From NCBI GenBank assembly GCA_005881575.1, contig VBCA01000036.1, positions 1,710-65,709 on the forward strand: DNA of 64,000 nucleotides, given 5' to 3'. The translations under genes were made by a program, and so were the position numbers. The DNA is from Betaproteobacteria bacterium (GTDB lineage Bacteria; Pseudomonadota; Gammaproteobacteria; Burkholderiales; SG8-39). Below are positions 1 through 64,000 of this stretch, one piece after another. The first letter of the stretch is position 1; every line of letters starts with the position of its first letter. A model generated the notes under the pieces. That model worked only from the letters and a program-made list of their open reading frames with translations, had not been told where the DNA came from and searched no databases.

Positions 1-2
1 CG

Positions 3-389
3 GCGGAAGAATGCGCGCGCTACGACGAAGTCGCGCTCGACGGCCAAAAACTCTCGGTTCATGGCGATCCGCGCCTGCTGCGTCGGATGCTGCGCAATCT
101 GCTGGAGAACGCAAAACGCCACGGCGCTCCGCCGATCGAAGTGCGCGTCTCGCGCGCCGGGGACAGCGCCGAAATAGCCGTCTGCGACCACGGCGCGGGG
201 GTTCCTGAAGCCGAGCGCGAGCGCGTGTTCGACCCGTTCTATCGCCGTACGGGAACCCGAGAGACCGCAGGCGCAGGCCTGGGGCTTGCGCTGGTGCGGC
301 AGATCGCCCGGCGGCACGGGGGCGACGCGCGCTGCGCGCCCCAGAGCGGGCGAGACAGTTGCTTCATCGTAGTCCTGCCGGTTCGCTGA
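3..389 (+). CDS. Sensor histidine kinase, C-terminal HATPase_c fragment (5' end lies outside the window)
   Basis: The frame is open from the window edge. It carries an N-box LLENAKRH, a G1 box DHGAGV and a G2 box GAGLGLALV, typical of HisKA/HATPase_c kinases. Confidence 0.85.
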   Translation, partial: AEECARYDEVALDGQKLSVHGDPRLLRRMLRNLLENAKRHGAPPIEVRVSRAGDSAEIAVCDHGAGVPEAERERVFDPFYRRTGTRETAGAGLGLALVRQIARRHGGDARCAPQSGRDSCFIVVLPVR

Positions 390-409
390 GCTTAATAGGG
401 GAAATCCAG

Positions 410-823
410 ATGCGTCCCAAAACTATCGGTGCAACGTACCTGATGATCGGAGTGGTCCTCGCGGTCTTCGCCGCGGTGCTGGTGGCCGTTGTTCGGACGA
501 CGCCCGCGCCCGTTGTTCAGGGCGCGGCGCTGATCCAACCCGTGGTTGCGCTCGTTGGCCTCACCGCCATCGTGGCCCTCGCGATGGCCGTGTACCGCAA
601 TGTTGCGCTCATCCGCGGAGCGGCCTCGGCGCGTTATTTCCAGACCTACGCCGCGGAAAGCCCGGCCGAACGGGTCGAACGTCCTGCGCGCGCGTACATG
701 AATCTTCTGGAGCTTCCGGTCCTCTTCTATGTCGTGTGCCTGCTCATGCTTGCGACAAGCCGATTCGACTCCGTACAGGTTTGCCGAGCAAAATCTGAAC
801 TGGCATCTGCTAACTTGACTTGA
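410..823 (+). CDS. MAPEG-like small membrane protein, possibly C-terminally truncated
   Basis: ATG at 410 follows the kinase stop. There are three hydrophobic helices and an ERVERPARAYMNLLELPVLFY motif resembling the MAPEG loop/helix signature. The last ~20 aa are hydrophilic and encoded by locally AT-richer DNA. Confidence 0.4.
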   Translation: MRPKTIGATYLMIGVVLAVFAAVLVAVVRTTPAPVVQGAALIQPVVALVGLTAIVALAMAVYRNVALIRGAASARYFQTYAAESPAERVERPARAYMNLLELPVLFYVVCLLMLATSRFDSVQVCRAKSELASANLT

Positions 824-1000
824 CCCCGGCGTCCCTCCCTCCGACCGTATGCCGGGGTCCCGGTCGGAATGGCTACGATATCGCAGCCGGTCCCGGTCAC
901 TATCAGGAAATTCCCCGGGACGTATCAGGATTTTCGGAAAATGCTTCTTCATAATGAGCCATTTGGGCTAAGCTGTCGGCCTTTCGCATCGCAAAGCCTC

Positions 1001-2668
<1,668 letters not shown>

Positions 2669-3604
2669 GTGCGGAAATCTGTGCCGCTTCGCATCGCCAT
2701 CCCCGACATGGTCTCGCCGTCGTATTTTCCGGCGATCGCCGCGGTCGAACTCGGCTGCTTCGGCACAGAGGGGCTGGAGGCGACGATCGAGCTCCTTTTT
2801 CCGGTCACGAGAACCTATGAAGCCTTGCGCGACGGCCGGCTCGACTTCGTCGGCGGCGCCGCGCACGCAGCGCTCTACGCCTTCCGCGAGTGGACAGGTT
2901 GCAAGCTGCTTTGCGCACTCTCGCAGAACATGTACTGGTTCCTGGTCGTGCGCCGGGACCTCGGCATCGGGCGCGGCGATCTGCGCGCCCTGAAGGGGCT
3001 TCGCATCGGCGCAGCGCCCGGCCCCGCGGACGGCTTGAGGCGCATGCTCGTCGAGTCCGGAATCGACCCGGAGCAGGAAGTGAGCATCGCGCCGGTGCCC
3101 GCGACCGCAGGCGTGTCCTTCGGCTTGGCGGCTGCAAATGCGCTCGAAAAAGGTGCGGTGGACGGCTTCTGGGCGAACGGCATGGCAGCGGAAATCGCTT
3201 TGCGCAGCGGCATTGGCGCGCTCGTGATCGACGCGCGTCGCGGCGATGGGCCGAAGGCTTCGCGGCACTATACTTTTCCCGCCCTTGTCACGAGCCAAGA
3301 ATGGATCGACCGGAGCCCCGAGACGGTCGCTGCCGCGCTGCGAGCGGTCGTCGCGGCGCAGACCGCGCTGAAGCGCGATCCCTCGCTCGCCGCCGCCGCA
3401 GCGAAAAGGCATTTTCCGGCGGCGGAGCTCGCGCTTATCCCCGAGCTCGTTCGGCGCGACGCGCCGTACTACGACCCGGCGATTTCGAGGGAAGCGGTCG
3501 ACTCGCTCAACGCCTTCGCGCGCACCACCGCGCTGCTGTCGCAGGCGACGGCCTACGAGCGGGTCGTCGCGACGCAGTTCCAATCGCTGTGGAGCGGGGC
3601 CTAG
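2669..3604 (+). CDS. NMT1/THI5-like (SsuA/TauA-fold) substrate-binding-domain protein without an obvious signal peptide
   Basis: GTG start immediately after the ettA stop. The 311-aa protein has a periplasmic-binding-protein type 2 pattern (RIAIPDMVSPSYFP..., GLRIGAAPGPADG). Confidence 0.7.
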   Translation: MRKSVPLRIAIPDMVSPSYFPAIAAVELGCFGTEGLEATIELLFPVTRTYEALRDGRLDFVGGAAHAALYAFREWTGCKLLCALSQNMYWFLVVRRDLGIGRGDLRALKGLRIGAAPGPADGLRRMLVESGIDPEQEVSIAPVPATAGVSFGLAAANALEKGAVDGFWANGMAAEIALRSGIGALVIDARRGDGPKASRHYTFPALVTSQEWIDRSPETVAAALRAVVAAQTALKRDPSLAAAAAKRHFPAAELALIPELVRRDAPYYDPAISREAVDSLNAFARTTALLSQATAYERVVATQFQSLWSGA

Positions 3605-3800
3605 CCGCCCCTCCTTTCCTTGTAGGCGCGGGCGGCATTGCGTACACTCGGGGAACGGCGCTGAAGCCGACGGTCTAGGGTTTTCTCTCAGCGCCCATCA
3701 GGGCATGCCCGATTGGCCTGGCGCTCGGATATTGCTAGCCTGACTTCCTGGGGTTCGACCGGCTTCGCCCGAGGGCAGGCCAAATTCTTGGGAAGCCGCC

Positions 3801-4238
3801 ATCAGAGAGAAGACAATTCTCCTCGTCGAGGACAATTCGACCGACGAGGAATTTACGCTGCGCGCGCTGCGCAAGGCCAATCTCGCGAACGAAATTATCG
3901 TCGCCCGCGACGGCAGCGAAGCGATCGAGTTCCTCTTCTGCAGCGGCCAATACGCCGAGCGCGATCCGGCGCAGATGCCCGCGGTGGTCATGCTCGACCT
4001 CAAGCTTCCCAAGCTAAGCGGATTCGACGTGCTCAAGCGCATGCGCGCCGATCGACGCACGAAAGCCATCCCCGTCGTCGTTCTCACGTCCTCGAGCGAG
4101 GACGAAGACATGCTGAGAAGCTACGAGCTCGGAGCGAACAGCTACGTGCGCAAGCCGGTAGACTTCTCGGCCTTTGCCGCAGCGGTCGGTCAGCTCGGTA
4201 TCTACTGGGTGCTCCTCAATCAGAGGCCGCCCGGATAA
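3801..4238 (+). CDS. Single-domain CheY-like response regulator; no canonical start codon, 5' boundary uncertain
   Basis: The in-frame translation KTILLVEDNSTDEEF...VVMLDLKLPKLSGFDVL...VVVLTSS...YVRKP has the receiver residues DD, D, T and K. The frame opens after TGA 3741 and contains no ATG/GTG/TTG before the conserved beta-1 strand. ATC 3801 lies 5 nt after GGGAAG. Confidence 0.75.
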   Translation: MREKTILLVEDNSTDEEFTLRALRKANLANEIIVARDGSEAIEFLFCSGQYAERDPAQMPAVVMLDLKLPKLSGFDVLKRMRADRRTKAIPVVVLTSSSEDEDMLRSYELGANSYVRKPVDFSAFAAAVGQLGIYWVLLNQRPPG

Positions 4239-4385
4239 ACCCCGCGAGGTTCGAGCGTGCTGCGGAGGGTCGCTGGTGTTGATGTATCATGAAGCGCGTT
4301 CGCTGCTGAATTCAAGCGGGCCGGTTCGAAGCCCCGACCCGCTGCACCGGCCCTTCGCAGGTAAAGCAAAGGAAAGGATCGCGCG

Positions 4386-5402
4386 ATGAAGGCGATGGTC
4401 ATCCGCGAATTCGGGCCGCCCGAGGTGATGCGCCTCGAAGAGGTGCCGACGCCCGTGCCGGAGGCGGATGAGGTGCTCATCGAGGTCCGCGCCGTGTCGG
4501 TGAACCGCACGCTCGACCTCGTCGTGCGGGCCGGGGCGTACGCGGTGCCGGTGAAGCTCCCGCACGTGCTCGGCGTCGATCCCTCGGGCGTCGTCGCGGC
4601 GGTCGGGTCCGGCGTGAGCGCGCGCAAACGCGGCGATCGCGTCGTGACGCTGCAGTTCGTGCGCCCGCCGGCCGCGAACTCGTTTCCGGTCATACTCGGC
4701 CTGCACGTCTGGGGCGGCTACGCGCAGTACGTGAAAGTCCCGCTCGCGTGCACGCATCCGATTCCCGACGGGGTCGATTTCACGGTCGCGACCGTGGTCG
4801 CGCGCCACGCGCCGGTCGCCTTCAGCATGCTGCGCGACATCGCCGGGCTGAAATCCGGAGACTGGGTCCTCGTGATGGGCGCATCGGGGGGATTGGGCAG
4901 CGCCGGCATCCAGGTTGCGAAATACCTGGGCGCGAAAGTCGTCGCCGCGGCCGGCACCGACGAGCGCGTCAAGGCGGCGCTTGCGCTCGGCGCGGACGCC
5001 GGGATCAATTACCGCACGCAGAACCTGACCGGGGAAGCGATGCGCATCACGGAGAAGCGCGGCGTCGACGTGGTGTTCGAGAACATCGGCGACCCGGACC
5101 TCTTTCCCGGGGCCTTTGCCGCGCTCGCGCGCGGCGGCCGCCTCATCACCGCGGGCGGCCACGGCGGCGGCACCGTCCCGCTCGACGTGAAGCAGCTCTA
5201 TCTGAACCAGAACACGGTCATCGGCACGTTCGGGCGGATCGCGCCCGCCGACGTGGAGCTCGCCTTGAGCGCGGCGGCCGAGGGCCGCTACCGCGTGCTC
5301 ATCGACCGCATCCTGCCGCTCGCCGAAGCGGCTGAGGCGCACCGCCTCGTCGACGCGCGCGCCGGGATAGGCAAAGTCATCCTGCAGCCCGCCGCGTCGT
5401 GA
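4386..5402 (+). CDS. Zinc-type alcohol dehydrogenase / NADPH:quinone oxidoreductase family (MDR) protein
   Basis: 338 aa with a GroES-like N-terminus (MKAMVIREFGPPEVMRLEEVPTP) and a Rossmann motif VLVMGASGGLGSAGIQ. Confidence 0.88.
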   Translation: MKAMVIREFGPPEVMRLEEVPTPVPEADEVLIEVRAVSVNRTLDLVVRAGAYAVPVKLPHVLGVDPSGVVAAVGSGVSARKRGDRVVTLQFVRPPAANSFPVILGLHVWGGYAQYVKVPLACTHPIPDGVDFTVATVVARHAPVAFSMLRDIAGLKSGDWVLVMGASGGLGSAGIQVAKYLGAKVVAAAGTDERVKAALALGADAGINYRTQNLTGEAMRITEKRGVDVVFENIGDPDLFPGAFAALARGGRLITAGGHGGGTVPLDVKQLYLNQNTVIGTFGRIAPADVELALSAAAEGRYRVLIDRILPLAEAAEAHRLVDARAGIGKVILQPAAS

Positions 5403-6544
5403 AGCGCAGCACCGAACGTTTCCTCACCACGCACACCGGCAGCCTGCCGCGGCCGGAGGACCTGGTGCGCATGATGTATGCGAAAGAGGAGGGCGTGCCG
5501 GTCGATCCCAGGGCGCTCGGCGCGCGCATCCGCTCCGCGGTGGAGGAGATCGTGCACAAGCAGGCCGGAGCGGGCGTCGATATCGTCAATGACGGTGAGA
5601 TGTCGAAGCCCAGCTACGCCACCTACGTGAAGGATCGTCTCGCGGGTTTCGGCGGCACCGGGAATACTCTCGTGTACCAGGACCTCGCCGGGTTCCCGAA
5701 CCTCGCCAAGCGCGTGTTCGGCGATCCCGGGCGCTCGCGCCGGAAGACCCCGGGGTGCAATGCACCGATCAGCGTGCGCGACGCAGAGGCCGCGCGGGAG
5801 GACGTCGACAATCTCAAGGCGGCGGCCGGGAAGGTGAACGTGCAGGAATTGTTCATGAGCGCGGCCTCCCCGGGCGTGATCGGGCTTTTCTTCAGGAACG
5901 ACCACTACCCGAGCCAGGAGGCCTATCTTTTCGCGATCGCGGACGCGATGCGCCACGAGTATGAAACGGTCGCGAAAGCCGGCGTCGTTCTGCAGATCGA
6001 CTGTCCCGACCTCGGCATGGGCCGGCATATCCAGTATGCGGACCTTTCGCTGGAGGAATTCAAGAAGAAGGCGCGGCTGCACGTCGAGGCGCTCAACTAC
6101 GCGCTCGCGAACATTCCGCCGGAGCGGCTGCGGCTGCACCTGTGCTGGGGCAATTACGAGGGCCCGCATCACTGCGACGTGCCGCTCGCCGATATCATCG
6201 ACGTTGTCTTTACGGCACGGCCGAGCGCCATTTCCCTGGAGGCCGCCAACCCGCGCCACGCTCATGAGTGGAAAGTGTTCGAGACGGTGAAGCTGCCCGA
6301 GGGCAAGGTGTTGATCCCGGGCGTGCTCGAATCGAAGACCAATTTCATCGAGCACCCCGAGCTGATCGCCCAGCGCATCGGCCGCTACGCGAAGCTCGTC
6401 GGACGCGAGAACGTCATCGCCGGAAGCGATTGCGGCTACGGCACCTGGGTCGGCCAGGCGGCGGTGGATCCGGACGTGGTGTGGGCGAAGATGGCGGCGA
6501 TGGCCGAGGGGGCGAGGATCGCGACGAAAGAGTTCTGGCGCTAG
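5399..6544 (+). CDS. Cobalamin-independent methionine synthase (MetE C-terminal-like / UROD-fold) family protein
   Basis: GTGA overlap with the upstream gene. 381 aa beginning RFLTTHTGSLPRP, with later CWGNYEGPH and IAGSDCGYG motifs typical of the MetE-like family. Confidence 0.82.
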   Translation: MKRSTERFLTTHTGSLPRPEDLVRMMYAKEEGVPVDPRALGARIRSAVEEIVHKQAGAGVDIVNDGEMSKPSYATYVKDRLAGFGGTGNTLVYQDLAGFPNLAKRVFGDPGRSRRKTPGCNAPISVRDAEAAREDVDNLKAAAGKVNVQELFMSAASPGVIGLFFRNDHYPSQEAYLFAIADAMRHEYETVAKAGVVLQIDCPDLGMGRHIQYADLSLEEFKKKARLHVEALNYALANIPPERLRLHLCWGNYEGPHHCDVPLADIIDVVFTARPSAISLEAANPRHAHEWKVFETVKLPEGKVLIPGVLESKTNFIEHPELIAQRIGRYAKLVGRENVIAGSDCGYGTWVGQAAVDPDVVWAKMAAMAEGARIATKEFWR

Positions 6545-6546
6545 GC

Positions 6547-6828
6547 ATGCCTCTGCGCCGCTTCCTCGGGATAGTGCAGCGTGAAAGGAAGTTCCTCGGC
6601 GAGGAGTTCACGCGCACGCAGAAAATCATGCCGCTCCTCATGAAGCCGCGGAACGGCGGGCGCTGGACTCAGGAGGACAAGCGCGAGCTCGTCGAGCACC
6701 TGAAGCGCCTCTCGGGAATGGGTCCCTATGTCGCGCTTCTCCTACTTCCGGGAGGATTGGCGCTCTTGCCGCTGCTCGCGTGGTGGCTGGACCGGCGCCG
6801 CGACCGCCGGCCTCCGCCGCCGGCTTGA
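6547..6828 (+). CDS. Small hypothetical protein with a C-terminal transmembrane helix
   Basis: ATG 6547 lies 3 nt after the previous stop. 93 aa with a basic N-terminal half, the hydrophobic segment YVALLLLPGGLALLPLLAWWL and an Arg/Pro tail. GC3 is high. Confidence 0.5.
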   Translation: MPLRRFLGIVQRERKFLGEEFTRTQKIMPLLMKPRNGGRWTQEDKRELVEHLKRLSGMGPYVALLLLPGGLALLPLLAWWLDRRRDRRPPPPA

Positions 6829-6839
6829 ACCTCGGCGCG

Positions 6840-7403
6840 CTAGCGCGGCCACAGCCAACCGAAGGTGCCCGCGGTCAGGAGCGCGTAGGCCAATCCGTCG
6901 ATCGTCGACTTGATCGTGGTGCTCCACGCGCGGTGGTACCAGATCGACGCCTGCCAGAGCGCGACCGCGTATCCGATGAACGCCGTGGCGCCGACGAGCT
7001 GGAATACGCGAAGGTAGGGCGCACCGGCGGGCAGCGCGCGCCCCGCCACGTAGGCGGCGAAGAAACCGACGACCGCGCAGTAGAGAAACCAGAGGACGAG
7101 GCTTTTCGTCATCGACGGAGGACCGTTCGGTATCACCGTCAGCATCAGCACCGGGCCCTTTTCCATTTTTTCCGCAAATGCGGGAGTACGCATCTCCTGC
7201 ATGTTCGTAGGGCGGGGGACCATGTACTCGCCCGGCGGCACGGCGAGCGGGCGCAGCGCGTCCCTCAGCTTGTCCTCGTTCGGCACCTTGCGGTAGTCGC
7301 TCTTGTGCCACCAGGGCAAGGCCATGTGGATCACGGTGCTCGCGACGAAGACGATCACCGACGACAGCAGGATCGGGAGCCACAGCGCGGAAAGTCCTGT
7401 CAT
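6840..7403 (-). CDS. Conserved hypothetical integral membrane protein (about 4 TM helices)
   Basis: ATG at 7403 is preceded by GGAGG. 187 aa. The remainder of the 515-aa track ORF is antisense shadow over the aldolase gene. Confidence 0.7.
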
Positions 7404-7426
7404 GACGGCCTCCTCTGGTGAAACAG

Positions 7427-8203
7427 CTACTCGCGGTACGAAGGATCGATAGCGTCGAGCTTCCTGATCAGCGCCGGCCATTCGAGGATGCCCAGCTTGC
7501 GGCGCACCCCGGGCTGGTACAGGTGCGATGCGTCCTCGATGATCTTGCGCGGCGGGAGCGAGATCTCGGTGTTGCAGGCGAGCGTCGTCACCTGGAGCTG
7601 GCAGGCGCGTTCCAGGCGGAAGATGTTGTCGAACGCCTGCGGGATGCTCGCGCCGACCACCAGGAGCCCGTGGTTCCTGAGGATCATCGCCTCGCGGTTC
7701 CCCAGGTCGCGCACCAGGCGCTCCTGCTCGTCCATGTTGATCGCGACCCCTTCGTAGTCGTGGTAGCCGATGTCGATGAAGCGCATCGCCGTCTGCGCGA
7801 AGGGCATCAGCCCGGCCTTCATCGCCGACACCGCCATCCCGGCGATCGTATGCGTATGGATGACGCAGTCCACCTCGTGCCGCGCGCGGTGGATGGCGCT
7901 GTGGATGATGAAGCCCGCCTTGTTGACATCGTACTCGGTCGGGTTGAAGAGGATCTTGCCGTCCAGATCGAGCTTGATGAAGCACGAGGCGTGCATCTGC
8001 TCGTAGAGCAGGCCGTAGGGATTGATGAGGAAGGCGTTGTCCTCCCCCGGGACGCGCGTCGAGATGTGGTTCGCGATCATCTCGTCCATGCCGTAGAGAT
8101 GCACGAGGCGGTACGCGGCGGCGAGATCGATGCGCTTCGCCCACTCCTCGGCGCTGACCTGCTCGCGCACGGATTTCTGTTTTTTGATGCGGGTGACGCT
8201 CAT
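7427..8203 (-). CDS. Class II aldolase/adducin-domain protein
   Basis: 258 aa with the histidine-rich metal motif VDCVIHTHT and the RNHGLLVVG motif characteristic of the class II aldolase/adducin family. Confidence 0.9.
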
Positions 8204-8271
8204 CGTTCCCCCTTGGTGCTAAGCTATTGGTGTAAACAGCATAGACCAAAACCAGGTGCAGGGAGGTCTCG

Positions 8272-10881
8272 ATGACGAACCACGACCGGCATGCACGTGC
8301 CGCCCTGGATAACTCGTACCTGATCCCGCTTGGCCTGCTGCTGATTCTTTCGGGATGCGGGGGTGGCGGCGGTGGCGGCGGATCCACGTCCCCCGCGCCC
8401 GTGGTCTACACGGGAAATCAGAACCAGGCCGTAATCACGGCCGACAGCGCGAGGACGTTCGCGGCGAGCGTGGTCGGATCGGCCGCCGCGAGCATCGTCG
8501 TCGCCGGCATAGAGATCCCCCAACTGCCGGTCCCGACCTCGGGCACCGTAGCCTTGGCGCCACGCCTGAACCGCTATGTGCGCGATGCCCTGCAGCGGGT
8601 TGCCGGGCGGCTGAGCTCGCGCTCCGCGGTCGCCGGGGCGTTCAACGTCCAGGAAACCGACAATTGCGGTGTCAGCGGCACGGTTACTTTTTCGGGGACT
8701 CTGAGCGATACCACCGGAACCGGGACGCTTTCGCTCACCTTCGCTGCGTGTACGTTCAGCAAAGGCGTTCTCGACGGTCCCGCAACGCTCCGCATCGACG
8801 CGGTTGACTTCAGCACGGGCTTTCCCACGAACACGACCATGACCTTCTCGGCCCTGCAGGTCAAGACGTTGACCACAGTCACCGTTGGGGGATTCACGGC
8901 CAAGATCGCGACCCAAGACGTCACGGCCAGCGGCTCGCTGCAATCTCAGGTGACGCTCGCCACCAATCACGAATTGTTGTCGGGCCATCTTGTCACTCGC
9001 GACAACCCGAGCGGAAAGCTCCAGAAGGTCGACAACCTGGCGCTGATGATCGACTACAACAACGTATTTTCCCCATCTTACTTCAATCTGTTCGTCTTCA
9101 GCGCGCGGGTATTCGACGACGTCGCCGGGTACGTCGACGCCAGCACGCCGAACACGACGTGGTTTTTCGCTACGGTCGATCAAATCTTTCCTTCCAGGGG
9201 TGGAGCGCTAATTCTGACCGGAGCCCAAAACGCGAACGTCGCCGTCACTCCGGTTTCCGCGACTCAGGTGAGGGTGGAGGTCGATGTCGACGCGAACGGC
9301 GTTTTCGAGCTCTCGTCCACCATGCCGTGGACGGCTCTGAAGCCGCCGGCGGTCAACACTGCGCCCGTGGCTAATGCCGGGTCGAGCCGGCAGGTTCTAA
9401 AGGGTCTCTCTGCCCCGCTGGACGGCTCCGGCAGCGCGGATGCCGAGTTTGATTTCCTGACGTTCCAGTGGACTTTGGCGCAGAAGCCGAACGGCAGCGC
9501 AGCCCAATTGAGCGGCGCGACGACGGTCCATCCGAGCCTGACGCTGGACATTGCAGGAGATTACATCGTCAACCTCGTGGTGAACGACGGCAAGCTGAGC
9601 AGTACCGGTGCCTCGATCACTCTCACCGCGGTCAATGCGGCGCCAACCGCCACGGCCGACGGCCTGTTCGTCGGGTACAGCGGGATCCCGCTCGTTCTTG
9701 ACGGAAGCCGGAGCTCCGACGCGAACAACGATCCGCTGACCTTCAGTTGGAGCATCGTGCTCAAGCCCCAGGGAAGCAGCGCGGTGCTCTCCGATATCCA
9801 TTCGGCGACGCCCACCTTTACTGCCGACCTTGTTGGAATCTACCGATTCAGCCTGACGGTCAACGACGGCACGGTGAACAGCCCGCCGGTCACCGTCACC
9901 GCCTACGCGGTGGCTGCACCGGTATTTACCGCTCAGCGGCATGTGCCCGGCGACAACGCGACGATCCAGGCAGCGATCGACGGCGCTGCCCCGGGCGACA
10001 CCATCGCCGTGGAGCCTGGGACGTACCCGGGGAATCTGGATTTCCACGGCAAGAATGTGACGCTTCAAAGCACCGCGGGTGCGAGCAGAACGATCATCGA
10101 CGGTCTTAACACCACTACCGTAGTTATCGGACCGAACGGCGCAATTCTCGGCTTCACCATTCGAAACGGAGCTGCTTCTTTCGGGGCCGGCATGGAAGTC
10201 CATGGAACGGGAACCTTGATCAAGAACAATCTCTTCGACTCGAACAATCAGGGGGCCGGAGGTTTCGGGGCGGCGATCGGCGGAAACAGCGCCTCTCCCG
10301 TCATAGACGGCAACTTCTTCCGAAACAATTCCTGCGACAGTCAGTTTCTTTCAGGCGTGATTGCGTTTGTCAACGGTTCATCGCCGCTCATCACGAACAA
10401 CATCATCCAAGGCAATCCTTGCCGCGGGATCAACATGACGCTGCCCGAAGGCAGTGTGCCGCAAGTGGTCAACAACACTATCGTGTCCAATCGGGTCGGG
10501 ATACATGTCGATGCTCGCGTACATACCGTCCAGCAGATTTTCAGAAACAACATCATTGTAGGCAATGACGTCGGGTTGGAGGTCGTGTTTGGGAATGGCT
10601 CAACGGATCCGACTTGGCAGAACAATTTGGCGTTCGGAAACGGCAAGAACTACGACGGCATTGCCGATCAGACAGGTGTGGCCGGCAACATCTCAGGGGA
10701 TCCGTTATTCGTCGATCAGGCCAGCCTCGTTTTCGACCTGAACGCTGGATCGCCCGCGATCGATCAGGGAACCGGGACGGGCGCGCCAAGCACCGATTTG
10801 CTTGGAAGATCGCGGCCCGTCGACGGCAACCGAGACGGTAGCCAGCTGTGGGATATCGGTGCTTTCGAATTCCAGCCCTGA
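8272..10881 (+). CDS. Large lipoprotein with two PKD/Ig-like repeats and a C-terminal right-handed beta-helix (PbH1) region
   Basis: GGGAGG RBS and a lipobox LILSGC followed by a poly-Gly linker. There are two ~93-aa repeats (...[19 protein letters not shown]... and ...[19 protein letters not shown]...). These are followed by repeated NN-I-xGN beta-helix turns and a GDPLFVD...WDIGAFEF tail. Confidence 0.85.
9355..9903 (+). repeat. Two tandem PKD-like domain repeats inside the 8272..10881 gene (protein-level repeat)
   Basis: Repeat 1 is NTAPVANAG...ITLTAV and repeat 2 is [10 protein letters not shown]...VTVTAY. They share D-x-S-x-S-x-D...L-T-F-x-W and D-Y/I-Y...L-x-V-N-D-G motifs. Confidence 0.75.
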
Positions 10882-10977
10882 TTCGGGTTTCAAGCTCTAC
10901 GTTTCAGCTGACGTCGCGCAGTGCGCGCCCGAGGTTCCGTAGCGTTTCCTATTCACATTAGCCAGCACGTGACGAAT

Positions 10978-11496
10978 ATGGCCTATCACCGCCTCGCTGC
11001 TGTACTACTCGGAACAGGGGCGCTCTTGGCTCACTTCGGTTGCACGGCGCAGAAATCTATTCCCGAATACAGCATCAAGTTTGAGAATCCTCCAATCGGC
11101 TCCCATATTCGGCGCGATGCTATGCGAGGTTCTCCGATACCCATCAACAGGAGCTATCACGAACTTACACCCGAGCAACGAGCTACCGTGCATCGCTGGT
11201 ACGAGAACATCGCCCCGGGTGACGAACCTCCGTTTCCGTTGGATGGTCTGAAACCAGTTCACGATGCGGTTCGGAAAGTACAGGCCAAACTCCTGGTCGC
11301 TGGCGAGTTATTTCTCATCGCGACTGTCGAAGCCAACGGGGAAGTTGCGCAGGTTAAAGCGATCGGCTCGCCCAGCCCTGAAATGACCAAGTTCGCAAGC
11401 ACTATCGTACTACTTACGAAATTCAAACCCGCCGTTTGTGCTGGCCGCCCGTGCAAGATGGACTTCCCCTTGTGGTACAGCTTTCGCGTTGAGTGA
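10978..11496 (+). CDS. TonB C-terminal-domain-like lipoprotein
   Basis: ATG 10978, signal peptide with LAHFGC. The C-terminal portion LLVAGELFLIATVEANGEVAQVKAIGSPSPEMTKFASTIVLLTKFKPA resembles the TonB_C fold pattern. GC is visibly lower than in the flanks. Confidence 0.6.
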   Translation: MAYHRLAAVLLGTGALLAHFGCTAQKSIPEYSIKFENPPIGSHIRRDAMRGSPIPINRSYHELTPEQRATVHRWYENIAPGDEPPFPLDGLKPVHDAVRKVQAKLLVAGELFLIATVEANGEVAQVKAIGSPSPEMTKFASTIVLLTKFKPAVCAGRPCKMDFPLWYSFRVE

Positions 11497-11793
11497 TGGT
11501 GGCTAACGTTTCGCTTCAGCCGGCAGCTACAGCGGCTCATCCACACGGTTCTTGTCCTTGGGAGCATTTTCACCCCCGTTTGCGGTTTCCTTGCGGGATT
11601 CGTAATCGCCAAGATAGGACAGCGCGCAGCGCCTGGAGCTGCGCTTGTCCTGGTGCTCCTCATCGCAGTGGAAACCACTTACCTGTTTGTCCACCGGCGG
11701 GTCGACAGGCCGCTCTGGTTCGAGGCGGGCGCGGGAGTTGCATTGGCGATCGCGGTCTTCCTCGGCGCTTGGCTCGGGGCACCGAAGCACTAG
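11497..11793 (+). CDS. Possible start-less 3-TM ORF, in frame directly behind the TGA of the TonB_C-like gene (readthrough extension, nonsense-split gene or artefact)
   Basis: My hand translation of frame 1 gives WWLTFRFSRQLQRLIHTVLVLGSIFTPVCGFLAGFVIAKIGQRAAPGAALVLVLLIAVETTYLFVHRRVDRPLWFEAGAGVALAIAVFLGAWLGAPKH. It has three hydrophobic helices separated by basic loops. The first canonical start is GTG 11653. The track ORF 11527..11799(-) is its exact codon-aligned antisense. Confidence 0.3.
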   Translation, partial: WWLTFRFSRQLQRLIHTVLVLGSIFTPVCGFLAGFVIAKIGQRAAPGAALVLVLLIAVETTYLFVHRRVDRPLWFEAGAGVALAIAVFLGAWLGAPKH

Positions 11794-11836
11794 ATTCAAA
11801 GCTCCTGGATTCGCGTTTTCGCGGGAATGGCACCCG

Positions 11837-14137
11837 TTACGCCGCCTTGTTGCGTGCTTCTTTTAGCGCGCGCCACAGTCGGTCCGGTGTCACCGGCATG
11901 TCGAGGTCGGTGATGCCGTGGGGCCGCACGGCATCCAGGATCGCGTTCATCGTCGCGCCGAGCGCCCCCGAGGTTCCCGATTCGCCCACGCCCTTGGAAC
12001 CGAGTGCATTCGCCTTCGTCGGCACCGCGTGCTCGTCGCAGCGGATGGCGGGCATCCAGTCGGCGCGCGGCATCGGGTAGTCCATGAAGCTGCCCGCGAG
12101 CAGTTGCCCGGTCTCGCTGTCGTAGATCGCATGCTCGCCGAGCACCTGCCCCACGCCCTGCAGCACGCCGCCGTGGACCTGGCCCTCGACGCTGGTGTGA
12201 TCCACGACGTTGCCGATGTCGTCCACGGTCGCGTAGTCGACCACGTCGATGACGCCGGTCTCGGGATCGATCTCCACCTCGGCGATATGGCAGCCGTTCG
12301 GGAAGGTCGCGCCGAACGAGCCTTCGGCGACGCAGTCCATCGGATGCGGTGACGCTCCCGCGAGTTTCTTCGCGAGATCGAAGAAAGCGATCGACTTGCC
12401 GCCGGCCCTGAATTGTCCGCCGCTGTACTCGACATCCGCGCCCAGGGCCGCCGCGGCGAGCGGCTTCGCCGTTTCGATGAGTTTGGCGACGAGTAGCTTC
12501 ACCGCGCTCCCCGCGCCGTAGAGCGAGCGCGAGCCGCCGGTGCCGTTGCCCACGACAGCGAGATCGAGGTTGCCCTCGTGGATGCGGATGCGCTCGCCTG
12601 CATTTTCGTCAATGAGGCCCAGGCCTTCGGAAAGGATGCGCACGAACGCGGTTTCGTGGCCCTGGCCGGTGGACTGCGACACGCAGCTTACGTGCAGGAT
12701 TCCCGACGCGTCGAAGCGCGCGTACGCCTGGTCCTTGGGCGCGACCCCTGCGGCGCTCGCCTCGAGGAAGGTTGCGATGCCGATGCCGCGCAGCTTTCCT
12801 TCGCGCTTCGCGCGCTCGCGCCGCGCCGCAAAGCCCTTCCAGTCGGCGAGCAGCAAAGCCTTGTCCATGACGGCCTCGAACTCGCCGCAGTCGTAGGTCG
12901 TGCCGTTCGCGGTCTTGTAGGGCATCGCCTCCGGCGGAATGAAATTCCTCCGCCGCAGTGCGATCGGGTCGAAACCGTGCTCGGCCGCGGCGAGATCGAC
13001 GAGGCGCTCGATCGCGCAGGCGATGTCGGGCCGTCCCGCGCCGCGGTAGGCCGAGACCGGAACGGCGTTCGAATAGGCGCAGCGCGTGTGCGCGTGCATC
13101 GCCGGGACCCGGTACACGCCGCCCATGGTGATGGTGATGTTGCGCGAGCCGATCTGCGGGCCGAAAGGCGTGGAGTAGGCTCCGAGGTCGGCGCAATCGT
13201 CGAAGCGCAGCGCCAGGAACTTTCCGTCGCGGTCGAGCGCGAGCTCTCCGGCGAGCGTGAGTCCGCGCCCGTGGTTGTCGGACAGAAAGATCTCCGAGCG
13301 CGTCGCCACCCATTTCACCGGGCGGCCGAGCTTTTGCGCCGCGAGCATCACCGCGACGTGCTCGGCATAGGAGAAACTGCGGATGCCGAAGCTCCCGCCC
13401 ACGAGCTCGGTGACGACGCGGATCTTCTCTCCGGGGAGGCCCGTGGCGGCGGCGAGAAACCCGCGCATGCCGTTCAAACCCTGGCTGGGCGAATAGACGG
13501 TGAAGACGCCGCTCGCCGCATCGAAGCTCGCGAGGAAGGCGCGCGGCTCGATCGGATTGCCGACCAGACGCTGGCTGCGCACCGTGAGCCGCGTTTTCAG
13601 GGCCGCTGCGGCGAAAGCGGCCCGCACCGCGGCGGCGTCGCCGGTCTCGTATTCGAAGGCGAGGTTGCCGGGGATGTCCTCGTGCAGCTGCGTCGCGCCC
13701 GGCCGCGTCGCCGCGTCGAAACCGATCGCGGCGGGAAGATCGCGATACTCGAGCGCGATTTCCTCGGCGGCGTCCTGCGCGAGCGCCGCGCTCTCCGCGA
13801 CCGCGAGGGCCACGGGCTGGCCGACGTAGTGCACCTTCTTGTGCGCGAGCGCGGGCCAGAAGGGTTTTTTCTGCTTCTGGCCTCCCACGCCCTCATACGC
13901 CACTCCGCCGGGAAGCGACTTCCAGCCGGACGCCGCATAGTCGGCGCCGGTGAGCACGAGATGCACGCCCGGCCGTGCGGCCGCGGCCGCGACGTCGGTC
14001 GAGACGATCTCGGCGTGCGCGCGGTCGGAGCGCAGGAAAAAGGCGTAAAGCTGGCGCGGAAGATTCCAGTCCGCGCTGTAGCGACCCTTGCCCTCGAGCA
14101 GGCGCGCGTCTTCGCGGCGTATCGTTCTTTCGGTCAC
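11837..14137 (-). CDS. Xanthine dehydrogenase / aldehyde oxidase / CoxL-family molybdopterin-binding large subunit
   Basis: About 766 aa from GTG 14137 (VTERTIRREDARLLEGKGRYSADW, a typical N-terminus for this family). It also has GGSFG, a GQGHET-like segment and C-terminal GVGESG motifs. ATG 14236 is an alternative start. Confidence 0.9.
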   Translation of the reverse strand: MTERTIRREDARLLEGKGRYSADWNLPRQLYAFFLRSDRAHAEIVSTDVAAAAARPGVHLVLTGADYAASGWKSLPGGVAYEGVGGQKQKKPFWPALAHKKVHYVGQPVALAVAESAALAQDAAEEIALEYRDLPAAIGFDAATRPGATQLHEDIPGNLAFEYETGDAAAVRAAFAAAALKTRLTVRSQRLVGNPIEPRAFLASFDAASGVFTVYSPSQGLNGMRGFLAAATGLPGEKIRVVTELVGGSFGIRSFSYAEHVAVMLAAQKLGRPVKWVATRSEIFLSDNHGRGLTLAGELALDRDGKFLALRFDDCADLGAYSTPFGPQIGSRNITITMGGVYRVPAMHAHTRCAYSNAVPVSAYRGAGRPDIACAIERLVDLAAAEHGFDPIALRRRNFIPPEAMPYKTANGTTYDCGEFEAVMDKALLLADWKGFAARRERAKREGKLRGIGIATFLEASAAGVAPKDQAYARFDASGILHVSCVSQSTGQGHETAFVRILSEGLGLIDENAGERIRIHEGNLDLAVVGNGTGGSRSLYGAGSAVKLLVAKLIETAKPLAAAALGADVEYSGGQFRAGGKSIAFFDLAKKLAGASPHPMDCVAEGSFGATFPNGCHIAEVEIDPETGVIDVVDYATVDDIGNVVDHTSVEGQVHGGVLQGVGQVLGEHAIYDSETGQLLAGSFMDYPMPRADWMPAIRCDEHAVPTKANALGSKGVGESGTSGALGATMNAILDAVRPHGITDLDMPVTPDRLWRALKEARNKAA

Positions 14138-14222
14138 GGATCGGCGGGACGGTGCGCGCGCAAAAGGCGCAATTGTCTCAAAACGCGGGCGGCGTGCAAA
14201 CCTCCGCGACGCGTAGCGCGCT

Positions 14223-14930
14223 TTACTCGCTCGCAAACAGCCGCATCAGCTCTTTCACTTCACTGGAGGGATTGACGAACTGGCAGCCCCAGCGCTGCGC
14301 GCTCGCGCCGTCGGCGAGCGCGAGGGGCCGGCAATGCCGCACCTCGAGGTCCACGCTCAGGCTGCCTTTTCCCGGGCGCTCGATTTGCCAGCCGCGGATG
14401 AGTGTCCCCGGCGCCGGGACGAGGTAGGCGCCGCGGACGAGCAGCCCCAGGCCGCCTTCGCTGATGTCCATGATCTGTCCTTCCAGCGCCACCCCGGCTC
14501 CGGCCGGGATCGCACAGTGCACGGGCATATCCAGGGGCACCGGCGCGCGCGGATGCGCGCGCTGCTGGCGGCTCACGGTGACCTTGGGGAAACCCATGCG
14601 GACCGAGCGCGCCCCCTCCTCGGTGACGAGCACCGGATCGGAAGCGGGGAACTCGATGTACATCCCGCCGAACTCGGCGACGAAGGTCACCTGCCGGCGC
14701 TCGAGCAGCGCGGGGATCGCGCCCCCGCCGGAGAGCGACTCGACGACGATGTACTGTCTCATCGGATCGACCGAGCGCAGCTTCCAGCGCGAGTCGGCGC
14801 CGCCCGCGAGGAGCGCCGCGAGCGGCTCGCGCCGCGCCATCAGCGCGCTCAGCACGCGCTCGACCTCGTCGCTCGAAGTGGAAACGAGGCCCGGGGAAAG
14901 GGTGATTGCGCGCGCGTCGGTGGAGCTCAT
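14223..14930 (-). CDS. YcgR-like c-di-GMP-binding PilZ-domain protein
   Basis: 235 aa with an N-terminal YcgR/PilZN-like half followed by the PilZ motifs RQQRAHPR (RxxxR) and MDISEGGLGL (DxSxxG). Confidence 0.85.
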   Translation of the reverse strand: MSSTDARAITLSPGLVSTSSDEVERVLSALMARREPLAALLAGGADSRWKLRSVDPMRQYIVVESLSGGGAIPALLERRQVTFVAEFGGMYIEFPASDPVLVTEEGARSVRMGFPKVTVSRQQRAHPRAPVPLDMPVHCAIPAGAGVALEGQIMDISEGGLGLLVRGAYLVPAPGTLIRGWQIERPGKGSLSVDLEVRHCRPLALADGASAQRWGCQFVNPSSEVKELMRLFASE

Positions 14931-14941
14931 TGCGGATCGTT

Positions 14942-15700
14942 TCAACCGCGGCCTATGAACGGCATCTTGGTCGCCATGATGGTCATGAACTGCACGTTGG
15001 TCTCGGGCGGGAGGTTCGCCATGTGCAGCACCGCCGCCCCGACGTGGTCGACGTCCATCAGCGGTTCCGGTCGAATCTCGCCGTTCGCCTGCGGCACGCC
15101 GTCGGCCATTCGCGAGGCGAGCGGCGTTCGCGCGTTGCCGATGTCGATCTGGCCGCAGGCGATATCGTACTTTCTGCCGTCGAGCGCGCTCGACTTGGTG
15201 AGGCCGGTGACCGCGTGCTTGGTGGAGGTGTAGGGCGCGGAGTTCGGCCGCGGCACGTGCGCCGAGATCGAGCCGTTGTTGATGATGCGCCCGCCGCGCG
15301 GGGTCTGGCTCTTCATGATCTTGAAGGCTTCCTGCGTGCACAGGAACATGCCGGTGAGGTTGGTGTTCACCACAGCCTGCCACTGCTCGAGCGTGAGGTC
15401 CTCGAGCATGATTTTGCCCGGTGTGCCGATTCCGGCGTTGTTGAAGAGCACGTCCAGGCGGCCGAACTTCTCCTTCGCGGCGGCAAACAGCGCCCGCACC
15501 GCCTTCGGGTCGGTGACGTCGGTCGGCACGACCAAGGCGCGCTCGCCCGCTCCCGAAAGCTTCGCCGTCTCCTCCAGAAGTTCCTTGCGTCTTCCCGCGA
15601 GCGCGACGCGGTAGCCGTCCTTGAGCAAGGCGAGGGCGACCGAGCGTCCGATGCCGCTGCCCGCGCCGGTGACGATGGCGACTTTTCCGGAGGAATTCAT
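14942..15700 (-). CDS. Short-chain dehydrogenase/reductase (SDR)
   Basis: ATG 15700 with a GGAAGGAA RBS. Motifs are TGAGSGIG cofactor binding, NNAG, and a catalytic Y-x3-K (YTSTK). Confidence 0.92.
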
Positions 15701-15722
15701 TTTCTTCCTTCCCTGTTGATAT

Positions 15723-16457
15723 TCAGTGCACGGCCGCGAGCTGTCTCGCCCGTTCCACGTCGTCGGCGACACGCCTCGAACTGGCGAGCACGCGCTTGCG
15801 GGCGTTGGCCGCGACGGCTTCCTCCACGAGCAAGCCCGCGCCGACCTGCAGCGCAAGCTTCTTCCGGGTTGCGGGATACGACTCGAGCAGGCGACCGAAG
15901 GCATCGACGGAGATCCGGTAATCGAAATACTCCTTCTCCATGCGATCCTTGACGCGCACCGCCTCCTTGATCCAGTTTCCCGAGCGCCGGTTCGCCGTGC
16001 GCATGTGATCGCGCAGGGCCCGTTCGCTCGCCGAAACCTGGTTGTGATAACGGTGGCTCGCCGCCTGGTTACGCAGGATCTGCCTCACGGTGAGAATGTA
16101 CTCTTCGGCGGCGTCGACGAGCGCCCGGTTCGGAGAGGCGCTCATGCCGCGCAACTCGATCACGTGCTTGTCCACCTCCTGCGCCTGGTCGTCGAGCTTC
16201 ACCACCATCTGAGCCGTGTCCTCGGGCGCCGCTCCCGTTTCCACGGCGAGCGCTCCTTGCAGGCGCTCGCTCGAATCCTTCACGAGCGCGGTCACCGCTG
16301 TTTGCAGTTGGCTCTTGCGGTAAGCGCTGACGCCCCAGTAGCCCAGAGCCGAGGCGATCACCAGCGCGGCCAGGCCGAGGGCGGTGCTCCGCGTGGCCGA
16401 TCCGGGATGCATTGCCGCCTGTGCGCCGGTCAGGGCGCGATGGAGACGCGCGGGCAT
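15723..16457 (-). CDS. Hypothetical membrane-anchored, helix-rich protein
   Basis: 244 aa with a single N-terminal TM ([18 protein letters not shown]) followed by a long charged helical region. High GC3. No recognisable motif. Confidence 0.55.
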
Positions 16458-16583
16458 TTCATGAACGCTAGGCTAACAAGCGAGGGTGAAGCGGTCAAAC
16501 TTCCGCATCCGGGCTGCGGATGCTCTTGGCATGGTACGCGACCGTCCGGCATGATTTAATGGCGGCTCCGGAGGGAGGAGGCC

Positions 16584-18146
16584 ATGGCTCTGCTGCAAGT
16601 GGTCGTGTTCTTGATGATGTGCGCAGTGGCGCTCGGGTGGGTGGCCCGGCATTTCAGATTTCCGTATCCGATCGCCCTCGTGATCGGGGGCGCGGCGCTC
16701 GGCTTCGTGCCGCGGCTGCCGCAGCTTCAGTTCGACCCGCAGTTCCTGCTCGTGCTCGTATTGCCGCCGATTCTCTACCAGGCGGCCCTGCTCACGTCCT
16801 GGCACGAGTTCAAGGCGAACATCCGCCCGATCGGGCTGCTCGCCATCGGTCTGGTGATCGCGACCACGCTCGCCGTCGGTGCGACCCTCAAGCTCCTCAT
16901 TCCCGACATACCATGGTCCGCTGCGTTCGTTCTAGGGGCGATCGTGTCGCCCCCCGACGCAGCGGCGGCGACCTCCATTCTTTCGCGGCTCAACATTCCG
17001 CGCAACGTGGTCACCGTGCTCGAGGGCGAGAGCCTAGTGAACGACGCCTCGGGCCTGGTGATCTACAAGTTCGCGGTGGCGGCGGTGCTCACGGGCGCGT
17101 TCTCGCTGTGGGAGGCGAGCATTCAGTTCGTCGCCGTCGCGGCCGGCGGCATCGCAATCGGCTTCCTGATAGGGCAGCTGTTCGTCTTCATCCACCGGTA
17201 TCTCGGAGATGCGTTCATCGAGGTGTTGACCACGCTCGCGGTTCCATACGTCGCCTATATCTCCGCCGAGTCGCTTCACGTGTCGGGCGTTCTCGCCGTG
17301 GTCGCGGCTGGCATCGTGCGCGGGCGCTACTCCCCGGAGATCGTCTCGGCCGAGATGCGCATCATCGCGCGCTCGGTGTGGAATCTGCTCGTGTTCCTGC
17401 TGAACACCCTGATCTTCATCCTCATCGGCGTGCAGCTGTCGGCAATCGTCGCGCGGCTCACCGACTATTCGGTGGGGGAGCTCTTTTTCTACGGTACGTT
17501 CGTGAGCGCGGTCGCGATCTTCGTGCGCTTCGCCTGGGTCTATCCGGCCACCTACCTGCCGCTCGTGCTGAGGGCCTTGCTCGGCGAGCAGGTCGCGCCG
17601 CCGCGGGAGGGGGAGGTGTTCATCATGGGCTGGTGCGGGATGCGCGGCATCGTGTCGCTCGCCGCCGCTCTCGCGCTGCCCCAGGCGCTGGAAGACGGAA
17701 GTGCGTTTCCCGAGCGCGACCTCGTCATCTTTCTCACCTTCGTAGTCATCGCGGTCACGCTCGTGTTGCAGGGCCTGACCCTGAAGCCTCTTATCCGCAT
17801 GCTCAAGGTGGGCCGGGACTGGAGCCTGCAGGAGGAGAAGCAGCGCGCCCAGATGGCGCTCGGCAAGGCGGCGATCGCCGCCATCGACGCCGTGGTGGCG
17901 AAAAGCGGCATCCCGAACGAGCTCGCCGAGCGCATCCGCGCCGAATTCGCCGAGAAGATCACGCTTTCGGTGCCCGAGGGGCTGGTGCTGCGGCACTCGG
18001 GCGCCGACGACGCGCGGCGTCTGAGGGACGCGGCGGTGAAGGCGGAGCGGCAGGAGCTGATTCGGTTGTGGCGGGAGAACCAGATCAGCGACGAGGTGCT
18101 GCACCATATCGAGGAAGACCTCGACTACCAGGAATCGCGCATCTAG
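16584..18146 (+). CDS. Na+/H+ antiporter (CPA1, NhaP-type) with a cytoplasmic C-terminal tail
   Basis: 520 aa, multi-TM, with LPPILYQAAL and VLEGESLVNDASGLV motifs typical of Na_H_Exchanger family proteins. Confidence 0.92.
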   Translation: MALLQVVVFLMMCAVALGWVARHFRFPYPIALVIGGAALGFVPRLPQLQFDPQFLLVLVLPPILYQAALLTSWHEFKANIRPIGLLAIGLVIATTLAVGATLKLLIPDIPWSAAFVLGAIVSPPDAAAATSILSRLNIPRNVVTVLEGESLVNDASGLVIYKFAVAAVLTGAFSLWEASIQFVAVAAGGIAIGFLIGQLFVFIHRYLGDAFIEVLTTLAVPYVAYISAESLHVSGVLAVVAAGIVRGRYSPEIVSAEMRIIARSVWNLLVFLLNTLIFILIGVQLSAIVARLTDYSVGELFFYGTFVSAVAIFVRFAWVYPATYLPLVLRALLGEQVAPPREGEVFIMGWCGMRGIVSLAAALALPQALEDGSAFPERDLVIFLTFVVIAVTLVLQGLTLKPLIRMLKVGRDWSLQEEKQRAQMALGKAAIAAIDAVVAKSGIPNELAERIRAEFAEKITLSVPEGLVLRHSGADDARRLRDAAVKAERQELIRLWRENQISDEVLHHIEEDLDYQESRI

Positions 18147-18161
18147 CTTGGAGGAGGTCCC

Positions 18162-19118
18162 ATGGTTCGCGTAGCTGTCTTTGCGCTTTTCGCGCTCGCC
18201 GCTCTGCCCTGCGCGGCACAATACCCCGACCGGAACGTGACCTTTCTCGCGAACTTTCCCCCCGGGGGCCTCGTCGACATCGTCACGCGCGTCGTCGCCG
18301 ACGGAATGAAGCCAAAGTTTCCTCACGGCATCACCGTCGTGAACAAGCCGGGCGCCGGGGGCGCGGTGGGCGTCACGGATCTGATCCAGGCGAAGCCCGA
18401 CGGCTACACCATCCTGCTCACGCCGCAGTCGTCGCTCGTCATCGCGCCGCAGATGAACCCGAAGCTCGCCTACAAGACGCCGGACGAGTACGACCCGGTG
18501 ATCAACGTGGTCGCCTACTATCCGCTGTTGGCGGTGACCGCCGACGCGCCGTGGAAGTCCATCCAGGACTTCGTCGCCGACGCGAAAGCGAACCCGGGCA
18601 AGATGCGCGTCGGGACGCCGGGTGAGGGCACGGCGAGCCACCTCAACCTCGAGGAGTTCATCTTCCGGACAGGGACGAAGATGATTCCGGTGCCTTACGC
18701 CGGCTGGGCGCAATCCTCGCCCGCGCTCCTTGGCAACCACATCGAGGCGGTGGTGGCACAGCCGGGCGAGGTCAAGCCGCTCGTCGACGGCAAGCGGATG
18801 CGCGTGCTCGCTGTCTTCCAGGAAAAGCGCCACCCGGCCTTTCCCGACACACCGACATCGAAAGAGTCCGGCTGGGACGTGGCGAACGGCGTGTGGTACC
18901 TGATCATCGCGCCCAAGGGCACGCCCGCGCCGATCGTGAAGCAGATTCACGACGCCGCCAAGGCGGTCGTCGACGACCCGGCGTTCGCGAAGACCATGGA
19001 CGCGCGGGGAGTGGATGTGGACTACCGCGCGGGGGACAAGCTACGCACGGATCTGTGGAAGGAGTACAAGCTGGACACGGAGATATTGAAGAGGATCGGG
19101 CTGGTCAAGGTGCGGTGA
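18162..19118 (+). CDS. Bug/TctC-family tripartite tricarboxylate transporter substrate-binding protein
   Basis: Signal peptide, then QYPDRNVTFLANFPPGG, VVNKPGAGG, KPDGYT and PYAG motifs typical of the Bug family. Confidence 0.9.
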   Translation: MVRVAVFALFALAALPCAAQYPDRNVTFLANFPPGGLVDIVTRVVADGMKPKFPHGITVVNKPGAGGAVGVTDLIQAKPDGYTILLTPQSSLVIAPQMNPKLAYKTPDEYDPVINVVAYYPLLAVTADAPWKSIQDFVADAKANPGKMRVGTPGEGTASHLNLEEFIFRTGTKMIPVPYAGWAQSSPALLGNHIEAVVAQPGEVKPLVDGKRMRVLAVFQEKRHPAFPDTPTSKESGWDVANGVWYLIIAPKGTPAPIVKQIHDAAKAVVDDPAFAKTMDARGVDVDYRAGDKLRTDLWKEYKLDTEILKRIGLVKVR

Positions 19119-19132
19119 AGAGGAGATACGCG

Positions 19133-20098
19133 ATGAGGCTCATCGTTGCAGCCGGCGCGCTCGCGCTCGCGTGCACGCCGCCCGCGGCGTTGGCTCAAGG
19201 CTATCCCGCCAAGCCGATCAGGATCGTGATCCCTTTCGTCGCCGGCGGGTCGTCGGATATCGTCGGCCGCGCGATCGGCTCCAAGTTCCAGGAATTCCTT
19301 CGCCAGCCGGCCGTGGTCGAGAACCGGCCCGGCGCCAACGGCGCCATCGCCGCCGAGTTCGTCGCCAAGTCCGACGCGGACGGCTACACCATCCTGGTGG
19401 GCTCGATCGGCGTGTTCTCGATCAACGCGGCGCTGTTCAAGGACCTGCGCTATCAGCCGCTGCGTGACTTTGCGCCGATCACGCTCGCGGTGACCACGCC
19501 CAACGTGCTGATCGCGAAGCCGACGCTGCCTGCGGATTCGGCAAGCGAGCTGGTCGAGCTTGCGAAGAAAAATCCCGGGCGCCTCGCGTACTGCTCGAGC
19601 GGCAGCGGCTCGTCGGACCACCTCACTGGCGAGGTGTTTCGCCAGAGCGCCAATTTCGCCGCGATCCACGTGCCCTACAAGGGCGGCGCCGCGTGCCAGA
19701 CGGACATCATGGGCAACCAGGTCGATTTCTCTTTTCAGAACCTGGGCGCGGTGACCGGCTACATCAAGGCCGGCAGGATGAAGGCGCTCGTGGTGACTGC
19801 GAAGGCGCGCCACCCGCAGCTGCCCAACGTGCCTTCGGCCGCGGAGGCGGGATACCCGGACCTGGTCGTCACCTCCTGGCAGGCGGTCGCGGCGCCGGCG
19901 AAGACGCCGCGCGACGTCGTGGCGAAGCTGAATGACGCGACCGCGCGCGCGCTGCGCTCGCCCGAAATCCGCGAGCGCATGACGCAGATCGGCTTCGACG
20001 TTGTGGCGGGCACGCCGGAAGAATTCGGCGCTTTCATGAAGGCCGAGATCGAGCGCTGGACAGCGGTGGTGAATCGCGGCGGGATCAAGCCCGATTGA
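19133..20098 (+). CDS. Bug/TctC-family substrate-binding protein
   Basis: ATG 19133. Motifs are AQGYPAKPIRIVIPFVAGGSSD, ENRPGANG, DADGYT, VPYKGG and a C-terminal EIERW. Confidence 0.9.
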   Translation: MRLIVAAGALALACTPPAALAQGYPAKPIRIVIPFVAGGSSDIVGRAIGSKFQEFLRQPAVVENRPGANGAIAAEFVAKSDADGYTILVGSIGVFSINAALFKDLRYQPLRDFAPITLAVTTPNVLIAKPTLPADSASELVELAKKNPGRLAYCSSGSGSSDHLTGEVFRQSANFAAIHVPYKGGAACQTDIMGNQVDFSFQNLGAVTGYIKAGRMKALVVTAKARHPQLPNVPSAAEAGYPDLVVTSWQAVAAPAKTPRDVVAKLNDATARALRSPEIRERMTQIGFDVVAGTPEEFGAFMKAEIERWTAVVNRGGIKPD

Positions 20099-20100
20099 GT

Positions 20101-21057
20101 TCAGGTTTCAGCCTCGGCACTGCGGCGTCCTCCGATCGCCTTCCACGCGGACAGGCCGCCTGCGACGTAGCGCGCGTCGAAGCCTTCCTTGCGCAGCGCC
20201 GCGGTCACGCCGCAGCCGACGTGAAAACCGTAGACGCAGTACACCAGGACCGGCTCCGACTTCGAGAGTTCGCCTGACCACTCTCCCACGCGCTCCGGGT
20301 CGCGCCAGGTCGCGCCGGCCATCGTGCTCTTTTCCAGCTCGTGGTATTTCGCCGGCCGCACGTCGATCACCTGCAGCGTTTCGCCCCCGGCCATCCGGTC
20401 GCGGATTGCTTCCACCGAAACGCAGGGCAGCTCGGTCTGCTGCGCGGCCATCCCCGCGCCGCGCTCGCCTTCGCCGGTCGCGGAGAGGTAGCGCAGTTCG
20501 GCGCGCGCCCAGTCGACGTTGCGCATAGCCGCGTCGATGTACGCGGCGGTATTCGCCCCGAAGTCGATGTGGTAGGCGTGCTCGTACATGTCGAGGGCGA
20601 GGATGGGCGTTCCGGTCGCGAGGTTTTGCGTGTGATCGAGCGCGTATTGATTCACCAGGCGCCGCTCGCGCGGGAGGTACACGAGCAGCACCCAGCCCGA
20701 GCCCGAGAGCGCTCGCGCCATCGCGGTGAACTCGTCGCGCCAGCGGTCGGCGCTGCCGAAGCTCTCCTTCAGGGCGCTCGCCATGCGCTCGGTGGGCTTG
20801 CCGTCTCCGCCCAGCGATGCAAAATAAAGCTCATGCAGCGCCATGGAATTGAGCGCGACCAGCTCGTCGCGCTTCAGGCCCGCGATCTGGAATTCCGGAA
20901 CCGTGGAGAAGTCGAGCGCGCGGAGTTTTTCGGTGATGGCGTTCAGGCGCTGCACGGCGCCGCCGTAGTTGGTCTCGTAGTGGCTGACGATGAGCCGGTC
21001 GGACAGGCCGTTCAGGAGCCAGGGCCTGCAGCCGATGGGTGCGATCGCGTAAGGCAT
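20101..21057 (-). CDS. Fe/Mn-superoxide-dismutase-like domain fused to a C-terminal rhodanese domain
   Basis: A single 318-aa ORF. The SOD-like part has SHYETNYGGAVQRLN, ALHELYF, GSGWVLL and DMYEHAYHIDFG. The rhodanese part has LQVIDVRP...VLVYCVYGFHVG...YVAGGLSAW with an active-site-position Cys. Confidence 0.85.
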   Translation of the reverse strand: MPYAIAPIGCRPWLLNGLSDRLIVSHYETNYGGAVQRLNAITEKLRALDFSTVPEFQIAGLKRDELVALNSMALHELYFASLGGDGKPTERMASALKESFGSADRWRDEFTAMARALSGSGWVLLVYLPRERRLVNQYALDHTQNLATGTPILALDMYEHAYHIDFGANTAAYIDAAMRNVDWARAELRYLSATGEGERGAGMAAQQTELPCVSVEAIRDRMAGGETLQVIDVRPAKYHELEKSTMAGATWRDPERVGEWSGELSKSEPVLVYCVYGFHVGCGVTAALRKEGFDARYVAGGLSAWKAIGGRRSAEAET

Positions 21058-21085
21058 AAGGGACCTCCTGGTTCCGGAACCGCGG

Positions 21086-22042
21086 TCAATCGACCTTGGC
21101 CCCCGAAAGCTTGACGACTTTCGCCCACTTCTCGATCTCCGCGCGGATCAGCGCGTCGAACTGATCGGGCGTCGAGCCGATCGGCTCCATGCCCTGCTGC
21201 TTCATGCGCTCGGTGAGGTCGGAGGATTTCACGGCGCGCGCGATGTCGGCGCCGATGCGGTTCACGAGCTCGCGCGGCGTGGCGGCGGGGGCGACGATGC
21301 CGACGAGGGAGAGGGCGCTCACGCCGGGCACCGATTCGGAAACGACGGGATACTCGGGCGACTCGGGCGCGCGTGAAGGGGACAGCAGGGCGAGCACCTT
21401 GATCCTGCCGCTCTTGATCAGCGGCTGCACCGCGTAGAGCACGTCCATGAGTATTGGCACGCGCCCGGCCATGACGTCCTGCTGCGCCGGCGCGCCGCCC
21501 TTGTAGGGCACGTGCACGAGGTCGATGCCCGAGCTCGTCTTCAAAAGCTCGACCGAGAGGTGCATCGCGGTGCCGCTCCCCGGGGTCGCGTAGGCGAGCT
21601 TGCCGGGCTCTTTCTTCGCGAGCGCGATCAGCTCGGGGATGGAGTTCGCCGGGAACGCGGGGTTCGCGGCCATCACCAGGTGCTGCACCGAGACCTGCGT
21701 CACGCCGGCAAGGTCCTTCAGCGTGTCGTAGGGCAGGTCGCTGCGCAGGCTCGGGTTGATGACGTAGGCGGTGACCACCATGCCCAGGGTGTGGCCGTCG
21801 GGCGCGGACTTGGCGACGTAGTCGGTCCCGACCACCGTTCCCGCGCCGGGCTTGTTTTCCACCACCACCGGCTGGCCCCATACGTCCTGCATCTTCGCGG
21901 ACACGAGGCGCCCGATAATGTCGGTCGCGCCGCCGGGAGGAAACGGCACCATCAGCCGCACGACCTTGTTGGGATATTGCTGGGCGGCAGCCGCGAGCGG
22001 CAGCAGCGTCGCAAACGCAAGGGTTCGGATCAGACGGTGCAT
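21086..22042 (-). CDS. Bug/TctC-family substrate-binding protein
   Basis: Signal peptide, then QQYPNKVVRLMVPFPPGGATD, ENKPGAG, APDGHT, VPYKGG and EIEKW. Confidence 0.9.
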   Translation of the reverse strand: MHRLIRTLAFATLLPLAAAAQQYPNKVVRLMVPFPPGGATDIIGRLVSAKMQDVWGQPVVVENKPGAGTVVGTDYVAKSAPDGHTLGMVVTAYVINPSLRSDLPYDTLKDLAGVTQVSVQHLVMAANPAFPANSIPELIALAKKEPGKLAYATPGSGTAMHLSVELLKTSSGIDLVHVPYKGGAPAQQDVMAGRVPILMDVLYAVQPLIKSGRIKVLALLSPSRAPESPEYPVVSESVPGVSALSLVGIVAPAATPRELVNRIGADIARAVKSSDLTERMKQQGMEPIGSTPDQFDALIRAEIEKWAKVVKLSGAKVD

Positions 22043-22048
22043 GCCGCC

Positions 22049-23161
22049 TTAGCGCTCGTGCGCGGCCTCGCCGTCGCTCACTTTGAGGTCGGGCACCCCG
22101 CCTGTCGCGACCGGATCGTCGCGGTAGAGCTTCTTGAAGTCGAAGGTCGCGCGCCGGCCTTCCTGCTTCGGGATCCCGTTCTCCGCGAACAGCTTGAACT
22201 CGGGCGGCACGTCGCGAAAATCCTCGACGTCGAACCACAGCCGCACCAGGCGCCGCTGCCGCTCAGGCTCGGGGAAGTTCGTGAAGCGCGTTCGCGCGTG
22301 CATCACGGTATAGTTGTTGATGACGATCATGTCGCCGCGCTCGAGGAAGAACGCCAGGCGATTCTCGGGCGCCGCTGCGATCTCATCGAACAGATTCAGA
22401 GCCTCGAGGTCGCGCTCATCGAGCGGCACGCCGCGCTCGCGCTGGCCCGCTGCTATCCCGGCGCGCTGGTAGCGGCAGGAGAGTTGCCCGTTGCGGTTGG
22501 CGAACACCGGCGTACGGTAGGGCGTCGCCGCGTCCTCGCCCGGTCCTTCTTCGCCGAGGCGGTGGTAGTGATAGCCGCGGTAGAGCGCCTCGAGGAGGTG
22601 CGCTGCGCGCGCGCGTATCTCATCGTGCACGGTCACGCCGCTCACGATGATCGAGGCGCCGCCCGAGGCGGACTTGTGCCAGCAGGCGAGCGAGATCATC
22701 GCGGTGATGTCGGAGTGCGGCCGCAGCTCGAGATTGCTGCGGTACATGCGCGGGGTCGCGTCCTCGGCGGTGGCGTCGACCACCGAAGTGACGAGGTCGC
22801 CTTGGGCGTTCTGCGAGAGCGCGCGGCCGAAATGCGTCCCCACGCCCCAGGCGCAGGCGGTGAACTGCTCGAGCGACACGCCATCGAGGGGCAGGCCGCG
22901 CAACACGAGGAAACCCTTGCCCGAGCGCACCTCGGCGTAGCCGTGCTCGAGCTTCTTGCGCAGTCCGTCGAATCGAAAATCGGTCTTCGTCAGCGCGTGG
23001 ACGGGCGAGAGGCGGCCGCTCCGCTCGAGGGCCTCGACCGCCGCAAGCAGCTCACCGCGGTCTTCGACCGTCAGCTCGACCAGATAGTCGGCGGGGTTCT
23101 CGAAGCTCGAAGCCTTCCAGGCAAACGAAGAGGAGGCGTGCTCGTAGCTCATGAAAGCCAT
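22049..23161 (-). CDS. TauD/TfdA-family Fe(II)/2-oxoglutarate-dependent dioxygenase
   Basis: About 370 aa from ATG 23161. It has an HxD motif (LRPHSD), a distal His in NNYTVMHARTRF and a conserved Arg, the pattern of the taurine catabolism dioxygenase family. Confidence 0.85.
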   Translation of the reverse strand: MAFMSYEHASSSFAWKASSFENPADYLVELTVEDRGELLAAVEALERSGRLSPVHALTKTDFRFDGLRKKLEHGYAEVRSGKGFLVLRGLPLDGVSLEQFTACAWGVGTHFGRALSQNAQGDLVTSVVDATAEDATPRMYRSNLELRPHSDITAMISLACWHKSASGGASIIVSGVTVHDEIRARAAHLLEALYRGYHYHRLGEEGPGEDAATPYRTPVFANRNGQLSCRYQRAGIAAGQRERGVPLDERDLEALNLFDEIAAAPENRLAFFLERGDMIVINNYTVMHARTRFTNFPEPERQRRLVRLWFDVEDFRDVPPEFKLFAENGIPKQEGRRATFDFKKLYRDDPVATGGVPDLKVSDGEAAHER

Positions 23162-23172
23162 TGTAACGCGGC

Positions 23173-23198
23173 CTTGAGCGCCGCAAGCGGCGCTCAAG
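23173..23198. promoter_or_regulatory. Perfect 12-2-12 inverted repeat CTTGAGCGCCGC-AA-GCGGCGCTCAAG in a 56-bp divergent intergenic region; candidate operator
   Basis: Read directly from the sequence. It lies between the start codons at 23161(-) and 23218(+), so it cannot be a terminator. Confidence 0.45.
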
Positions 23199-23217
23199 AT
23201 GTAGAATCCCGGAGCCC

Positions 23218-24402
23218 GTGAGCACCAAGACCCGTCCGGAAATCCTCATCATCGGCGGCGGTATCGGCGGCGTGGCGACGGCGCTTGCGCTCGCGCGCCG
23301 CGGCATGCGCTCACGCGTGCTCGAGAAGGCGCCCGAGTTCGGCGAGATCGGCTACGGCATCCAGCAGGGCCCGAACGCCTACCGCATGCTCGACTGGCTG
23401 GGCGTCATGAAGGATCTGGAACCGCAGGCGGTGTTCACCAACAGCTTGATCCTTATCGACGCGCTCACCGACCGGGAGCTCACCCGGATTTCGTGCGGCG
23501 ACGCCTTCCGGCGGCATTTCCGCGCCCCCTACACCGTCGTGCATCGCCGCGATCTGCACGGCGCGCTGCTGGAGGCTTGCCGCAAGCGCCCGGAGATCGC
23601 GCTGCACACCTCGAAGGAGCTAGTCAGCTTCGAGGACCGCGGCGGCGGCGTGGTCGCGCGCTTCGCCGACAGCTCCGAATACCAGGGGCGCGCGCTGATC
23701 GGGGCGGACGGACTGCGCTCGCGCGTGCGCGAGACCCTGATGGACGACGGCCCGCCCAGGCCCGCCGGGCACGTGACCTACCGCGGCGTCATTCCTCTGG
23801 ACCAGGTGAAGGACCAGTCACACTTCGACGACATGGTGATCTGGATCGGGCCGAACCTGCACTTCGTCCAATACCGCCTGCGCGGCGGCACCGTCATGAA
23901 CAACGTGGCCACCGTCGTGAGCGACAAGTTTGCGCGAGGCGAGCGGCACGACTACGGGGGCCCGGACGAGCTGGCCGAAGTCTTTTCGCGCACCACGCCG
24001 CACGTACAGGAGATGCTCGGCTACGTGGGCAAGGACAAGAACTGGGTGCTGCACGACCGCGAGCCGCGGCCCGGCTGGACGCGCGGCAAGGTCGCGCTGC
24101 TGGGCGATGCCGCGCACCCCACCCTGCAGTACCTCGCCCAGGGCGCCTGCATGGCGATCGAGGACGCGGTGGTGCTCTCGGGCAAGCTCGAAAAGGCGGG
24201 GAGCGACGTCGATGCCGCGCTTCGGGCCTACGAGCAGGAACGCTATCTGCGCACCGCGCGCGTCACGATCACTTCGCGGATCTTCGGCGACATCATCCAC
24301 GCGAACGGCGGCGCCCGCGACCTGCGCAATCATCTGCTGGCGCAGAGGACGCCCGAGACTTTCTGGGAGGTGGACTGGCTCTACCGGGGGATCGAAGCTT
24401 GA
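23218..24402 (+). CDS. FAD-dependent aromatic monooxygenase, 3-hydroxybenzoate 6-hydroxylase / salicylate hydroxylase-like
   Basis: GTG start. It has the GxGxxG motif ILIIGGGIGG, DG motif GADGLRS and GD motif LLGDAAHP. Overall it resembles group A flavin monooxygenases of the gentisate pathway. Confidence 0.88.
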   Translation: MSTKTRPEILIIGGGIGGVATALALARRGMRSRVLEKAPEFGEIGYGIQQGPNAYRMLDWLGVMKDLEPQAVFTNSLILIDALTDRELTRISCGDAFRRHFRAPYTVVHRRDLHGALLEACRKRPEIALHTSKELVSFEDRGGGVVARFADSSEYQGRALIGADGLRSRVRETLMDDGPPRPAGHVTYRGVIPLDQVKDQSHFDDMVIWIGPNLHFVQYRLRGGTVMNNVATVVSDKFARGERHDYGGPDELAEVFSRTTPHVQEMLGYVGKDKNWVLHDREPRPGWTRGKVALLGDAAHPTLQYLAQGACMAIEDAVVLSGKLEKAGSDVDAALRAYEQERYLRTARVTITSRIFGDIIHANGGARDLRNHLLAQRTPETFWEVDWLYRGIEA

Positions 24403-24424
24403 TCCCGGCGCCCCTCCGTTCCGG

Positions 24425-24607
24425 CTACTCCTTTTTCTTGTCCTTGTTCCGCCACACCATCCACGCGAAACCGACGCAGAAGCCCACGAACAGCACCAGG
24501 AAAATGGCCGTGGCGAGCGTATTGGGCTCGACCGCGGGCTCGGGAGCCTGGGCGTGCGCGGATGCAAGGAGGAGAGAAGCGATCGATCCGACAAGGAATC
24601 TTTTCAT
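24425..24607 (-). CDS. 60-aa mini-protein with a signal peptide, a short acidic/Pro segment, a TM helix and a KDKKKE tail
   Basis: Translation is MKRFLVGSIASLLLASAHAQAPEPAVEPNTLATAIFLVLFVGFCVGFAWMVWRNKDKKKE. GC3 is high. The SD is weak, and TTG 24622 is an alternative start. Confidence 0.5.
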   Translation of the reverse strand: MKRFLVGSIASLLLASAHAQAPEPAVEPNTLATAIFLVLFVGFCVGFAWMVWRNKDKKKE

Positions 24608-24721
24608 GGCGGGCTTTCGCAAAGGCCGTTCGGCGAGCGGCCACGGATAATCTGCGCCAAGCCCCTTGCAGGAAACTGACGCCTGTCTTTCAATTCGCTG
24701 TCAATAGGTGAGGAGGAGGCC

Positions 24722-25783
24722 GTGTCCGACGACGCATTCCCGGAAAGTCCGCTCGAATTCGGCATTTTCGACTGGATCGAGTGGTCCGACGCGCCTGCGG
24801 GCGAGATCTTCGAGCACAAGCTGCGGATCGCCGAGGCCGCGGACAAGGCAGGGTTCTACGCCTGGCACATCGCCGAGCACCAGGGCACGCCGCTCTCGAT
24901 CGACGGCTCGCCCGCGCTCGTGCTGTCCGCGGCGATCCAACGAACGAAGAGGCTGCGGCTGGGGGCTCTCACGTTCTGCCTGCCTTGGTACAACCCGTTT
25001 CGCTTCTACAATGAGATCTGCATGCTCGATCACATGAGCGACGGGCGCCTGGAGCTCGGCGTGGGGCGCGGCGTCTCGCCGATCGAGTCCTCTTATTTTT
25101 TCATGAGGAACGTCGAAGAGTCGCGCGAGCGCTACCGCGAGACGCTCGAGATTTTTTTTGCCGCCTGCGGGAGCTCGGTCCTCGATCACCAGGGGAAATA
25201 CTTCTCCTACCGGGACCTCGAGCTCTACCTCCACCCGCGCCAGCGGCCGTATCCCCCTTTGTGGTTCCCGAGCAGCGACAAGAACTCGATCGAGTTCACG
25301 GCTCGCCACGGCTACCACACCGTGCTCAACACGAGCGCCGCGGAGGCCGGCAAGCTCTACGCGCAATACCGGGAAGTGTGGGCGCGGCACAAGAACGATC
25401 CGGGGCGCCACAACGCGCACGTGCGCGCGCCGAAGCTCGGAAAATCCCAGCACGTGTTCGTCGCCGGCGGCGATGCGGAGGCGCAAAGAGTCGGCGGCGC
25501 CGCGTACAAGGTCTGGAGCGATCACCTGACCCATCTCACGCGCAAGCACGGAAGGCCCGACCTGCTGAACGTCAACCCGGCGTCGGCGGCAGCGATCGCG
25601 CGCCTGGTGGCCGGCGCGCCGGGGACGGTCGCTCGGGAGCTCGCCCAAGTGGTGCGCGAATCGGGAATCAATTATCTGCTGCTGGTGTTTTCCTTCGGCG
25701 ACCTGCGGCCGGAGCTGGCGATGCGCTCGATGGACCTGTTCGTGAGGGAGGTGATGCCGGCTCTGCGGGCGGGTGCGGCCTGA
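24722..25783 (+). CDS. Luciferase-like (LLM class) flavin-dependent monooxygenase
   Basis: GTG start behind a GAGGAGGAGG RBS. It has FGIFDW...AEHQGTP..., then RLELGVGRG and other TIM-barrel LLM patterns. Confidence 0.88.
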   Translation: MSDDAFPESPLEFGIFDWIEWSDAPAGEIFEHKLRIAEAADKAGFYAWHIAEHQGTPLSIDGSPALVLSAAIQRTKRLRLGALTFCLPWYNPFRFYNEICMLDHMSDGRLELGVGRGVSPIESSYFFMRNVEESRERYRETLEIFFAACGSSVLDHQGKYFSYRDLELYLHPRQRPYPPLWFPSSDKNSIEFTARHGYHTVLNTSAAEAGKLYAQYREVWARHKNDPGRHNAHVRAPKLGKSQHVFVAGGDAEAQRVGGAAYKVWSDHLTHLTRKHGRPDLLNVNPASAAAIARLVAGAPGTVARELAQVVRESGINYLLLVFSFGDLRPELAMRSMDLFVREVMPALRAGAA

Positions 25784-25853
25784 AGCGACCGGCTGTATTT
25801 TTTCCCCCGGTCAAATATACTAGTTCACCCCGGAAGCAAGGAGGCGGATTGCC

Positions 25854-26762
25854 ATGGCGAAGGCGCTGAAGAAAGTGCGGGTTTCGATGATGAACGCGAT
25901 CCACGACCTGCCGCTGCTCGTGGCCCGCGACGAGGGCTTTTTCCGGGACGAAGGACTCGACGTGGACATCCTCAAGACGCCGGGGTCGGGGCAGCGCGAT
26001 TCCGACCACCAGGCGCTGCGCGAGAACATCTTCGAGCGCACCATGGAGGCGCTCTACGACCAGGGCCAGTGCGACCAGTTCCGCATGTGCGAATGGGGCG
26101 TGATGAAGCGCGCGGTCGAGGCGGAGAAGACCGGTCACCGTCCCGCGAAGATCGTCGCGCTCGGCTCGGCGATGTCGACCTTCGCCATCGTCACCGATCC
26201 GAAGGTGCGCATCTACGAGCCCGAGCAGCTGAAGAACAAGCCGATCGCAGTGAGCCCCTACAACGGCTCGCACTTCACGACGCTGAAGCTCCTCGAGGGG
26301 TTCCTCAAGCGCGAGCAGATCAAGTGGATCTTCGCCGGCACCATGAAGGAGAGGCTGGACGCGCTGGCGAAAGGCCAGGTCGCGGCGGCGAGCCTGATGG
26401 AGCCCTGGATCAGCGTCGCGGAGAAGCGCGGCATGCGCGTGCTGATGGAATCGCATTCGACGCGGAGCGAAGCCGCCGGGGATGAGCTCGACGGGGCCAC
26501 GCTCGCCGCCATGTTCCGCGCCGAGGCGCGCGCCGCCGATGCGATCGACCGCGACCCGCGCAAGCACGCGCGCTACCTCGTCGAGGAGGCGGGAGGGCTG
26601 CTCGAGCCCAAAGACCTCAAGATTTCGCGCATCCTCAACGCGCCGCCCGAGCCCTACACCCGCGAACGCTTCGACCATACCTACCAGTGGACCCTGGGCT
26701 GGGGCCTGGTGCAGTCGGGCGCGACCTTCGAGAACACGGTCGACAACCGCGCCTGGCAATAG
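25854..26762 (+). CDS. NMT1/THI5-like substrate-binding-fold protein, apparently cytoplasmic
   Basis: 302 aa with no signal peptide. It has a PBP2-like pattern (IHDLPLLVARDEGFFRDEGLDV) and sits directly after the LLM monooxygenase. Confidence 0.7.
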   Translation: MAKALKKVRVSMMNAIHDLPLLVARDEGFFRDEGLDVDILKTPGSGQRDSDHQALRENIFERTMEALYDQGQCDQFRMCEWGVMKRAVEAEKTGHRPAKIVALGSAMSTFAIVTDPKVRIYEPEQLKNKPIAVSPYNGSHFTTLKLLEGFLKREQIKWIFAGTMKERLDALAKGQVAAASLMEPWISVAEKRGMRVLMESHSTRSEAAGDELDGATLAAMFRAEARAADAIDRDPRKHARYLVEEAGGLLEPKDLKISRILNAPPEPYTRERFDHTYQWTLGWGLVQSGATFENTVDNRAWQ

Positions 26763-26789
26763 GTACGAACAATACAGAGGAGGGGGACG

Positions 26790-27983
26790 ATGAAATCAAG
26801 AAATTGGGTCGCGCTCGCCACGGCATCGTGGCTCGCGTTCGCAGCGGCGGGAGCGTTCGCCCAGACCATCAAGATCGGCTTCATCACCAGCTACTCGGGG
26901 CTGAACGGAAACCTCGGGCCCTACATGGAGCGCGGCGCGCGGCTGTACCTGAAGGAGCACCAGAAGGAGCTGCCGCCCGGGGTGAACATCGAGTTCCTCA
27001 TCCGCGACGATACCGGCCCCTACCCCGACAAGGCGAAGCAGCTCGCGCAGGAGCTGATCGTGCGCGACAAGGTCAATCTGCTCGCGGGCGTGATCTTCAC
27101 GCCGAACGCCATGGCGATCGCACCGCTCGCGACCGAGGCCAAGGTGCCGTTCATCATCATGAACGCCGGCACCGCAGTGATCACGACGCGCTCGCCCTAC
27201 ATCGCGCGCCTCTCGTTCACCTTGTGGCAGTCGTGCTATCCGCTCGGCCAATGGGCGGCGAAGAAATTCAAGCGGGTCTACACGATGGTGAGCGATTTCG
27301 GTCCCGGGCACGACTGCGAGGACGCGATCGTCAGGGCGACCAAGGAATCCGGCGGAGAAGTCGCCGGAACGGTGCGCGTGCCGCTTCAGAATCCGGATTT
27401 CGTTCCCTACATGCAGCGGGTGAAGGACGCCAAGCCCGATGCGCTCGCGGTATTCATCCCGGCGGGGAAGACCGCGACCGCGGTGCTGAAGGCATTCGGC
27501 GATCTCGGGCTCGCCAAGTCTGGCGTGAAGCTGATCGGACCCGGAGACGTCACCACCGACGAGGAGCTGGAGAATATGGGCGAGGCGGCGCTCGGCGTGC
27601 TCACCGTGCACCACTACTCGGCCGCGGCGACACGCCCGGCGAACCAGGCCTTCGTCGCCGCGTGGAAGCGCGACTACGGTGCGAACGAGACGCCCAACTT
27701 CGTCGCGGTGGGCGGCTGGGACGGCATGGCTGCGATCATGCACGTGATCAAGGAGCAGAAAGGCAAGATCGACCCGGACCGCACCATGGAGCTCCTGAAG
27801 AATTTCAAGGACCCGAACAGCCCGCGCGGGCCGATCTCGATCGATCCCGCCACGCGCGACATCGTTCAACCCGAGTACCTGCGCGAAGTACGCAGGGTCG
27901 GCGGCAAGCTCGCCAACGTCGAGATCGAGACGCTGGGCACGGCGGTGAAGGACCCGTGGAAGGAACTGAACAACAAGAAGTGA
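26790..27983 (+). CDS. Leu/Ile/Val-binding-protein-family (PBP type 1) ABC substrate-binding protein
   Basis: Signal peptide ending AFAQ, then TIKIGFITSYSGLNG and GVIFTPNAMA, a typical LivJ-like layout. Confidence 0.9.
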   Translation: MKSRNWVALATASWLAFAAAGAFAQTIKIGFITSYSGLNGNLGPYMERGARLYLKEHQKELPPGVNIEFLIRDDTGPYPDKAKQLAQELIVRDKVNLLAGVIFTPNAMAIAPLATEAKVPFIIMNAGTAVITTRSPYIARLSFTLWQSCYPLGQWAAKKFKRVYTMVSDFGPGHDCEDAIVRATKESGGEVAGTVRVPLQNPDFVPYMQRVKDAKPDALAVFIPAGKTATAVLKAFGDLGLAKSGVKLIGPGDVTTDEELENMGEAALGVLTVHHYSAAATRPANQAFVAAWKRDYGANETPNFVAVGGWDGMAAIMHVIKEQKGKIDPDRTMELLKNFKDPNSPRGPISIDPATRDIVQPEYLREVRRVGGKLANVEIETLGTAVKDPWKELNNKK

Positions 27984-27984
27984 G

Positions 27985-28947
27985 CTACATCTTCAACAGC
28001 CGCTTGCAGTTGCCCGAGAGAATCTTGGTCCGGTCCTCCAGGCTCAGGGGCAGATCCTCCATCCACTTCGTTCCGGGCGGGTTGGGCACGAAGGGATAGT
28101 CGACCGAGAAGAGGATCCGGTCCACGCCCATCTCCATGATGCAGCACATCAGCGCGGGCGTGGAGAAGTTGCCGCTCGTGGTGATCCAGAAGTGCTCGCA
28201 GAAGGTGTCGCGGAAAGTGCTGGGTTTGTCGGCTCCGCGCGAGAGCGCCATGTTGATGCGCCACGCGGAGAAGGGCAGCGACTCGCCCAGATGCCCGAGG
28301 ATGATCTTCAGGCGCGGATATTTCTCGAATGCGCCCGATAGAATCATGCGGATGCCGTGGGTGGCGGTCTCCACGGTGTAGCCCCAGGCCGCGGTGAGGA
28401 GCTGCGGAAACCTGTCCAGATAGTCCTTGTAATAGGCGTCGGCGACCGCCTGCACGGGCGAGGACGGATGGATGTAGAGCGGCACGTCGAGCGCCTGAGC
28501 GCGCTCGAAGATCGGCCAGAAGCGCCTGTCGTCGAAGAACACGCCGTTGGTCGGTCCGTGCACCATCGCGCCCTTGAAACCCAGCCTGGTGACCGAGCGC
28601 TCGAGCTCGTCCGCCGCCGCTTTCGGGTCGGCGGTGGGAAGCGCGGCGAAGCCGGCGAAGCGGCCCGGGTGAGCGCGCACCGCCTCGTGCAGTCGGTCGT
28701 TCGCGCGCTTGGCGAACGGAACCGCGGTCGCCGCGTCGAGGCGCTGCGTCGAAGGCGCGCCGTGCGAGATCACCTGCACGTCGATTCCGGCTTCGTCCAT
28801 CTCCCTGATGCGCAGCGCGCCCAGGTCGTCCAGCCGCCGGCGCAGCTCGGGGTCGCGCGCTTCGCCGCTCCCGAAAGTCTTCGCAACGTCTGCGTCCCAG
28901 TAATGCTCTTCGAGCGCGATGACGAAGGGTCTGTTCTTGGTTGCCAT
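27985..28947 (-). CDS. Amidohydrolase_2 family protein (ACMSD / hydroxybenzoate decarboxylase-like)
   Basis: 320 aa with ALEEHYW (HxH-equivalent metal site), VQVISH, IHP, GHLGE and FSVDYPF motifs typical of amidohydrolase-2 decarboxylases/hydratases. Confidence 0.88.
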   Translation of the reverse strand: MATKNRPFVIALEEHYWDADVAKTFGSGEARDPELRRRLDDLGALRIREMDEAGIDVQVISHGAPSTQRLDAATAVPFAKRANDRLHEAVRAHPGRFAGFAALPTADPKAAADELERSVTRLGFKGAMVHGPTNGVFFDDRRFWPIFERAQALDVPLYIHPSSPVQAVADAYYKDYLDRFPQLLTAAWGYTVETATHGIRMILSGAFEKYPRLKIILGHLGESLPFSAWRINMALSRGADKPSTFRDTFCEHFWITTSGNFSTPALMCCIMEMGVDRILFSVDYPFVPNPPGTKWMEDLPLSLEDRTKILSGNCKRLLKM

Positions 28948-28986
28948 GGGTTTGATGGCTCCTGCAGTAGCAGTAGGTGATGGACT

Positions 28987-29610
28987 TTAGCGGCTCGCCG
29001 GCTTGAACTCGAGGATGAAGTTCCACAGCGGCATGTCGCCGACGTTGGTGACGCTGTGGATGATCGGCTCGCGGAAGTTCACCACGCTCGGCGGTTCCTG
29101 CGGCGCGTCCTTGCCGTCGATGATCTGCCGCAAGAGCGGCCCCTGGTTGATGCGGATCTCGACGCGCTGGCTGTGGCTGTGGCGCGCGCGCGTGTCCCCC
29201 GGCGCGAGCCGCTCCTCGTAGATGAAGAAACGCTCGCCCTCGTACACGATCGTGTTCTTCGCCGGCGGGATGATCTCGGCGGGCGATTTGACCGGCGGGT
29301 GTTTGGGCTTGATCGCCACCTCGAAGAAGGGGCCGCCGGTCGGAGGGCGGTAGGATTCGCCCGCCTTGAACACCGCGACCTCGCCGCGCCGCATCGCGCG
29401 CAGCACCCTGCCGAAGCGCAGCTCGATCTCCCCCATCGCCACGATCACGCGTTCCGCGCATCCCGGCGTCGAGCCTTCAGCGCACGGCGCGTCGTCGCGG
29501 CTCACGAGCACGTAGTCGTTCTCGAGCGCGGGCGCCGCCCACAGCGGACCGGCATTGAAGAGCGCCGCGAGCAGCGCCGCGGCGGGCCAAGGTTTCGAAA
29601 CTGGGATCAT
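28987..29610 (-). CDS. Secreted hypothetical protein with a cupin-like beta-barrel pattern
   Basis: Signal peptide PWPAAALLAALFNAGPLWA. A His-containing strand GDTRARHSHSQRVEIRI suggests a cupin. ATG 29631 is an alternative start. Confidence 0.55.
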   Translation of the reverse strand: MIPVSKPWPAAALLAALFNAGPLWAAPALENDYVLVSRDDAPCAEGSTPGCAERVIVAMGEIELRFGRVLRAMRRGEVAVFKAGESYRPPTGGPFFEVAIKPKHPPVKSPAEIIPPAKNTIVYEGERFFIYEERLAPGDTRARHSHSQRVEIRINQGPLLRQIIDGKDAPQEPPSVVNFREPIIHSVTNVGDMPLWNFILEFKPASR

Positions 29611-29729
29611 CGGGTGCTCCGGGGTCGTCATGTGTGCCCGCCTAAGATAGCATCTGCGAGCACACATCGGTTTTCCAAGCCAAGGAGGAGCCCGCCGTGC
29701 AGGGGATCGCCAGGATTGCCGCCAACGAA

Positions 29730-30695
29730 TCAGTTCTGCCGCTCGATGTTCTTCAGGTCGACGACGCGCTTCCAGCGCGCGATCTCGCGCTCGACGAGCG
29801 CGCGCATTTCCTCGGGGCTGGAAGGCGCCGGCACGCCGCTGAGATCGGCCAGGCGTTGGCGTACGTCGGGCATTTCGAGAATGGAGCGGATTTCGCCGTT
29901 CAGTCGATCGATGATCGCGCGCGGTGTCGCCGCCGGGACCGCGAGGCCGAGCCAGGAATTCACTTCCACACCGGGAAGCGTCTCGGAGATCGTCGGCACC
30001 CCGGGCAGGGCCGGATGGCGCGCGGGCGAGGACACCGCGAGCGCGCGAAGTTTGCCGGACCGGATATGCCCCAACGAGGCGGTTCCCGTTTCGATGGTCG
30101 CATCGACGCGGCCCGCCAACACATCCACCAGGGCGTTCGCGCTGCCCTTGTAAGGCACGCCGAGGATCGCCGTGCCAGCCTCGATATTGATCCATTCGCC
30201 GAGCAGGTGCACCAGCGTCCCCGGGGTCATGGAGTAGGTCAATTTTCCCGGCTCGGCCCGCGCGCGTTCGAGCAGCTCCGCGAACGAGCGGATCGGCGAA
30301 CCGGGCGCGATCGAAATCACCAGCGGATAGGCAACCACCGTTCCCACCATGCCGAAGTCGCGCACCGGATCGTAAGGGAGCGCCCGGTTGAGAGCCGCGG
30401 TGGCCGGATGCGCGCCGGAAAGCAGCACCAGCGTGTGGCCGTCAGGCGGAGATTTTGCGAGTGCTTCGTTCGCGAGCAGCCCGGCTCCGCCGGGCCTGTT
30501 TTCGACGACGACAGGCTGGCCGAATCGCTCGGAGAGTTTCTGCGCAAGGAGCCGGCTGACCAGATCGTTGCCCGAGCCGGGCGGCGAGCCGACCAGGAAA
30601 CGGATCGGCCTGACCGGGTACGTCTGCGAAATCGCCTCGCCGATGGCGAGCGCGGCTACGGCTGCGAGCATTGCCGCGGCAAATTTGACGTTCAT
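29730..30695 (-). CDS. Bug/TctC-family substrate-binding protein
   Basis: ATGA overlap with the amidase stop. Motifs are QTYPVRPIRFLVGSPPGSGND, ENRPGGAG, PPDGHT, VPYKGS and EIARW. Confidence 0.9.
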   Translation of the reverse strand: MNVKFAAAMLAAVAALAIGEAISQTYPVRPIRFLVGSPPGSGNDLVSRLLAQKLSERFGQPVVVENRPGGAGLLANEALAKSPPDGHTLVLLSGAHPATAALNRALPYDPVRDFGMVGTVVAYPLVISIAPGSPIRSFAELLERARAEPGKLTYSMTPGTLVHLLGEWINIEAGTAILGVPYKGSANALVDVLAGRVDATIETGTASLGHIRSGKLRALAVSSPARHPALPGVPTISETLPGVEVNSWLGLAVPAATPRAIIDRLNGEIRSILEMPDVRQRLADLSGVPAPSSPEEMRALVEREIARWKRVVDLKNIERQN

Positions 30696-32104
30696 TTCGC
30701 GAGCTTCGAGAGATCGGGCATGGCGAACGGGTGCGCGACCTCGAAGGCCCGCGCGGCGCGCAACACTTGCGCCTCGGCGTATTTCAGCCCGATGATGTGC
30801 AAGCCTACGGGTAATCCCGTGCGGGTCAGTCCGCAGGGAATGGAAGCCGCCGGTTGCTGTGTCAGGTTGAAGGGGAAAGTGAACGGTGTCCAGCTCACCC
30901 ATCCCTTCGCGTTCTTCGGTGCTTCCCTGCCGACGTCGAATGCCGCAACGGCAAGCGTCGGCGTGACGAGCAGATCGTAGCGCTCGTGGAAGCGGCTCAT
31001 CACGAGGCCGAGCTCGTTTCGCTTCTGCGCCGCCTCGAAGTGCTCGAGCGCTGTGATGCGCTCGCCGCGGCGCGCGATCTCGCGCAGGCCTTTGTCGATC
31101 AGCGAGCGTTTTTTGGCCGGCACGCTGCTCACGACAAGCGCCGCGCCCGGGAACCAGTGCCGCGAAAACGTTTCCTGCGGATTCTCGAACCCGGGATCGC
31201 TCTCTTCGACCTTCGCGCCGAGATCGTCGAACGTTCGCACCGCCTTCCCCACGATCTCCGCGACCTCGCGGTCGACCGTGGCGTAGCCGAGATTCGCCGA
31301 GTAAGCGATGCGCAAGCCCCGCACGCCGGCTTCGAGCCCTTCCCGGTAATCGCGGCGCTCATAGGGCAGCGCTGTCCAGTCGCGGGAGTCGGGCTGCGAC
31401 ATGACGCTGAGTATGAGCGCGGCATCGGCAACGCTGCGCGCGATCGGCCCGACGTGCGCGACGGTTCCCATGGGAGAGGGCGGCCAGGCGGGTACGCGGC
31501 CGAAGGTGGGCTTGATGCCGAACAGGCCCGTGAACGCGCAGGGTATGCGGATCGAACCGCCGCCGTCGGTGCCGACCGCGAGCGGGCCCATCCCGGAGGC
31601 CACCGCCGCGGCAGCGCCGCCTGAGGAACCGCCCGGGGTTTTTCGCGGGTTCCAGGGATTGCGCGTGATACCGGTGAGCGGGCTGTCGGTGACGCCCTTC
31701 CAGCCGAATTCCGGAGTCGTCGTCTTGCCGAGCAGCACGGCCCCTGCCTCGCGCAAGCGCGCCACCGCGGGCGCGTCGTCGTCCCACGGCCCCTTCGGAT
31801 CGATCGTTTTCGAGCCGCGCAGCGTCGGCCAGCCGCGGGCGAGGATCAAGTCCTTGATCGAGACGGGGACGCCATCGAGCGGGCCCATCGGCGCGCCCCT
31901 CATCCAGCGCGTTTCCGATTCCGTCGCGCTTGCGACGGCCGCCTCGCCATCGACGAGGCAGAAGGCGTTCAGGACCGGGTTCAGCCGCTCGATGCGCTCG
32001 AGCACCGCGCGCGTCGCCTCGACGGGGGAGAGCTGCGTCGCGCGATAGAGCGCGAGCAGCTCTGCGGCGGTGAGCGAGCAGGGGTCGGTCGGCGTGCTCA
32101 ACAA
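30692..32104 (-). CDS. Amidase-signature (GatA-like) amidase
   Basis: 470 aa. It has the AS signature GGSSGGAAAAVASG...GTDGGGSIRIP and the catalytic-type K in PVSIKD. Confidence 0.92.
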   Translation of the reverse strand: MLSTPTDPCSLTAAELLALYRATQLSPVEATRAVLERIERLNPVLNAFCLVDGEAAVASATESETRWMRGAPMGPLDGVPVSIKDLILARGWPTLRGSKTIDPKGPWDDDAPAVARLREAGAVLLGKTTTPEFGWKGVTDSPLTGITRNPWNPRKTPGGSSGGAAAAVASGMGPLAVGTDGGGSIRIPCAFTGLFGIKPTFGRVPAWPPSPMGTVAHVGPIARSVADAALILSVMSQPDSRDWTALPYERRDYREGLEAGVRGLRIAYSANLGYATVDREVAEIVGKAVRTFDDLGAKVEESDPGFENPQETFSRHWFPGAALVVSSVPAKKRSLIDKGLREIARRGERITALEHFEAAQKRNELGLVMSRFHERYDLLVTPTLAVAAFDVGREAPKNAKGWVSWTPFTFPFNLTQQPAASIPCGLTRTGLPVGLHIIGLKYAEAQVLRAARAFEVAHPFAMPDLSKLAK

Positions 32105-32175
32105 TGACTCCGGTCTAGAACTTCTTGGCTAGGGAAGGAGTGTGCTCCGTTACCGGATGGAGCGGCATACCATGT

Positions 32176-33690
<1,515 letters not shown>

Positions 33691-33709
33691 GCATCCAATG
33701 TATGCCGAC

Positions 33710-33736
33710 CAAGCAACAAATGCCAGAGATTGCTTG
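33710..33736. promoter_or_regulatory. Inverted repeat CAAGCAA-N13-TTGCTTG, candidate enhancer (UAS) for the adjacent sigma-54 activator
   Basis: Read directly from the sequence. It is centred roughly 75 bp upstream of the -24 element, and an A/T-rich tract lies between them. Confidence 0.35.
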
Positions 33737-33790
33737 AAGAATAACCGATTCAGATGAACAAAAGTACAAAACAACAATTAGTTACGAGAT

Positions 33791-33806
33791 TGGCACGGTC
33801 GCTGCT
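33791..33806 (+). promoter_or_regulatory. Sigma-54 (-24/-12) promoter TGGCACggtcgCTGCT
   Basis: It matches the TGGCAC-N5-TTGCW consensus with correct GG-N10-GC spacing (GG 33792-93, GC 33804-05). It lies 42 bp upstream of ATG 33848, inside an AT-rich intergenic region and divergent from an EBP gene. Confidence 0.65.
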
Positions 33807-33847
33807 GAATACACGGGCAGTCACAGGTTCATGGGAGGTAGCGGGTC

Positions 33848-36058
33848 ATGAGAATCGAAGCGAAAGCGGCAGTCGCGTTGATATGGACAAACTTCCGCGG
33901 TGCTCTGCTGGCGGGGCTATCCGTGATTGCCTTGACGTCCTGTGGCGGCGGTGACGATAGCAGTAGTTGTCCTTTTTCCGCACCTCCACCACGAATCAAT
34001 TCCTACCCGCCAACCGTTGCGACCGCTGGTTACCACTACGGATACGGCGTCGGCGCGGCCTACACCTGTTGGTTCATTCCGCTTTTTGTCACCATGACTT
34101 GCGGGGACATCGTTTGGGTGCAGTTGCCGGCGGGAGCGAGTACTGGTTGGACTGGCTTCTCTTGGACGCCTCAGTCGAACCAGGCGAACACGGATGTGCC
34201 GTTCGTCATCGCCACCGAACCTGACATCTGCGGACGACAAGCCAGGCAATCCTGGACCGTGCACGTCTATGCGCCGCCTGTGATTGAGAGCTTTACCGCA
34301 GAGAGAGCCTTTATTCATCCCGGCGAGAGCACGGTGCTCACCGCCGTGTTCCAGGGCGGCGGCCAGATTGAGGGACTAGGCCCCCTGACGAGCGGCGTGT
34401 CTGTAGCCACCCCCGTCCTCAGCACCCCCACGACCTTCACGCTGATCGTTACCAATAGCGCCGGCGCTCAGGTGCGTCAAACACTCACTGTCGAGATGCC
34501 GCCGACGGTGATATCCACCAATCCCGTGAACGAAGCGACGGAGGTGCCGGTCAATGGCGTGCTCTTCGTCAGGTTTAGCAAAGAGATGGATAGCGCCACC
34601 ATAACCCCCAGCACGTTCTTGTTGAAGGATGGCAGCAACAAGCTCGTGAGTGGAACCGTGACCGTGACCGCGGCCGGCGACGTCGCGACATTCGCGCCTG
34701 CAAGATTTCTTGGATACCTCACGCCATATACAGCCATTATTACTAACGGGGTCAGGGACGCTAGAGGCAACTCCATGGTCGCCGACTACGAGTGGGGTTT
34801 TGTCTCGGATGCTAACCCCGACACGACTCCCCCCAGGGTGATCTCAACATCCCCCGCGAACGAAACCGACGGTGTCGCCACGGAGAATATTGAGCTACTC
34901 GTTACTTTCAGTGAAAGCATTGATCCGAACAGCGTGAATTCGAGCACCTTCATCCTGATGGACAGCAGCCAGAATCCGGTGAACGGGACAATCCGCGTAA
35001 CCAGTGGAGGCAACACCGCTGCGTTCCTGGCTCCGATCCTTGCAAATTCGATGTCTTATACGGCAATCGTGACGACGGGGATCATGGATCTGGCCGGCAA
35101 CCCCGTGGCGGCAAGCTATTCATGGACCTTTACGACCGAAGCGCCGGGATTAGGTACTTGGCAGGCGACCTCGACCCACCATGCGCCCTCGGAAAGGATC
35201 TGGCACACAGCGGTCTGGACCGGTAGCGAGATGATTGTCTGGGGCGGCTGGGCCAACTATGGGGGGCTTCAAAATACCGGTGCGCGGTACAACCCCGTGA
35301 CAGACGTTTGGGCTCCGATCTCGAACATCGGCGCGCCCTCCGAAAGGAGATACCACACGGCGATCTGGACCGGCAGCGAGATGATTGTCTGGGGAGGCGA
35401 AGGCATTTCTTTCAGCGTTCTTAATTCGGGCGCGCGATATAACCCCGTGACAGACGTTTGGACTCCGATCTCGAACATCGGTGCACCCTCCGCAAGGTAC
35501 TGGCACATGGCGGTCTGGACCGGCAGCGAGATGATTGTCTGGGGTGGCTACAACCGCGTCTCCGTTACCAATTCGGGTGCGCGATACAACCCTGTGACAG
35601 ACATTTGGGTGCCGACCTCGAACATCGGTGCACCCTCCGCAAGGTACTGGGACATGGCGGTCTGGACCGGCAGCGAGATGATTGTCTGGGGTGGTTACGG
35701 CCTTCCTTCGAACTCTCTTGATTCGGGTGGGCGATACAACCCCGCGACAGACGTTTGGGTGCCTACCTCGAACACCAGCGTGCCCTCGGTAAGGTACTAC
35801 CACACGGCGGTCTGGACCGGCAGAGAGATGATCGTCTGGGGTGGCCAAGACTATTCCTACTTTAGTAATTCGGGTGCCCGATACAACCCTGTGACAGATC
35901 TTTGGGCGCCGACCTCGAACACCGGTGTGCCCTCCGCAAGGGCCCAACACACGGCGGTCTGGACCGGAAGCAAGATGATTGTCTGGGGCGGCTATGGCAG
36001 TAGTAGTGGCTACCCCAATACCGGTGGCAGGTATGGACCCCAGGAAGGCTCGCAGTAG
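33848..36058 (+). CDS. Lipoprotein with three Ig-like (SbsA/Big_5-like) domains and a six-bladed Kelch-like beta-propeller
   Basis: GGGAGG RBS and lipobox ALTSCGGGDD. There are three repeats of the form P-x-V-I-S-T-x-P-x-N-E-x-x-V...ITPSTF-L/I-L-x-D..., then six ~49-aa blades (R-x-x-H-T-A-V-W-T-G-S-E-M-I-V-W-G-G...G-A-R-Y-N-P-V-T-D-V-W). Confidence 0.85.
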   Translation: MRIEAKAAVALIWTNFRGALLAGLSVIALTSCGGGDDSSSCPFSAPPPRINSYPPTVATAGYHYGYGVGAAYTCWFIPLFVTMTCGDIVWVQLPAGASTGWTGFSWTPQSNQANTDVPFVIATEPDICGRQARQSWTVHVYAPPVIESFTAERAFIHPGESTVLTAVFQGGGQIEGLGPLTSGVSVATPVLSTPTTFTLIVTNSAGAQVRQTLTVEMPPTVISTNPVNEATEVPVNGVLFVRFSKEMDSATITPSTFLLKDGSNKLVSGTVTVTAAGDVATFAPARFLGYLTPYTAIITNGVRDARGNSMVADYEWGFVSDANPDTTPPRVISTSPANETDGVATENIELLVTFSESIDPNSVNSSTFILMDSSQNPVNGTIRVTSGGNTAAFLAPILANSMSYTAIVTTGIMDLAGNPVAASYSWTFTTEAPGLGTWQATSTHHAPSERIWHTAVWTGSEMIVWGGWANYGGLQNTGARYNPVTDVWAPISNIGAPSERRYHTAIWTGSEMIVWGGEGISFSVLNSGARYNPVTDVWTPISNIGAPSARYWHMAVWTGSEMIVWGGYNRVSVTNSGARYNPVTDIWVPTSNIGAPSARYWDMAVWTGSEMIVWGGYGLPSNSLDSGGRYNPATDVWVPTSNTSVPSVRYYHTAVWTGREMIVWGGQDYSYFSNSGARYNPVTDLWAPTSNTGVPSARAQHTAVWTGSKMIVWGGYGSSSGYPNTGGRYGPQEGSQ
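35183..36040 (+). repeat. Six tandem ~147-150-bp coding repeats (Kelch-like blades), highly similar at the DNA level
   Basis: The string gagatgattgtctgggg recurs near 35228, 35377, 35527 and 35674, with variants near 35824 and 35968. The flanking sequence ggcgcgcgatataaccccgtgacagacgtttgg also recurs. Confidence 0.85.
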
Positions 36059-36090
36059 CTCTTACGTCGCAGTCGAACCGGACATCGACC

Positions 36091-36729
36091 ATGCGAATCC
36101 TCCTCGTAACGCAAGACCGCGATGCGCGCGAGAGGATGGCATCCGCGATCGGCATCGAGCCGCAAGTCCTATTCGCCGATTGCGCGGCGAGCGGGCGCGA
36201 AGCCCTGGCGTGTCTTGCCGCGCGGCGGCCGGAGGTCTTGTTCGTCCGTCTGCCGCTGCCGGACATGAACGGCGTGGAATTCGTGCGGGCGGCAAAGCGC
36301 GTGCTCGCGAGCTGCCAGATCCTGCTCATCGCCCCGGCCGGGACGGAGGAAGCGCTGATCGCCGCCCTCGAGGCGGGCGCCGCGGGTTGTGTCCTCGAAC
36401 CCTGTGATGCGCACGAGCTAGTGGGACACGCGCTGAAACTGCGCGCGGGCGGCTCGCCGCTCAGCCCGTTCGTCGCGAGAAAGCTGGTGGAACGCTTGCA
36501 CGCACGGACGCTCGCGCATGCAGCAGCCGTTGCGCTGACCGCCCGCGAATCGGATGTCGTTTGCCTCCTGGCGAGCGGCCTGAGCTATTCGCAGATCGGA
36601 GACAGGCTCGGCGTGTCGCTCAACACCGTCGGAAGCCACATCAAGAATGCCTACCGCAAGCTGGACGTCCATTCGGCGACCGCTGCAGTGATGCGAGCGG
36701 TTGAGCTGCAGATGCCCGGCAAGGCGTAG
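36091..36729 (+). CDS. LuxR/NarL-family regulator with a degenerate (pseudo-)receiver domain
   Basis: It has a GerE HTH (LTARESDVVCLLASGLSYSQIGDRLGVSLNTVGSHIKNAYRKL). By hand alignment to NarL, the receiver-like N-terminus has VLFVRLPLPDMNG where the phospho-Asp should be (Arg instead). The T/S position is ILLIAPAG and the Lys position is CVLEP. Confidence 0.85.
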   Translation: MRILLVTQDRDARERMASAIGIEPQVLFADCAASGREALACLAARRPEVLFVRLPLPDMNGVEFVRAAKRVLASCQILLIAPAGTEEALIAALEAGAAGCVLEPCDAHELVGHALKLRAGGSPLSPFVARKLVERLHARTLAHAAAVALTARESDVVCLLASGLSYSQIGDRLGVSLNTVGSHIKNAYRKLDVHSATAAVMRAVELQMPGKA

Positions 36730-36892
36730 CGGCACGGGGGTTCGTAGCCGCATGCAGCCTCCTTCTCACCGGATCATGGGATTGTGGGTCGCGCAGCGTC
36801 TGCGCAACATGGAGACGGTGCTTTGAACAATCGATCAAACCAATGCACGTCGGGCTGCACCGTCCCCGTGCGCCAAGCTGAGAGGAGGAACC

Positions 36893-38128
36893 ATGAACTC
36901 ACTTCGTACAGATATTCTTCGCACCCACGCCGGCCTCGGCGGAATGCTCGGCGGCCTTTTGGTGCTCGCCGCGACCTCAACGGCGCTCGCTCAGGAGAAA
37001 CCAGGGGTGGTGAACGTGGACTGCACCCAAGGCGAGACGATCTCCAGGGCGTTCACCCGAGGCAACGAGAGCAGGCCGCTGCTCGTCTTGGTCAGAGGCA
37101 CCTGCAATGAGTCCGTGCTCATCGATCGGAGCGACGTCACCATTCGGGGGGAAACCGGCTTCGGCGGCGGCATCGCGGGGCCCGATCCGAACATCGATAC
37201 GGTGACTGTGACTGCCAGCCGCGCGACCCTTGAAGGGCTCACGATCACCGGGGGGCGAAACGGCATCACGGTGAGCGGCGCGGCGGGGCTTACAGTCCGG
37301 AATGCGACGGTCCAGAACACCGGCCGGACCGGAATCGCCTTCGTCTTCGGCGCGAGTGGCGTCATCGACAGCTGCACGATCCAGCTCAATCCGCGTGATG
37401 GCGTCGTCGTCTCGGCGGCCCAGGCGACCGTCGTGAACTCGGCGGTGAGCCAGAACCGCAACGGAGTCCTCGTGCTTGATGGCGGCTCCGCCCGGATCGG
37501 CGTCGACAATCGGAACGCCCCCGGCGGCAATACGATCAGCATGAATGGTTCGAGCGGCATCGTCGTCTCGAACGGCAGCGCGGCGTCTATCGCGATGAAT
37601 CAGATCACCGGAAACGGCGCCGACCCGGCCGCGCCCGGAGGCGGCGTATTGGTGATTAGCTCGGCTGCCGTCATCGCGGGCGGCAACACCATCAGCGGCA
37701 ACGTCACGCAGGGCGTGTTTGCCCGCAGCGCGAGTGTCGTGATCGGCGATCCGGGCCTTGGCTTACCGACCGTCAACACGATCACTGGCAACGGGACCGG
37801 CAGCGCTGGCGGAGTATTCGGTATCTTGGGGGCGTCGATTGTGATTCGGGACGCCGTGATCAGCGGCAATAGCGGCGTCGGCTTGGGGCTGAGCCTCAAA
37901 TCTCAAGCCCAGCTGTTTGGGAGCACGATTCAGAACAACCCGGGTGACGGGATCCGGCTCCTCCTGGGCTCGGCACTCCTGATCTTGCCGCCGAGTACGG
38001 CCGTGTCGGGCAACACGGGCTTCGGACTACAGTGCCTAGATAGCGAGTCGAGCGTGGCCAACACGGGACTCCTGACGCTTTCGGGGAACGTCGCTGGCGA
38101 TATCGCGCCGGGCTGCTCGGGGTTCTGA
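36893..38128 (+). CDS. Secreted right-handed parallel beta-helix (PbH1) repeat protein
   Basis: GAGGAGG RBS and a Sec signal ending TALAQE. It contains many ~22-aa turns (GITVSGAAGLTVRNATVQNTGRTGIAF...; NTISGNVTQGVFA...; VISGNSGVGLGL...). Confidence 0.85.
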   Translation: MNSLRTDILRTHAGLGGMLGGLLVLAATSTALAQEKPGVVNVDCTQGETISRAFTRGNESRPLLVLVRGTCNESVLIDRSDVTIRGETGFGGGIAGPDPNIDTVTVTASRATLEGLTITGGRNGITVSGAAGLTVRNATVQNTGRTGIAFVFGASGVIDSCTIQLNPRDGVVVSAAQATVVNSAVSQNRNGVLVLDGGSARIGVDNRNAPGGNTISMNGSSGIVVSNGSAASIAMNQITGNGADPAAPGGGVLVISSAAVIAGGNTISGNVTQGVFARSASVVIGDPGLGLPTVNTITGNGTGSAGGVFGILGASIVIRDAVISGNSGVGLGLSLKSQAQLFGSTIQNNPGDGIRLLLGSALLILPPSTAVSGNTGFGLQCLDSESSVANTGLLTLSGNVAGDIAPGCSGF

Positions 38129-38164
38129 GCGCTGCAAAATCCATTCGGAGCCGTTCCGCATGGG

Positions 38165-39460
38165 TCACGTTTCCCCCGCCAGCCGCGCGCCCTCCCGCTC
38201 GTCGACGAAATACAGCAGGATCCCGCCCGCGAGAAACAGCGCCACGATGACGAGAACCGCGGCGCGGGAGCTGCCGGTCGCGAGGGCGGCTGAGCCCATC
38301 AGCAGCGGTCCGATCACCGCCGCGAATTTCCCGAGCATGTTGTAGAAGCCGAAGAATTCCCCGGCTCTCGCAGCCGGCGTGATGCGCGCGAAAAGCGACC
38401 GCGACAGCGACTGCACGCCGCCCTGAACCAGTCCGATCACGACCGCCAGCGCGTAGAACTCCCAGGTGCTTTCCATCCAGTAAGCCCAAAGCGTGGCCGT
38501 AATATAGGTTCCGAGGCCGATAGTGATCCCGGCCTTCGTGCCGAATCGCGCGCCGAGATGGCCGAAGGCGATGGAGGCAGGAAAACCCACGAACTGCGTG
38601 ATCAGCAGCGCGACGATGAGCTTCTTCTCGTCGAAGCCGAGAGCCATGCCATAGTCGAGCGCCATGCGCGCCAGCGTGCCGACCCCGTCGATATAGAGGA
38701 GGTATGCGAGCAGAAAGAGCAGGACGATGCGCAATCGCCGAATGTCGCGAAACGTTGCGGCGAGTTGCCGGATCCCAGCCGATGCCGCCGACTCGCGCGA
38801 CAGGCGGCCCGCTGCGTCCGGCTCCTTGACGAATACGAGTAGTGGAACCGAGAAGATCGCCCACCACACGGCGACCATGCCGAACGACAAGCGCACCGAT
38901 TCCGAGGCATCGACGAGGCCGAAGCGAGCGGGCCACAAGACCATCGCGACATTGAGGGCGAAGAGCAGGCCGCCCCCGAGATACCCCAGGGCGAAACCGA
39001 GACTGGACACCTTGTCGAGCTGGGGCTCGATGGCGACGCTCACGAGCAGCGCATCGTAGAAGGAATTGCTGCCGGAGAACCCGATCACCGCCAGCACGTA
39101 CAGCGCGATCGCGAGCGTCCATTCGCCGCGCGCCGCGAATTGCAGGGCGCCGGTCATGACGATCGCCATTGCCGCGAAGAGAATCAGATAGCGCTTCCTC
39201 GTCCCGCCCTGGTCGGCGATGGCGCCGAGAATCGGCGAAAGAAGCGCAATGACAATTCCTCCGATGGAATTGGCAAGACCCAATCGAAACGTCGTGATCG
39301 TGGCATCCGCGCCGTCGCTCCAGTATTGCTTCAGGAACAACGGGAAGAACGCCGACATCACCGTGATGGCGAACGCGGAATTCGCCCAGTCGTACAGCGC
39401 CCAGGAAATGACCTTTGTCGATTGCTGCGATGGCGTCGGGAAGGAAGACACGGTCGGCAT
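38165..39460 (-). CDS. MFS transporter, UMF1/Atg22-like family
   Basis: 431 aa. The N-terminus VISWALYDWANSAFAITVMSAFFPLF is characteristic of the Atg22-like MFS subfamily. About 12 TM helices. Confidence 0.85.
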   Translation of the reverse strand: MPTVSSFPTPSQQSTKVISWALYDWANSAFAITVMSAFFPLFLKQYWSDGADATITTFRLGLANSIGGIVIALLSPILGAIADQGGTRKRYLILFAAMAIVMTGALQFAARGEWTLAIALYVLAVIGFSGSNSFYDALLVSVAIEPQLDKVSSLGFALGYLGGGLLFALNVAMVLWPARFGLVDASESVRLSFGMVAVWWAIFSVPLLVFVKEPDAAGRLSRESAASAGIRQLAATFRDIRRLRIVLLFLLAYLLYIDGVGTLARMALDYGMALGFDEKKLIVALLITQFVGFPASIAFGHLGARFGTKAGITIGLGTYITATLWAYWMESTWEFYALAVVIGLVQGGVQSLSRSLFARITPAARAGEFFGFYNMLGKFAAVIGPLLMGSAALATGSSRAAVLVIVALFLAGGILLYFVDEREGARLAGET

Positions 39461-39616
39461 GCGCGTTTCGGTGCGGGAAGAGCGATTGTAAAGCTATCCC
39501 GACAGCCAACTGAAAGCTCTCGTCAGCACTCAGCAAGGCACGCCGGCTCATGCTAGCTCCCTGCCCTTCACACTGACGTCTAACGCTGCCCGTTGGCATA
39601 AGAAGAATCCTCTCCC

Positions 39617-41275
39617 ATGCTCACCGTCTCCGCCTCGAAATCCCGCTGGGTCGCAGGTGCTTTCCTGATCTGCGCCCTGACATGGTTCGCGGGGCTCGAG
39701 CACCGCGGACTGTTCACTCCCGACGAAGGGCGCTACGCCGACATCGCCCGCGAGATGCTCGATTCGGACGACTGGGTGACGCCGCGGCTCAACGGGATCA
39801 AGTACCTCGAGAAGCCACCCCTTCAGTACTGGGCGACCGCGGGCGCGTTCGCGGTGCTCGGTGTGGACGAGTGGACGGCGCGCCTGTGGCCGGCCTACAC
39901 CGGCTTCCTCGGGATCGCGCTCATGGCGTTCGCGGGATTTCGCCTCGCTCCCCGCTCGCCGTGGCTCCCGACCGCGCTGATGGCCGCGGGTTGCTGGGGA
40001 TACTTTCTCGGCGGCCAGTTCCTGACTCTGGACATGGGGCTGACGTTCTTTCTGACCGTTGCGATGCTGGGTTTTCTCTTGAGCCGGCGCGCGGGCGTCA
40101 CCCTCTCCGCGGAGCGAGGGTGGATGATCCTCGCATGGGCGGGGATGGCGTGCGCCGTCTTGAGCAAGGGCATCGTGGGGATCGTGATCCCGGCGCTCGC
40201 GCTTCTGGTCTACGTCGCGCTCGAGCGCGATCTGTCACCGCTCAAGCGCCTGCACTGGGCGCCGGGGCTCGCCGCGTTCGCCGCGATCGCCCTGCCGTGG
40301 TTCGTCCTGGCGCAGCAGAGGAACCCCGAGTTTTTTCATTTCTTTTTCATCCGCGAGCATTTCGAACGCTACCTGCTGCCCGATCACCACCGGCCCGGTC
40401 CATGGTGGTACTTCGTTCCCGTGTTGCTCGTCGGGCTGCTGCCCTGGACGCCGAGCATCCCCGCGGCGCTCGCAAGAGCGTGGAGAACTGCGGCTCCTCC
40501 GGGCTTCAAGATCGACCGCTTTCTCGTCATCTGGGCCGGCGTGGTGGTGGTCTTCTTCAGCGCATCGCACTCGAAGCTCCCCGGTTACGTGCTCCCCGCC
40601 CTTCCGGCAATCCTGCTTCTTCTCGCCCGGCACTATCCGGCCCTGTCCGAGCGCGCGCGCCGCGCGCCTGCCGTTGCCTGCATCGCGAGCGGCCTCGCCC
40701 TGGGCTTGCTCGCAGCCGTGCTCCCTCATCTGGACGCGCGCCTGTCGTGGACGGAATTCGACGCGCATTACGCGATCTGGCTGCTCGCGGCGGGATTAGT
40801 CTTGTCGGCGGCGGGGCTCACCGGACTCCGCTTGCAGCGCCGCGCATCGGACGAAGCGTCCATCGCGGTTGTCGGCCTGGGCAGCCTGCTAGCCGTCCAG
40901 ATTGCGCTCTCGGGCACGCACGTTCTCGACGAGCACTACTCTTCGGAGCGGATCATGCAAGCCGTGGTCGGCGAAAAACTGCGGTTCCCGCGGGAGCTGC
41001 CCTTCTACAGCGTGGCGAGCTTCGATCAGAGCGTCCCCTTCTATCTCGGCCGCCCCGTGACACTCGTCCGGTACAAGGACGAACTCGCACCGGGGATCGC
41101 GACGGAGCCCTGGAAGTTCGTCAGTTCGGTCGAAGAATTCGTCGAGCTCTGGCAGGAGCACGCCGAGGCCTTTGCGATCATGACGCCGCCTTTCTACGAG
41201 AAGCTCAGGCAGCAGGGACTTCCGGGGCGCGTGCTCGCGCGCGACGCGCGGCGGATGATCGTCGCCAGACGATAG
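39617..41275 (+). CDS. GT39/GT83-type glycosyltransferase (ArnT/PMT_2-like undecaprenyl-phosphate-sugar-dependent transferase)
   Basis: 552 aa, multi-TM. The N-terminal motif DEGRYADIAREMLDSDDWVTPRLNGIKYLEKPPLQYW is typical of ArnT-like enzymes. Confidence 0.85.
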   Translation: MLTVSASKSRWVAGAFLICALTWFAGLEHRGLFTPDEGRYADIAREMLDSDDWVTPRLNGIKYLEKPPLQYWATAGAFAVLGVDEWTARLWPAYTGFLGIALMAFAGFRLAPRSPWLPTALMAAGCWGYFLGGQFLTLDMGLTFFLTVAMLGFLLSRRAGVTLSAERGWMILAWAGMACAVLSKGIVGIVIPALALLVYVALERDLSPLKRLHWAPGLAAFAAIALPWFVLAQQRNPEFFHFFFIREHFERYLLPDHHRPGPWWYFVPVLLVGLLPWTPSIPAALARAWRTAAPPGFKIDRFLVIWAGVVVVFFSASHSKLPGYVLPALPAILLLLARHYPALSERARRAPAVACIASGLALGLLAAVLPHLDARLSWTEFDAHYAIWLLAAGLVLSAAGLTGLRLQRRASDEASIAVVGLGSLLAVQIALSGTHVLDEHYSSERIMQAVVGEKLRFPRELPFYSVASFDQSVPFYLGRPVTLVRYKDELAPGIATEPWKFVSSVEEFVELWQEHAEAFAIMTPPFYEKLRQQGLPGRVLARDARRMIVARR

Positions 41276-41289
41276 CTTCGGGCCCCGGC

Positions 41290-42270
41290 CTATTGCGGCT
41301 CGATTTTCGCGAGCCTCAAGTATCGACCCCAATTCTCGCTTTCCACCCTGATCAGCGCCGCCATGGATTCGGATGTGCCCGGGAATGGATCGGTAGCGAC
41401 GTTCTCGAGAAATTTGCGCGTCTCCTCGCTCGACGAGATCTGGTTGAACCAGGCGGCCAGCTTGTCGACGATAGCCTTGGGCGTTCCGGCCGGAACGACG
41501 GCCCCGAACCAGGGCGTGAGGTCGTAGCCCGGGAAGCCCGACTCCGCCATGGTGGGCACCTCCGGCAGCATGCTCAGGCGCGTCGCCGAAGTGAGGGCGA
41601 GCATGCGGACGCGGCCCGCGCGTGCCTGCGCCATGAGGAAAGTCACGTCGTAGGACATGAAGTCCACTTCTCCGCCCAGCAGGTCGCTCAACGCGTTCGG
41701 AGCGGCTTTGTACGGGATGTGCGTGCTCTTGAGACCTGCCATTTCCTTGTAGAGCTCCGCTGCGACGAGGCCCGTGTTGGAGCCGGTGGCGTAATTGCCG
41801 TCGCCGGGCTTCTTCTTCAGGTACTCGGTCAGCTCGCCGATCGAATGGATCGGCCTTTTCGCATCCACCGCGATCGCGAAGCTCAGTTTGGCGAGCGTCG
41901 TGACCGGCGTGAAATCCCTGACGGGGTCGAAAGAGAGCTGCTTGAAGATGTGCCGCGCCGCGGCGAGCGTGGAGCTGGCCGGCGTGATCATGATGGTGTA
42001 CCCGTCGGGCTTCGCGCGCGCGACGTATTCCGTGGCGATGTTCCCCTGCGCGCCCACCTTGTTCTCGACGAGGACGGGCTTGCCGGCGAGCCGCGCCAGC
42101 CTGTCGCTGTAGTAGCGCACCAGGATGTCGGCGCCGGATCCGGCCGCGAAGTTGCAGATCGAGCGGATCTCGCGCGCCGGATACTCCTGCGCGGCGACTG
42201 GCTGCGACGCCAACACGAGGGCGATCGGGATAAGTGCAATCCGGACTGCGGTTCTGGACGTATGTGTCAC
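41290..42270 (-). CDS. Bug/TctC-family substrate-binding protein
   Basis: GTG 42270 behind GGAGGAA, with a GTGA overlap onto the upstream kinase stop. It has a signal peptide, then QEYPAREIRSICNFAAGSGAD, ENKVGAQG, KPDGYT and IPYKAA. Confidence 0.85.
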   Translation of the reverse strand: MTHTSRTAVRIALIPIALVLASQPVAAQEYPAREIRSICNFAAGSGADILVRYYSDRLARLAGKPVLVENKVGAQGNIATEYVARAKPDGYTIMITPASSTLAAARHIFKQLSFDPVRDFTPVTTLAKLSFAIAVDAKRPIHSIGELTEYLKKKPGDGNYATGSNTGLVAAELYKEMAGLKSTHIPYKAAPNALSDLLGGEVDFMSYDVTFLMAQARAGRVRMLALTSATRLSMLPEVPTMAESGFPGYDLTPWFGAVVPAGTPKAIVDKLAAWFNQISSSEETRKFLENVATDPFPGTSESMAALIRVESENWGRYLRLAKIEPQ

Positions 42271-43406
42271 TTCTTTCCTCCGGATTGGGCCGACGACCCG
42301 CTCACCGGCCCCTTCTTGGGCAGCGCGAAATAGAACGTCGCGCCTTTGCCCGGTTGGCCCTCGGCCCACACGCGGCCGCCATGGCGAACCACCACGCGCT
42401 GCACGATGGCGAGCCCCACCCCGGTGCCCGGGAACTCTCTCGAGCTATGCAGGCGCTGGAACACGCCGAACAGCTTGCCGTAATATCGCATGTCGAATCC
42501 GGCGCCGTTGTCCTTGACGTAATAGACGTTCCTCCCGTCCTCGCTGCCGCCGCCCAGTTCGATCGAAGGGACTTCCGTCGCTCCGGTGAACTTGATCGCG
42601 TTGGAAAGCAGGTTGAGCCAGACCTGGCGGACGAGCGAGCGGTCGCCCCAGCCGGCTGGCAGCGGCGTCAGGACGCAGTTCGGCACCTGTTGCCCGGGCG
42701 CGCTGCGGAGCTCGTCGACGACTTCGCGCGCCAGCGCCTCCATGTCGATTTCCGCGGCGAAGATGGGGCGGCGCCCGAGCTGGGAGAACGCGAGCAGGTC
42801 CTCGATCAGCGTTCCCATCCTTTGGGTGTTTTCGAGAATTTTTCCGAGCAGGCGCTTGTCCTCGTCCCCCAGCCGGTCGCCGCAGCTCTCCCGCAGAATG
42901 TTCGAATACCCGTCGATGGCCCGCAGCGGCGCGCGCAGGTCATGCGAGACCGAATAGCTGAAGCTTTCGAGGTCCCTGTTTGCGGCCTCGAGCTCCGCTG
43001 CTTGCTTGCGCATCACTTCCGTGGTCCGGGCCAGATCGACGAATACCGATACCTTGGAGCGGAGAATTTCCGGCTGAAGAGGTTTGAAGACGTAGTCCAC
43101 GGCACCGACGGCGTACCCGCGGAACTTCTGCGCTTCGCTCTCGTCGCTCGCCGTGAGAAAGATGATCGGGGTAACGCGGTTGCGCCCGCGCTCGCGAATC
43201 AGCGCGGCGGTCTGGAACCCGTCCAGGTCCGGCATCCGGATGTCGAGCAGGATGAGAGCGAAATCGTGCGCGAGCAGATGCCGCAGCGCTTCGTGGCCCG
43301 ACCTCGCGGTGATCAGCTTCTGCCCGAGCGGCTCGAGTATCGCCTCCAGAGCCAGCAAGCCGCCGGGCTCGTTGTCTACGAGGAGGATGTTGACTATCTC
43401 GTGCAC
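42267..43406 (-). CDS. Cytoplasmic hybrid REC-HisKA-HATPase_c histidine kinase
   Basis: N-terminal receiver (ILLVDNEP...LILLDIRMPDLDG...IIFLTAS...YVFKP). H-box SHDLRAPL, N-box LLSNAIKF, G1 DNGAGFD and G2 GTGVGLAIV. No TM segment. Confidence 0.9.
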   Translation of the reverse strand: MHEIVNILLVDNEPGGLLALEAILEPLGQKLITARSGHEALRHLLAHDFALILLDIRMPDLDGFQTAALIRERGRNRVTPIIFLTASDESEAQKFRGYAVGAVDYVFKPLQPEILRSKVSVFVDLARTTEVMRKQAAELEAANRDLESFSYSVSHDLRAPLRAIDGYSNILRESCGDRLGDEDKRLLGKILENTQRMGTLIEDLLAFSQLGRRPIFAAEIDMEALAREVVDELRSAPGQQVPNCVLTPLPAGWGDRSLVRQVWLNLLSNAIKFTGATEVPSIELGGGSEDGRNVYYVKDNGAGFDMRYYGKLFGVFQRLHSSREFPGTGVGLAIVQRVVVRHGGRVWAEGQPGKGATFYFALPKKGPVSGSSAQSGGKK

Positions 43407-43430
43407 CGTCTGGACCTCCGCTCCGGATCG

Positions 43431-44144
43431 CTAGGCGTCGAGTTCCGGATAATGCCTGAAGATCCCGTGCTGGTTGAAGTCGACGCGCCGCTTCGACGCG
43501 AGGTAAGCGGCGATGCGCGGCCGCGACGCGACGCGGTCGTGCAGCGCGACTTGGCGCGGGTATTTCGTCTCCAGCCCCTGCATCGCGCGGGGGAAGGCGT
43601 AGCGCAGGCCGGCGATCATCTGGAACAGCGACAGATCGGCGTAGGAAAACGCCTTGCCGAGAAGCCATCCGCCTTTTTCGCGCTCGAGCACCCGCTCGAA
43701 GTAGCCGAAGAATTTCGGCAGGCGCGCGGCGGTGAAGTGCGCGGCGCGGCGCTTCGATTCGGGTTTCTGGTCCTCGTAGTAGAAGGCGCCCCCGATCGGG
43801 TGATGCGCATCGTGCGCTTCGACCAGCCAGTCGGCGATGGTGAGCTGGAGCTGGTGCGCCCAGAGACGCGCCGGCTCGCTCTTCGGCGCGAGGCCGTGGC
43901 GCGGGGCGAGCCACAGGAGAATGTTCGCCGTCTGCGCGATCACCCGTTTCCCCGCTTTCAGGAACGGCGGAGCGAACGGCGGGCGTCCCCCGGATCTGCC
44001 CTCCAGGAAGCGCGTCAACGCCGCAACGCCGCGCTGCGGCCTTCGCGCGACATCGATGTAGTCGGCGTCCGCTTCCTCCAGCGCGAGCCGCACGAATTCT
44101 CCGCGGCCCTGTATCGAGGGCCAGTAATAGAGCTCGTAGCGCAT
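43431..44144 (-). CDS. Glutathione S-transferase family protein
   Basis: 237 aa from ATG 44144. It has a thioredoxin-like N-domain (YELYYWPSIQGRGEFVRLAL) and a helical C-domain with the FSYADLSLF motif. Confidence 0.82.
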   Translation of the reverse strand: MRYELYYWPSIQGRGEFVRLALEEADADYIDVARRPQRGVAALTRFLEGRSGGRPPFAPPFLKAGKRVIAQTANILLWLAPRHGLAPKSEPARLWAHQLQLTIADWLVEAHDAHHPIGGAFYYEDQKPESKRRAAHFTAARLPKFFGYFERVLEREKGGWLLGKAFSYADLSLFQMIAGLRYAFPRAMQGLETKYPRQVALHDRVASRPRIAAYLASKRRVDFNQHGIFRHYPELDA

Positions 44145-44169
44145 GGGGTTCTCCAACGGTCTCAAGGAT

Positions 44170-45447
44170 TCAAGATGGATGGCGCGATTGCGCGCGGGCA
44201 CCGGGCGTCGCGGGCAGGCCCCAACCGGGACGCGCGCGAAACAGGAGAAAGAGCGTGATCCCGATCGTCACCAGGCTCCAGGCGATGCCGTTGACGAACG
44301 CCGCGCGGTAGGAACCGGTCGCGTCGAAAATCCATCCGGGCATCCAGCCGCCGAGCGCCATGCCGACGAGCGTCGCCATGATCACCGTGCCGGTGCGCGC
44401 GCCCGCTTCGCGTGGCGAGAAGTACTCTCGCACGATAAGGGGATAGGAAGGCACGATGCCTCCCTGAAAGAGGCCGAAGAGCGCCGAGACCGCGTAGAGC
44501 GCGGCGAGGCGGTCGAAGGGCAGGAACAGCGCGAGCGCGGTTGCCTGGAGCACGGCGCCCAGCAGCAGCGTGCGCAATCCCCCGATGCGGTCGGCGATCC
44601 AGCCCGAGGCGAGGCGGCTGACGATGCCGAACCCCATCATCAGCGCGAGCATCTCGGCGCCGCGCGCGGCGGGAAAGCCCAGATCCGCGCAGTACGCCAC
44701 CATGTGCACCTGGGGCATGGACATCGCGACGCAGCACGCGATCCCCGACACGCACAGCAGCCCCTGCAGCTGGTTGGGCGAGAACCCGAGCGGCCCCTCG
44801 GGGTTCGACGGCACTCCCCGCGCACCCGCACCCGCCGGCGGAAGCCCGGCGATCGCGGGCGGCTTCCGTCGGAGGGCGAGCGCAAACAGCGGCATTGCGA
44901 ACAAGCAGATCAGGCCGGTCCCCATGTAGGTCGCGCGCCAGCCGGTGGTGTCGATGAAGTGCTGCATCAGGGGCGGCCACACCGTGCCTGCGAGGTAGTT
45001 GCCGCTCATCACGATCGCCACCGCGATGCCGCGCCGGCGCGTGAACCACAGGCTGATGTCCGCGACCAGCGGAACAAAGGTGCCTGAAGTTCCGACCCCG
45101 ATCAGCAACCCATGGATCGCCGTGAACTGCAGGAGGTTCTGCGAAAAACGCGCAGCGATGAAGCCGACCCCGAGGCTCACCGAGCCGACCAGCACCGGAA
45201 CGATCACGCCGAAACGGTCCGAGAGTCTTCCCATCAGCACGCTGCCCAGCCCGAACCCGATCATGGTGAGCGTGAAGGGGAGCGAGGCATCGGCGCGCGC
45301 GATCCCGAACTCCTCCTGCAGCGGCGGCAGCACCACCGCCATCGAGTACATCCCCGCGCCGCCGATCGTCACCAGCGCGAGCGCGACCCAAAGGCGGGTC
45401 CAGGCGTACGGGGAATCGGCGCCGTGCGATGTCTGGAGCGTTTTCAT
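44170..45447 (-). CDS. MFS transporter (oxalate/formate-antiporter-like)
   Basis: ATG 45447, 425 aa, 12 predicted TM helices, GRLSDRFG loop motif. The upstream part of the 730-aa track ORF is alternate-frame read-through over the neighbouring gene. Confidence 0.85.
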   Translation of the reverse strand: MKTLQTSHGADSPYAWTRLWVALALVTIGGAGMYSMAVVLPPLQEEFGIARADASLPFTLTMIGFGLGSVLMGRLSDRFGVIVPVLVGSVSLGVGFIAARFSQNLLQFTAIHGLLIGVGTSGTFVPLVADISLWFTRRRGIAVAIVMSGNYLAGTVWPPLMQHFIDTTGWRATYMGTGLICLFAMPLFALALRRKPPAIAGLPPAGAGARGVPSNPEGPLGFSPNQLQGLLCVSGIACCVAMSMPQVHMVAYCADLGFPAARGAEMLALMMGFGIVSRLASGWIADRIGGLRTLLLGAVLQATALALFLPFDRLAALYAVSALFGLFQGGIVPSYPLIVREYFSPREAGARTGTVIMATLVGMALGGWMPGWIFDATGSYRAAFVNGIAWSLVTIGITLFLLFRARPGWGLPATPGARAQSRHPS

Positions 45448-46712
45448 GTCGGGCGCGCTGTGCGCGGCGTGAACGCGAGCAATCCTGCGGTCACCGAGAG
45501 CAGCAGCAGAGCGGAAAGGGCGAGCGACCAGTGGATGCCGATGAGCCCGCCCACGACGCCGATGGTGAGGCCTGAGAAAGCGCGCATGCCGAGAGCGAAC
45601 AGGATGTAGAGCCCGATCACGCGGCCGCGGATCGGCGCCGGCGCGTGCAGCTGCACCAGCGTCTGCGCCATGGCGTTGAACGAAAGCTCGAGGAACCCTA
45701 CGGCGAACAGGATCGCGAGCGCAAGCGCGTAGGACGTCGAGGCGGCGAAGCCGCCGATGGCGCAGCACCACAGCATCGCGAGCAGCAGGGCCGTTCGCGG
45801 TTTGGCCTGCAGGAGGCCGCGGCTCTCGAGCAGGAATCCCGCGAATAGCGCTCCCGCCGCATCGGCGGCGAGCAGCATGCTGTAGGACAGGTCGGGATCG
45901 CCGTGGCCGAGATCGTGCGCGAACTCCGGCATCTGCGGCTGGTAGCCGTTGCCGACGAAGAACGACGTGACACCCGCGAGCATGACCATCGAGACGATGG
46001 TGCGGCTGCCTGAGATGGCGCGGATCGTGGAGACGATGTCGCTGAACCCCTTCACCGCGCGCACCGGCGCCGGCGCGCCTCTCCTGAAGCGCGGTCCGTA
46101 GGGCGCCTTCCACAGCCACAGCACGAGCGGAAGGTAGATCAGCGCGTTTAGCAAGAGGCCGTGCGCCGGCCCGAGCGCGAGCAGCAAGACCCCGCCCACC
46201 GCCGGCCCGAGCAGCAGCCCGAGGTAGCGTGCCGTGGCGGACAGGCGCACCGCGCTCTGGAGATTCGCCGTGCCGACGATGTCGTGGATCAGGAGCTGCG
46301 CGGAAGGGTGCCAGAACACGCCGGCGAATCCGTGTATGACGAGGAGGGCCGCGGCGTGCCACATCTGCAGCGTGCCGGTAAGGAACAGCACGCCCCAGCC
46401 GAGCGAGGCGGCCACGAACAAGGCCATGCCGATCTGGATGATGCGCCGCGGGTCGAAACGATCGGCGAGCGCGCCCGACAGCACCGAGAAGAAGAGAAAC
46501 GGCAGCCAGTGCGAGAGCATCGCGAATCCGCCCAGCGCCGGTGAGTGGAATTTCTGGAAAATGATCCAGTAGCTGATCACGTGCTCGATCGAATCGGCCA
46601 TCATCGCCAGCGCCGAGCCGACGAAATAGGCGCGGTAGCCGGGGTGGCGGAGCGCGGCGAAGGATTGCGGCGGAGCGGCGGGCGCCCGGCCGCCTCGTTG
46701 CGGGTCGGTCAA
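45444..46712 (-). CDS. MFS transporter (EntS/MFS_3-like)
   Basis: 422 aa with an ATGA overlap onto the downstream MFS gene. It has RHPGYRAYFVGSALAMMADS and GALADRFDPRR motifs. The TTG start at 46712 is uncertain. Confidence 0.82.
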   Translation of the reverse strand: MTDPQRGGRAPAAPPQSFAALRHPGYRAYFVGSALAMMADSIEHVISYWIIFQKFHSPALGGFAMLSHWLPFLFFSVLSGALADRFDPRRIIQIGMALFVAASLGWGVLFLTGTLQMWHAAALLVIHGFAGVFWHPSAQLLIHDIVGTANLQSAVRLSATARYLGLLLGPAVGGVLLLALGPAHGLLLNALIYLPLVLWLWKAPYGPRFRRGAPAPVRAVKGFSDIVSTIRAISGSRTIVSMVMLAGVTSFFVGNGYQPQMPEFAHDLGHGDPDLSYSMLLAADAAGALFAGFLLESRGLLQAKPRTALLLAMLWCCAIGGFAASTSYALALAILFAVGFLELSFNAMAQTLVQLHAPAPIRGRVIGLYILFALGMRAFSGLTIGVVGGLIGIHWSLALSALLLLSVTAGLLAFTPRTARPT

Positions 46713-46731
46713 CTCAGGCTTTCAATGGGGA

Positions 46732-47187
46732 CTATAACTCCACGCCCATCCTCCGGTCGAGCGAATAAGGCCCGCCGCCGCGCCAGAGAATCGCGAGGGC
46801 GACCAGCCCCCACAGCAAGGTGAACTCGTAGCCGCGGTTGAGCCAGGAGAATCCATTGGTCCAATAATGGACGAAGGTGATCACCGCCATCTCGATCGCG
46901 ACCGCAGCCGCGAAGAAACGCGTGAACAATCCGGCGGCGATCGCGATTCCGCCGAAGAACTCGACGAAGATGAGCAGATAGACGAGAGCGACGGGGTGCT
47001 CGTATCCCAGCTTCGCGAACGTCGGCGCCATCGCCTGCGCGCCGCGGGTGATCTTGCCCCAGCCGTGCACGGCGAGAATCAATCCGCACGCGCAACGGAT
47101 CAGAAGCCACGACAGCGGCTCGAGGAACACGTAAAGGGGCCTGAGAGCCGGGAAGAGCAGTCTAGGCGGGTATTGAGCCTCGTTCAT
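46732..47187 (-). CDS. DoxX-family membrane protein
   Basis: 151 aa with four TM helices and HGWGK and EFFGG motifs typical of DoxX. Confidence 0.85.
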   Translation of the reverse strand: MNEAQYPPRLLFPALRPLYVFLEPLSWLLIRCACGLILAVHGWGKITRGAQAMAPTFAKLGYEHPVALVYLLIFVEFFGGIAIAAGLFTRFFAAAVAIEMAVITFVHYWTNGFSWLNRGYEFTLLWGLVALAILWRGGGPYSLDRRMGVEL

Positions 47188-47315
47188 GGCTTCTCCTTTC
47201 GGGAACCTCGGGCAGGCCGGTTCAGGTTAACGGACGCGCACGCGGCGTGCAAGGCGCCGATCCGGCCCCGAGATTGTCTCGCGCCCGGCGGCCGCGGGAG
47301 GGCAGAATAGAGGCT

Positions 47316-47738
47316 ATGTCGAGCCCTTCCTCCGCAATCGCGATCCCCGAGTCCGAAATCGAGCTCAGCGCGATCCGCGCGCAAGGCGCGGGGGGCCAGA
47401 ACGTCAACAAGGTCTCCTCGGCGGTGCATCTGCGCTTCGACATCCGCGCCTCTTCGCTCCCCGAGCACGTCAAGTCGCGGCTTCTCGCCTCCCGCGACCA
47501 GCGCATCACGCGCGACGGCGTGCTCGTCATCAAGTCGCAGCAGCACCGCAGCCTCGAGCGCAACCGCGAAGAAGCGCTCGCCCGGTTGCACGAGCTCGTG
47601 GCGCTCGCGGCCGTCGTTCCGCGCCAGCGCAGGCCGACCCGGCCGACGCGAGGCTCGCAGAAGAAGCGCCTCGAAGGCAAGATCCGGCGCGGCGAGGTCA
47701 AGAAGCTGCGGGGCAAGGTGCACTCCGCCCCGGATTGA
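47316..47738 (+). CDS. arfB: Alternative ribosome-rescue factor ArfB (peptidyl-tRNA hydrolase, YaeJ-like)
   Basis: 140 aa from ATG 47316. It has the GGQ motif (RAQGAGGQNVNKVSSAV) and a basic C-terminal tail (RPTRPTRGSQKKRLEGKIRRGEVKKLRGK). Confidence 0.9.
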   Translation: MSSPSSAIAIPESEIELSAIRAQGAGGQNVNKVSSAVHLRFDIRASSLPEHVKSRLLASRDQRITRDGVLVIKSQQHRSLERNREEALARLHELVALAAVVPRQRRPTRPTRGSQKKRLEGKIRRGEVKKLRGKVHSAPD

Positions 47739-47754
47739 CTGTCTCGGGGGATCT

Positions 47755-48447
47755 TCAGGCTCCGAAAAATCCGCGAAATGCTTCCCGCCCCTTGGGTGTG
47801 ATGCTCACCACGCGCGAGCGCCGCGCGCGCTGGATCCAAAGCTTTGAGACGTACAGATCGAGCAGCGCCGCGCCGAGCGCGCCGCCCAGGTGCGGGCGCC
47901 GCTGCGTCAGGTCCACGCAGGCGCGCGCGAACGTTCGGCGGGACTCGCGCGCCGCGGCCAGATCTACCTCCAGCGCCGCGAGCCGCTTCTCGCCCAGGCG
48001 CGTGACGGCATAGTCGCGTCCGTCGGCGGCGAGCCAGCGCGCCTTCAGCATGGCCTCCAGGATCTTGACCGCCGTCTCGCCGGCGAGGTGGTCGTAGCAG
48101 GTGCGGGCGGTGAGGAACTGGACCGGCACCGAGCGCGAGGGCAGAACGCTGCGCGGTGAGCGCGGCCGGACCGCGGCGCTGAGCGAGGCGAAGCTCTCCA
48201 TCGCATCGGCGACCTCGGGGCTCGCGATGCGGAAGTAGCGGTGCCGCCCCTGCGCTTCCGAAGAGAGGAATCCGCCCTCCACGAGCTTGGCGAGGTGCGC
48301 GCTCGCCGACTGCGCCGAGATGTTCGCGGCGTACGCCAGCTCTCCCGCGGGCCGCAGCGTTCCGTCGACCAGGGCCCAGAGCATGGTCGCGCGCGCCGGA
48401 TCGGCGAGCAGATGGGCGATGCGGGGGATGCCGGGCCTGTCATCCAT
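47755..48447 (-). CDS. ArsR/SmtB-family winged-helix regulator with a ~130-aa C-terminal extension
   Basis: N-terminus IAHLLADPARATMLWALVDG..RPAGELAYAANISAQSASAHLAKLVEGGFL is a typical ArsR HTH. The C-terminal half is unassigned. Confidence 0.85.
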   Translation of the reverse strand: MDDRPGIPRIAHLLADPARATMLWALVDGTLRPAGELAYAANISAQSASAHLAKLVEGGFLSSEAQGRHRYFRIASPEVADAMESFASLSAAVRPRSPRSVLPSRSVPVQFLTARTCYDHLAGETAVKILEAMLKARWLAADGRDYAVTRLGEKRLAALEVDLAAARESRRTFARACVDLTQRRPHLGGALGAALLDLYVSKLWIQRARRSRVVSITPKGREAFRGFFGA

Positions 48448-48448
48448 A

Positions 48449-48466
48449 TTTCATGCCTCCATGAAA
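48449..48466. promoter_or_regulatory. Inverted repeat TTTCATG-CCTC-CATGAAA overlapping the Shine-Dalgarno of the ArsR-family gene; candidate operator or RBS hairpin
   Basis: Read directly from the sequence, 2 nt upstream of start codon 48447. The spacer CCTC(C) is the complement of the GGAGG RBS. Confidence 0.35.
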
Positions 48467-48561
48467 CATGTACGGTACACCGCAAGCACAATGCTGTCCA
48501 CATTCTTGTGCGGAAAAGGGGAGCGCGATGAAACGTACGCCTGTCCGGGCGGAGCCGCGGA

Positions 48562-50505
48562 CTAGGCCGCGAGCTGCTCCAGCTTCTGCTGCTGCTCCAG
48601 CCATTCGGCTTCCAGCTGCGCCAGCTCGCGCGCGACGAAAGCCTGATCGACGATCAGCGCCTTCAGGGCGTCCTTTTCCGCCTCGCCGTAGATCGCCGGG
48701 TCTGCGAGCCGCGCGTCAATCGCGGATTTCTGCGCGTTCAGCTTCGCCATCAGCTCTTCCAGCCGCTTGATTCGCGACTCGATCGGCTTTCTCGCCGCGG
48801 ACTGGCGCTGACGATCCTCGGCTTCCTTGCGCTTCTGGCCGCGGCGGGTCGAAGCGACCGGCGGCGCCGCAGCGGCAGGCTTCTCGGCTTCCGGCAAGGG
48901 CACGGCTTCCGCGGGCGCGAGCTTGGTCCTGAACAGCCACTCGCGGTAATCCTCGAGGTCGCCGTCGAAGGCTTGCAGCCTGCCTTCGGCGACGATGAGA
49001 AACTGGTCGGTGGTGGCGCGCAAGAGGTGCCGGTCGTGCGAGACGAGCACCAGCGTCCCCTCGAACTGCGCGAGGGCGACGGTCAGCGCCTCGCGCGTTT
49101 CCAGGTCGAGGTGGTTGGTCGGCTCGTCGAGGAGCAGCAGGTTGGGGCGCTGCCACACGATGAGCGCGAGGGCGAGCCGGGCCTTCTCGCCGCCGGAGAA
49201 AGTCTCGATCGAAGTCGTCGCCATGTCGCCCGGGAAGTTGAAGCCACCGAGGTAGTTGCGCAGGTCCTGCTCGCGCGTGTTCCGCGCGATGCGCGAGAGG
49301 TGCCACAGCGGCGATTCGTCGTATCGAAGCATCTCGATCTGGTGCTGGGCGAAATAGCCGACCGCGAGGCCTTTGTTGAAGATCGCCTTGCCGGCGAGCG
49401 GCTTCAATTCTCCGGCGACGGTCTTGATGAAGGTCGATTTCCCCGCGCCGTTGATGCCGAGAAGGCCGTAGCGCTGACCGCTCTGCAAGGAGAACTTGAT
49501 GCCGCGCACGACGATCTTGTCCGGCACGCTTTCCATCCTGTAGCCGGCGTCCGCGTCCTCCAGCACCAGGAGCGGATCGGGCGCCTTAAGCGGCTCGCGG
49601 AACTCGAAGGAGAAGGGCGCGGAGACGTGCAGGGGCGCGAGCTCCTCCATCCTCGCGAGCATCTTCATGCGGCTTTGCGCCTGCTTCGCCTTGGTGGCCT
49701 TCGCCCGGAAGCGGTTGATGAAGGATTCCAGGTGTTCGCGCTCGCGCTGCTGCTTCTCGTACTGCGCCGCGGCGAGCACCACGCCGGCCGCGCGCTGGCG
49801 CTCGAAGCTCGTGTAGTTGCCCGAATAACGCTTGAGCCTCTTCGCGTCGATGTGGACAACCACGTCCACCACGCCGTCCAGGAAATCGCGGTCGTGCGAG
49901 ACGACGAGGAGCGTCCCGGCGTAGCGTTTGAGCCAGTCCTCGAGCCAGAGGATGGCGTCGAGGTCGAGGTGATTGGTCGGCTCGTCGAGGAGCAGGAGGT
50001 CCGAGGGGCACATCAGCGCCTGCGCGAGGTTCAGCCGCATGCGCCAGCCGCCCGAGAAGCTCGCGACCGGTTCGCCCATCTGCTCGTGCGAAAAGCCCAG
50101 ACCGTGCAGCAGCCGCTCGGCGCGCGAGCGCACCGTGTACGCATCGGCGTCGCCCATCGCGGCGTGGAGCTCGCCTATCAAATGACCGTCGTTCACGGTT
50201 TCGGCGTCGGCGAGCCGGGCTTCCAGTTTTCGCAGCGTGGTGTCGCCGTCTATCGCGTATTCGAGCGCGGGGCGATCGAGCGCCGGCGTCTCCTGCGCGA
50301 CGCAGGCGACGCGCCAGCGCGCCGGGTAGTCGACCTCGCCCTTGTCGGCGTGCAGCTCGGCGCGCAGGAGCGCAAAGAGGCTCGTCTTCCCCGAGCCGTT
50401 CGCTCCGATCAGGCCGATCTTGTCCCCGGGATTGAGCGCGGCGTCGGCGCCTTCGAGCAGCGTTTTCGCGCCGCGGCGGAGCGTGATTTGGGAGAGGCGG
50501 ATCAT
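48562..50505 (-). CDS. ABC-F family ATPase (YheS/Uup-like) with a C-terminal coiled-coil
   Basis: 647 aa from ATG 50505. It has two Walker A motifs (GANGSGKTS, GINGAGKST), two signatures (FSGGWRMR, FSGGEKAR), no TM domain and a charged helical tail. Confidence 0.92.
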   Translation of the reverse strand: MIRLSQITLRRGAKTLLEGADAALNPGDKIGLIGANGSGKTSLFALLRAELHADKGEVDYPARWRVACVAQETPALDRPALEYAIDGDTTLRKLEARLADAETVNDGHLIGELHAAMGDADAYTVRSRAERLLHGLGFSHEQMGEPVASFSGGWRMRLNLAQALMCPSDLLLLDEPTNHLDLDAILWLEDWLKRYAGTLLVVSHDRDFLDGVVDVVVHIDAKRLKRYSGNYTSFERQRAAGVVLAAAQYEKQQREREHLESFINRFRAKATKAKQAQSRMKMLARMEELAPLHVSAPFSFEFREPLKAPDPLLVLEDADAGYRMESVPDKIVVRGIKFSLQSGQRYGLLGINGAGKSTFIKTVAGELKPLAGKAIFNKGLAVGYFAQHQIEMLRYDESPLWHLSRIARNTREQDLRNYLGGFNFPGDMATTSIETFSGGEKARLALALIVWQRPNLLLLDEPTNHLDLETREALTVALAQFEGTLVLVSHDRHLLRATTDQFLIVAEGRLQAFDGDLEDYREWLFRTKLAPAEAVPLPEAEKPAAAAPPVASTRRGQKRKEAEDRQRQSAARKPIESRIKRLEELMAKLNAQKSAIDARLADPAIYGEAEKDALKALIVDQAFVARELAQLEAEWLEQQQKLEQLAA

Positions 50506-50669
50506 GTCGGTTCGATTCGCAAGGCGCGCATTGTACGCGCAACGGCCGGGCAATCAGGCGAAAATTCGACAAGGTTCGAATTCGTGCGGCCCGGTCTCGC
50601 CCGCCCCGCAGCCTCGCGCGCCCGGTGGGGTAAAATGAGCGCGCCAGCCGATCCGGGTGGAGGTCTTCG

Positions 50670-52298
50670 ATGAGATTGCCGCGCTTCGCGAGGATGGCAG
50701 ATCCTTGGTTCCGCGATGGATTTCTCCGCTATCGCGTCGCTTCCGTCACGGTCATCGTCCTCGGGGTCGCGCTTTCCGTCGCCGCGTTTTTTGCGATTGG
50801 AAGCAACGAACGCGACGTGGTGCGGCTCACCTTCGAACAGAGGGCTCAGAACCACGTCGCGGCCATCAACCTGGCCATGGAACGGGGCCTGGAGTCGGTC
50901 GAGAATTCGGGCGCCTTGTTCGATTCCGGGAATGAGATCACAAGCGCGCAATTCCAGGCGTTCGGTGCGCGGGCGCTCGCCCGCAATCCCGCGCTGAAAG
51001 CGGTCGCCTGGACTCCGCTCGTGCCGGCGAACATGCGCCGCGCATTCGAGGCGGCGGCGCAGAAGGACCAGCCAGGATACCGGGTCAAGGAGTTAAACGC
51101 GCAGTTCAAGCTGGTCCTGGCGGGCGAGCGCGACGAATATTTTCCGATCCTGTACTCGGTGGACCGGGACGGACCGAGCCAGAGCCCCTATGGGATGGAC
51201 CGGCTCTCGGTCGCAAACAGCCGCGACGGGCTCGAGCGGTCGAGGACCTCGGGTGCCACGACTTCCAGCGGAAGAATCCGGATCACCACCGGCCAGTTCC
51301 AGGGCGAGATGGGAGTGGGGCTCAGCCGGCCGGTGTATCGCCGGGGCGTGGCGCTCGACACAGCCGAGCAACGCAGCCGCAATCTGCTCGGGTTTACGAT
51401 TTCCATCGTCGTGATCAGGGACCTGATCGACAACGTGCTGAAACGGATCGGCTCCGAAGGCATCCGCGTCGTGCTTTACGATGAATCGGCACGCGAATCG
51501 GAGCGCTTTCTCGCTGTCTGGCCCGATATCGCCCAGAAAGATCCTGCCCTGGACGAGAGGCAAGCGCCCGCGCTGCAACGCCGCGCCGAGTTCACGGTCG
51601 GTGATCGCAACTGGGTTGCCGTCATGACCCCGGAAGCGGGAAGGTTCAGCACTGGCGCATCCTGGCGGGCGTGGGCGGTGGCAGGCACGGGGCTTCTGTT
51701 CACGCTGCTGCTCGCGGTCTACGTGGAATCCGCGCGCAGGCATGCACGGAGCATCCATGAACAAGCGATCACCGATTCGCTCACTGGCTTGCACAACCGG
51801 CGCTACCTGTGGGAGCTCCTGAAGCGCGAGTTCGCGAGGGCCCGTCGCAACCGCACCACCATCGCTGCCGTCATGATCGACATCGACCACTTCAAGCGGA
51901 TCAACGACAACTTCGGGCACGAGGCCGGAGACCTGGTCATTGCCGAGCTGGGCGCGCTGTTCAAACGCAGCGTGCGCGGCAGCGATGTGGCGTGTCGCTA
52001 TGGAGGCGAGGAGTTCGCGCTCGTCCTGCCCGAGATCTCGATCGAGAACGCGCGGCGAAAGGCGGAGACGCTTCGGCAGGGGGTAAAGAGCCTTGCGCTC
52101 GAGCAGCGCGGCACGCCGCTGGGACCGATCAGCATCTCGCTCGGCGTCGCGGTGTTTCCCATTCACGCCGAGGACGCGGAATCGCTGTTTCGCCGGGCCG
52201 ACCAGGCCTTGTACGAGGCGAAGAACGCCGGCCGCGACCGCGTCGTCGTCGCGCAGTCCGCGCCTCCGGACGGGGAACTGATCCTAGCTCCGGCCTGA
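50670..52298 (+). CDS. CHASE-domain diguanylate cyclase (GGDEF)
   Basis: TM helix, periplasmic CHASE-like region, second TM helix, then a GGDEF domain with RYGGEEFALVLPE and the inhibitory-site-like motif RRNR upstream. Confidence 0.9.
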   Translation: MRLPRFARMADPWFRDGFLRYRVASVTVIVLGVALSVAAFFAIGSNERDVVRLTFEQRAQNHVAAINLAMERGLESVENSGALFDSGNEITSAQFQAFGARALARNPALKAVAWTPLVPANMRRAFEAAAQKDQPGYRVKELNAQFKLVLAGERDEYFPILYSVDRDGPSQSPYGMDRLSVANSRDGLERSRTSGATTSSGRIRITTGQFQGEMGVGLSRPVYRRGVALDTAEQRSRNLLGFTISIVVIRDLIDNVLKRIGSEGIRVVLYDESARESERFLAVWPDIAQKDPALDERQAPALQRRAEFTVGDRNWVAVMTPEAGRFSTGASWRAWAVAGTGLLFTLLLAVYVESARRHARSIHEQAITDSLTGLHNRRYLWELLKREFARARRNRTTIAAVMIDIDHFKRINDNFGHEAGDLVIAELGALFKRSVRGSDVACRYGGEEFALVLPEISIENARRKAETLRQGVKSLALEQRGTPLGPISISLGVAVFPIHAEDAESLFRRADQALYEAKNAGRDRVVVAQSAPPDGELILAPA

Positions 52299-52467
52299 CG
52301 CGGCGTCTGCGGCGCGTCTGGCATCGGTCTTGCTCGTAGAGGTGAGGAACCAGTTCGCAAGGGTCGGGAGGACGGAAATGGCGACGACTCACCGCCGCCG
52401 ACGCTCTTTCGACGCTTGCGGCATGGTCCTGCGCGTGATTATTTAACGGCGCCACGAGGAGATTGCC

Positions 52468-52839
52468 ATGGCGGGAAAGAAGATTCTGATCGTCGACGAT
52501 TCGGCCACCGAGCGCTATTTCTTCATGGAAACGCTCTCCAAGCAGGGCTACGAGTGCATCACCGCCCAGAACGGGGACGAGGCCATCCAGAAATCCAAGA
52601 GCGAGAAGCCCGACGTGATCCTGATGGACATCGTCATGCCCGGCATCGACGGGTACAAGGCGACGCGGACCATCTCGCACGACGAGGCGACCAAGCACAT
52701 TCCGGTCATCATCTGCACCAGCCGGAACCAGGAAACCGACCGCGTCTGGGGCATGCGCCAGGGCGCGAAGGACTTTCTGGTGAAGCCGGTCAAGGCAAAG
52801 GATTTGATCGCGAAAGTCGCGGCCACGACCGCGGCCTGA
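52468..52839 (+). CDS. Single-domain CheY-like response regulator
   Basis: 123 aa with KILIVDDS, VILMDIVMPGIDG, VIICTS and FLVKP, so all receiver residues are present. Confidence 0.92.
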   Translation: MAGKKILIVDDSATERYFFMETLSKQGYECITAQNGDEAIQKSKSEKPDVILMDIVMPGIDGYKATRTISHDEATKHIPVIICTSRNQETDRVWGMRQGAKDFLVKPVKAKDLIAKVAATTAA

Positions 52840-52912
52840 GCTCCCCCTCCGCCGGCGACGCCGGCGGGAACTCTCCCGCTTCGGGGCTATAATGGGTTCC
52901 TCCCCGGGACCC

Positions 52913-53971
52913 ATGAAGCTCCCTCGCCTCACCTGCGTCATCGCGTGCGCGCTCGCCGTTTCCGGCTGCGCCTCCATGTGGCCCGCCTCGTACCAGGTCG
53001 ATGCGCACATCGCGTCGACTCCCGCTACAGTCGTCTGGGGTTATCTGCCCGCCGGCCGGCCGCCCGTCCTCACGATCCGCTCGGGACAAACGGTGAAGAT
53101 CGACACGATCTCGCACCAGGGCCTGCTGAGCGGCACAGACCCGGTCAAGTTCTTCGGCGCGGCGGGCATCGCGCCGAGCGAAGTCCTGCCGGACGCGAGC
53201 GAGATCTACGCCAAGGCGCCGCGGCCGAAAACCGCGGGCGCGCACGTGCTCACCGGGCCGATCTTCGTGGAAGGCGCGGAACCCGGCGACATGCTGGAAG
53301 TGCGCATGCTCGATTTCCAGTTCCGCGTGCCCTACGGAGTGAACAACAGCAACAAGGGCACGGGCATGCTGCCCGACGTGCACGAGAAGCCGTATCCGAA
53401 AGTGATCCGCTTCGACCTCGCGCGCCGCGTCGCGCTCTTCGCGCCGGGAATCGAGGTGCCGCTCGTTCCCTTCATGGGCATCATGGCGGTGATGCCGCCC
53501 GACCCGCTCGCCAACACCCGGCCTCCGGGCATCTACGGCGGCAACATGGACTTCAACCGCCTCACCGTCGGCGCGCGCCTCTATCTGCCCGTCCACCAGC
53601 GCGGCGCGCTCTTCTACACCGGCGACTCGCACGCGGTGCAGGGCGACGGCGAGATCAACGGGACTGCGATCGAGGCTTCGCTCGCTCCGGTCCTGCAGTT
53701 CTTCGTGCACAAGCGCGCGGGCGCCGCGATGAAATGGCCGCGCGCCGAGGACGCCGACAATTACTACGTGATGGGGATGGACGTCGACCTCGATGCGGCG
53801 CTGAAGGAGGCGGCGCTGGAGACGATCGCCTTCCTGCAGCGCGAAAAAGGCTTGTCGCCCGCGGACGCCTATTCGCTCGCGAGCATCGCCGTCAACTACA
53901 CGGTCGGCGAAGCGGTCGACCAGGTGCAGATGGTGTACGGCGCGATCCCGAAACGGATCTTCACCCGTTAG
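52913..53971 (+). CDS. Acetamidase/formamidase-family protein with a lipoprotein signal peptide
   Basis: MKLPRLTCVIACALAVSGC lipobox, followed by GPIFVEGAEPGDMLEV, GGNMD and TGDSHAVQGDGEI motifs typical of FmdA/AmdA. ATG 52892 is an alternative start. Confidence 0.85.
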   Translation: MKLPRLTCVIACALAVSGCASMWPASYQVDAHIASTPATVVWGYLPAGRPPVLTIRSGQTVKIDTISHQGLLSGTDPVKFFGAAGIAPSEVLPDASEIYAKAPRPKTAGAHVLTGPIFVEGAEPGDMLEVRMLDFQFRVPYGVNNSNKGTGMLPDVHEKPYPKVIRFDLARRVALFAPGIEVPLVPFMGIMAVMPPDPLANTRPPGIYGGNMDFNRLTVGARLYLPVHQRGALFYTGDSHAVQGDGEINGTAIEASLAPVLQFFVHKRAGAAMKWPRAEDADNYYVMGMDVDLDAALKEAALETIAFLQREKGLSPADAYSLASIAVNYTVGEAVDQVQMVYGAIPKRIFTR

Positions 53972-53991
53972 AGAAGCAAGAAAGGGAGACC

Positions 53992-55200
53992 ATGTCCGTA
54001 GACGTTTCCGCATTGAATCCGTTCAAGACCCTGATCGCCGCCGCGAGCCTTGTCGCCCTTGCGGGCTGCGCCGCGATGAATCCGCCGGCCGCGGGAAAGC
54101 GCGAGCTGATGATCGTCGGCCTCGACGAGAAACAGAGCTGGGACGAGTCCGGAAAGGCGGTGATCGGTCCGCCCGGACGCGATTCGGTCGCGATCTTCGA
54201 CGTCGGTACCGACCCTCTCGCGCCGAAGACGCTCGTCGTGCTGCCGCTCGCGAACACGATCGTCGGTCCGCCCGTCAATCTCGCAATCACGCCGGACGAA
54301 AGCCTCGCGCTCGTCGCCAACTCGATGAACGTCGTCCAGGAAGGCGGGGCCTGGAAGCAGGTGCCCGACAACCGGATCTGGATCATCGACCTCACCGTCA
54401 ATCCGCCGAAGCTGATCGACACGATCGCCGCCGGCAAGCAGCCTTCGGGCATGTCGATCAACCGCGCGGGCAACCTCGCGCTGGTCGCGAATCGCGCCGA
54501 CGGCTCGATCAGCGTGCTGCGCATTTCCGGGAAGAAGGTCGAGCTGATCGACACCGTGACGATCGGCGAGCAGGTCGCGCACGTCGTGTTCACGCCCGAC
54601 GGCAGGCGCGCGCTCGCGGCGAAGTTCCCGGGGCACAAGATCGCGTTCCTCGAGGTGAACGGCGAGAAGGTCAGCTACAACAAGCAAGATGTCCCCGCCG
54701 GCCTGTGGCCGTACAACGTCGACGTGACGCCGGACGGCAAGCTCGCGCTGACCGCGGACAACGGCAACAGCGGCGCTGCCGACGGTCACGTGGACACGGT
54801 GAGCGTGATCGACCTCGAGGCCGCTCCGCCGCGCGTGATCGACAAGATCGTGGTGGGCGATGCGCCCGAGGGCTTCGCCATCAGCCCGACGGGCCGGCTC
54901 GCGGTGGCGGTGCTGCTCAGAGGAACCAACGCCTCGAAGAGCGCCTCCTTCTACAACCGCAACGCCCTGGTCGTGGCGCTGAAGATCGACGGCAAAAAAG
55001 TGACGCGCACCAACGAAGTCGAGGTGCGCGGCCTGCCCGAAGGCGTGGTTTTCAGCGACGACGGGCGCTATATCTATGTCGGAAACTTCATCGACCAGGA
55101 CATCTCGATCCTGCGCGTGGACGGCGACCAGATCGTAAACACCGGGAGATCGCTCCAGTTGCCCGGCCACCCGGCGTCGATGCGCGGGCGCACGCGCTGA
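53992..55200 (+). CDS. YncE/YVTN-like beta-propeller lipoprotein
   Basis: ATG 53992 behind AAGGGAG, lipobox LVALAGC. Repeated blade motifs are ITPDESLALVAN, INRAGNLALVAN, FTPDGRRALAA, VTPDGKLALTAD, ISPTGRLAVAV and FSDDGRYIYVGN. Confidence 0.8.
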   Translation: MSVDVSALNPFKTLIAAASLVALAGCAAMNPPAAGKRELMIVGLDEKQSWDESGKAVIGPPGRDSVAIFDVGTDPLAPKTLVVLPLANTIVGPPVNLAITPDESLALVANSMNVVQEGGAWKQVPDNRIWIIDLTVNPPKLIDTIAAGKQPSGMSINRAGNLALVANRADGSISVLRISGKKVELIDTVTIGEQVAHVVFTPDGRRALAAKFPGHKIAFLEVNGEKVSYNKQDVPAGLWPYNVDVTPDGKLALTADNGNSGAADGHVDTVSVIDLEAAPPRVIDKIVVGDAPEGFAISPTGRLAVAVLLRGTNASKSASFYNRNALVVALKIDGKKVTRTNEVEVRGLPEGVVFSDDGRYIYVGNFIDQDISILRVDGDQIVNTGRSLQLPGHPASMRGRTR

Positions 55201-55213
55201 AGGGCTAAACGCG

Positions 55214-55762
55214 ATGCAACGACCCCAGCCGTTTGCGCTCGCCGTCCCGGTCAATCACACCGACCACGTCCTCGGGCCGGCGACGGCGAAAGTGACCGTC
55301 GTCGAATACGGCGATTTCGAGTGCCCGTCGTGCGGCCAGGCTTATCCCGCGGTGAAAATGCTGCTCAAGCGCTTCGGGGACCGGATGCGGTTCGTGTTCC
55401 GGCAATTCCCGCTGGTGGAAGTGCACCCCCACGCGGAGCTCGCGGCCGAAGCCGCCGAGGCAGCGGGCGCGCAGCACAAATTCTGGCAGATGCACGATCT
55501 CCTCTTCGAGCACCAGCTGCACCTGAAGGCCGCGAGCCTTAGGCAGTACGCGTTGCAGGCCGAGCTGGACCTGGATCGGTACGACTACGAGATGAAGGAG
55601 CACGTTTACCTGCAGCGAGTGCACGAGCACATCGACGGAGGCGCGAAGAGCGGCGTGCGGTCCACGCCCGGGTTTTTCGTCAACGGCGCCGTAGAGGACG
55701 TGTCATTCGGATTGGAACGTCTGCACAAGGCGGTCGAAGCCGCGCTCGGGAAGCGAGGCTGA
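55214..55762 (+). CDS. DsbA-like thioredoxin-fold protein (CPSC active site), no signal peptide seen
   Basis: VVEYGDFECPSCG motif, helical insertion, and cis-Pro loop STPGFFVNG. Confidence 0.85.
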   Translation: MQRPQPFALAVPVNHTDHVLGPATAKVTVVEYGDFECPSCGQAYPAVKMLLKRFGDRMRFVFRQFPLVEVHPHAELAAEAAEAAGAQHKFWQMHDLLFEHQLHLKAASLRQYALQAELDLDRYDYEMKEHVYLQRVHEHIDGGAKSGVRSTPGFFVNGAVEDVSFGLERLHKAVEAALGKRG

Positions 55763-55772
55763 ACGTCGGGGA

Positions 55773-56585
55773 CTACAGCGTCGCCCCTGGCTGCGCCAGC
55801 GCCTTTTCGGCGAGCTGCGCGACGATCCAGTCGTAGGCGTCGTCCACCGAGTCGGTGCGGTACACGAGCTCGATGTCCTTCGCGTCGATGGTGCCGTGGC
55901 GCGCGAGCGCATCGAAGTCGATGACTTCGCGCCAGTACTCGGTGCCGAAGAGAACGATCGGCATGGGCTTCTTCATCTTGCGCGTCTGCACCAGCGTCAG
56001 CAGCTCGAACAGCTCGTCGAGCGTGCCGTAGCCCCCCGGAAACACGATCACCGCCTTGGCGAGGTAGCTGAACCAGAACTTGCGCATGAAGAAGTAGTGG
56101 AAGTGGAAGGCGAGTTCGCGCGTGACGTAGGGGTTGTCGAATTCTTCCGCCGGGAGGGAGATGGTGAGGCCGACGTTCATGCCCTTCGCCTCGGCCGCGC
56201 CGCGGTTCGCCGCCTCCATGATTCCCGGTCCGCCGCCGGTGCACACGACGAAGCGGCGCTCCACGCGGTCGAGCTCCTTCGACCATCGGGTGAGGCGGGT
56301 GGCGAGCTCGCGCGCCGCTTCGTAGTAGGCGGACATCTTGAGCGCCGTTTGCGCGCGCTCCCGGTCCTTCTCGCCCTTCGCCTTACGCAGCATTTCCTCC
56401 GCGGCCTCGCGCGACTTGATGCGCGCCGAGCCCATGAACACGATGGTGTCGTCGACTTTGTGGTGGTCGAAGCGGCTCTTCGGTTCGAGATACTCCGACA
56501 GGATGCGCAGGGCGCGCGCGTCCTTGCTGTTGAGGAAACCCGGATCCTGGTAGGCCTTGGTCTGGGCGCGCCTGCGTGAGCTCAT
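55773..56585 (-). CDS. LOG-family (TIGR00730) nucleotide 5'-monophosphate nucleosidase
   Basis: GGGPGIMEAANRGA and PGGYGTLDELFE motifs. Confidence 0.9.
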   Translation of the reverse strand: MSSRRRAQTKAYQDPGFLNSKDARALRILSEYLEPKSRFDHHKVDDTIVFMGSARIKSREAAEEMLRKAKGEKDRERAQTALKMSAYYEAARELATRLTRWSKELDRVERRFVVCTGGGPGIMEAANRGAAEAKGMNVGLTISLPAEEFDNPYVTRELAFHFHYFFMRKFWFSYLAKAVIVFPGGYGTLDELFELLTLVQTRKMKKPMPIVLFGTEYWREVIDFDALARHGTIDAKDIELVYRTDSVDDAYDWIVAQLAEKALAQPGATL

Positions 56586-56666
56586 GCGCCCATGTTACCC
56601 GGCCTTGGGGTAATCTTGGGACGCGAGACCGTGGAGCGTTCCCACCCGATCGGAAGAGAGGCCGCC

Positions 56667-57887
56667 ATGCCCCGTTGTCGCTCGAGCTTCCTCGCGTTGC
56701 TGCTCGTCCCGCTCTGCGCGCTGGCCCAGGCGCCCTACTATCCCGACGCGACCTGGCAGCGCAGGACGCCCCTGGAAGCGGGCATCGACGCCCAGCGGCT
56801 CAAGGACGCGATCGCTTACGCGGTCGCGAACGAAACGCGTAATCCGCGCGACCTCACGCTGAACCATTACCAGACCTTCGGGCGCGAGCCCTTCGGCTAC
56901 GCGATCGGCCCGATCAAGGACCGGGGTGAGCCGACCGGCGTGGTCGTCCGCAAAGGCTTCATCGTTGCCGAGTGGGGTGAGCCCTTGCGCGTGGACATGA
57001 CGCACAGCGTGACGAAAAGTCTCCTTTCGAGCGTCGTCGGCGTCGCCTATGACCGGGGCCTGATCAGGAGCATCGACGATCCGGTGAGGGATTACGTCGC
57101 GCCGATCCAGCTCTACGATCCGGCTCCCGAGCGCAACAAGTCCGACCATCTCGGGCGCTCCGATTTCCTCTACCTGTTCGAGACCCCGCACAACCGCACC
57201 ATCACCTGGAATCATCTGCTGCGGCAGACGAGCGACTGGGAGGGCACGTTGTGGGGCAAGCCCGACTGGGCGGATCGTCCGAGCGACAAGCCGGGCGAAT
57301 GGCTCACGCGGCCGCGCAACAAGGCGGGCACGGCCTATAAGTACAACGACGTGCGCGTCAACGTGCTCGCGCTCGCGGCGCTCAACGTCTGGCGGCGTCC
57401 GCTCCCTCAGGTGCTCAAAGAGACCATCATGGATCCGATCGGCGCCTCCAACACCTGGCGCTGGTTCGGCTACGAGAATTCGTGGATCGTGCTCGACGGC
57501 GGCGCCGTGCAGTCGGTGACCGGAGGCGGGCACTGGGGCGGCGGCATGTTCATCAACGCCTACGACATGGCCCGATTCGGCTATCTCACCCTGCGCCGCG
57601 GCAAGTGGAAGGACCGCCAGCTGCTCTCCAACCAGTGGGTCGAGTGGGCGCTCACGCCGACGCCGGCCGAGCCGGGCTATGGCTTCATGAACTGGTACAA
57701 CAACAGGGACGGGAAACTCTTCCCGAGCGCGCCCGTGAGCGCCTTTGCGCACATCGGGAACGGCACCAACATCGTGTACGTCGACCCGGACCACGACATC
57801 GTGGCGGTCGTGCGCTGGATCGAGCGCAGGGCGATCGACGAATTCGCGAAACGGCTGATCGCGGCCGTAGGGCCGGCGGGAAAGTAG
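56667..57887 (+). CDS. Secreted serine hydrolase of the beta-lactamase/transpeptidase-like family
   Basis: ATG 56667, signal peptide ending ALAQA, SxxK motif (HSVTKS), 406 aa. Confidence 0.8.
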   Translation: MPRCRSSFLALLLVPLCALAQAPYYPDATWQRRTPLEAGIDAQRLKDAIAYAVANETRNPRDLTLNHYQTFGREPFGYAIGPIKDRGEPTGVVVRKGFIVAEWGEPLRVDMTHSVTKSLLSSVVGVAYDRGLIRSIDDPVRDYVAPIQLYDPAPERNKSDHLGRSDFLYLFETPHNRTITWNHLLRQTSDWEGTLWGKPDWADRPSDKPGEWLTRPRNKAGTAYKYNDVRVNVLALAALNVWRRPLPQVLKETIMDPIGASNTWRWFGYENSWIVLDGGAVQSVTGGGHWGGGMFINAYDMARFGYLTLRRGKWKDRQLLSNQWVEWALTPTPAEPGYGFMNWYNNRDGKLFPSAPVSAFAHIGNGTNIVYVDPDHDIVAVVRWIERRAIDEFAKRLIAAVGPAGK

Positions 57888-57893
57888 CTTCAG

Positions 57894-58946
57894 ATGTCGC
57901 GCACCGCTGCGAGCCTGCTGATCTTCGTCCTCGCCTCGTTCGCAGTCCCGGGAACGCGCGCGCAGGACCGGCAGGCGGCCAACCGCGAGATCTATCTCTA
58001 TCAGGGCGCGGACCGCGCGCAGCGGCTACTCTCCGAGGCCAAGAAAGAAGGCAGCCTCACGCTCTACACCACCATGACGCCGGAAGACGCGGGCCCGCTG
58101 GTCGCGGCGTTCGAGGAAAAATACGGCATCAAGCTGAGGATGTGGCGCGGCATCAACCAGAAGCTCGTGCAGCGCGCGCTCGCCGAGGCGCGCGCGGGCA
58201 AATCGGCGGTCGATGTCTACGAGGGCAGCGGGCACGGCATGGAGATCCTGCACCGCGAAGCGCTGCTCGAGAAATTCTGGAGCCCCGCGTTCGGCGACAT
58301 TCCGCGGGAGGCGTTTCCGCGTCACGGCCATTACGCGCCGGACAATCTGCTCTTCTTCGTCATGGGCTACAACACGAAGCTCGTCAAGGCGGAGGACGTT
58401 CCCAAATCCTATGAAGACCTGCTGCAGCCCAGGTGGAGCGGCAATTTCGGGATCGAGGCCTCCGATGTCATCTGGTTCGCGGCGGTGGCGAAGGCGATGG
58501 GCGAGGAAGAAGGCCTCGCCTATTTCCGCAAGCTGGCGGCGATGAAGCCGCAGATCCGCAGCGGCCACACGCTCATGACCGAGCTCGTCGCCGCCGGCGA
58601 GATCCCGGTGGTGCTGACGCTCTACAATCAGGCGGTGGACAAGCTGAAGGAGCGGGGCGCGCCGATCGACTGGAAACCCCTGCCGCCGGCATTCGGCCGG
58701 GCGGACGGCATCGGCGTGGCGAAACAGGCGCCGCACCCGCACGCGGCGCTCCTCTTCGTGGATTTCGTGCTGTCGCCCGAGGGCCAGCGCTTCATCATGG
58801 CCGCGAGCCGCGTGCCGGTGAATCGCAAGGTCGGGAGCTCGTTCGACCAGCGCAATTTCCGCATCGTCGAGCTGGCGCCGGTCGTGGACGAGTGGGACAC
58901 CTGGGAACGACGCTGGCAGACGCTCTTCCTGAAAGGGCAAAAATGA
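57894..58946 (+). CDS. Extracellular solute-binding protein (family 1, iron(III)/polyamine-type ABC SBP)
   Basis: Signal peptide ending TRAQD, then EGSLTLYTTMTPEDAGPLVAAFEEKYGIKL, typical of SBP_bac_1/6 proteins. Confidence 0.85.
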   Translation: MSRTAASLLIFVLASFAVPGTRAQDRQAANREIYLYQGADRAQRLLSEAKKEGSLTLYTTMTPEDAGPLVAAFEEKYGIKLRMWRGINQKLVQRALAEARAGKSAVDVYEGSGHGMEILHREALLEKFWSPAFGDIPREAFPRHGHYAPDNLLFFVMGYNTKLVKAEDVPKSYEDLLQPRWSGNFGIEASDVIWFAAVAKAMGEEEGLAYFRKLAAMKPQIRSGHTLMTELVAAGEIPVVLTLYNQAVDKLKERGAPIDWKPLPPAFGRADGIGVAKQAPHPHAALLFVDFVLSPEGQRFIMAASRVPVNRKVGSSFDQRNFRIVELAPVVDEWDTWERRWQTLFLKGQK

Positions 58947-59758
58947 GCATAGCCGGCGACCCGCACAAGCTGCGCTTCGGCGGGGACTGCGAAGGCGTTC
59001 TCTATTTGCCGCGCGAGACGGCACCCGCGGGCGCGGTCGTCGTCCTGCACGAGCGCTACGGCCTCGTGCAGCACACGCTAGCCCTCGCGCAGCGCCTCGC
59101 GCAGGACGGCTACGTCGCGCTCGCGCCCGATCTTTTCTCGCGCTGGAAGGGCGACGCGGAAGCGCTGAGGAGCGGGAAGGCGCGTGTGGTCCTGCCCGAC
59201 GCCGAGGTCGCCGCGGTGATAGACGCCGCGCTCGATTTTGCGAAGGCGCACCCGCGCGTCGCGTCCGGGCGGCTTGTGCTCATGGGCGTGTGCCAGAGCG
59301 GGCGCTATCCGATCGTGGTCGGCAGCCGGCGGCGCGATCTCGCGGCATGCGTCGTCTTCTACGGCGGCTCGCAGCCGCGCGACTGGCAGGTCACCGAGCT
59401 GCAGCCGACACCGATGCCGGACATGATGCGCTCGCTCCAGGCGCCGGCGCTTTTCGTCTACGGCGAGCGCGATCACACGATCTCGCTCGAGGACGTGCGC
59501 CGAGTGCGCGACGCGCTCGAGTCGGGCCGCCGCAGCTACCGCATGAAGGTGTTCCCGGGCATGCCGCACGGCTGGCTGAACGACACCATGCCGGGGCGCT
59601 ACCGCGCGAAAGAGGCGAAGGAAGCCTGGGTCGTGCTGATCCGCTTTCTCGCCGACGTCTTCTCGGGCACCTGGCCGGGCGAAAACCAGGTGCGCTGGGA
59701 GTTCGAGAGCGCAACCTCCGCGGATTACGATTTTTCGAAAAACATGAGGCTGGAGTGA
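58943..59758 (+). CDS. Dienelactone hydrolase-family alpha/beta hydrolase
   Basis: ATGA overlap with the upstream SBP. It has VVVLHERYG, the nucleophile elbow GVCQSG (Cys-type, as in DLH) and a C-terminal HGW motif. Confidence 0.85.
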   Translation: MSIAGDPHKLRFGGDCEGVLYLPRETAPAGAVVVLHERYGLVQHTLALAQRLAQDGYVALAPDLFSRWKGDAEALRSGKARVVLPDAEVAAVIDAALDFAKAHPRVASGRLVLMGVCQSGRYPIVVGSRRRDLAACVVFYGGSQPRDWQVTELQPTPMPDMMRSLQAPALFVYGERDHTISLEDVRRVRDALESGRRSYRMKVFPGMPHGWLNDTMPGRYRAKEAKEAWVVLIRFLADVFSGTWPGENQVRWEFESATSADYDFSKNMRLE

Positions 59759-60378
59759 GCGAGCGCCTGGATCCGGGGCGCACCGCGCTCCTTTTCTTCG
59801 ACATGCTGAACGGGCACGTGAAGAAGAACGATGCGGCGACGAAGGCGCGCTATGCGCCGGTGATCGCCGCGGCCGCGCAGGTGCTGGACGCAGCGCGGCG
59901 CTCGGGCGTCGTCGTGATGTACGCCGCCGCGCACCACCGCCCGGACAATGCCACCTCAGCGCATCTCGTCACCGACACCGACAACCGCCTGCGGCCGATT
60001 CCCGCGGGGCGCTCGGGCGAGTCGAAGCCCGTGATCGCCGCGGGCACCTGGGAGGCGCAGGTGATCGACGAGCTCGAGCCGCAGCCGCAGGACTATATGA
60101 TCCCCAAGTTCCGCTGGAGCGCGTTTCACCAGACCTATCTGGATCTCGCGCTCCGCAGCCGCGATATCGATACGCTCGTGATCTCGGGCGGATCGACCGA
60201 CGTCGGCGTGGCGAGCACCGCCTACGCCGCGCGCGACCTGGATTACCACCTCGTCGTCGTCAGCGACGCCTGCACTTCGCCCGAGGAAGACAATCACGCG
60301 CAATTCATGCGGCGCGTTTTCCCGCGCATGGCGCGCGTGCGCACGGCGCTGGAGGTCGTGCGTATGCTGGGCGGTTGA
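59755..60378 (+). CDS. Isochorismatase-like cysteine hydrolase
   Basis: GTGA overlap with the upstream gene. It has ALLFFDMLN (catalytic Asp region), the KFRWSAF Lys motif, and LVISGGSTDVGV followed by SDAC (Cys). Confidence 0.85.
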   Translation: MSERLDPGRTALLFFDMLNGHVKKNDAATKARYAPVIAAAAQVLDAARRSGVVVMYAAAHHRPDNATSAHLVTDTDNRLRPIPAGRSGESKPVIAAGTWEAQVIDELEPQPQDYMIPKFRWSAFHQTYLDLALRSRDIDTLVISGGSTDVGVASTAYAARDLDYHLVVVSDACTSPEEDNHAQFMRRVFPRMARVRTALEVVRMLGG

Positions 60379-60383
60379 TTCTT

Positions 60384-61403
60384 CTACTGGAACAGGATCG
60401 CGCGCAAGCGCTCCAGGATCTCCGGTGACTGCACTTCGCCGGGAGGGCTGCGCAACGTCGAAACAAAAAGCTGGAAGAAATTGTCCGCGAGAATCTCCTC
60501 GGGATGGGCCAGGTACTGCGTATTGCGGCCGATCTGCTCGAACAGGCCCTGCAGTTGCTGCGGCGCGACCTCCTCCGCTTCCGCCGCCGATCCCGTGCGC
60601 ACCCGGCAATCGGCTCGCTCCCGGTCGACGAGCAGCCAGGCGATCCGCGCGTTGCCGAGAAAGCCTGATCGCGTATCGAACTTGTCCGATTTGAAGCGGA
60701 GGAAAGGCATCGCCTCCACGCCCTCGCCCCGGTAGCGGACCGCGATGGTATGGCGGTTCTCGACCGCGTCAGGATTTGTGATTCGCATCCTGGAGACCGA
60801 TTCCGGGATCTCGATGCGCTCGCATCGACGGAATCCGATGGCGCCGTACAGGCGCTCTTTCAGAGCACCGTCTTCGCGGGTCAGCACGTGGAAGGTCTCA
60901 TGGGACACCACATAGGTAAGTTGATCCGCGGTGCCGGTGAACTCGTTTTTCGGCAGCATGATGCCGTTGGCGCGGGTGTGGGGCGCACCGCTCTCGAGAG
61001 CCGCGTCCACCCGGACGAGCAGGATCTTCCCGGGGCGCTTCCACTTGATGCCCGAGAGAAATCGGTCCAGGCGCGCGATCAGCGGCCGCAGCTGCCGTCG
61101 CTCCTCTTCGGTCCAAACCAGGACCGTACCCTGCATGAACTCCAGGAACCGGCCCTCATCCACCTTGTCGCCGGTCCTGAGCTGGGCCGAGCGCTCGAGC
61201 GCGCTCATGGTCCGAACGTACTCGTCCCGGGTGCTGAGGATCGCGCGGCCTTCGGCGGGCGTTGCGAACGCGTATGCCGAGCCGGCGGGATCGTTTGCGG
61301 ATTGCGCAAAGCCGCCATGCGTGGCGCCGCCGACACCCAGGAAGAGAATCAGGAAACGGAGCGCCCTGGTCGCGCTCCTGCCGTTACTTCGTCGGCCCCG
61401 CAT
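60384..61403 (-). CDS. Secreted hypothetical protein with an HExxH motif (putative zinc-metallopeptidase-like)
   Basis: The Arg-rich N-region plus hydrophobic core (RALRFLILFLGVGGATHGGFA) suggests export. There is a VVSHETFHVL motif and a later AHPEEILAD. No family is recognised by eye. Confidence 0.6.
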   Translation of the reverse strand: MRGRRSNGRSATRALRFLILFLGVGGATHGGFAQSANDPAGSAYAFATPAEGRAILSTRDEYVRTMSALERSAQLRTGDKVDEGRFLEFMQGTVLVWTEEERRQLRPLIARLDRFLSGIKWKRPGKILLVRVDAALESGAPHTRANGIMLPKNEFTGTADQLTYVVSHETFHVLTREDGALKERLYGAIGFRRCERIEIPESVSRMRITNPDAVENRHTIAVRYRGEGVEAMPFLRFKSDKFDTRSGFLGNARIAWLLVDRERADCRVRTGSAAEAEEVAPQQLQGLFEQIGRNTQYLAHPEEILADNFFQLFVSTLRSPPGEVQSPEILERLRAILFQ

Positions 61404-61854
61404 GAATGTTGTCCACCCAGTGCACCTCCTCCGGCTTCTCGACCACCGGAATATCGAGGTTCACCACCACGGGCTCCTGGCCGCTCCGCACGAGGACGCA
61501 TGAGAGCGGCTGATCGTCGCTCGCGTTGATTTCCTGGTGCGGGACGTAGGGCGGCACGTAGATGAAGTCGCCCGGCCCCGCTTCGGCGACGAATTCGAGC
61601 TTGTCGCCCCAGCGCATGCGCGCGCGGCCCGAGACGACGTAGATCACGCTCTCGACCGGCCCGTGGTGGTGGGCGCCGGTCTTCGCCTTGGGATGGATCA
61701 CGACCGTCCCGGCCCAGAGCTTCTCCGCGCCGGCGCGAGCGTTGGTGATCGCCGCGGCGCGGTTCATGCCGGGCGTCTGCGCCGTGTTGATGTCGAGCTC
61801 GTTCGCGCGCACGACGCGAACGCCGTGGTGCTTCCATTTCGATTCGGCGTTCAT
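61384..61854 (-). CDS. Cupin-domain protein
   Basis: 156 aa from ATG 61854 (ATG 61884 is an alternative start). Cupin motifs are GAHHHGPVESVIYVVSG and GDFIYVPPYVPHQE. Its 3' end overlaps the downstream gene start by 20 nt. Confidence 0.8.
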   Translation of the reverse strand: MNAESKWKHHGVRVVRANELDINTAQTPGMNRAAAITNARAGAEKLWAGTVVIHPKAKTGAHHHGPVESVIYVVSGRARMRWGDKLEFVAEAGPGDFIYVPPYVPHQEINASDDQPLSCVLVRSGQEPVVVNLDIPVVEKPEEVHWVDNIHAGPTK

Positions 61855-61972
61855 GTCCGGTCTGCTTGCGACCCTCGATTCCATGTGTTCCGCGAGGCCG
61901 GGAGAAGGAAATTCGCTTGTCCGCCTCGAGTTCAGCGTAGTATGTGTCATCTTGTCCTTCAAGGCGGCATTC

Positions 61973-62233
61973 ATGGCTTCCCCTACGCAGCCCGCAGCGA
62001 ACCCCGGCACCCAGGACCTGGCGTCGCGGATTTATGTCGAATTGGTCGGCCGGGCTTTCCTCAGGGCCGACAACACCGCGGTGATCAAACCCGACCCGGC
62101 CGAGCTCGCAAAGTTGAGCCTCCAGCTCGCCGAGATCTTCCGCAAGGCGGAGAAGGCGGCCGGCGCGTCCGCGGGGCCGCAGAACGTCGGGTACAACGTC
62201 GAGCTCGCCGACATGGCCAAGTGGCACAAGTAG
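61973..62233 (+). CDS. Small hypothetical protein (86 aa)
   Basis: ATG 61973, high GC3, predicted helical (DPAELAKLSLQLAEIFRKAEKAA). No recognisable motif. Confidence 0.5.
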   Translation: MASPTQPAANPGTQDLASRIYVELVGRAFLRADNTAVIKPDPAELAKLSLQLAEIFRKAEKAAGASAGPQNVGYNVELADMAKWHK

Positions 62234-62243
62234 GGAATCGGCC

Positions 62244-62528
62244 ATGACGAGCCCATCCTTGCGCGAGAGCGTGCTCGCCTTCATGACGTCCAACCCCACC
62301 GCGTGGCGCATCAAGGCCGTCGCGGCGAAGCTCGGCGTCGGCGTGCAACGCATGGGGTTCGAGCTCTCGCAGCTCAATGCCGAGGGCAAGCTCGTTTCCT
62401 GTACGGTCAAGGCTCCCGGCCGGCAGCCCGAGGAGGAGTATCGCATCGCCGCGACCGAGCAGAGGGTGGACCCGCACCACTTCGTCATCAGCAGGAAAAC
62501 CAACGTGCGCCTGCGCGGCGCCGGCTGA
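62244..62528 (+). CDS. Small hypothetical protein (94 aa), possibly winged-helix-like
   Basis: It starts 10 nt after the previous ORF and has high GC3. The pattern helix-turn-helix plus beta-hairpin (AVAAKLGVGVQRMGFELSQLNAEGKLVSC) suggests a wHTH. This assignment is an inference. Confidence 0.5.
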   Translation: MTSPSLRESVLAFMTSNPTAWRIKAVAAKLGVGVQRMGFELSQLNAEGKLVSCTVKAPGRQPEEEYRIAATEQRVDPHHFVISRKTNVRLRGAG

Positions 62529-62541
62529 AAGGGAATCTTCT

Positions 62542-62943
62542 CTAGCCCGCGGGCGTGCCGACGATGCCGTGCGAGAGGTCCTTCACGGTGAAGAACACCA
62601 AATCTTCTTCGGGAAGCGCCTCGACCGAGTGCACGACGTTGGGGGGAGCGTAGATCAGTGTCCCGGGTGAGGCGAGCGTCTCCGGCTGGCCGCCCACCGA
62701 GACGCGCGCCCTGCCCTTGAGCACGTAGGTCCATTGCTCGTTCGGGTGCGAATGCGGGCGGGAGCGGGTGCCGCGCTTGATGGTGATCAGTCCGACCTGC
62801 ATGCGCTCGCCCTCGACCACCGGCCCTTCGGCGGTGGAGTAGCCCTCGCCGACGGGCATCCGAGCGAGCTCGGCGAAGTCGAAAAGAAAGCGGCCGTGGC
62901 CCGCTTTGGTCGCTCCACGGTTCCGTGTCTGTTGCGTGCTCAT
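62542..62943 (-). CDS. Cupin-domain protein
   Basis: ATG 62943 behind GGAGGG. Cupin motifs are GTRSRPHSHPNEQWTYVLKG and GTLIYAPPNVVHS. Confidence 0.8.
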   Translation of the reverse strand: MSTQQTRNRGATKAGHGRFLFDFAELARMPVGEGYSTAEGPVVEGERMQVGLITIKRGTRSRPHSHPNEQWTYVLKGRARVSVGGQPETLASPGTLIYAPPNVVHSVEALPEEDLVFFTVKDLSHGIVGTPAG

Positions 62944-63076
62944 TTCAGTCCCTCCGTAAAATCGATCGCGCTCGTGCGCCGTGGAGAACATTGTATGCCC
63001 GAGCCGGAATAAGCCGTATGCTTGCGCCGGTCGCCGTTGAACGAGAGCCGATGGGTCGGCCCGAGGAGAACAGCCG

Positions 63077-64000
63077 ATGAGGAGTCCAATCGCAGTACTC
63101 GCGCTCGCCGCGATCCAATGCCTTTTGCCCGGCGCGGCCCTGGCGCAATCCTACCCGGCCAAGCCCGTGCGCTTGATCGTCGGGTTTCCGGCCGGCGGCC
63201 CGGCGGATATTTTCGGGCGAACCTTCGCTCAAAGCTTGAGCGCCGGCCTTGGCCAGACGGTCATCGTCGAGAACAAGAGCGGGGTGGGCGGCGTGCTCGG
63301 CATCGACGCGGTGGCGAAGGCCTCGCCCGACGGCTACATCCTCGGATTCAACAACCAGGGTTCGGTGTCGATGGCGCCGTACGCCCTCACCAAGATGCCC
63401 TTCAACCCGAACAGGGATCTCGCGCTCATCACCACGGTGGTGAAGGTCCCCGAGGTCGTGGTGGTGAATTCATCGCTCCCGGTGGGGAGCCTCGCCGAGC
63501 TGATCGCCTACGCCAAGGCGAATCCCGGCAAGATTAACTTCGGCTCCGCCGGCGCGGGAGGCATCACCCATCTCGCCTGCGAGCTGCTGAAGGCCGAGGC
63601 GCGCGTCGATCTGCTGCACGTGCCCTACAAGGGTGCTGCGCCCGCGGTGAGCGATCTGCTGGGCGGGCAGGTCAACATGGGGATCTTCGATATTCCGGTG
63701 GTGCTTCCGCACATCCAGTCGGGCAAGTTCAAGGCGCTTGCAGTGACGAGCGCGAGGCGTGCGCCGTCGTTGCCCGATGTCCCGACCACCGCCGAGGTGG
63801 GTTACCCGAGGGTGATCTCCGACAACTGGTACGGGCTGGTGGCGCCGGCGGCGACCCCGCGCGCCGTCCTCAAGCGCATCCACGACGCGGCGGTCGCGGC
63901 GCTGCGCTCCCCCGCGCTCCTCGATCAGTTCGCCAAAGTGAGCGGGATCGCCGTCCCGTCGACGCCGGAAGAGTACGCGGCCTTCCTTGCCGAGGAGCAG
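63077..64000 (+). CDS. Bug/TctC-family substrate-binding protein (3' end outside the window; absent from the ORF track because no stop is reached)
   Basis: ATG 63077 behind GAGGAG. My hand translation gives MRSPIAVLALAAIQCLLPGAALAQSYPAKPVRLIVGFPAGGPADI..ENKSGVGG..SPDGY..VPYKGAAP. Confidence 0.88.
   Translation, partial: MRSPIAVLALAAIQCLLPGAALAQSYPAKPVRLIVGFPAGGPADIFGRTFAQSLSAGLGQTVIVENKSGVGGVLGIDAVAKASPDGYILGFNNQGSVSMAPYALTKMPFNPNRDLALITTVVKVPEVVVVNSSLPVGSLAELIAYAKANPGKINFGSAGAGGITHLACELLKAEARVDLLHVPYKGAAPAVSDLLGGQVNMGIFDIPVVLPHIQSGKFKALAVTSARRAPSLPDVPTTAEVGYPRVISDNWYGLVAPAATPRAVLKRIHDAAVAALRSPALLDQFAKVSGIAVPSTPEEYAAFLAEEQ

Follow-up and report, generated by a model that had tools for sequence, protein, structure and literature searches.

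The gene at 20101..21057 (minus strand) of the window, as we call the whole 64,000-nt stretch of DNA analysed here, is by sequence comparison a ChrC protein (iron superoxide dismutase-like) and a ChrE protein (single-Cys rhodanese) of the chromate-resistance clusters joined in one chain, an identity that the preliminary description of this DNA had missed. We regard this fused and relocated ChrC-ChrE as an undescribed variant of known proteins; in the open-access literature, no paper was found on a ChrC-ChrE fusion or on the gateway residues missing from the family. As to its role, we hold it probable, with room left for doubt, that the protein is cytoplasmic, combines a slow superoxide scavenger with a thiol-handling rhodanese, was relocated from a chr cluster, and acts as a local or general antioxidant.

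Architecture and Spread of the Fused Gene

Read from 21057 to 20101 on the minus strand, the window holds one uninterrupted ORF of 318 aa plus stop (P0001), with its ATG at 21057 and a good ribosome-binding site. The original proposal of a single ORF joining a superoxide dismutase (SOD) fold to a rhodanese domain with a Cys, whose strand had been left unstated, agrees with the Pfam matches to Sod_Fe_C and Rhodanese and with the presence of C274. The features of the gene are the following:

21064..21069, minus strand: Shine-Dalgarno AGGAGG, 6 nt 5' of the fusion ATG
20101..21057, minus strand: whole ORF, ChrC-ChrE fusion protein (ORF call, Pfam, tblastn colinearity with pMOL28 chrC plus chrE)
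20476..21057, minus strand: ChrC-type Fe-SOD-like domain, residues 1-194 (identity to pMOL28 ChrC, Sod_Fe_C, Foldseek, AF2)
20956..20982, minus strand: H26...N30-Y31...A34 (SHYETNYGGA), first ligand and replaced gateway residues (alignment to 1coj, 1p7g, 1wb8)
20567..20592, minus strand: D156-M-Y-E-H160-A-Y-H163, two ligands, bridging Glu and His163 (family alignment)
20425..20475, minus strand: inter-domain linker, residues 195-211 (block mean pLDDT 78, no secondary structure in AF2)
20104..20424, minus strand: ChrE-type rhodanese domain, residues 212-318 (Pfam Rhodanese, ChrE model, identity to pMOL28 ChrE)
20212..20238, minus strand: active-site loop C274-V-Y-G-F-H-V-G-C282 (family alignment, AF2)

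By tblastn, residues 1-307 of the fusion are colinear with the adjoining chrC and chrE of Cupriavidus metallidurans pMOL28 (97% coverage, 47.5% identity), and a fused copy of 302 aa lies within a chrB-chrA-fusion-chrF operon on plasmid pJS3066 of Pseudomonas sp. JS3066. The preliminary description had allowed that a frameshift or an assembly error might lie behind the fusion. The split chrC and chrE of pMOL28, 17 nt apart, are in line with such an artefact joining two genes, to which we nevertheless assign virtually no chance: independent genomes and metagenome contigs with the same uninterrupted architecture number in the hundreds, the linker is conserved and dN/dS is low. Among the matches listed, the fused form was found in at least 583 of 600 candidate stretches from one-genome-per-species contigs and in at least 534 of 596 from metagenome contigs; it is common in soil bacteria, and copies from other samples are 98-99% identical to the one in the window. 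These independent copies refute the artefact. Furthermore, the dN/dS estimates of 0.13-0.20 for both domains in the TauD-linked clade (see below) show both halves of the protein to be under purifying selection.

The AF2 model of the 318-aa protein (pLDDT 95.1, pTM 0.91) hints at a fixed relative geometry of the two domains, as predicted from the pTM, and a Foldseek search of the PDB returned no chain spanning both an SOD-like and a rhodanese domain. The linker sequence is clade-specific in the family alignment.

The SOD-Like Domain and Its Altered Active Site

The SOD-like half matches Pfam Sod_Fe_C (PF02777) over residues 88-187 with 86 bits against a cut-off of 20.9 (E 2e-24), and the Sod_Fe_N profile (PF00081) found no match in the fusion protein, nor any at E<=1 in its own genome. 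Despite this missing match, the N-terminal hairpin of the SOD fold is still predicted by AF2 (helices 20-47 and 55-80). The domain is modelled with pLDDT >90, and its Foldseek TM-scores, normalised to the target, reach 0.83-0.90 with the tetrameric-class SODs 1p7g, 1ma1, 8bhx, 1coj and 1gn4.

Residues were assigned from HMMER alignments to 1coj, 1p7g and 1wb8, together with a family alignment of 82 homologues. Both place the metal ligands H26, H75, D156 and H160 in the columns of the solved SODs, and all four are invariant (82/82), so that the four retained ligands already proposed can be upheld, with the second His renumbered from H73 to H75. E159 is likewise invariant, and H163 is found in 81 of the 82 homologues. 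The proposed replacement of His30 by Asn and of Tyr34 by Ala was also confirmed by profile alignment; A34 occurs in every homologue and N30 in 75/82. A third change had escaped notice, as His163 takes the place of the Tyr of EHAYY (the equivalent of human MnSOD Tyr166). Among the Fe/Mn SODs, Tyr34 and His30 count as hallmark residues and are central to models of proton-coupled electron transfer, and Tyr166 of human MnSOD is the partner of His30. A canonical FeSOD from the same genus keeps H30, Y34 and DVWEHAYY. Asn30, Ala34 and His163, which replace relay and gateway residues, are on the family alignment a hallmark of the whole ChrC family.

A further supposed change, Q69 to Ser, is correct in its column, as S71 aligns with E. 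coli FeSOD Gln69. It was rejected as a meaningful loss on the HMMER alignments and Foldseek results, since the tetrameric archaeal/actinobacterial class to which the protein belongs does not use Gln69: there, the outer-sphere His is supplied by the C-terminal domain. The candidate outer-sphere residue in the fusion is the invariant H142 or the adjoining D/E141; the three SOD alignments disagree, and the register is ambiguous because of a one-residue indel.

Published work bears on this site from two sides. The engineered MnSOD mutants Y34A, H30N, Y166F and H30N/Y166F are slower yet active (PMC9208312). The ChrC of the Ochrobactrum tritici transposon TnOtChr is reported to be Fe-containing, tetrameric and SOD-active in qualitative NBT gels (PMC4779226); it is a different protein from the pMOL28 ChrC in which the N30/A34 motif was read. 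Loss of the O. tritici chrC reportedly raises chromate-induced ROS and hardly shifts the chromate MIC (PMC4779226, PMC2751784).

The Rhodanese Domain

Pfam Rhodanese (PF00581) covers residues 216-307 with 30.9 bits against a cut-off of 22.2, and the top NCBIfam model for residues 218-307 is ChrE NF033833, with 73.3 bits. This score lies under the equivalog cut-off of 120, which counts against the explanation preferred here. The motif VLVYCVYGFHVG (residues 270-281) contains C274, found in 81/81 fused homologues and aligned with the Cys of pMOL28 ChrE; C282 is present in 80/81. In the AF2 model, C274 sits in canonical rhodanese active-site geometry (strand 270-273, loop, helix 279-290), and the Pfam score and C274 lead us to predict a rhodanese domain of the catalytically competent type. 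Among solved structures it has only remote relatives, such as Alr3790 (E about 5e-5), in which the Cys is absent. ChrE has no tested function (bioRxiv 10.1101/2022.10.10.511631), and rhodanese cleavage of chromium-glutathione complexes is a literature proposal only.

The altered Fe site and the rhodanese Cys can be read together. An open-funnel Fe site (A34, N30, H163) and C274 might form a two-site enzyme for which SOD activity is a side reaction; its substrate would be larger than superoxide, with adducts of Cr(V) or Cr(VI) and a thiolate, thiyl or persulfide radicals, and other oxyanions as candidates. The concerted, family-wide change of three relay and gateway residues widens the access funnel, the pTM of 0.91 suggests a set inter-domain geometry, and the loss of chrC has a marginal effect on the chromate MIC (PMC2751784). 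Besides, a ChrE-type rhodanese is joined to ChrC here and to ChrF/ChrB_C elsewhere (contig C47 of the same genome; SMc00911, PMC3462710), and the three proteins are therefore functionally linked. However, there is no experimental hint of such chemistry, and Tat-exported, unfused ChrC-like proteins share the altered residues while lacking a rhodanese; the altered site can therefore do without the Cys domain. We consider a two-site enzyme quite improbable, and see a rather slim chance that the ChrC-type domain is not primarily an SOD, acts with the ChrE Cys on a bulkier radical or oxyanion, and is re-used in this lineage outside chromate defence.

Genomic Context

Two co-oriented genes lie upstream of the fusion:

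21086..22042, minus strand: Bug/TctC-family periplasmic binding protein (TctC 1.3e-67), 28-nt gap to the fusion
22049..23197, minus strand: Fe(II)/2-oxoglutarate hydroxylase resembling FrbJ (TauD family in Pfam), which opens the apparent operon, with 6 nt between it and the Bug gene; likely true start at ATG 23161

The preliminary description had made the fusion the last gene of an apparent operon with a TauD-family dioxygenase and a Bug protein. The tight gaps of 6 and 28 nt support the arrangement, and no promoter-like or minus-strand terminator-like site was found inside the three-gene block; the neighbour, however, is not nearest to the sulfonate-type TauD enzymes: its closest solved relative is the hydroxylase FrbJ (5eqn, 9e-39) and its nearest NCBIfam models, all far under cut-off, are TmpA, TMLD and gamma-butyrobetaine dioxygenase. 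The fusion lies at the margin of a catabolic island rich in oxygenases, and genes for a luciferase-like monooxygenase and for an NMT1/SsuA-like protein are found near the locus.

The same description had taken the fusion for a metal-dependent redox enzyme that may not be a classical SOD, and this neighbourhood had suggested to it an organosulfur or reactive-sulfur role shared with the dioxygenase and the Bug protein. The operon-like packing, the rhodanese Cys, and the nearby monooxygenase and NMT1/SsuA-like protein would suit such a role, as would the gene order: hydroxylase, Bug and fusion genes stand together in a narrow clade of 13 metagenome contigs (L101-L113) with 92-99% identical orthologues, the Bug gene being conserved in all of them and the TauD homologue in 10/13, with the remaining three contigs ending upstream. 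Outside this clade, no TauD homologue neighbours the fusion at any of the 147 more distant loci, so the co-occurrence with a TauD-like gene that had been suggested as a check does not extend beyond close relatives. The restricted synteny, together with the likeness of the "TauD" protein to FrbJ and to gamma-butyrobetaine/TmpA-type hydroxylases, makes the organosulfur role weak. Furthermore, the altered residues come from ChrC and therefore did not evolve for the hydroxylase-Bug-fusion operon. We judge this role very unlikely.

What does recur near the fusion is the chr cluster. A chrA, chrB or chrF gene was found at 83 of the 147 more distant loci, in 48 of them within 300 nt, and at 40 of the 58 distant loci whose flanks each extend for 3 kb or more. 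The 64,000 nt of the window contain no chr gene, and those of the genome are dispersed on other contigs (chrA on C23, chrB on C46, and a chrE-chrF fusion on C47). The C47 protein (265 aa), equivalent to SMc00911, has a ChrE-like rhodanese half about 42-45% identical to fusion residues 218-314. Since no chr gene adjoins the fusion, its link to chromate in this organism is inherited by homology only. The window clade is also altered at near-invariant sites, N29 to T in the sub-lineage of the window and H302 to L or F clade-wide, changes which could represent functional drift.

Superoxide Dismutases in the Genome and Genus

The assembly is 96.6% complete, and the fusion gene is its sole Sod_Fe_C match; profile searches of the genome gave no match to Sod_Fe_N, Sod_Cu or desulfoferrodoxin (superoxide reductase), and the same-genus canonical FeSOD, used as query, found only this gene (28% identity). 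The Sod_Ni search gave no match here, nor in the control genomes, and so constitutes no evidence against a Ni-SOD. Within these searches, the fusion may be the sole SOD-type enzyme of the organism, a situation with parallels in four genus genomes (G017, G018, G031, G002) whose SOD is of the ChrC type only.

One might conclude that the gene encodes the housekeeping SOD, with the rhodanese as a passenger. However, Fe/Mn SODs are entirely missing from five high-quality genomes of the genus (93-98% complete), and the genus is therefore not dependent on one; the fusion gene itself is accessory and patchy across the genus. The uninformative Ni-SOD search also weakens this view, and the rhodanese can be no passenger, given that its invariant C274 and near-invariant C282 are conserved under purifying selection. 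Such a housekeeping function is accordingly rated unlikely.

Proposed Function and Significance

In the ChrC-ChrE antioxidant reading, which we prefer, the SOD-like domain would be a slower superoxide scavenger with an open funnel, and the rhodanese thiol or persulfide would handle radical-generating thiol chemistry, the fusion holding both activities together in a 1:1 ratio. In the lineage of the window, the gene would have departed from the chr cluster and is apparently co-transcribed with the Fe(II)/2-oxoglutarate hydroxylase and Bug genes; there, it would most plausibly serve as a local or general antioxidant.

Three points of wider interest follow from these comparisons. In a very large natural family that takes in ChrC, the fusions of ChrC with a rhodanese and relatives exported by Tat, the residues Tyr34 and His30 and the Tyr166 equivalent are all replaced together, although characterised members are reportedly still SOD-active. 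The family in effect offers a natural series of triple mutants on which models of proton-coupled electron transfer can be tested. The ChrC-ChrE and ChrE-ChrF fusions connect three chr accessory proteins of vague role, and the function of ChrE therefore becomes testable. Finally, fused ChrC-ChrE genes are annotated plainly as "Fe-Mn family superoxide dismutase", a label under which, in hundreds of genomes, neither the link to chr nor the rhodanese half can be seen.

Comparison With Known Systems

Canonical Fe/Mn SODs (E. coli SodB, human MnSOD, the tetrameric archaeal enzymes and M. tuberculosis FeSOD) share with the fusion their fold, ligands and Glu159, and the outer-sphere His of the tetrameric class is matched by the candidate H142. 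The fusion differs from them in lacking Tyr34, His30, the Tyr166 equivalent and a Sod_Fe_N match, and in carrying an additional C-terminal rhodanese.

Its SOD half is closest in kind to ChrC of pMOL28 (Cupriavidus metallidurans CH34), with 58% identity, the same four ligands, a tetramer-class SOD fold, and the motifs SHYE(N/T)NYGGA and DMYEHAYH; that protein, in contrast, stands alone (about 197 aa) in a chrBACEF operon, whereas the copy in the window is fused to a rhodanese and has no chr gene near it. The ChrE of pMOL28 likewise follows ChrC, with its active Cys aligned and a loop of the same length (C-x-x-G-x-x-V), but is free-standing and 34% identical, with the loop CVHGHQVSQ against CVYGFHVGC in the fusion, where the near-invariant C282 is an extra Cys.

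Nearest in architecture are the fused genes of pJS3066, Acidovorax sp. T1 and Rhizobium plasmids, which have the same domains and the same residues at 30, 34 and 163 (about 48-51% full-length identity). On pJS3066 the fused gene is flanked by chrA and chrF, and the one in the window belongs to a separate long-branch clade, behind the hydroxylase and Bug genes. The "SodM-like" SMc00911 of Sinorhizobium meliloti, composed of a rhodanese and a ChrB_C/ChrF domain (PMC3462710), also joins a rhodanese to a chr accessory protein, but its partner is ChrF/ChrB_C and its rhodanese is N-terminal.

Gene and Domain Organization

The gene under study, earlier described as a single reading frame joining an Fe/Mn superoxide dismutase (SOD) fold to a rhodanese domain, is a real open reading frame lying on the minus strand, with the motif AGGAGG six bases upstream of its start codon:

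20101-21057, minus strand: fusion gene, ATG at 21057, 318 residues (P0001)

A Pfam scan of the protein returned Sod_Fe_C (residues 88-187, 86 bits) and Rhodanese (residues 216-307, 30.9 bits), both over the curated cut-offs, and no match to Sod_Fe_N. The AF2 model, for which 60 homologues served as input, is confident (pLDDT 95.1, pTM 0.91), and Cys274 lies in it between strand 270-273 and helix 279-290, the canonical rhodanese active-site position.

When plasmids were searched with tblastn, residues 1-307 proved colinear with two adjacent genes of pMOL28 from Cupriavidus metallidurans, namely chrC (annotated as “Fe-Mn family superoxide dismutase”) and chrE (“rhodanese family chromate resistance protein ChrE”), within the order chrB-chrA-chrC-chrE-chrF. 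The Pseudomonas plasmid pJS3066 has a single fused gene (302 aa) at the corresponding place, with chrA on one side and chrF on the other. The top NCBIfam model for the rhodanese half is likewise ChrE, at 73 bits and under the 120-bit equivalog threshold. ChrC and ChrE are already known by name, and databases contain the fused form under a generic SOD label; the open-access papers searched included none combining ChrC with Tyr34 or Y34, and none on a ChrC-ChrE fusion.

Nearly all of the best 120 matches in a search of 5.8 billion proteins are about 317 aa long and carry both domains, with few truncated or longer calls. The fusion is genuine, the same architecture recurring in at least 583 relatives among 600 candidate stretches of a one-genome-per-species scan (mainly soil Burkholderiales such as Casimicrobiaceae and Usitatibacter, with some Alphaproteobacteria and Methylomirabilota) and in at least 534 further relatives from metagenomes, among them copies at 92-99% identity that come from other samples. 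These hundreds of copies, together with a dN/dS of 0.13-0.20 for both halves in the 92-99% identical clade, rule out an artefact.

Metal Site and Conservation Across the ChrC Family

Residues were placed by HMMER alignments to solved SODs, the best being those of Aquifex (1coj), Pyrobaculum (1p7g) and Sulfolobus (1wb8). The four metal-ligand positions are H26, H75, D156 and H160, and the His30 and Tyr34 positions are held by Asn30 and Ala34, so that the preliminary hand alignment was correct in these respects. The replacement of Q69 by Ser that it gave is no real loss: Ser71 does fall in the Gln69 column of E. coli FeSOD, but the protein is of the tetrameric class of SODs typical of archaea and actinobacteria. 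In this class the outer-sphere partner is instead a His of the C-terminal domain, e.g., His145 of M. tuberculosis FeSOD, whose H145E mutant is PDB 1gn4. The fusion protein has His142 here, which is invariant and follows an Asp or Glu (position 141); a one-residue indel makes its exact register ambiguous, and the three solved-SOD alignments disagree. A further change, absent from the preliminary description, puts His163 in place of the final Tyr of EHAYY. This Tyr is Tyr166 in human MnSOD, where it hydrogen-bonds His30 across the subunit interface.

Conservation of fusion-protein positions among homologues
Metal ligands: invariant among 82
N30: 75/82 (His in 6)
A34: 82/82
H163: 81/82
C274: 81/81
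C282: 80/81

pMOL28 ChrC (SHYENNYGGA...DMYEHSYH) has the same N30/A34/H163 pattern, as do the 50%-identity representatives, unfused forms included. Since the pattern extends through all these sets, the altered second sphere characterises the ChrC family as a whole and is no peculiarity of this gene.

Many unfused representatives bear twin-arginine signal peptides. P0147, P0164, P0173, P0179, P0181, P0182, P0190, P0196, P0203, P0211, P0218, P0222, P0235, P0242 and P0257 are unfused ChrC-like proteins with N30/A34 and N-terminal extensions of 30-56 residues containing twin-arginine motifs (e.g., RRDFIK, RRRLL, SRRHFL), which points to a periplasmic branch of the family that uses Tat export; Cys10 of the cytoplasmic forms is Phe in them. 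Three distant fused representatives (P0204, P0215 and P0180; 30-34% identity) have lost at least one metal ligand (e.g., Tyr26/Gln75, Tyr160) and kept the rhodanese Cys, and are possibly metal-free pseudo-SOD fusions. In the window gene itself, codon 29 (20971-20973) encodes Thr, found only in its own sub-lineage (Asn in 78/83 homologues), and codon 302 (20152-20154) encodes Leu where 77 homologues have His (GGHSAWKA), Leu or Phe being common to the TauD-linked clade; both changes may reflect functional drift after relocation.

Genomic Neighborhood

The fusion gene is flanked by the following features:

18162-20098, plus strand: two tandem Bug/TctC-family binding-protein genes, converging on the fusion gene
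21086-22042, minus strand: third Bug/TctC-family binding-protein gene
22049-23197, minus strand: TauD-like hydroxylase gene, ATG at 23161
23173-23198: perfect 26-bp palindrome, CTTGAGCGCCGC AA GCGGCGCTCAAG, in the short stretch that separates the hydroxylase operon from the divergent FAD monooxygenase gene
Start 23218, plus strand: FAD monooxygenase gene, divergent from the hydroxylase operon

The TauD-like, Bug and fusion genes are separated by gaps of 6 and 28 nt, and the three-gene block has no promoter- or terminator-like signals on its strand, so co-transcription is likely. The palindrome is probably an operator, which would control the fusion gene too. The block forms the edge of an oxygenase-rich island (FAD monooxygenase, luciferase-like monooxygenase, NMT1-like protein). 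The stop codons of the fusion gene and the plus-strand Bug gene lie 3 nt apart (20101 and 20098), and the number of downstream Bug genes varies among close relatives (loci L105-L112).

To assess context, the 160 fetched loci were all searched by tblastn with the window neighbors and with pMOL28 ChrA, ChrB and ChrF as queries. Of the 147 loci with ≤66% identity, a chr gene is present in 83 and lies within 300 nt of the fusion in 48; where at least 3 kb is available on both sides, the figure is 40 of 58. Of the 13 contigs carrying orthologues at 92-99% identity, those that extend far enough upstream all show the order TauD-like, Bug, fusion; together the 13 make up a single long-branch clade. 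On L104:1-3300, a metagenome contig at 98% identity, the TauD-like gene matches as two pieces (218 and 149 aa), which may be a frameshift or sequencing error.

An organosulfur or reactive-sulfur role, guessed previously from the TauD-like and Bug neighbors, finds no support: none of the 147 loci has a TauD homologue by tblastn, and nothing points toward sulfonates. The TauD-like protein keeps its HxD...H residues, and among solved structures the hydroxylase FrbJ (5eqn, 9e-39) comes closest to it; it is also close to the uncharacterised “predicted hydroxylase” 7n7v. Its nearest NCBIfam models (TmpA, TMLD, gamma-butyrobetaine dioxygenase) all score far under cut-off, a weak similarity to trimethylammonium-type hydroxylases.

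Other SODs and chr Genes in the Genome

The source assembly is 96.6% complete and contains no further Sod_Fe_C, Sod_Fe_N, Cu/Zn-SOD or desulfoferrodoxin (superoxide reductase). The fusion is its sole SOD homologue across the Fe/Mn, Cu/Zn and superoxide reductase families, the Ni-SOD search having had no working control. A canonical FeSOD of the same genus (H30, Y34, Q69, EHAYY) used as query matches only the fusion, at 28% identity. The genus is patchy: some genomes have the canonical FeSOD, a few have the ChrC type only, and five high-quality genomes (93-98% complete) gave no Sod_Fe_C match.

The chr genes are present but dispersed, with chrB on contig C46 and the others as follows:

C23:3180-6168 (L187): stand-alone chrA, 73% identical to pMOL28 ChrA
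C47:12697-13494 (L188:3697-4494), minus strand: ChrE-ChrF fusion (rhodanese plus ChrB_C), 265 aa

The ChrF part of the latter shares 67% identity with pMOL28 ChrF, and the gene adjoins a TauE/SafE-family exporter, with an MFS transporter opposite. With its two fusions, the genome therefore joins a ChrE-type rhodanese to both reported chr “SODs”.

Possible Function and Comparison With Known Systems

ChrC of O. tritici reportedly forms a tetramer, contains about 1.4 Fe per enzyme and shows SOD activity on NBT gels that is sensitive to H2O2, and the chrC mutant has higher ROS under chromate (PMC4779226). With chrC deleted, the chromate MIC of C. metallidurans falls only slightly, from 0.35 to 0.30 mM (PMC2751784), and the ChrE role is so far a proposal, namely cleavage of chromium-glutathione complexes (bioRxiv 10.1101/2022.10.10.511631). 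The engineered human MnSOD variants Y34A, H30N and H30N/Y166F retain about 7-17% of k1, and their fast protonation step is lost (PMC9208312). The SOD-like domain would be an SOD that works more slowly and has a wider access funnel, and the rhodanese Cys could deal with the part of the same stress that involves thiols, persulfides or oxyanions. A more radical and less likely reading is that the SOD-like site has a substrate other than superoxide. After relocation, the protein would serve in the window lineage as an antioxidant, either for the oxygenase operon or cell-wide.

The ChrC-ChrE fusion in the window and the ChrE-ChrF fusion elsewhere indicate, from gene architecture, that ChrC, ChrE and ChrF are functionally linked. 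The latter fusion resembles SMc00911 of S. meliloti. Downstream of chrA on C23, a 254-aa protein without Pfam match and a weakly YncE-like beta-propeller under the Pfam cut-off echo genes downstream of chr on pMOL28. On that plasmid, chrC and chrE are separate adjacent genes inside the chr cluster, whereas in the window they form one fused gene.
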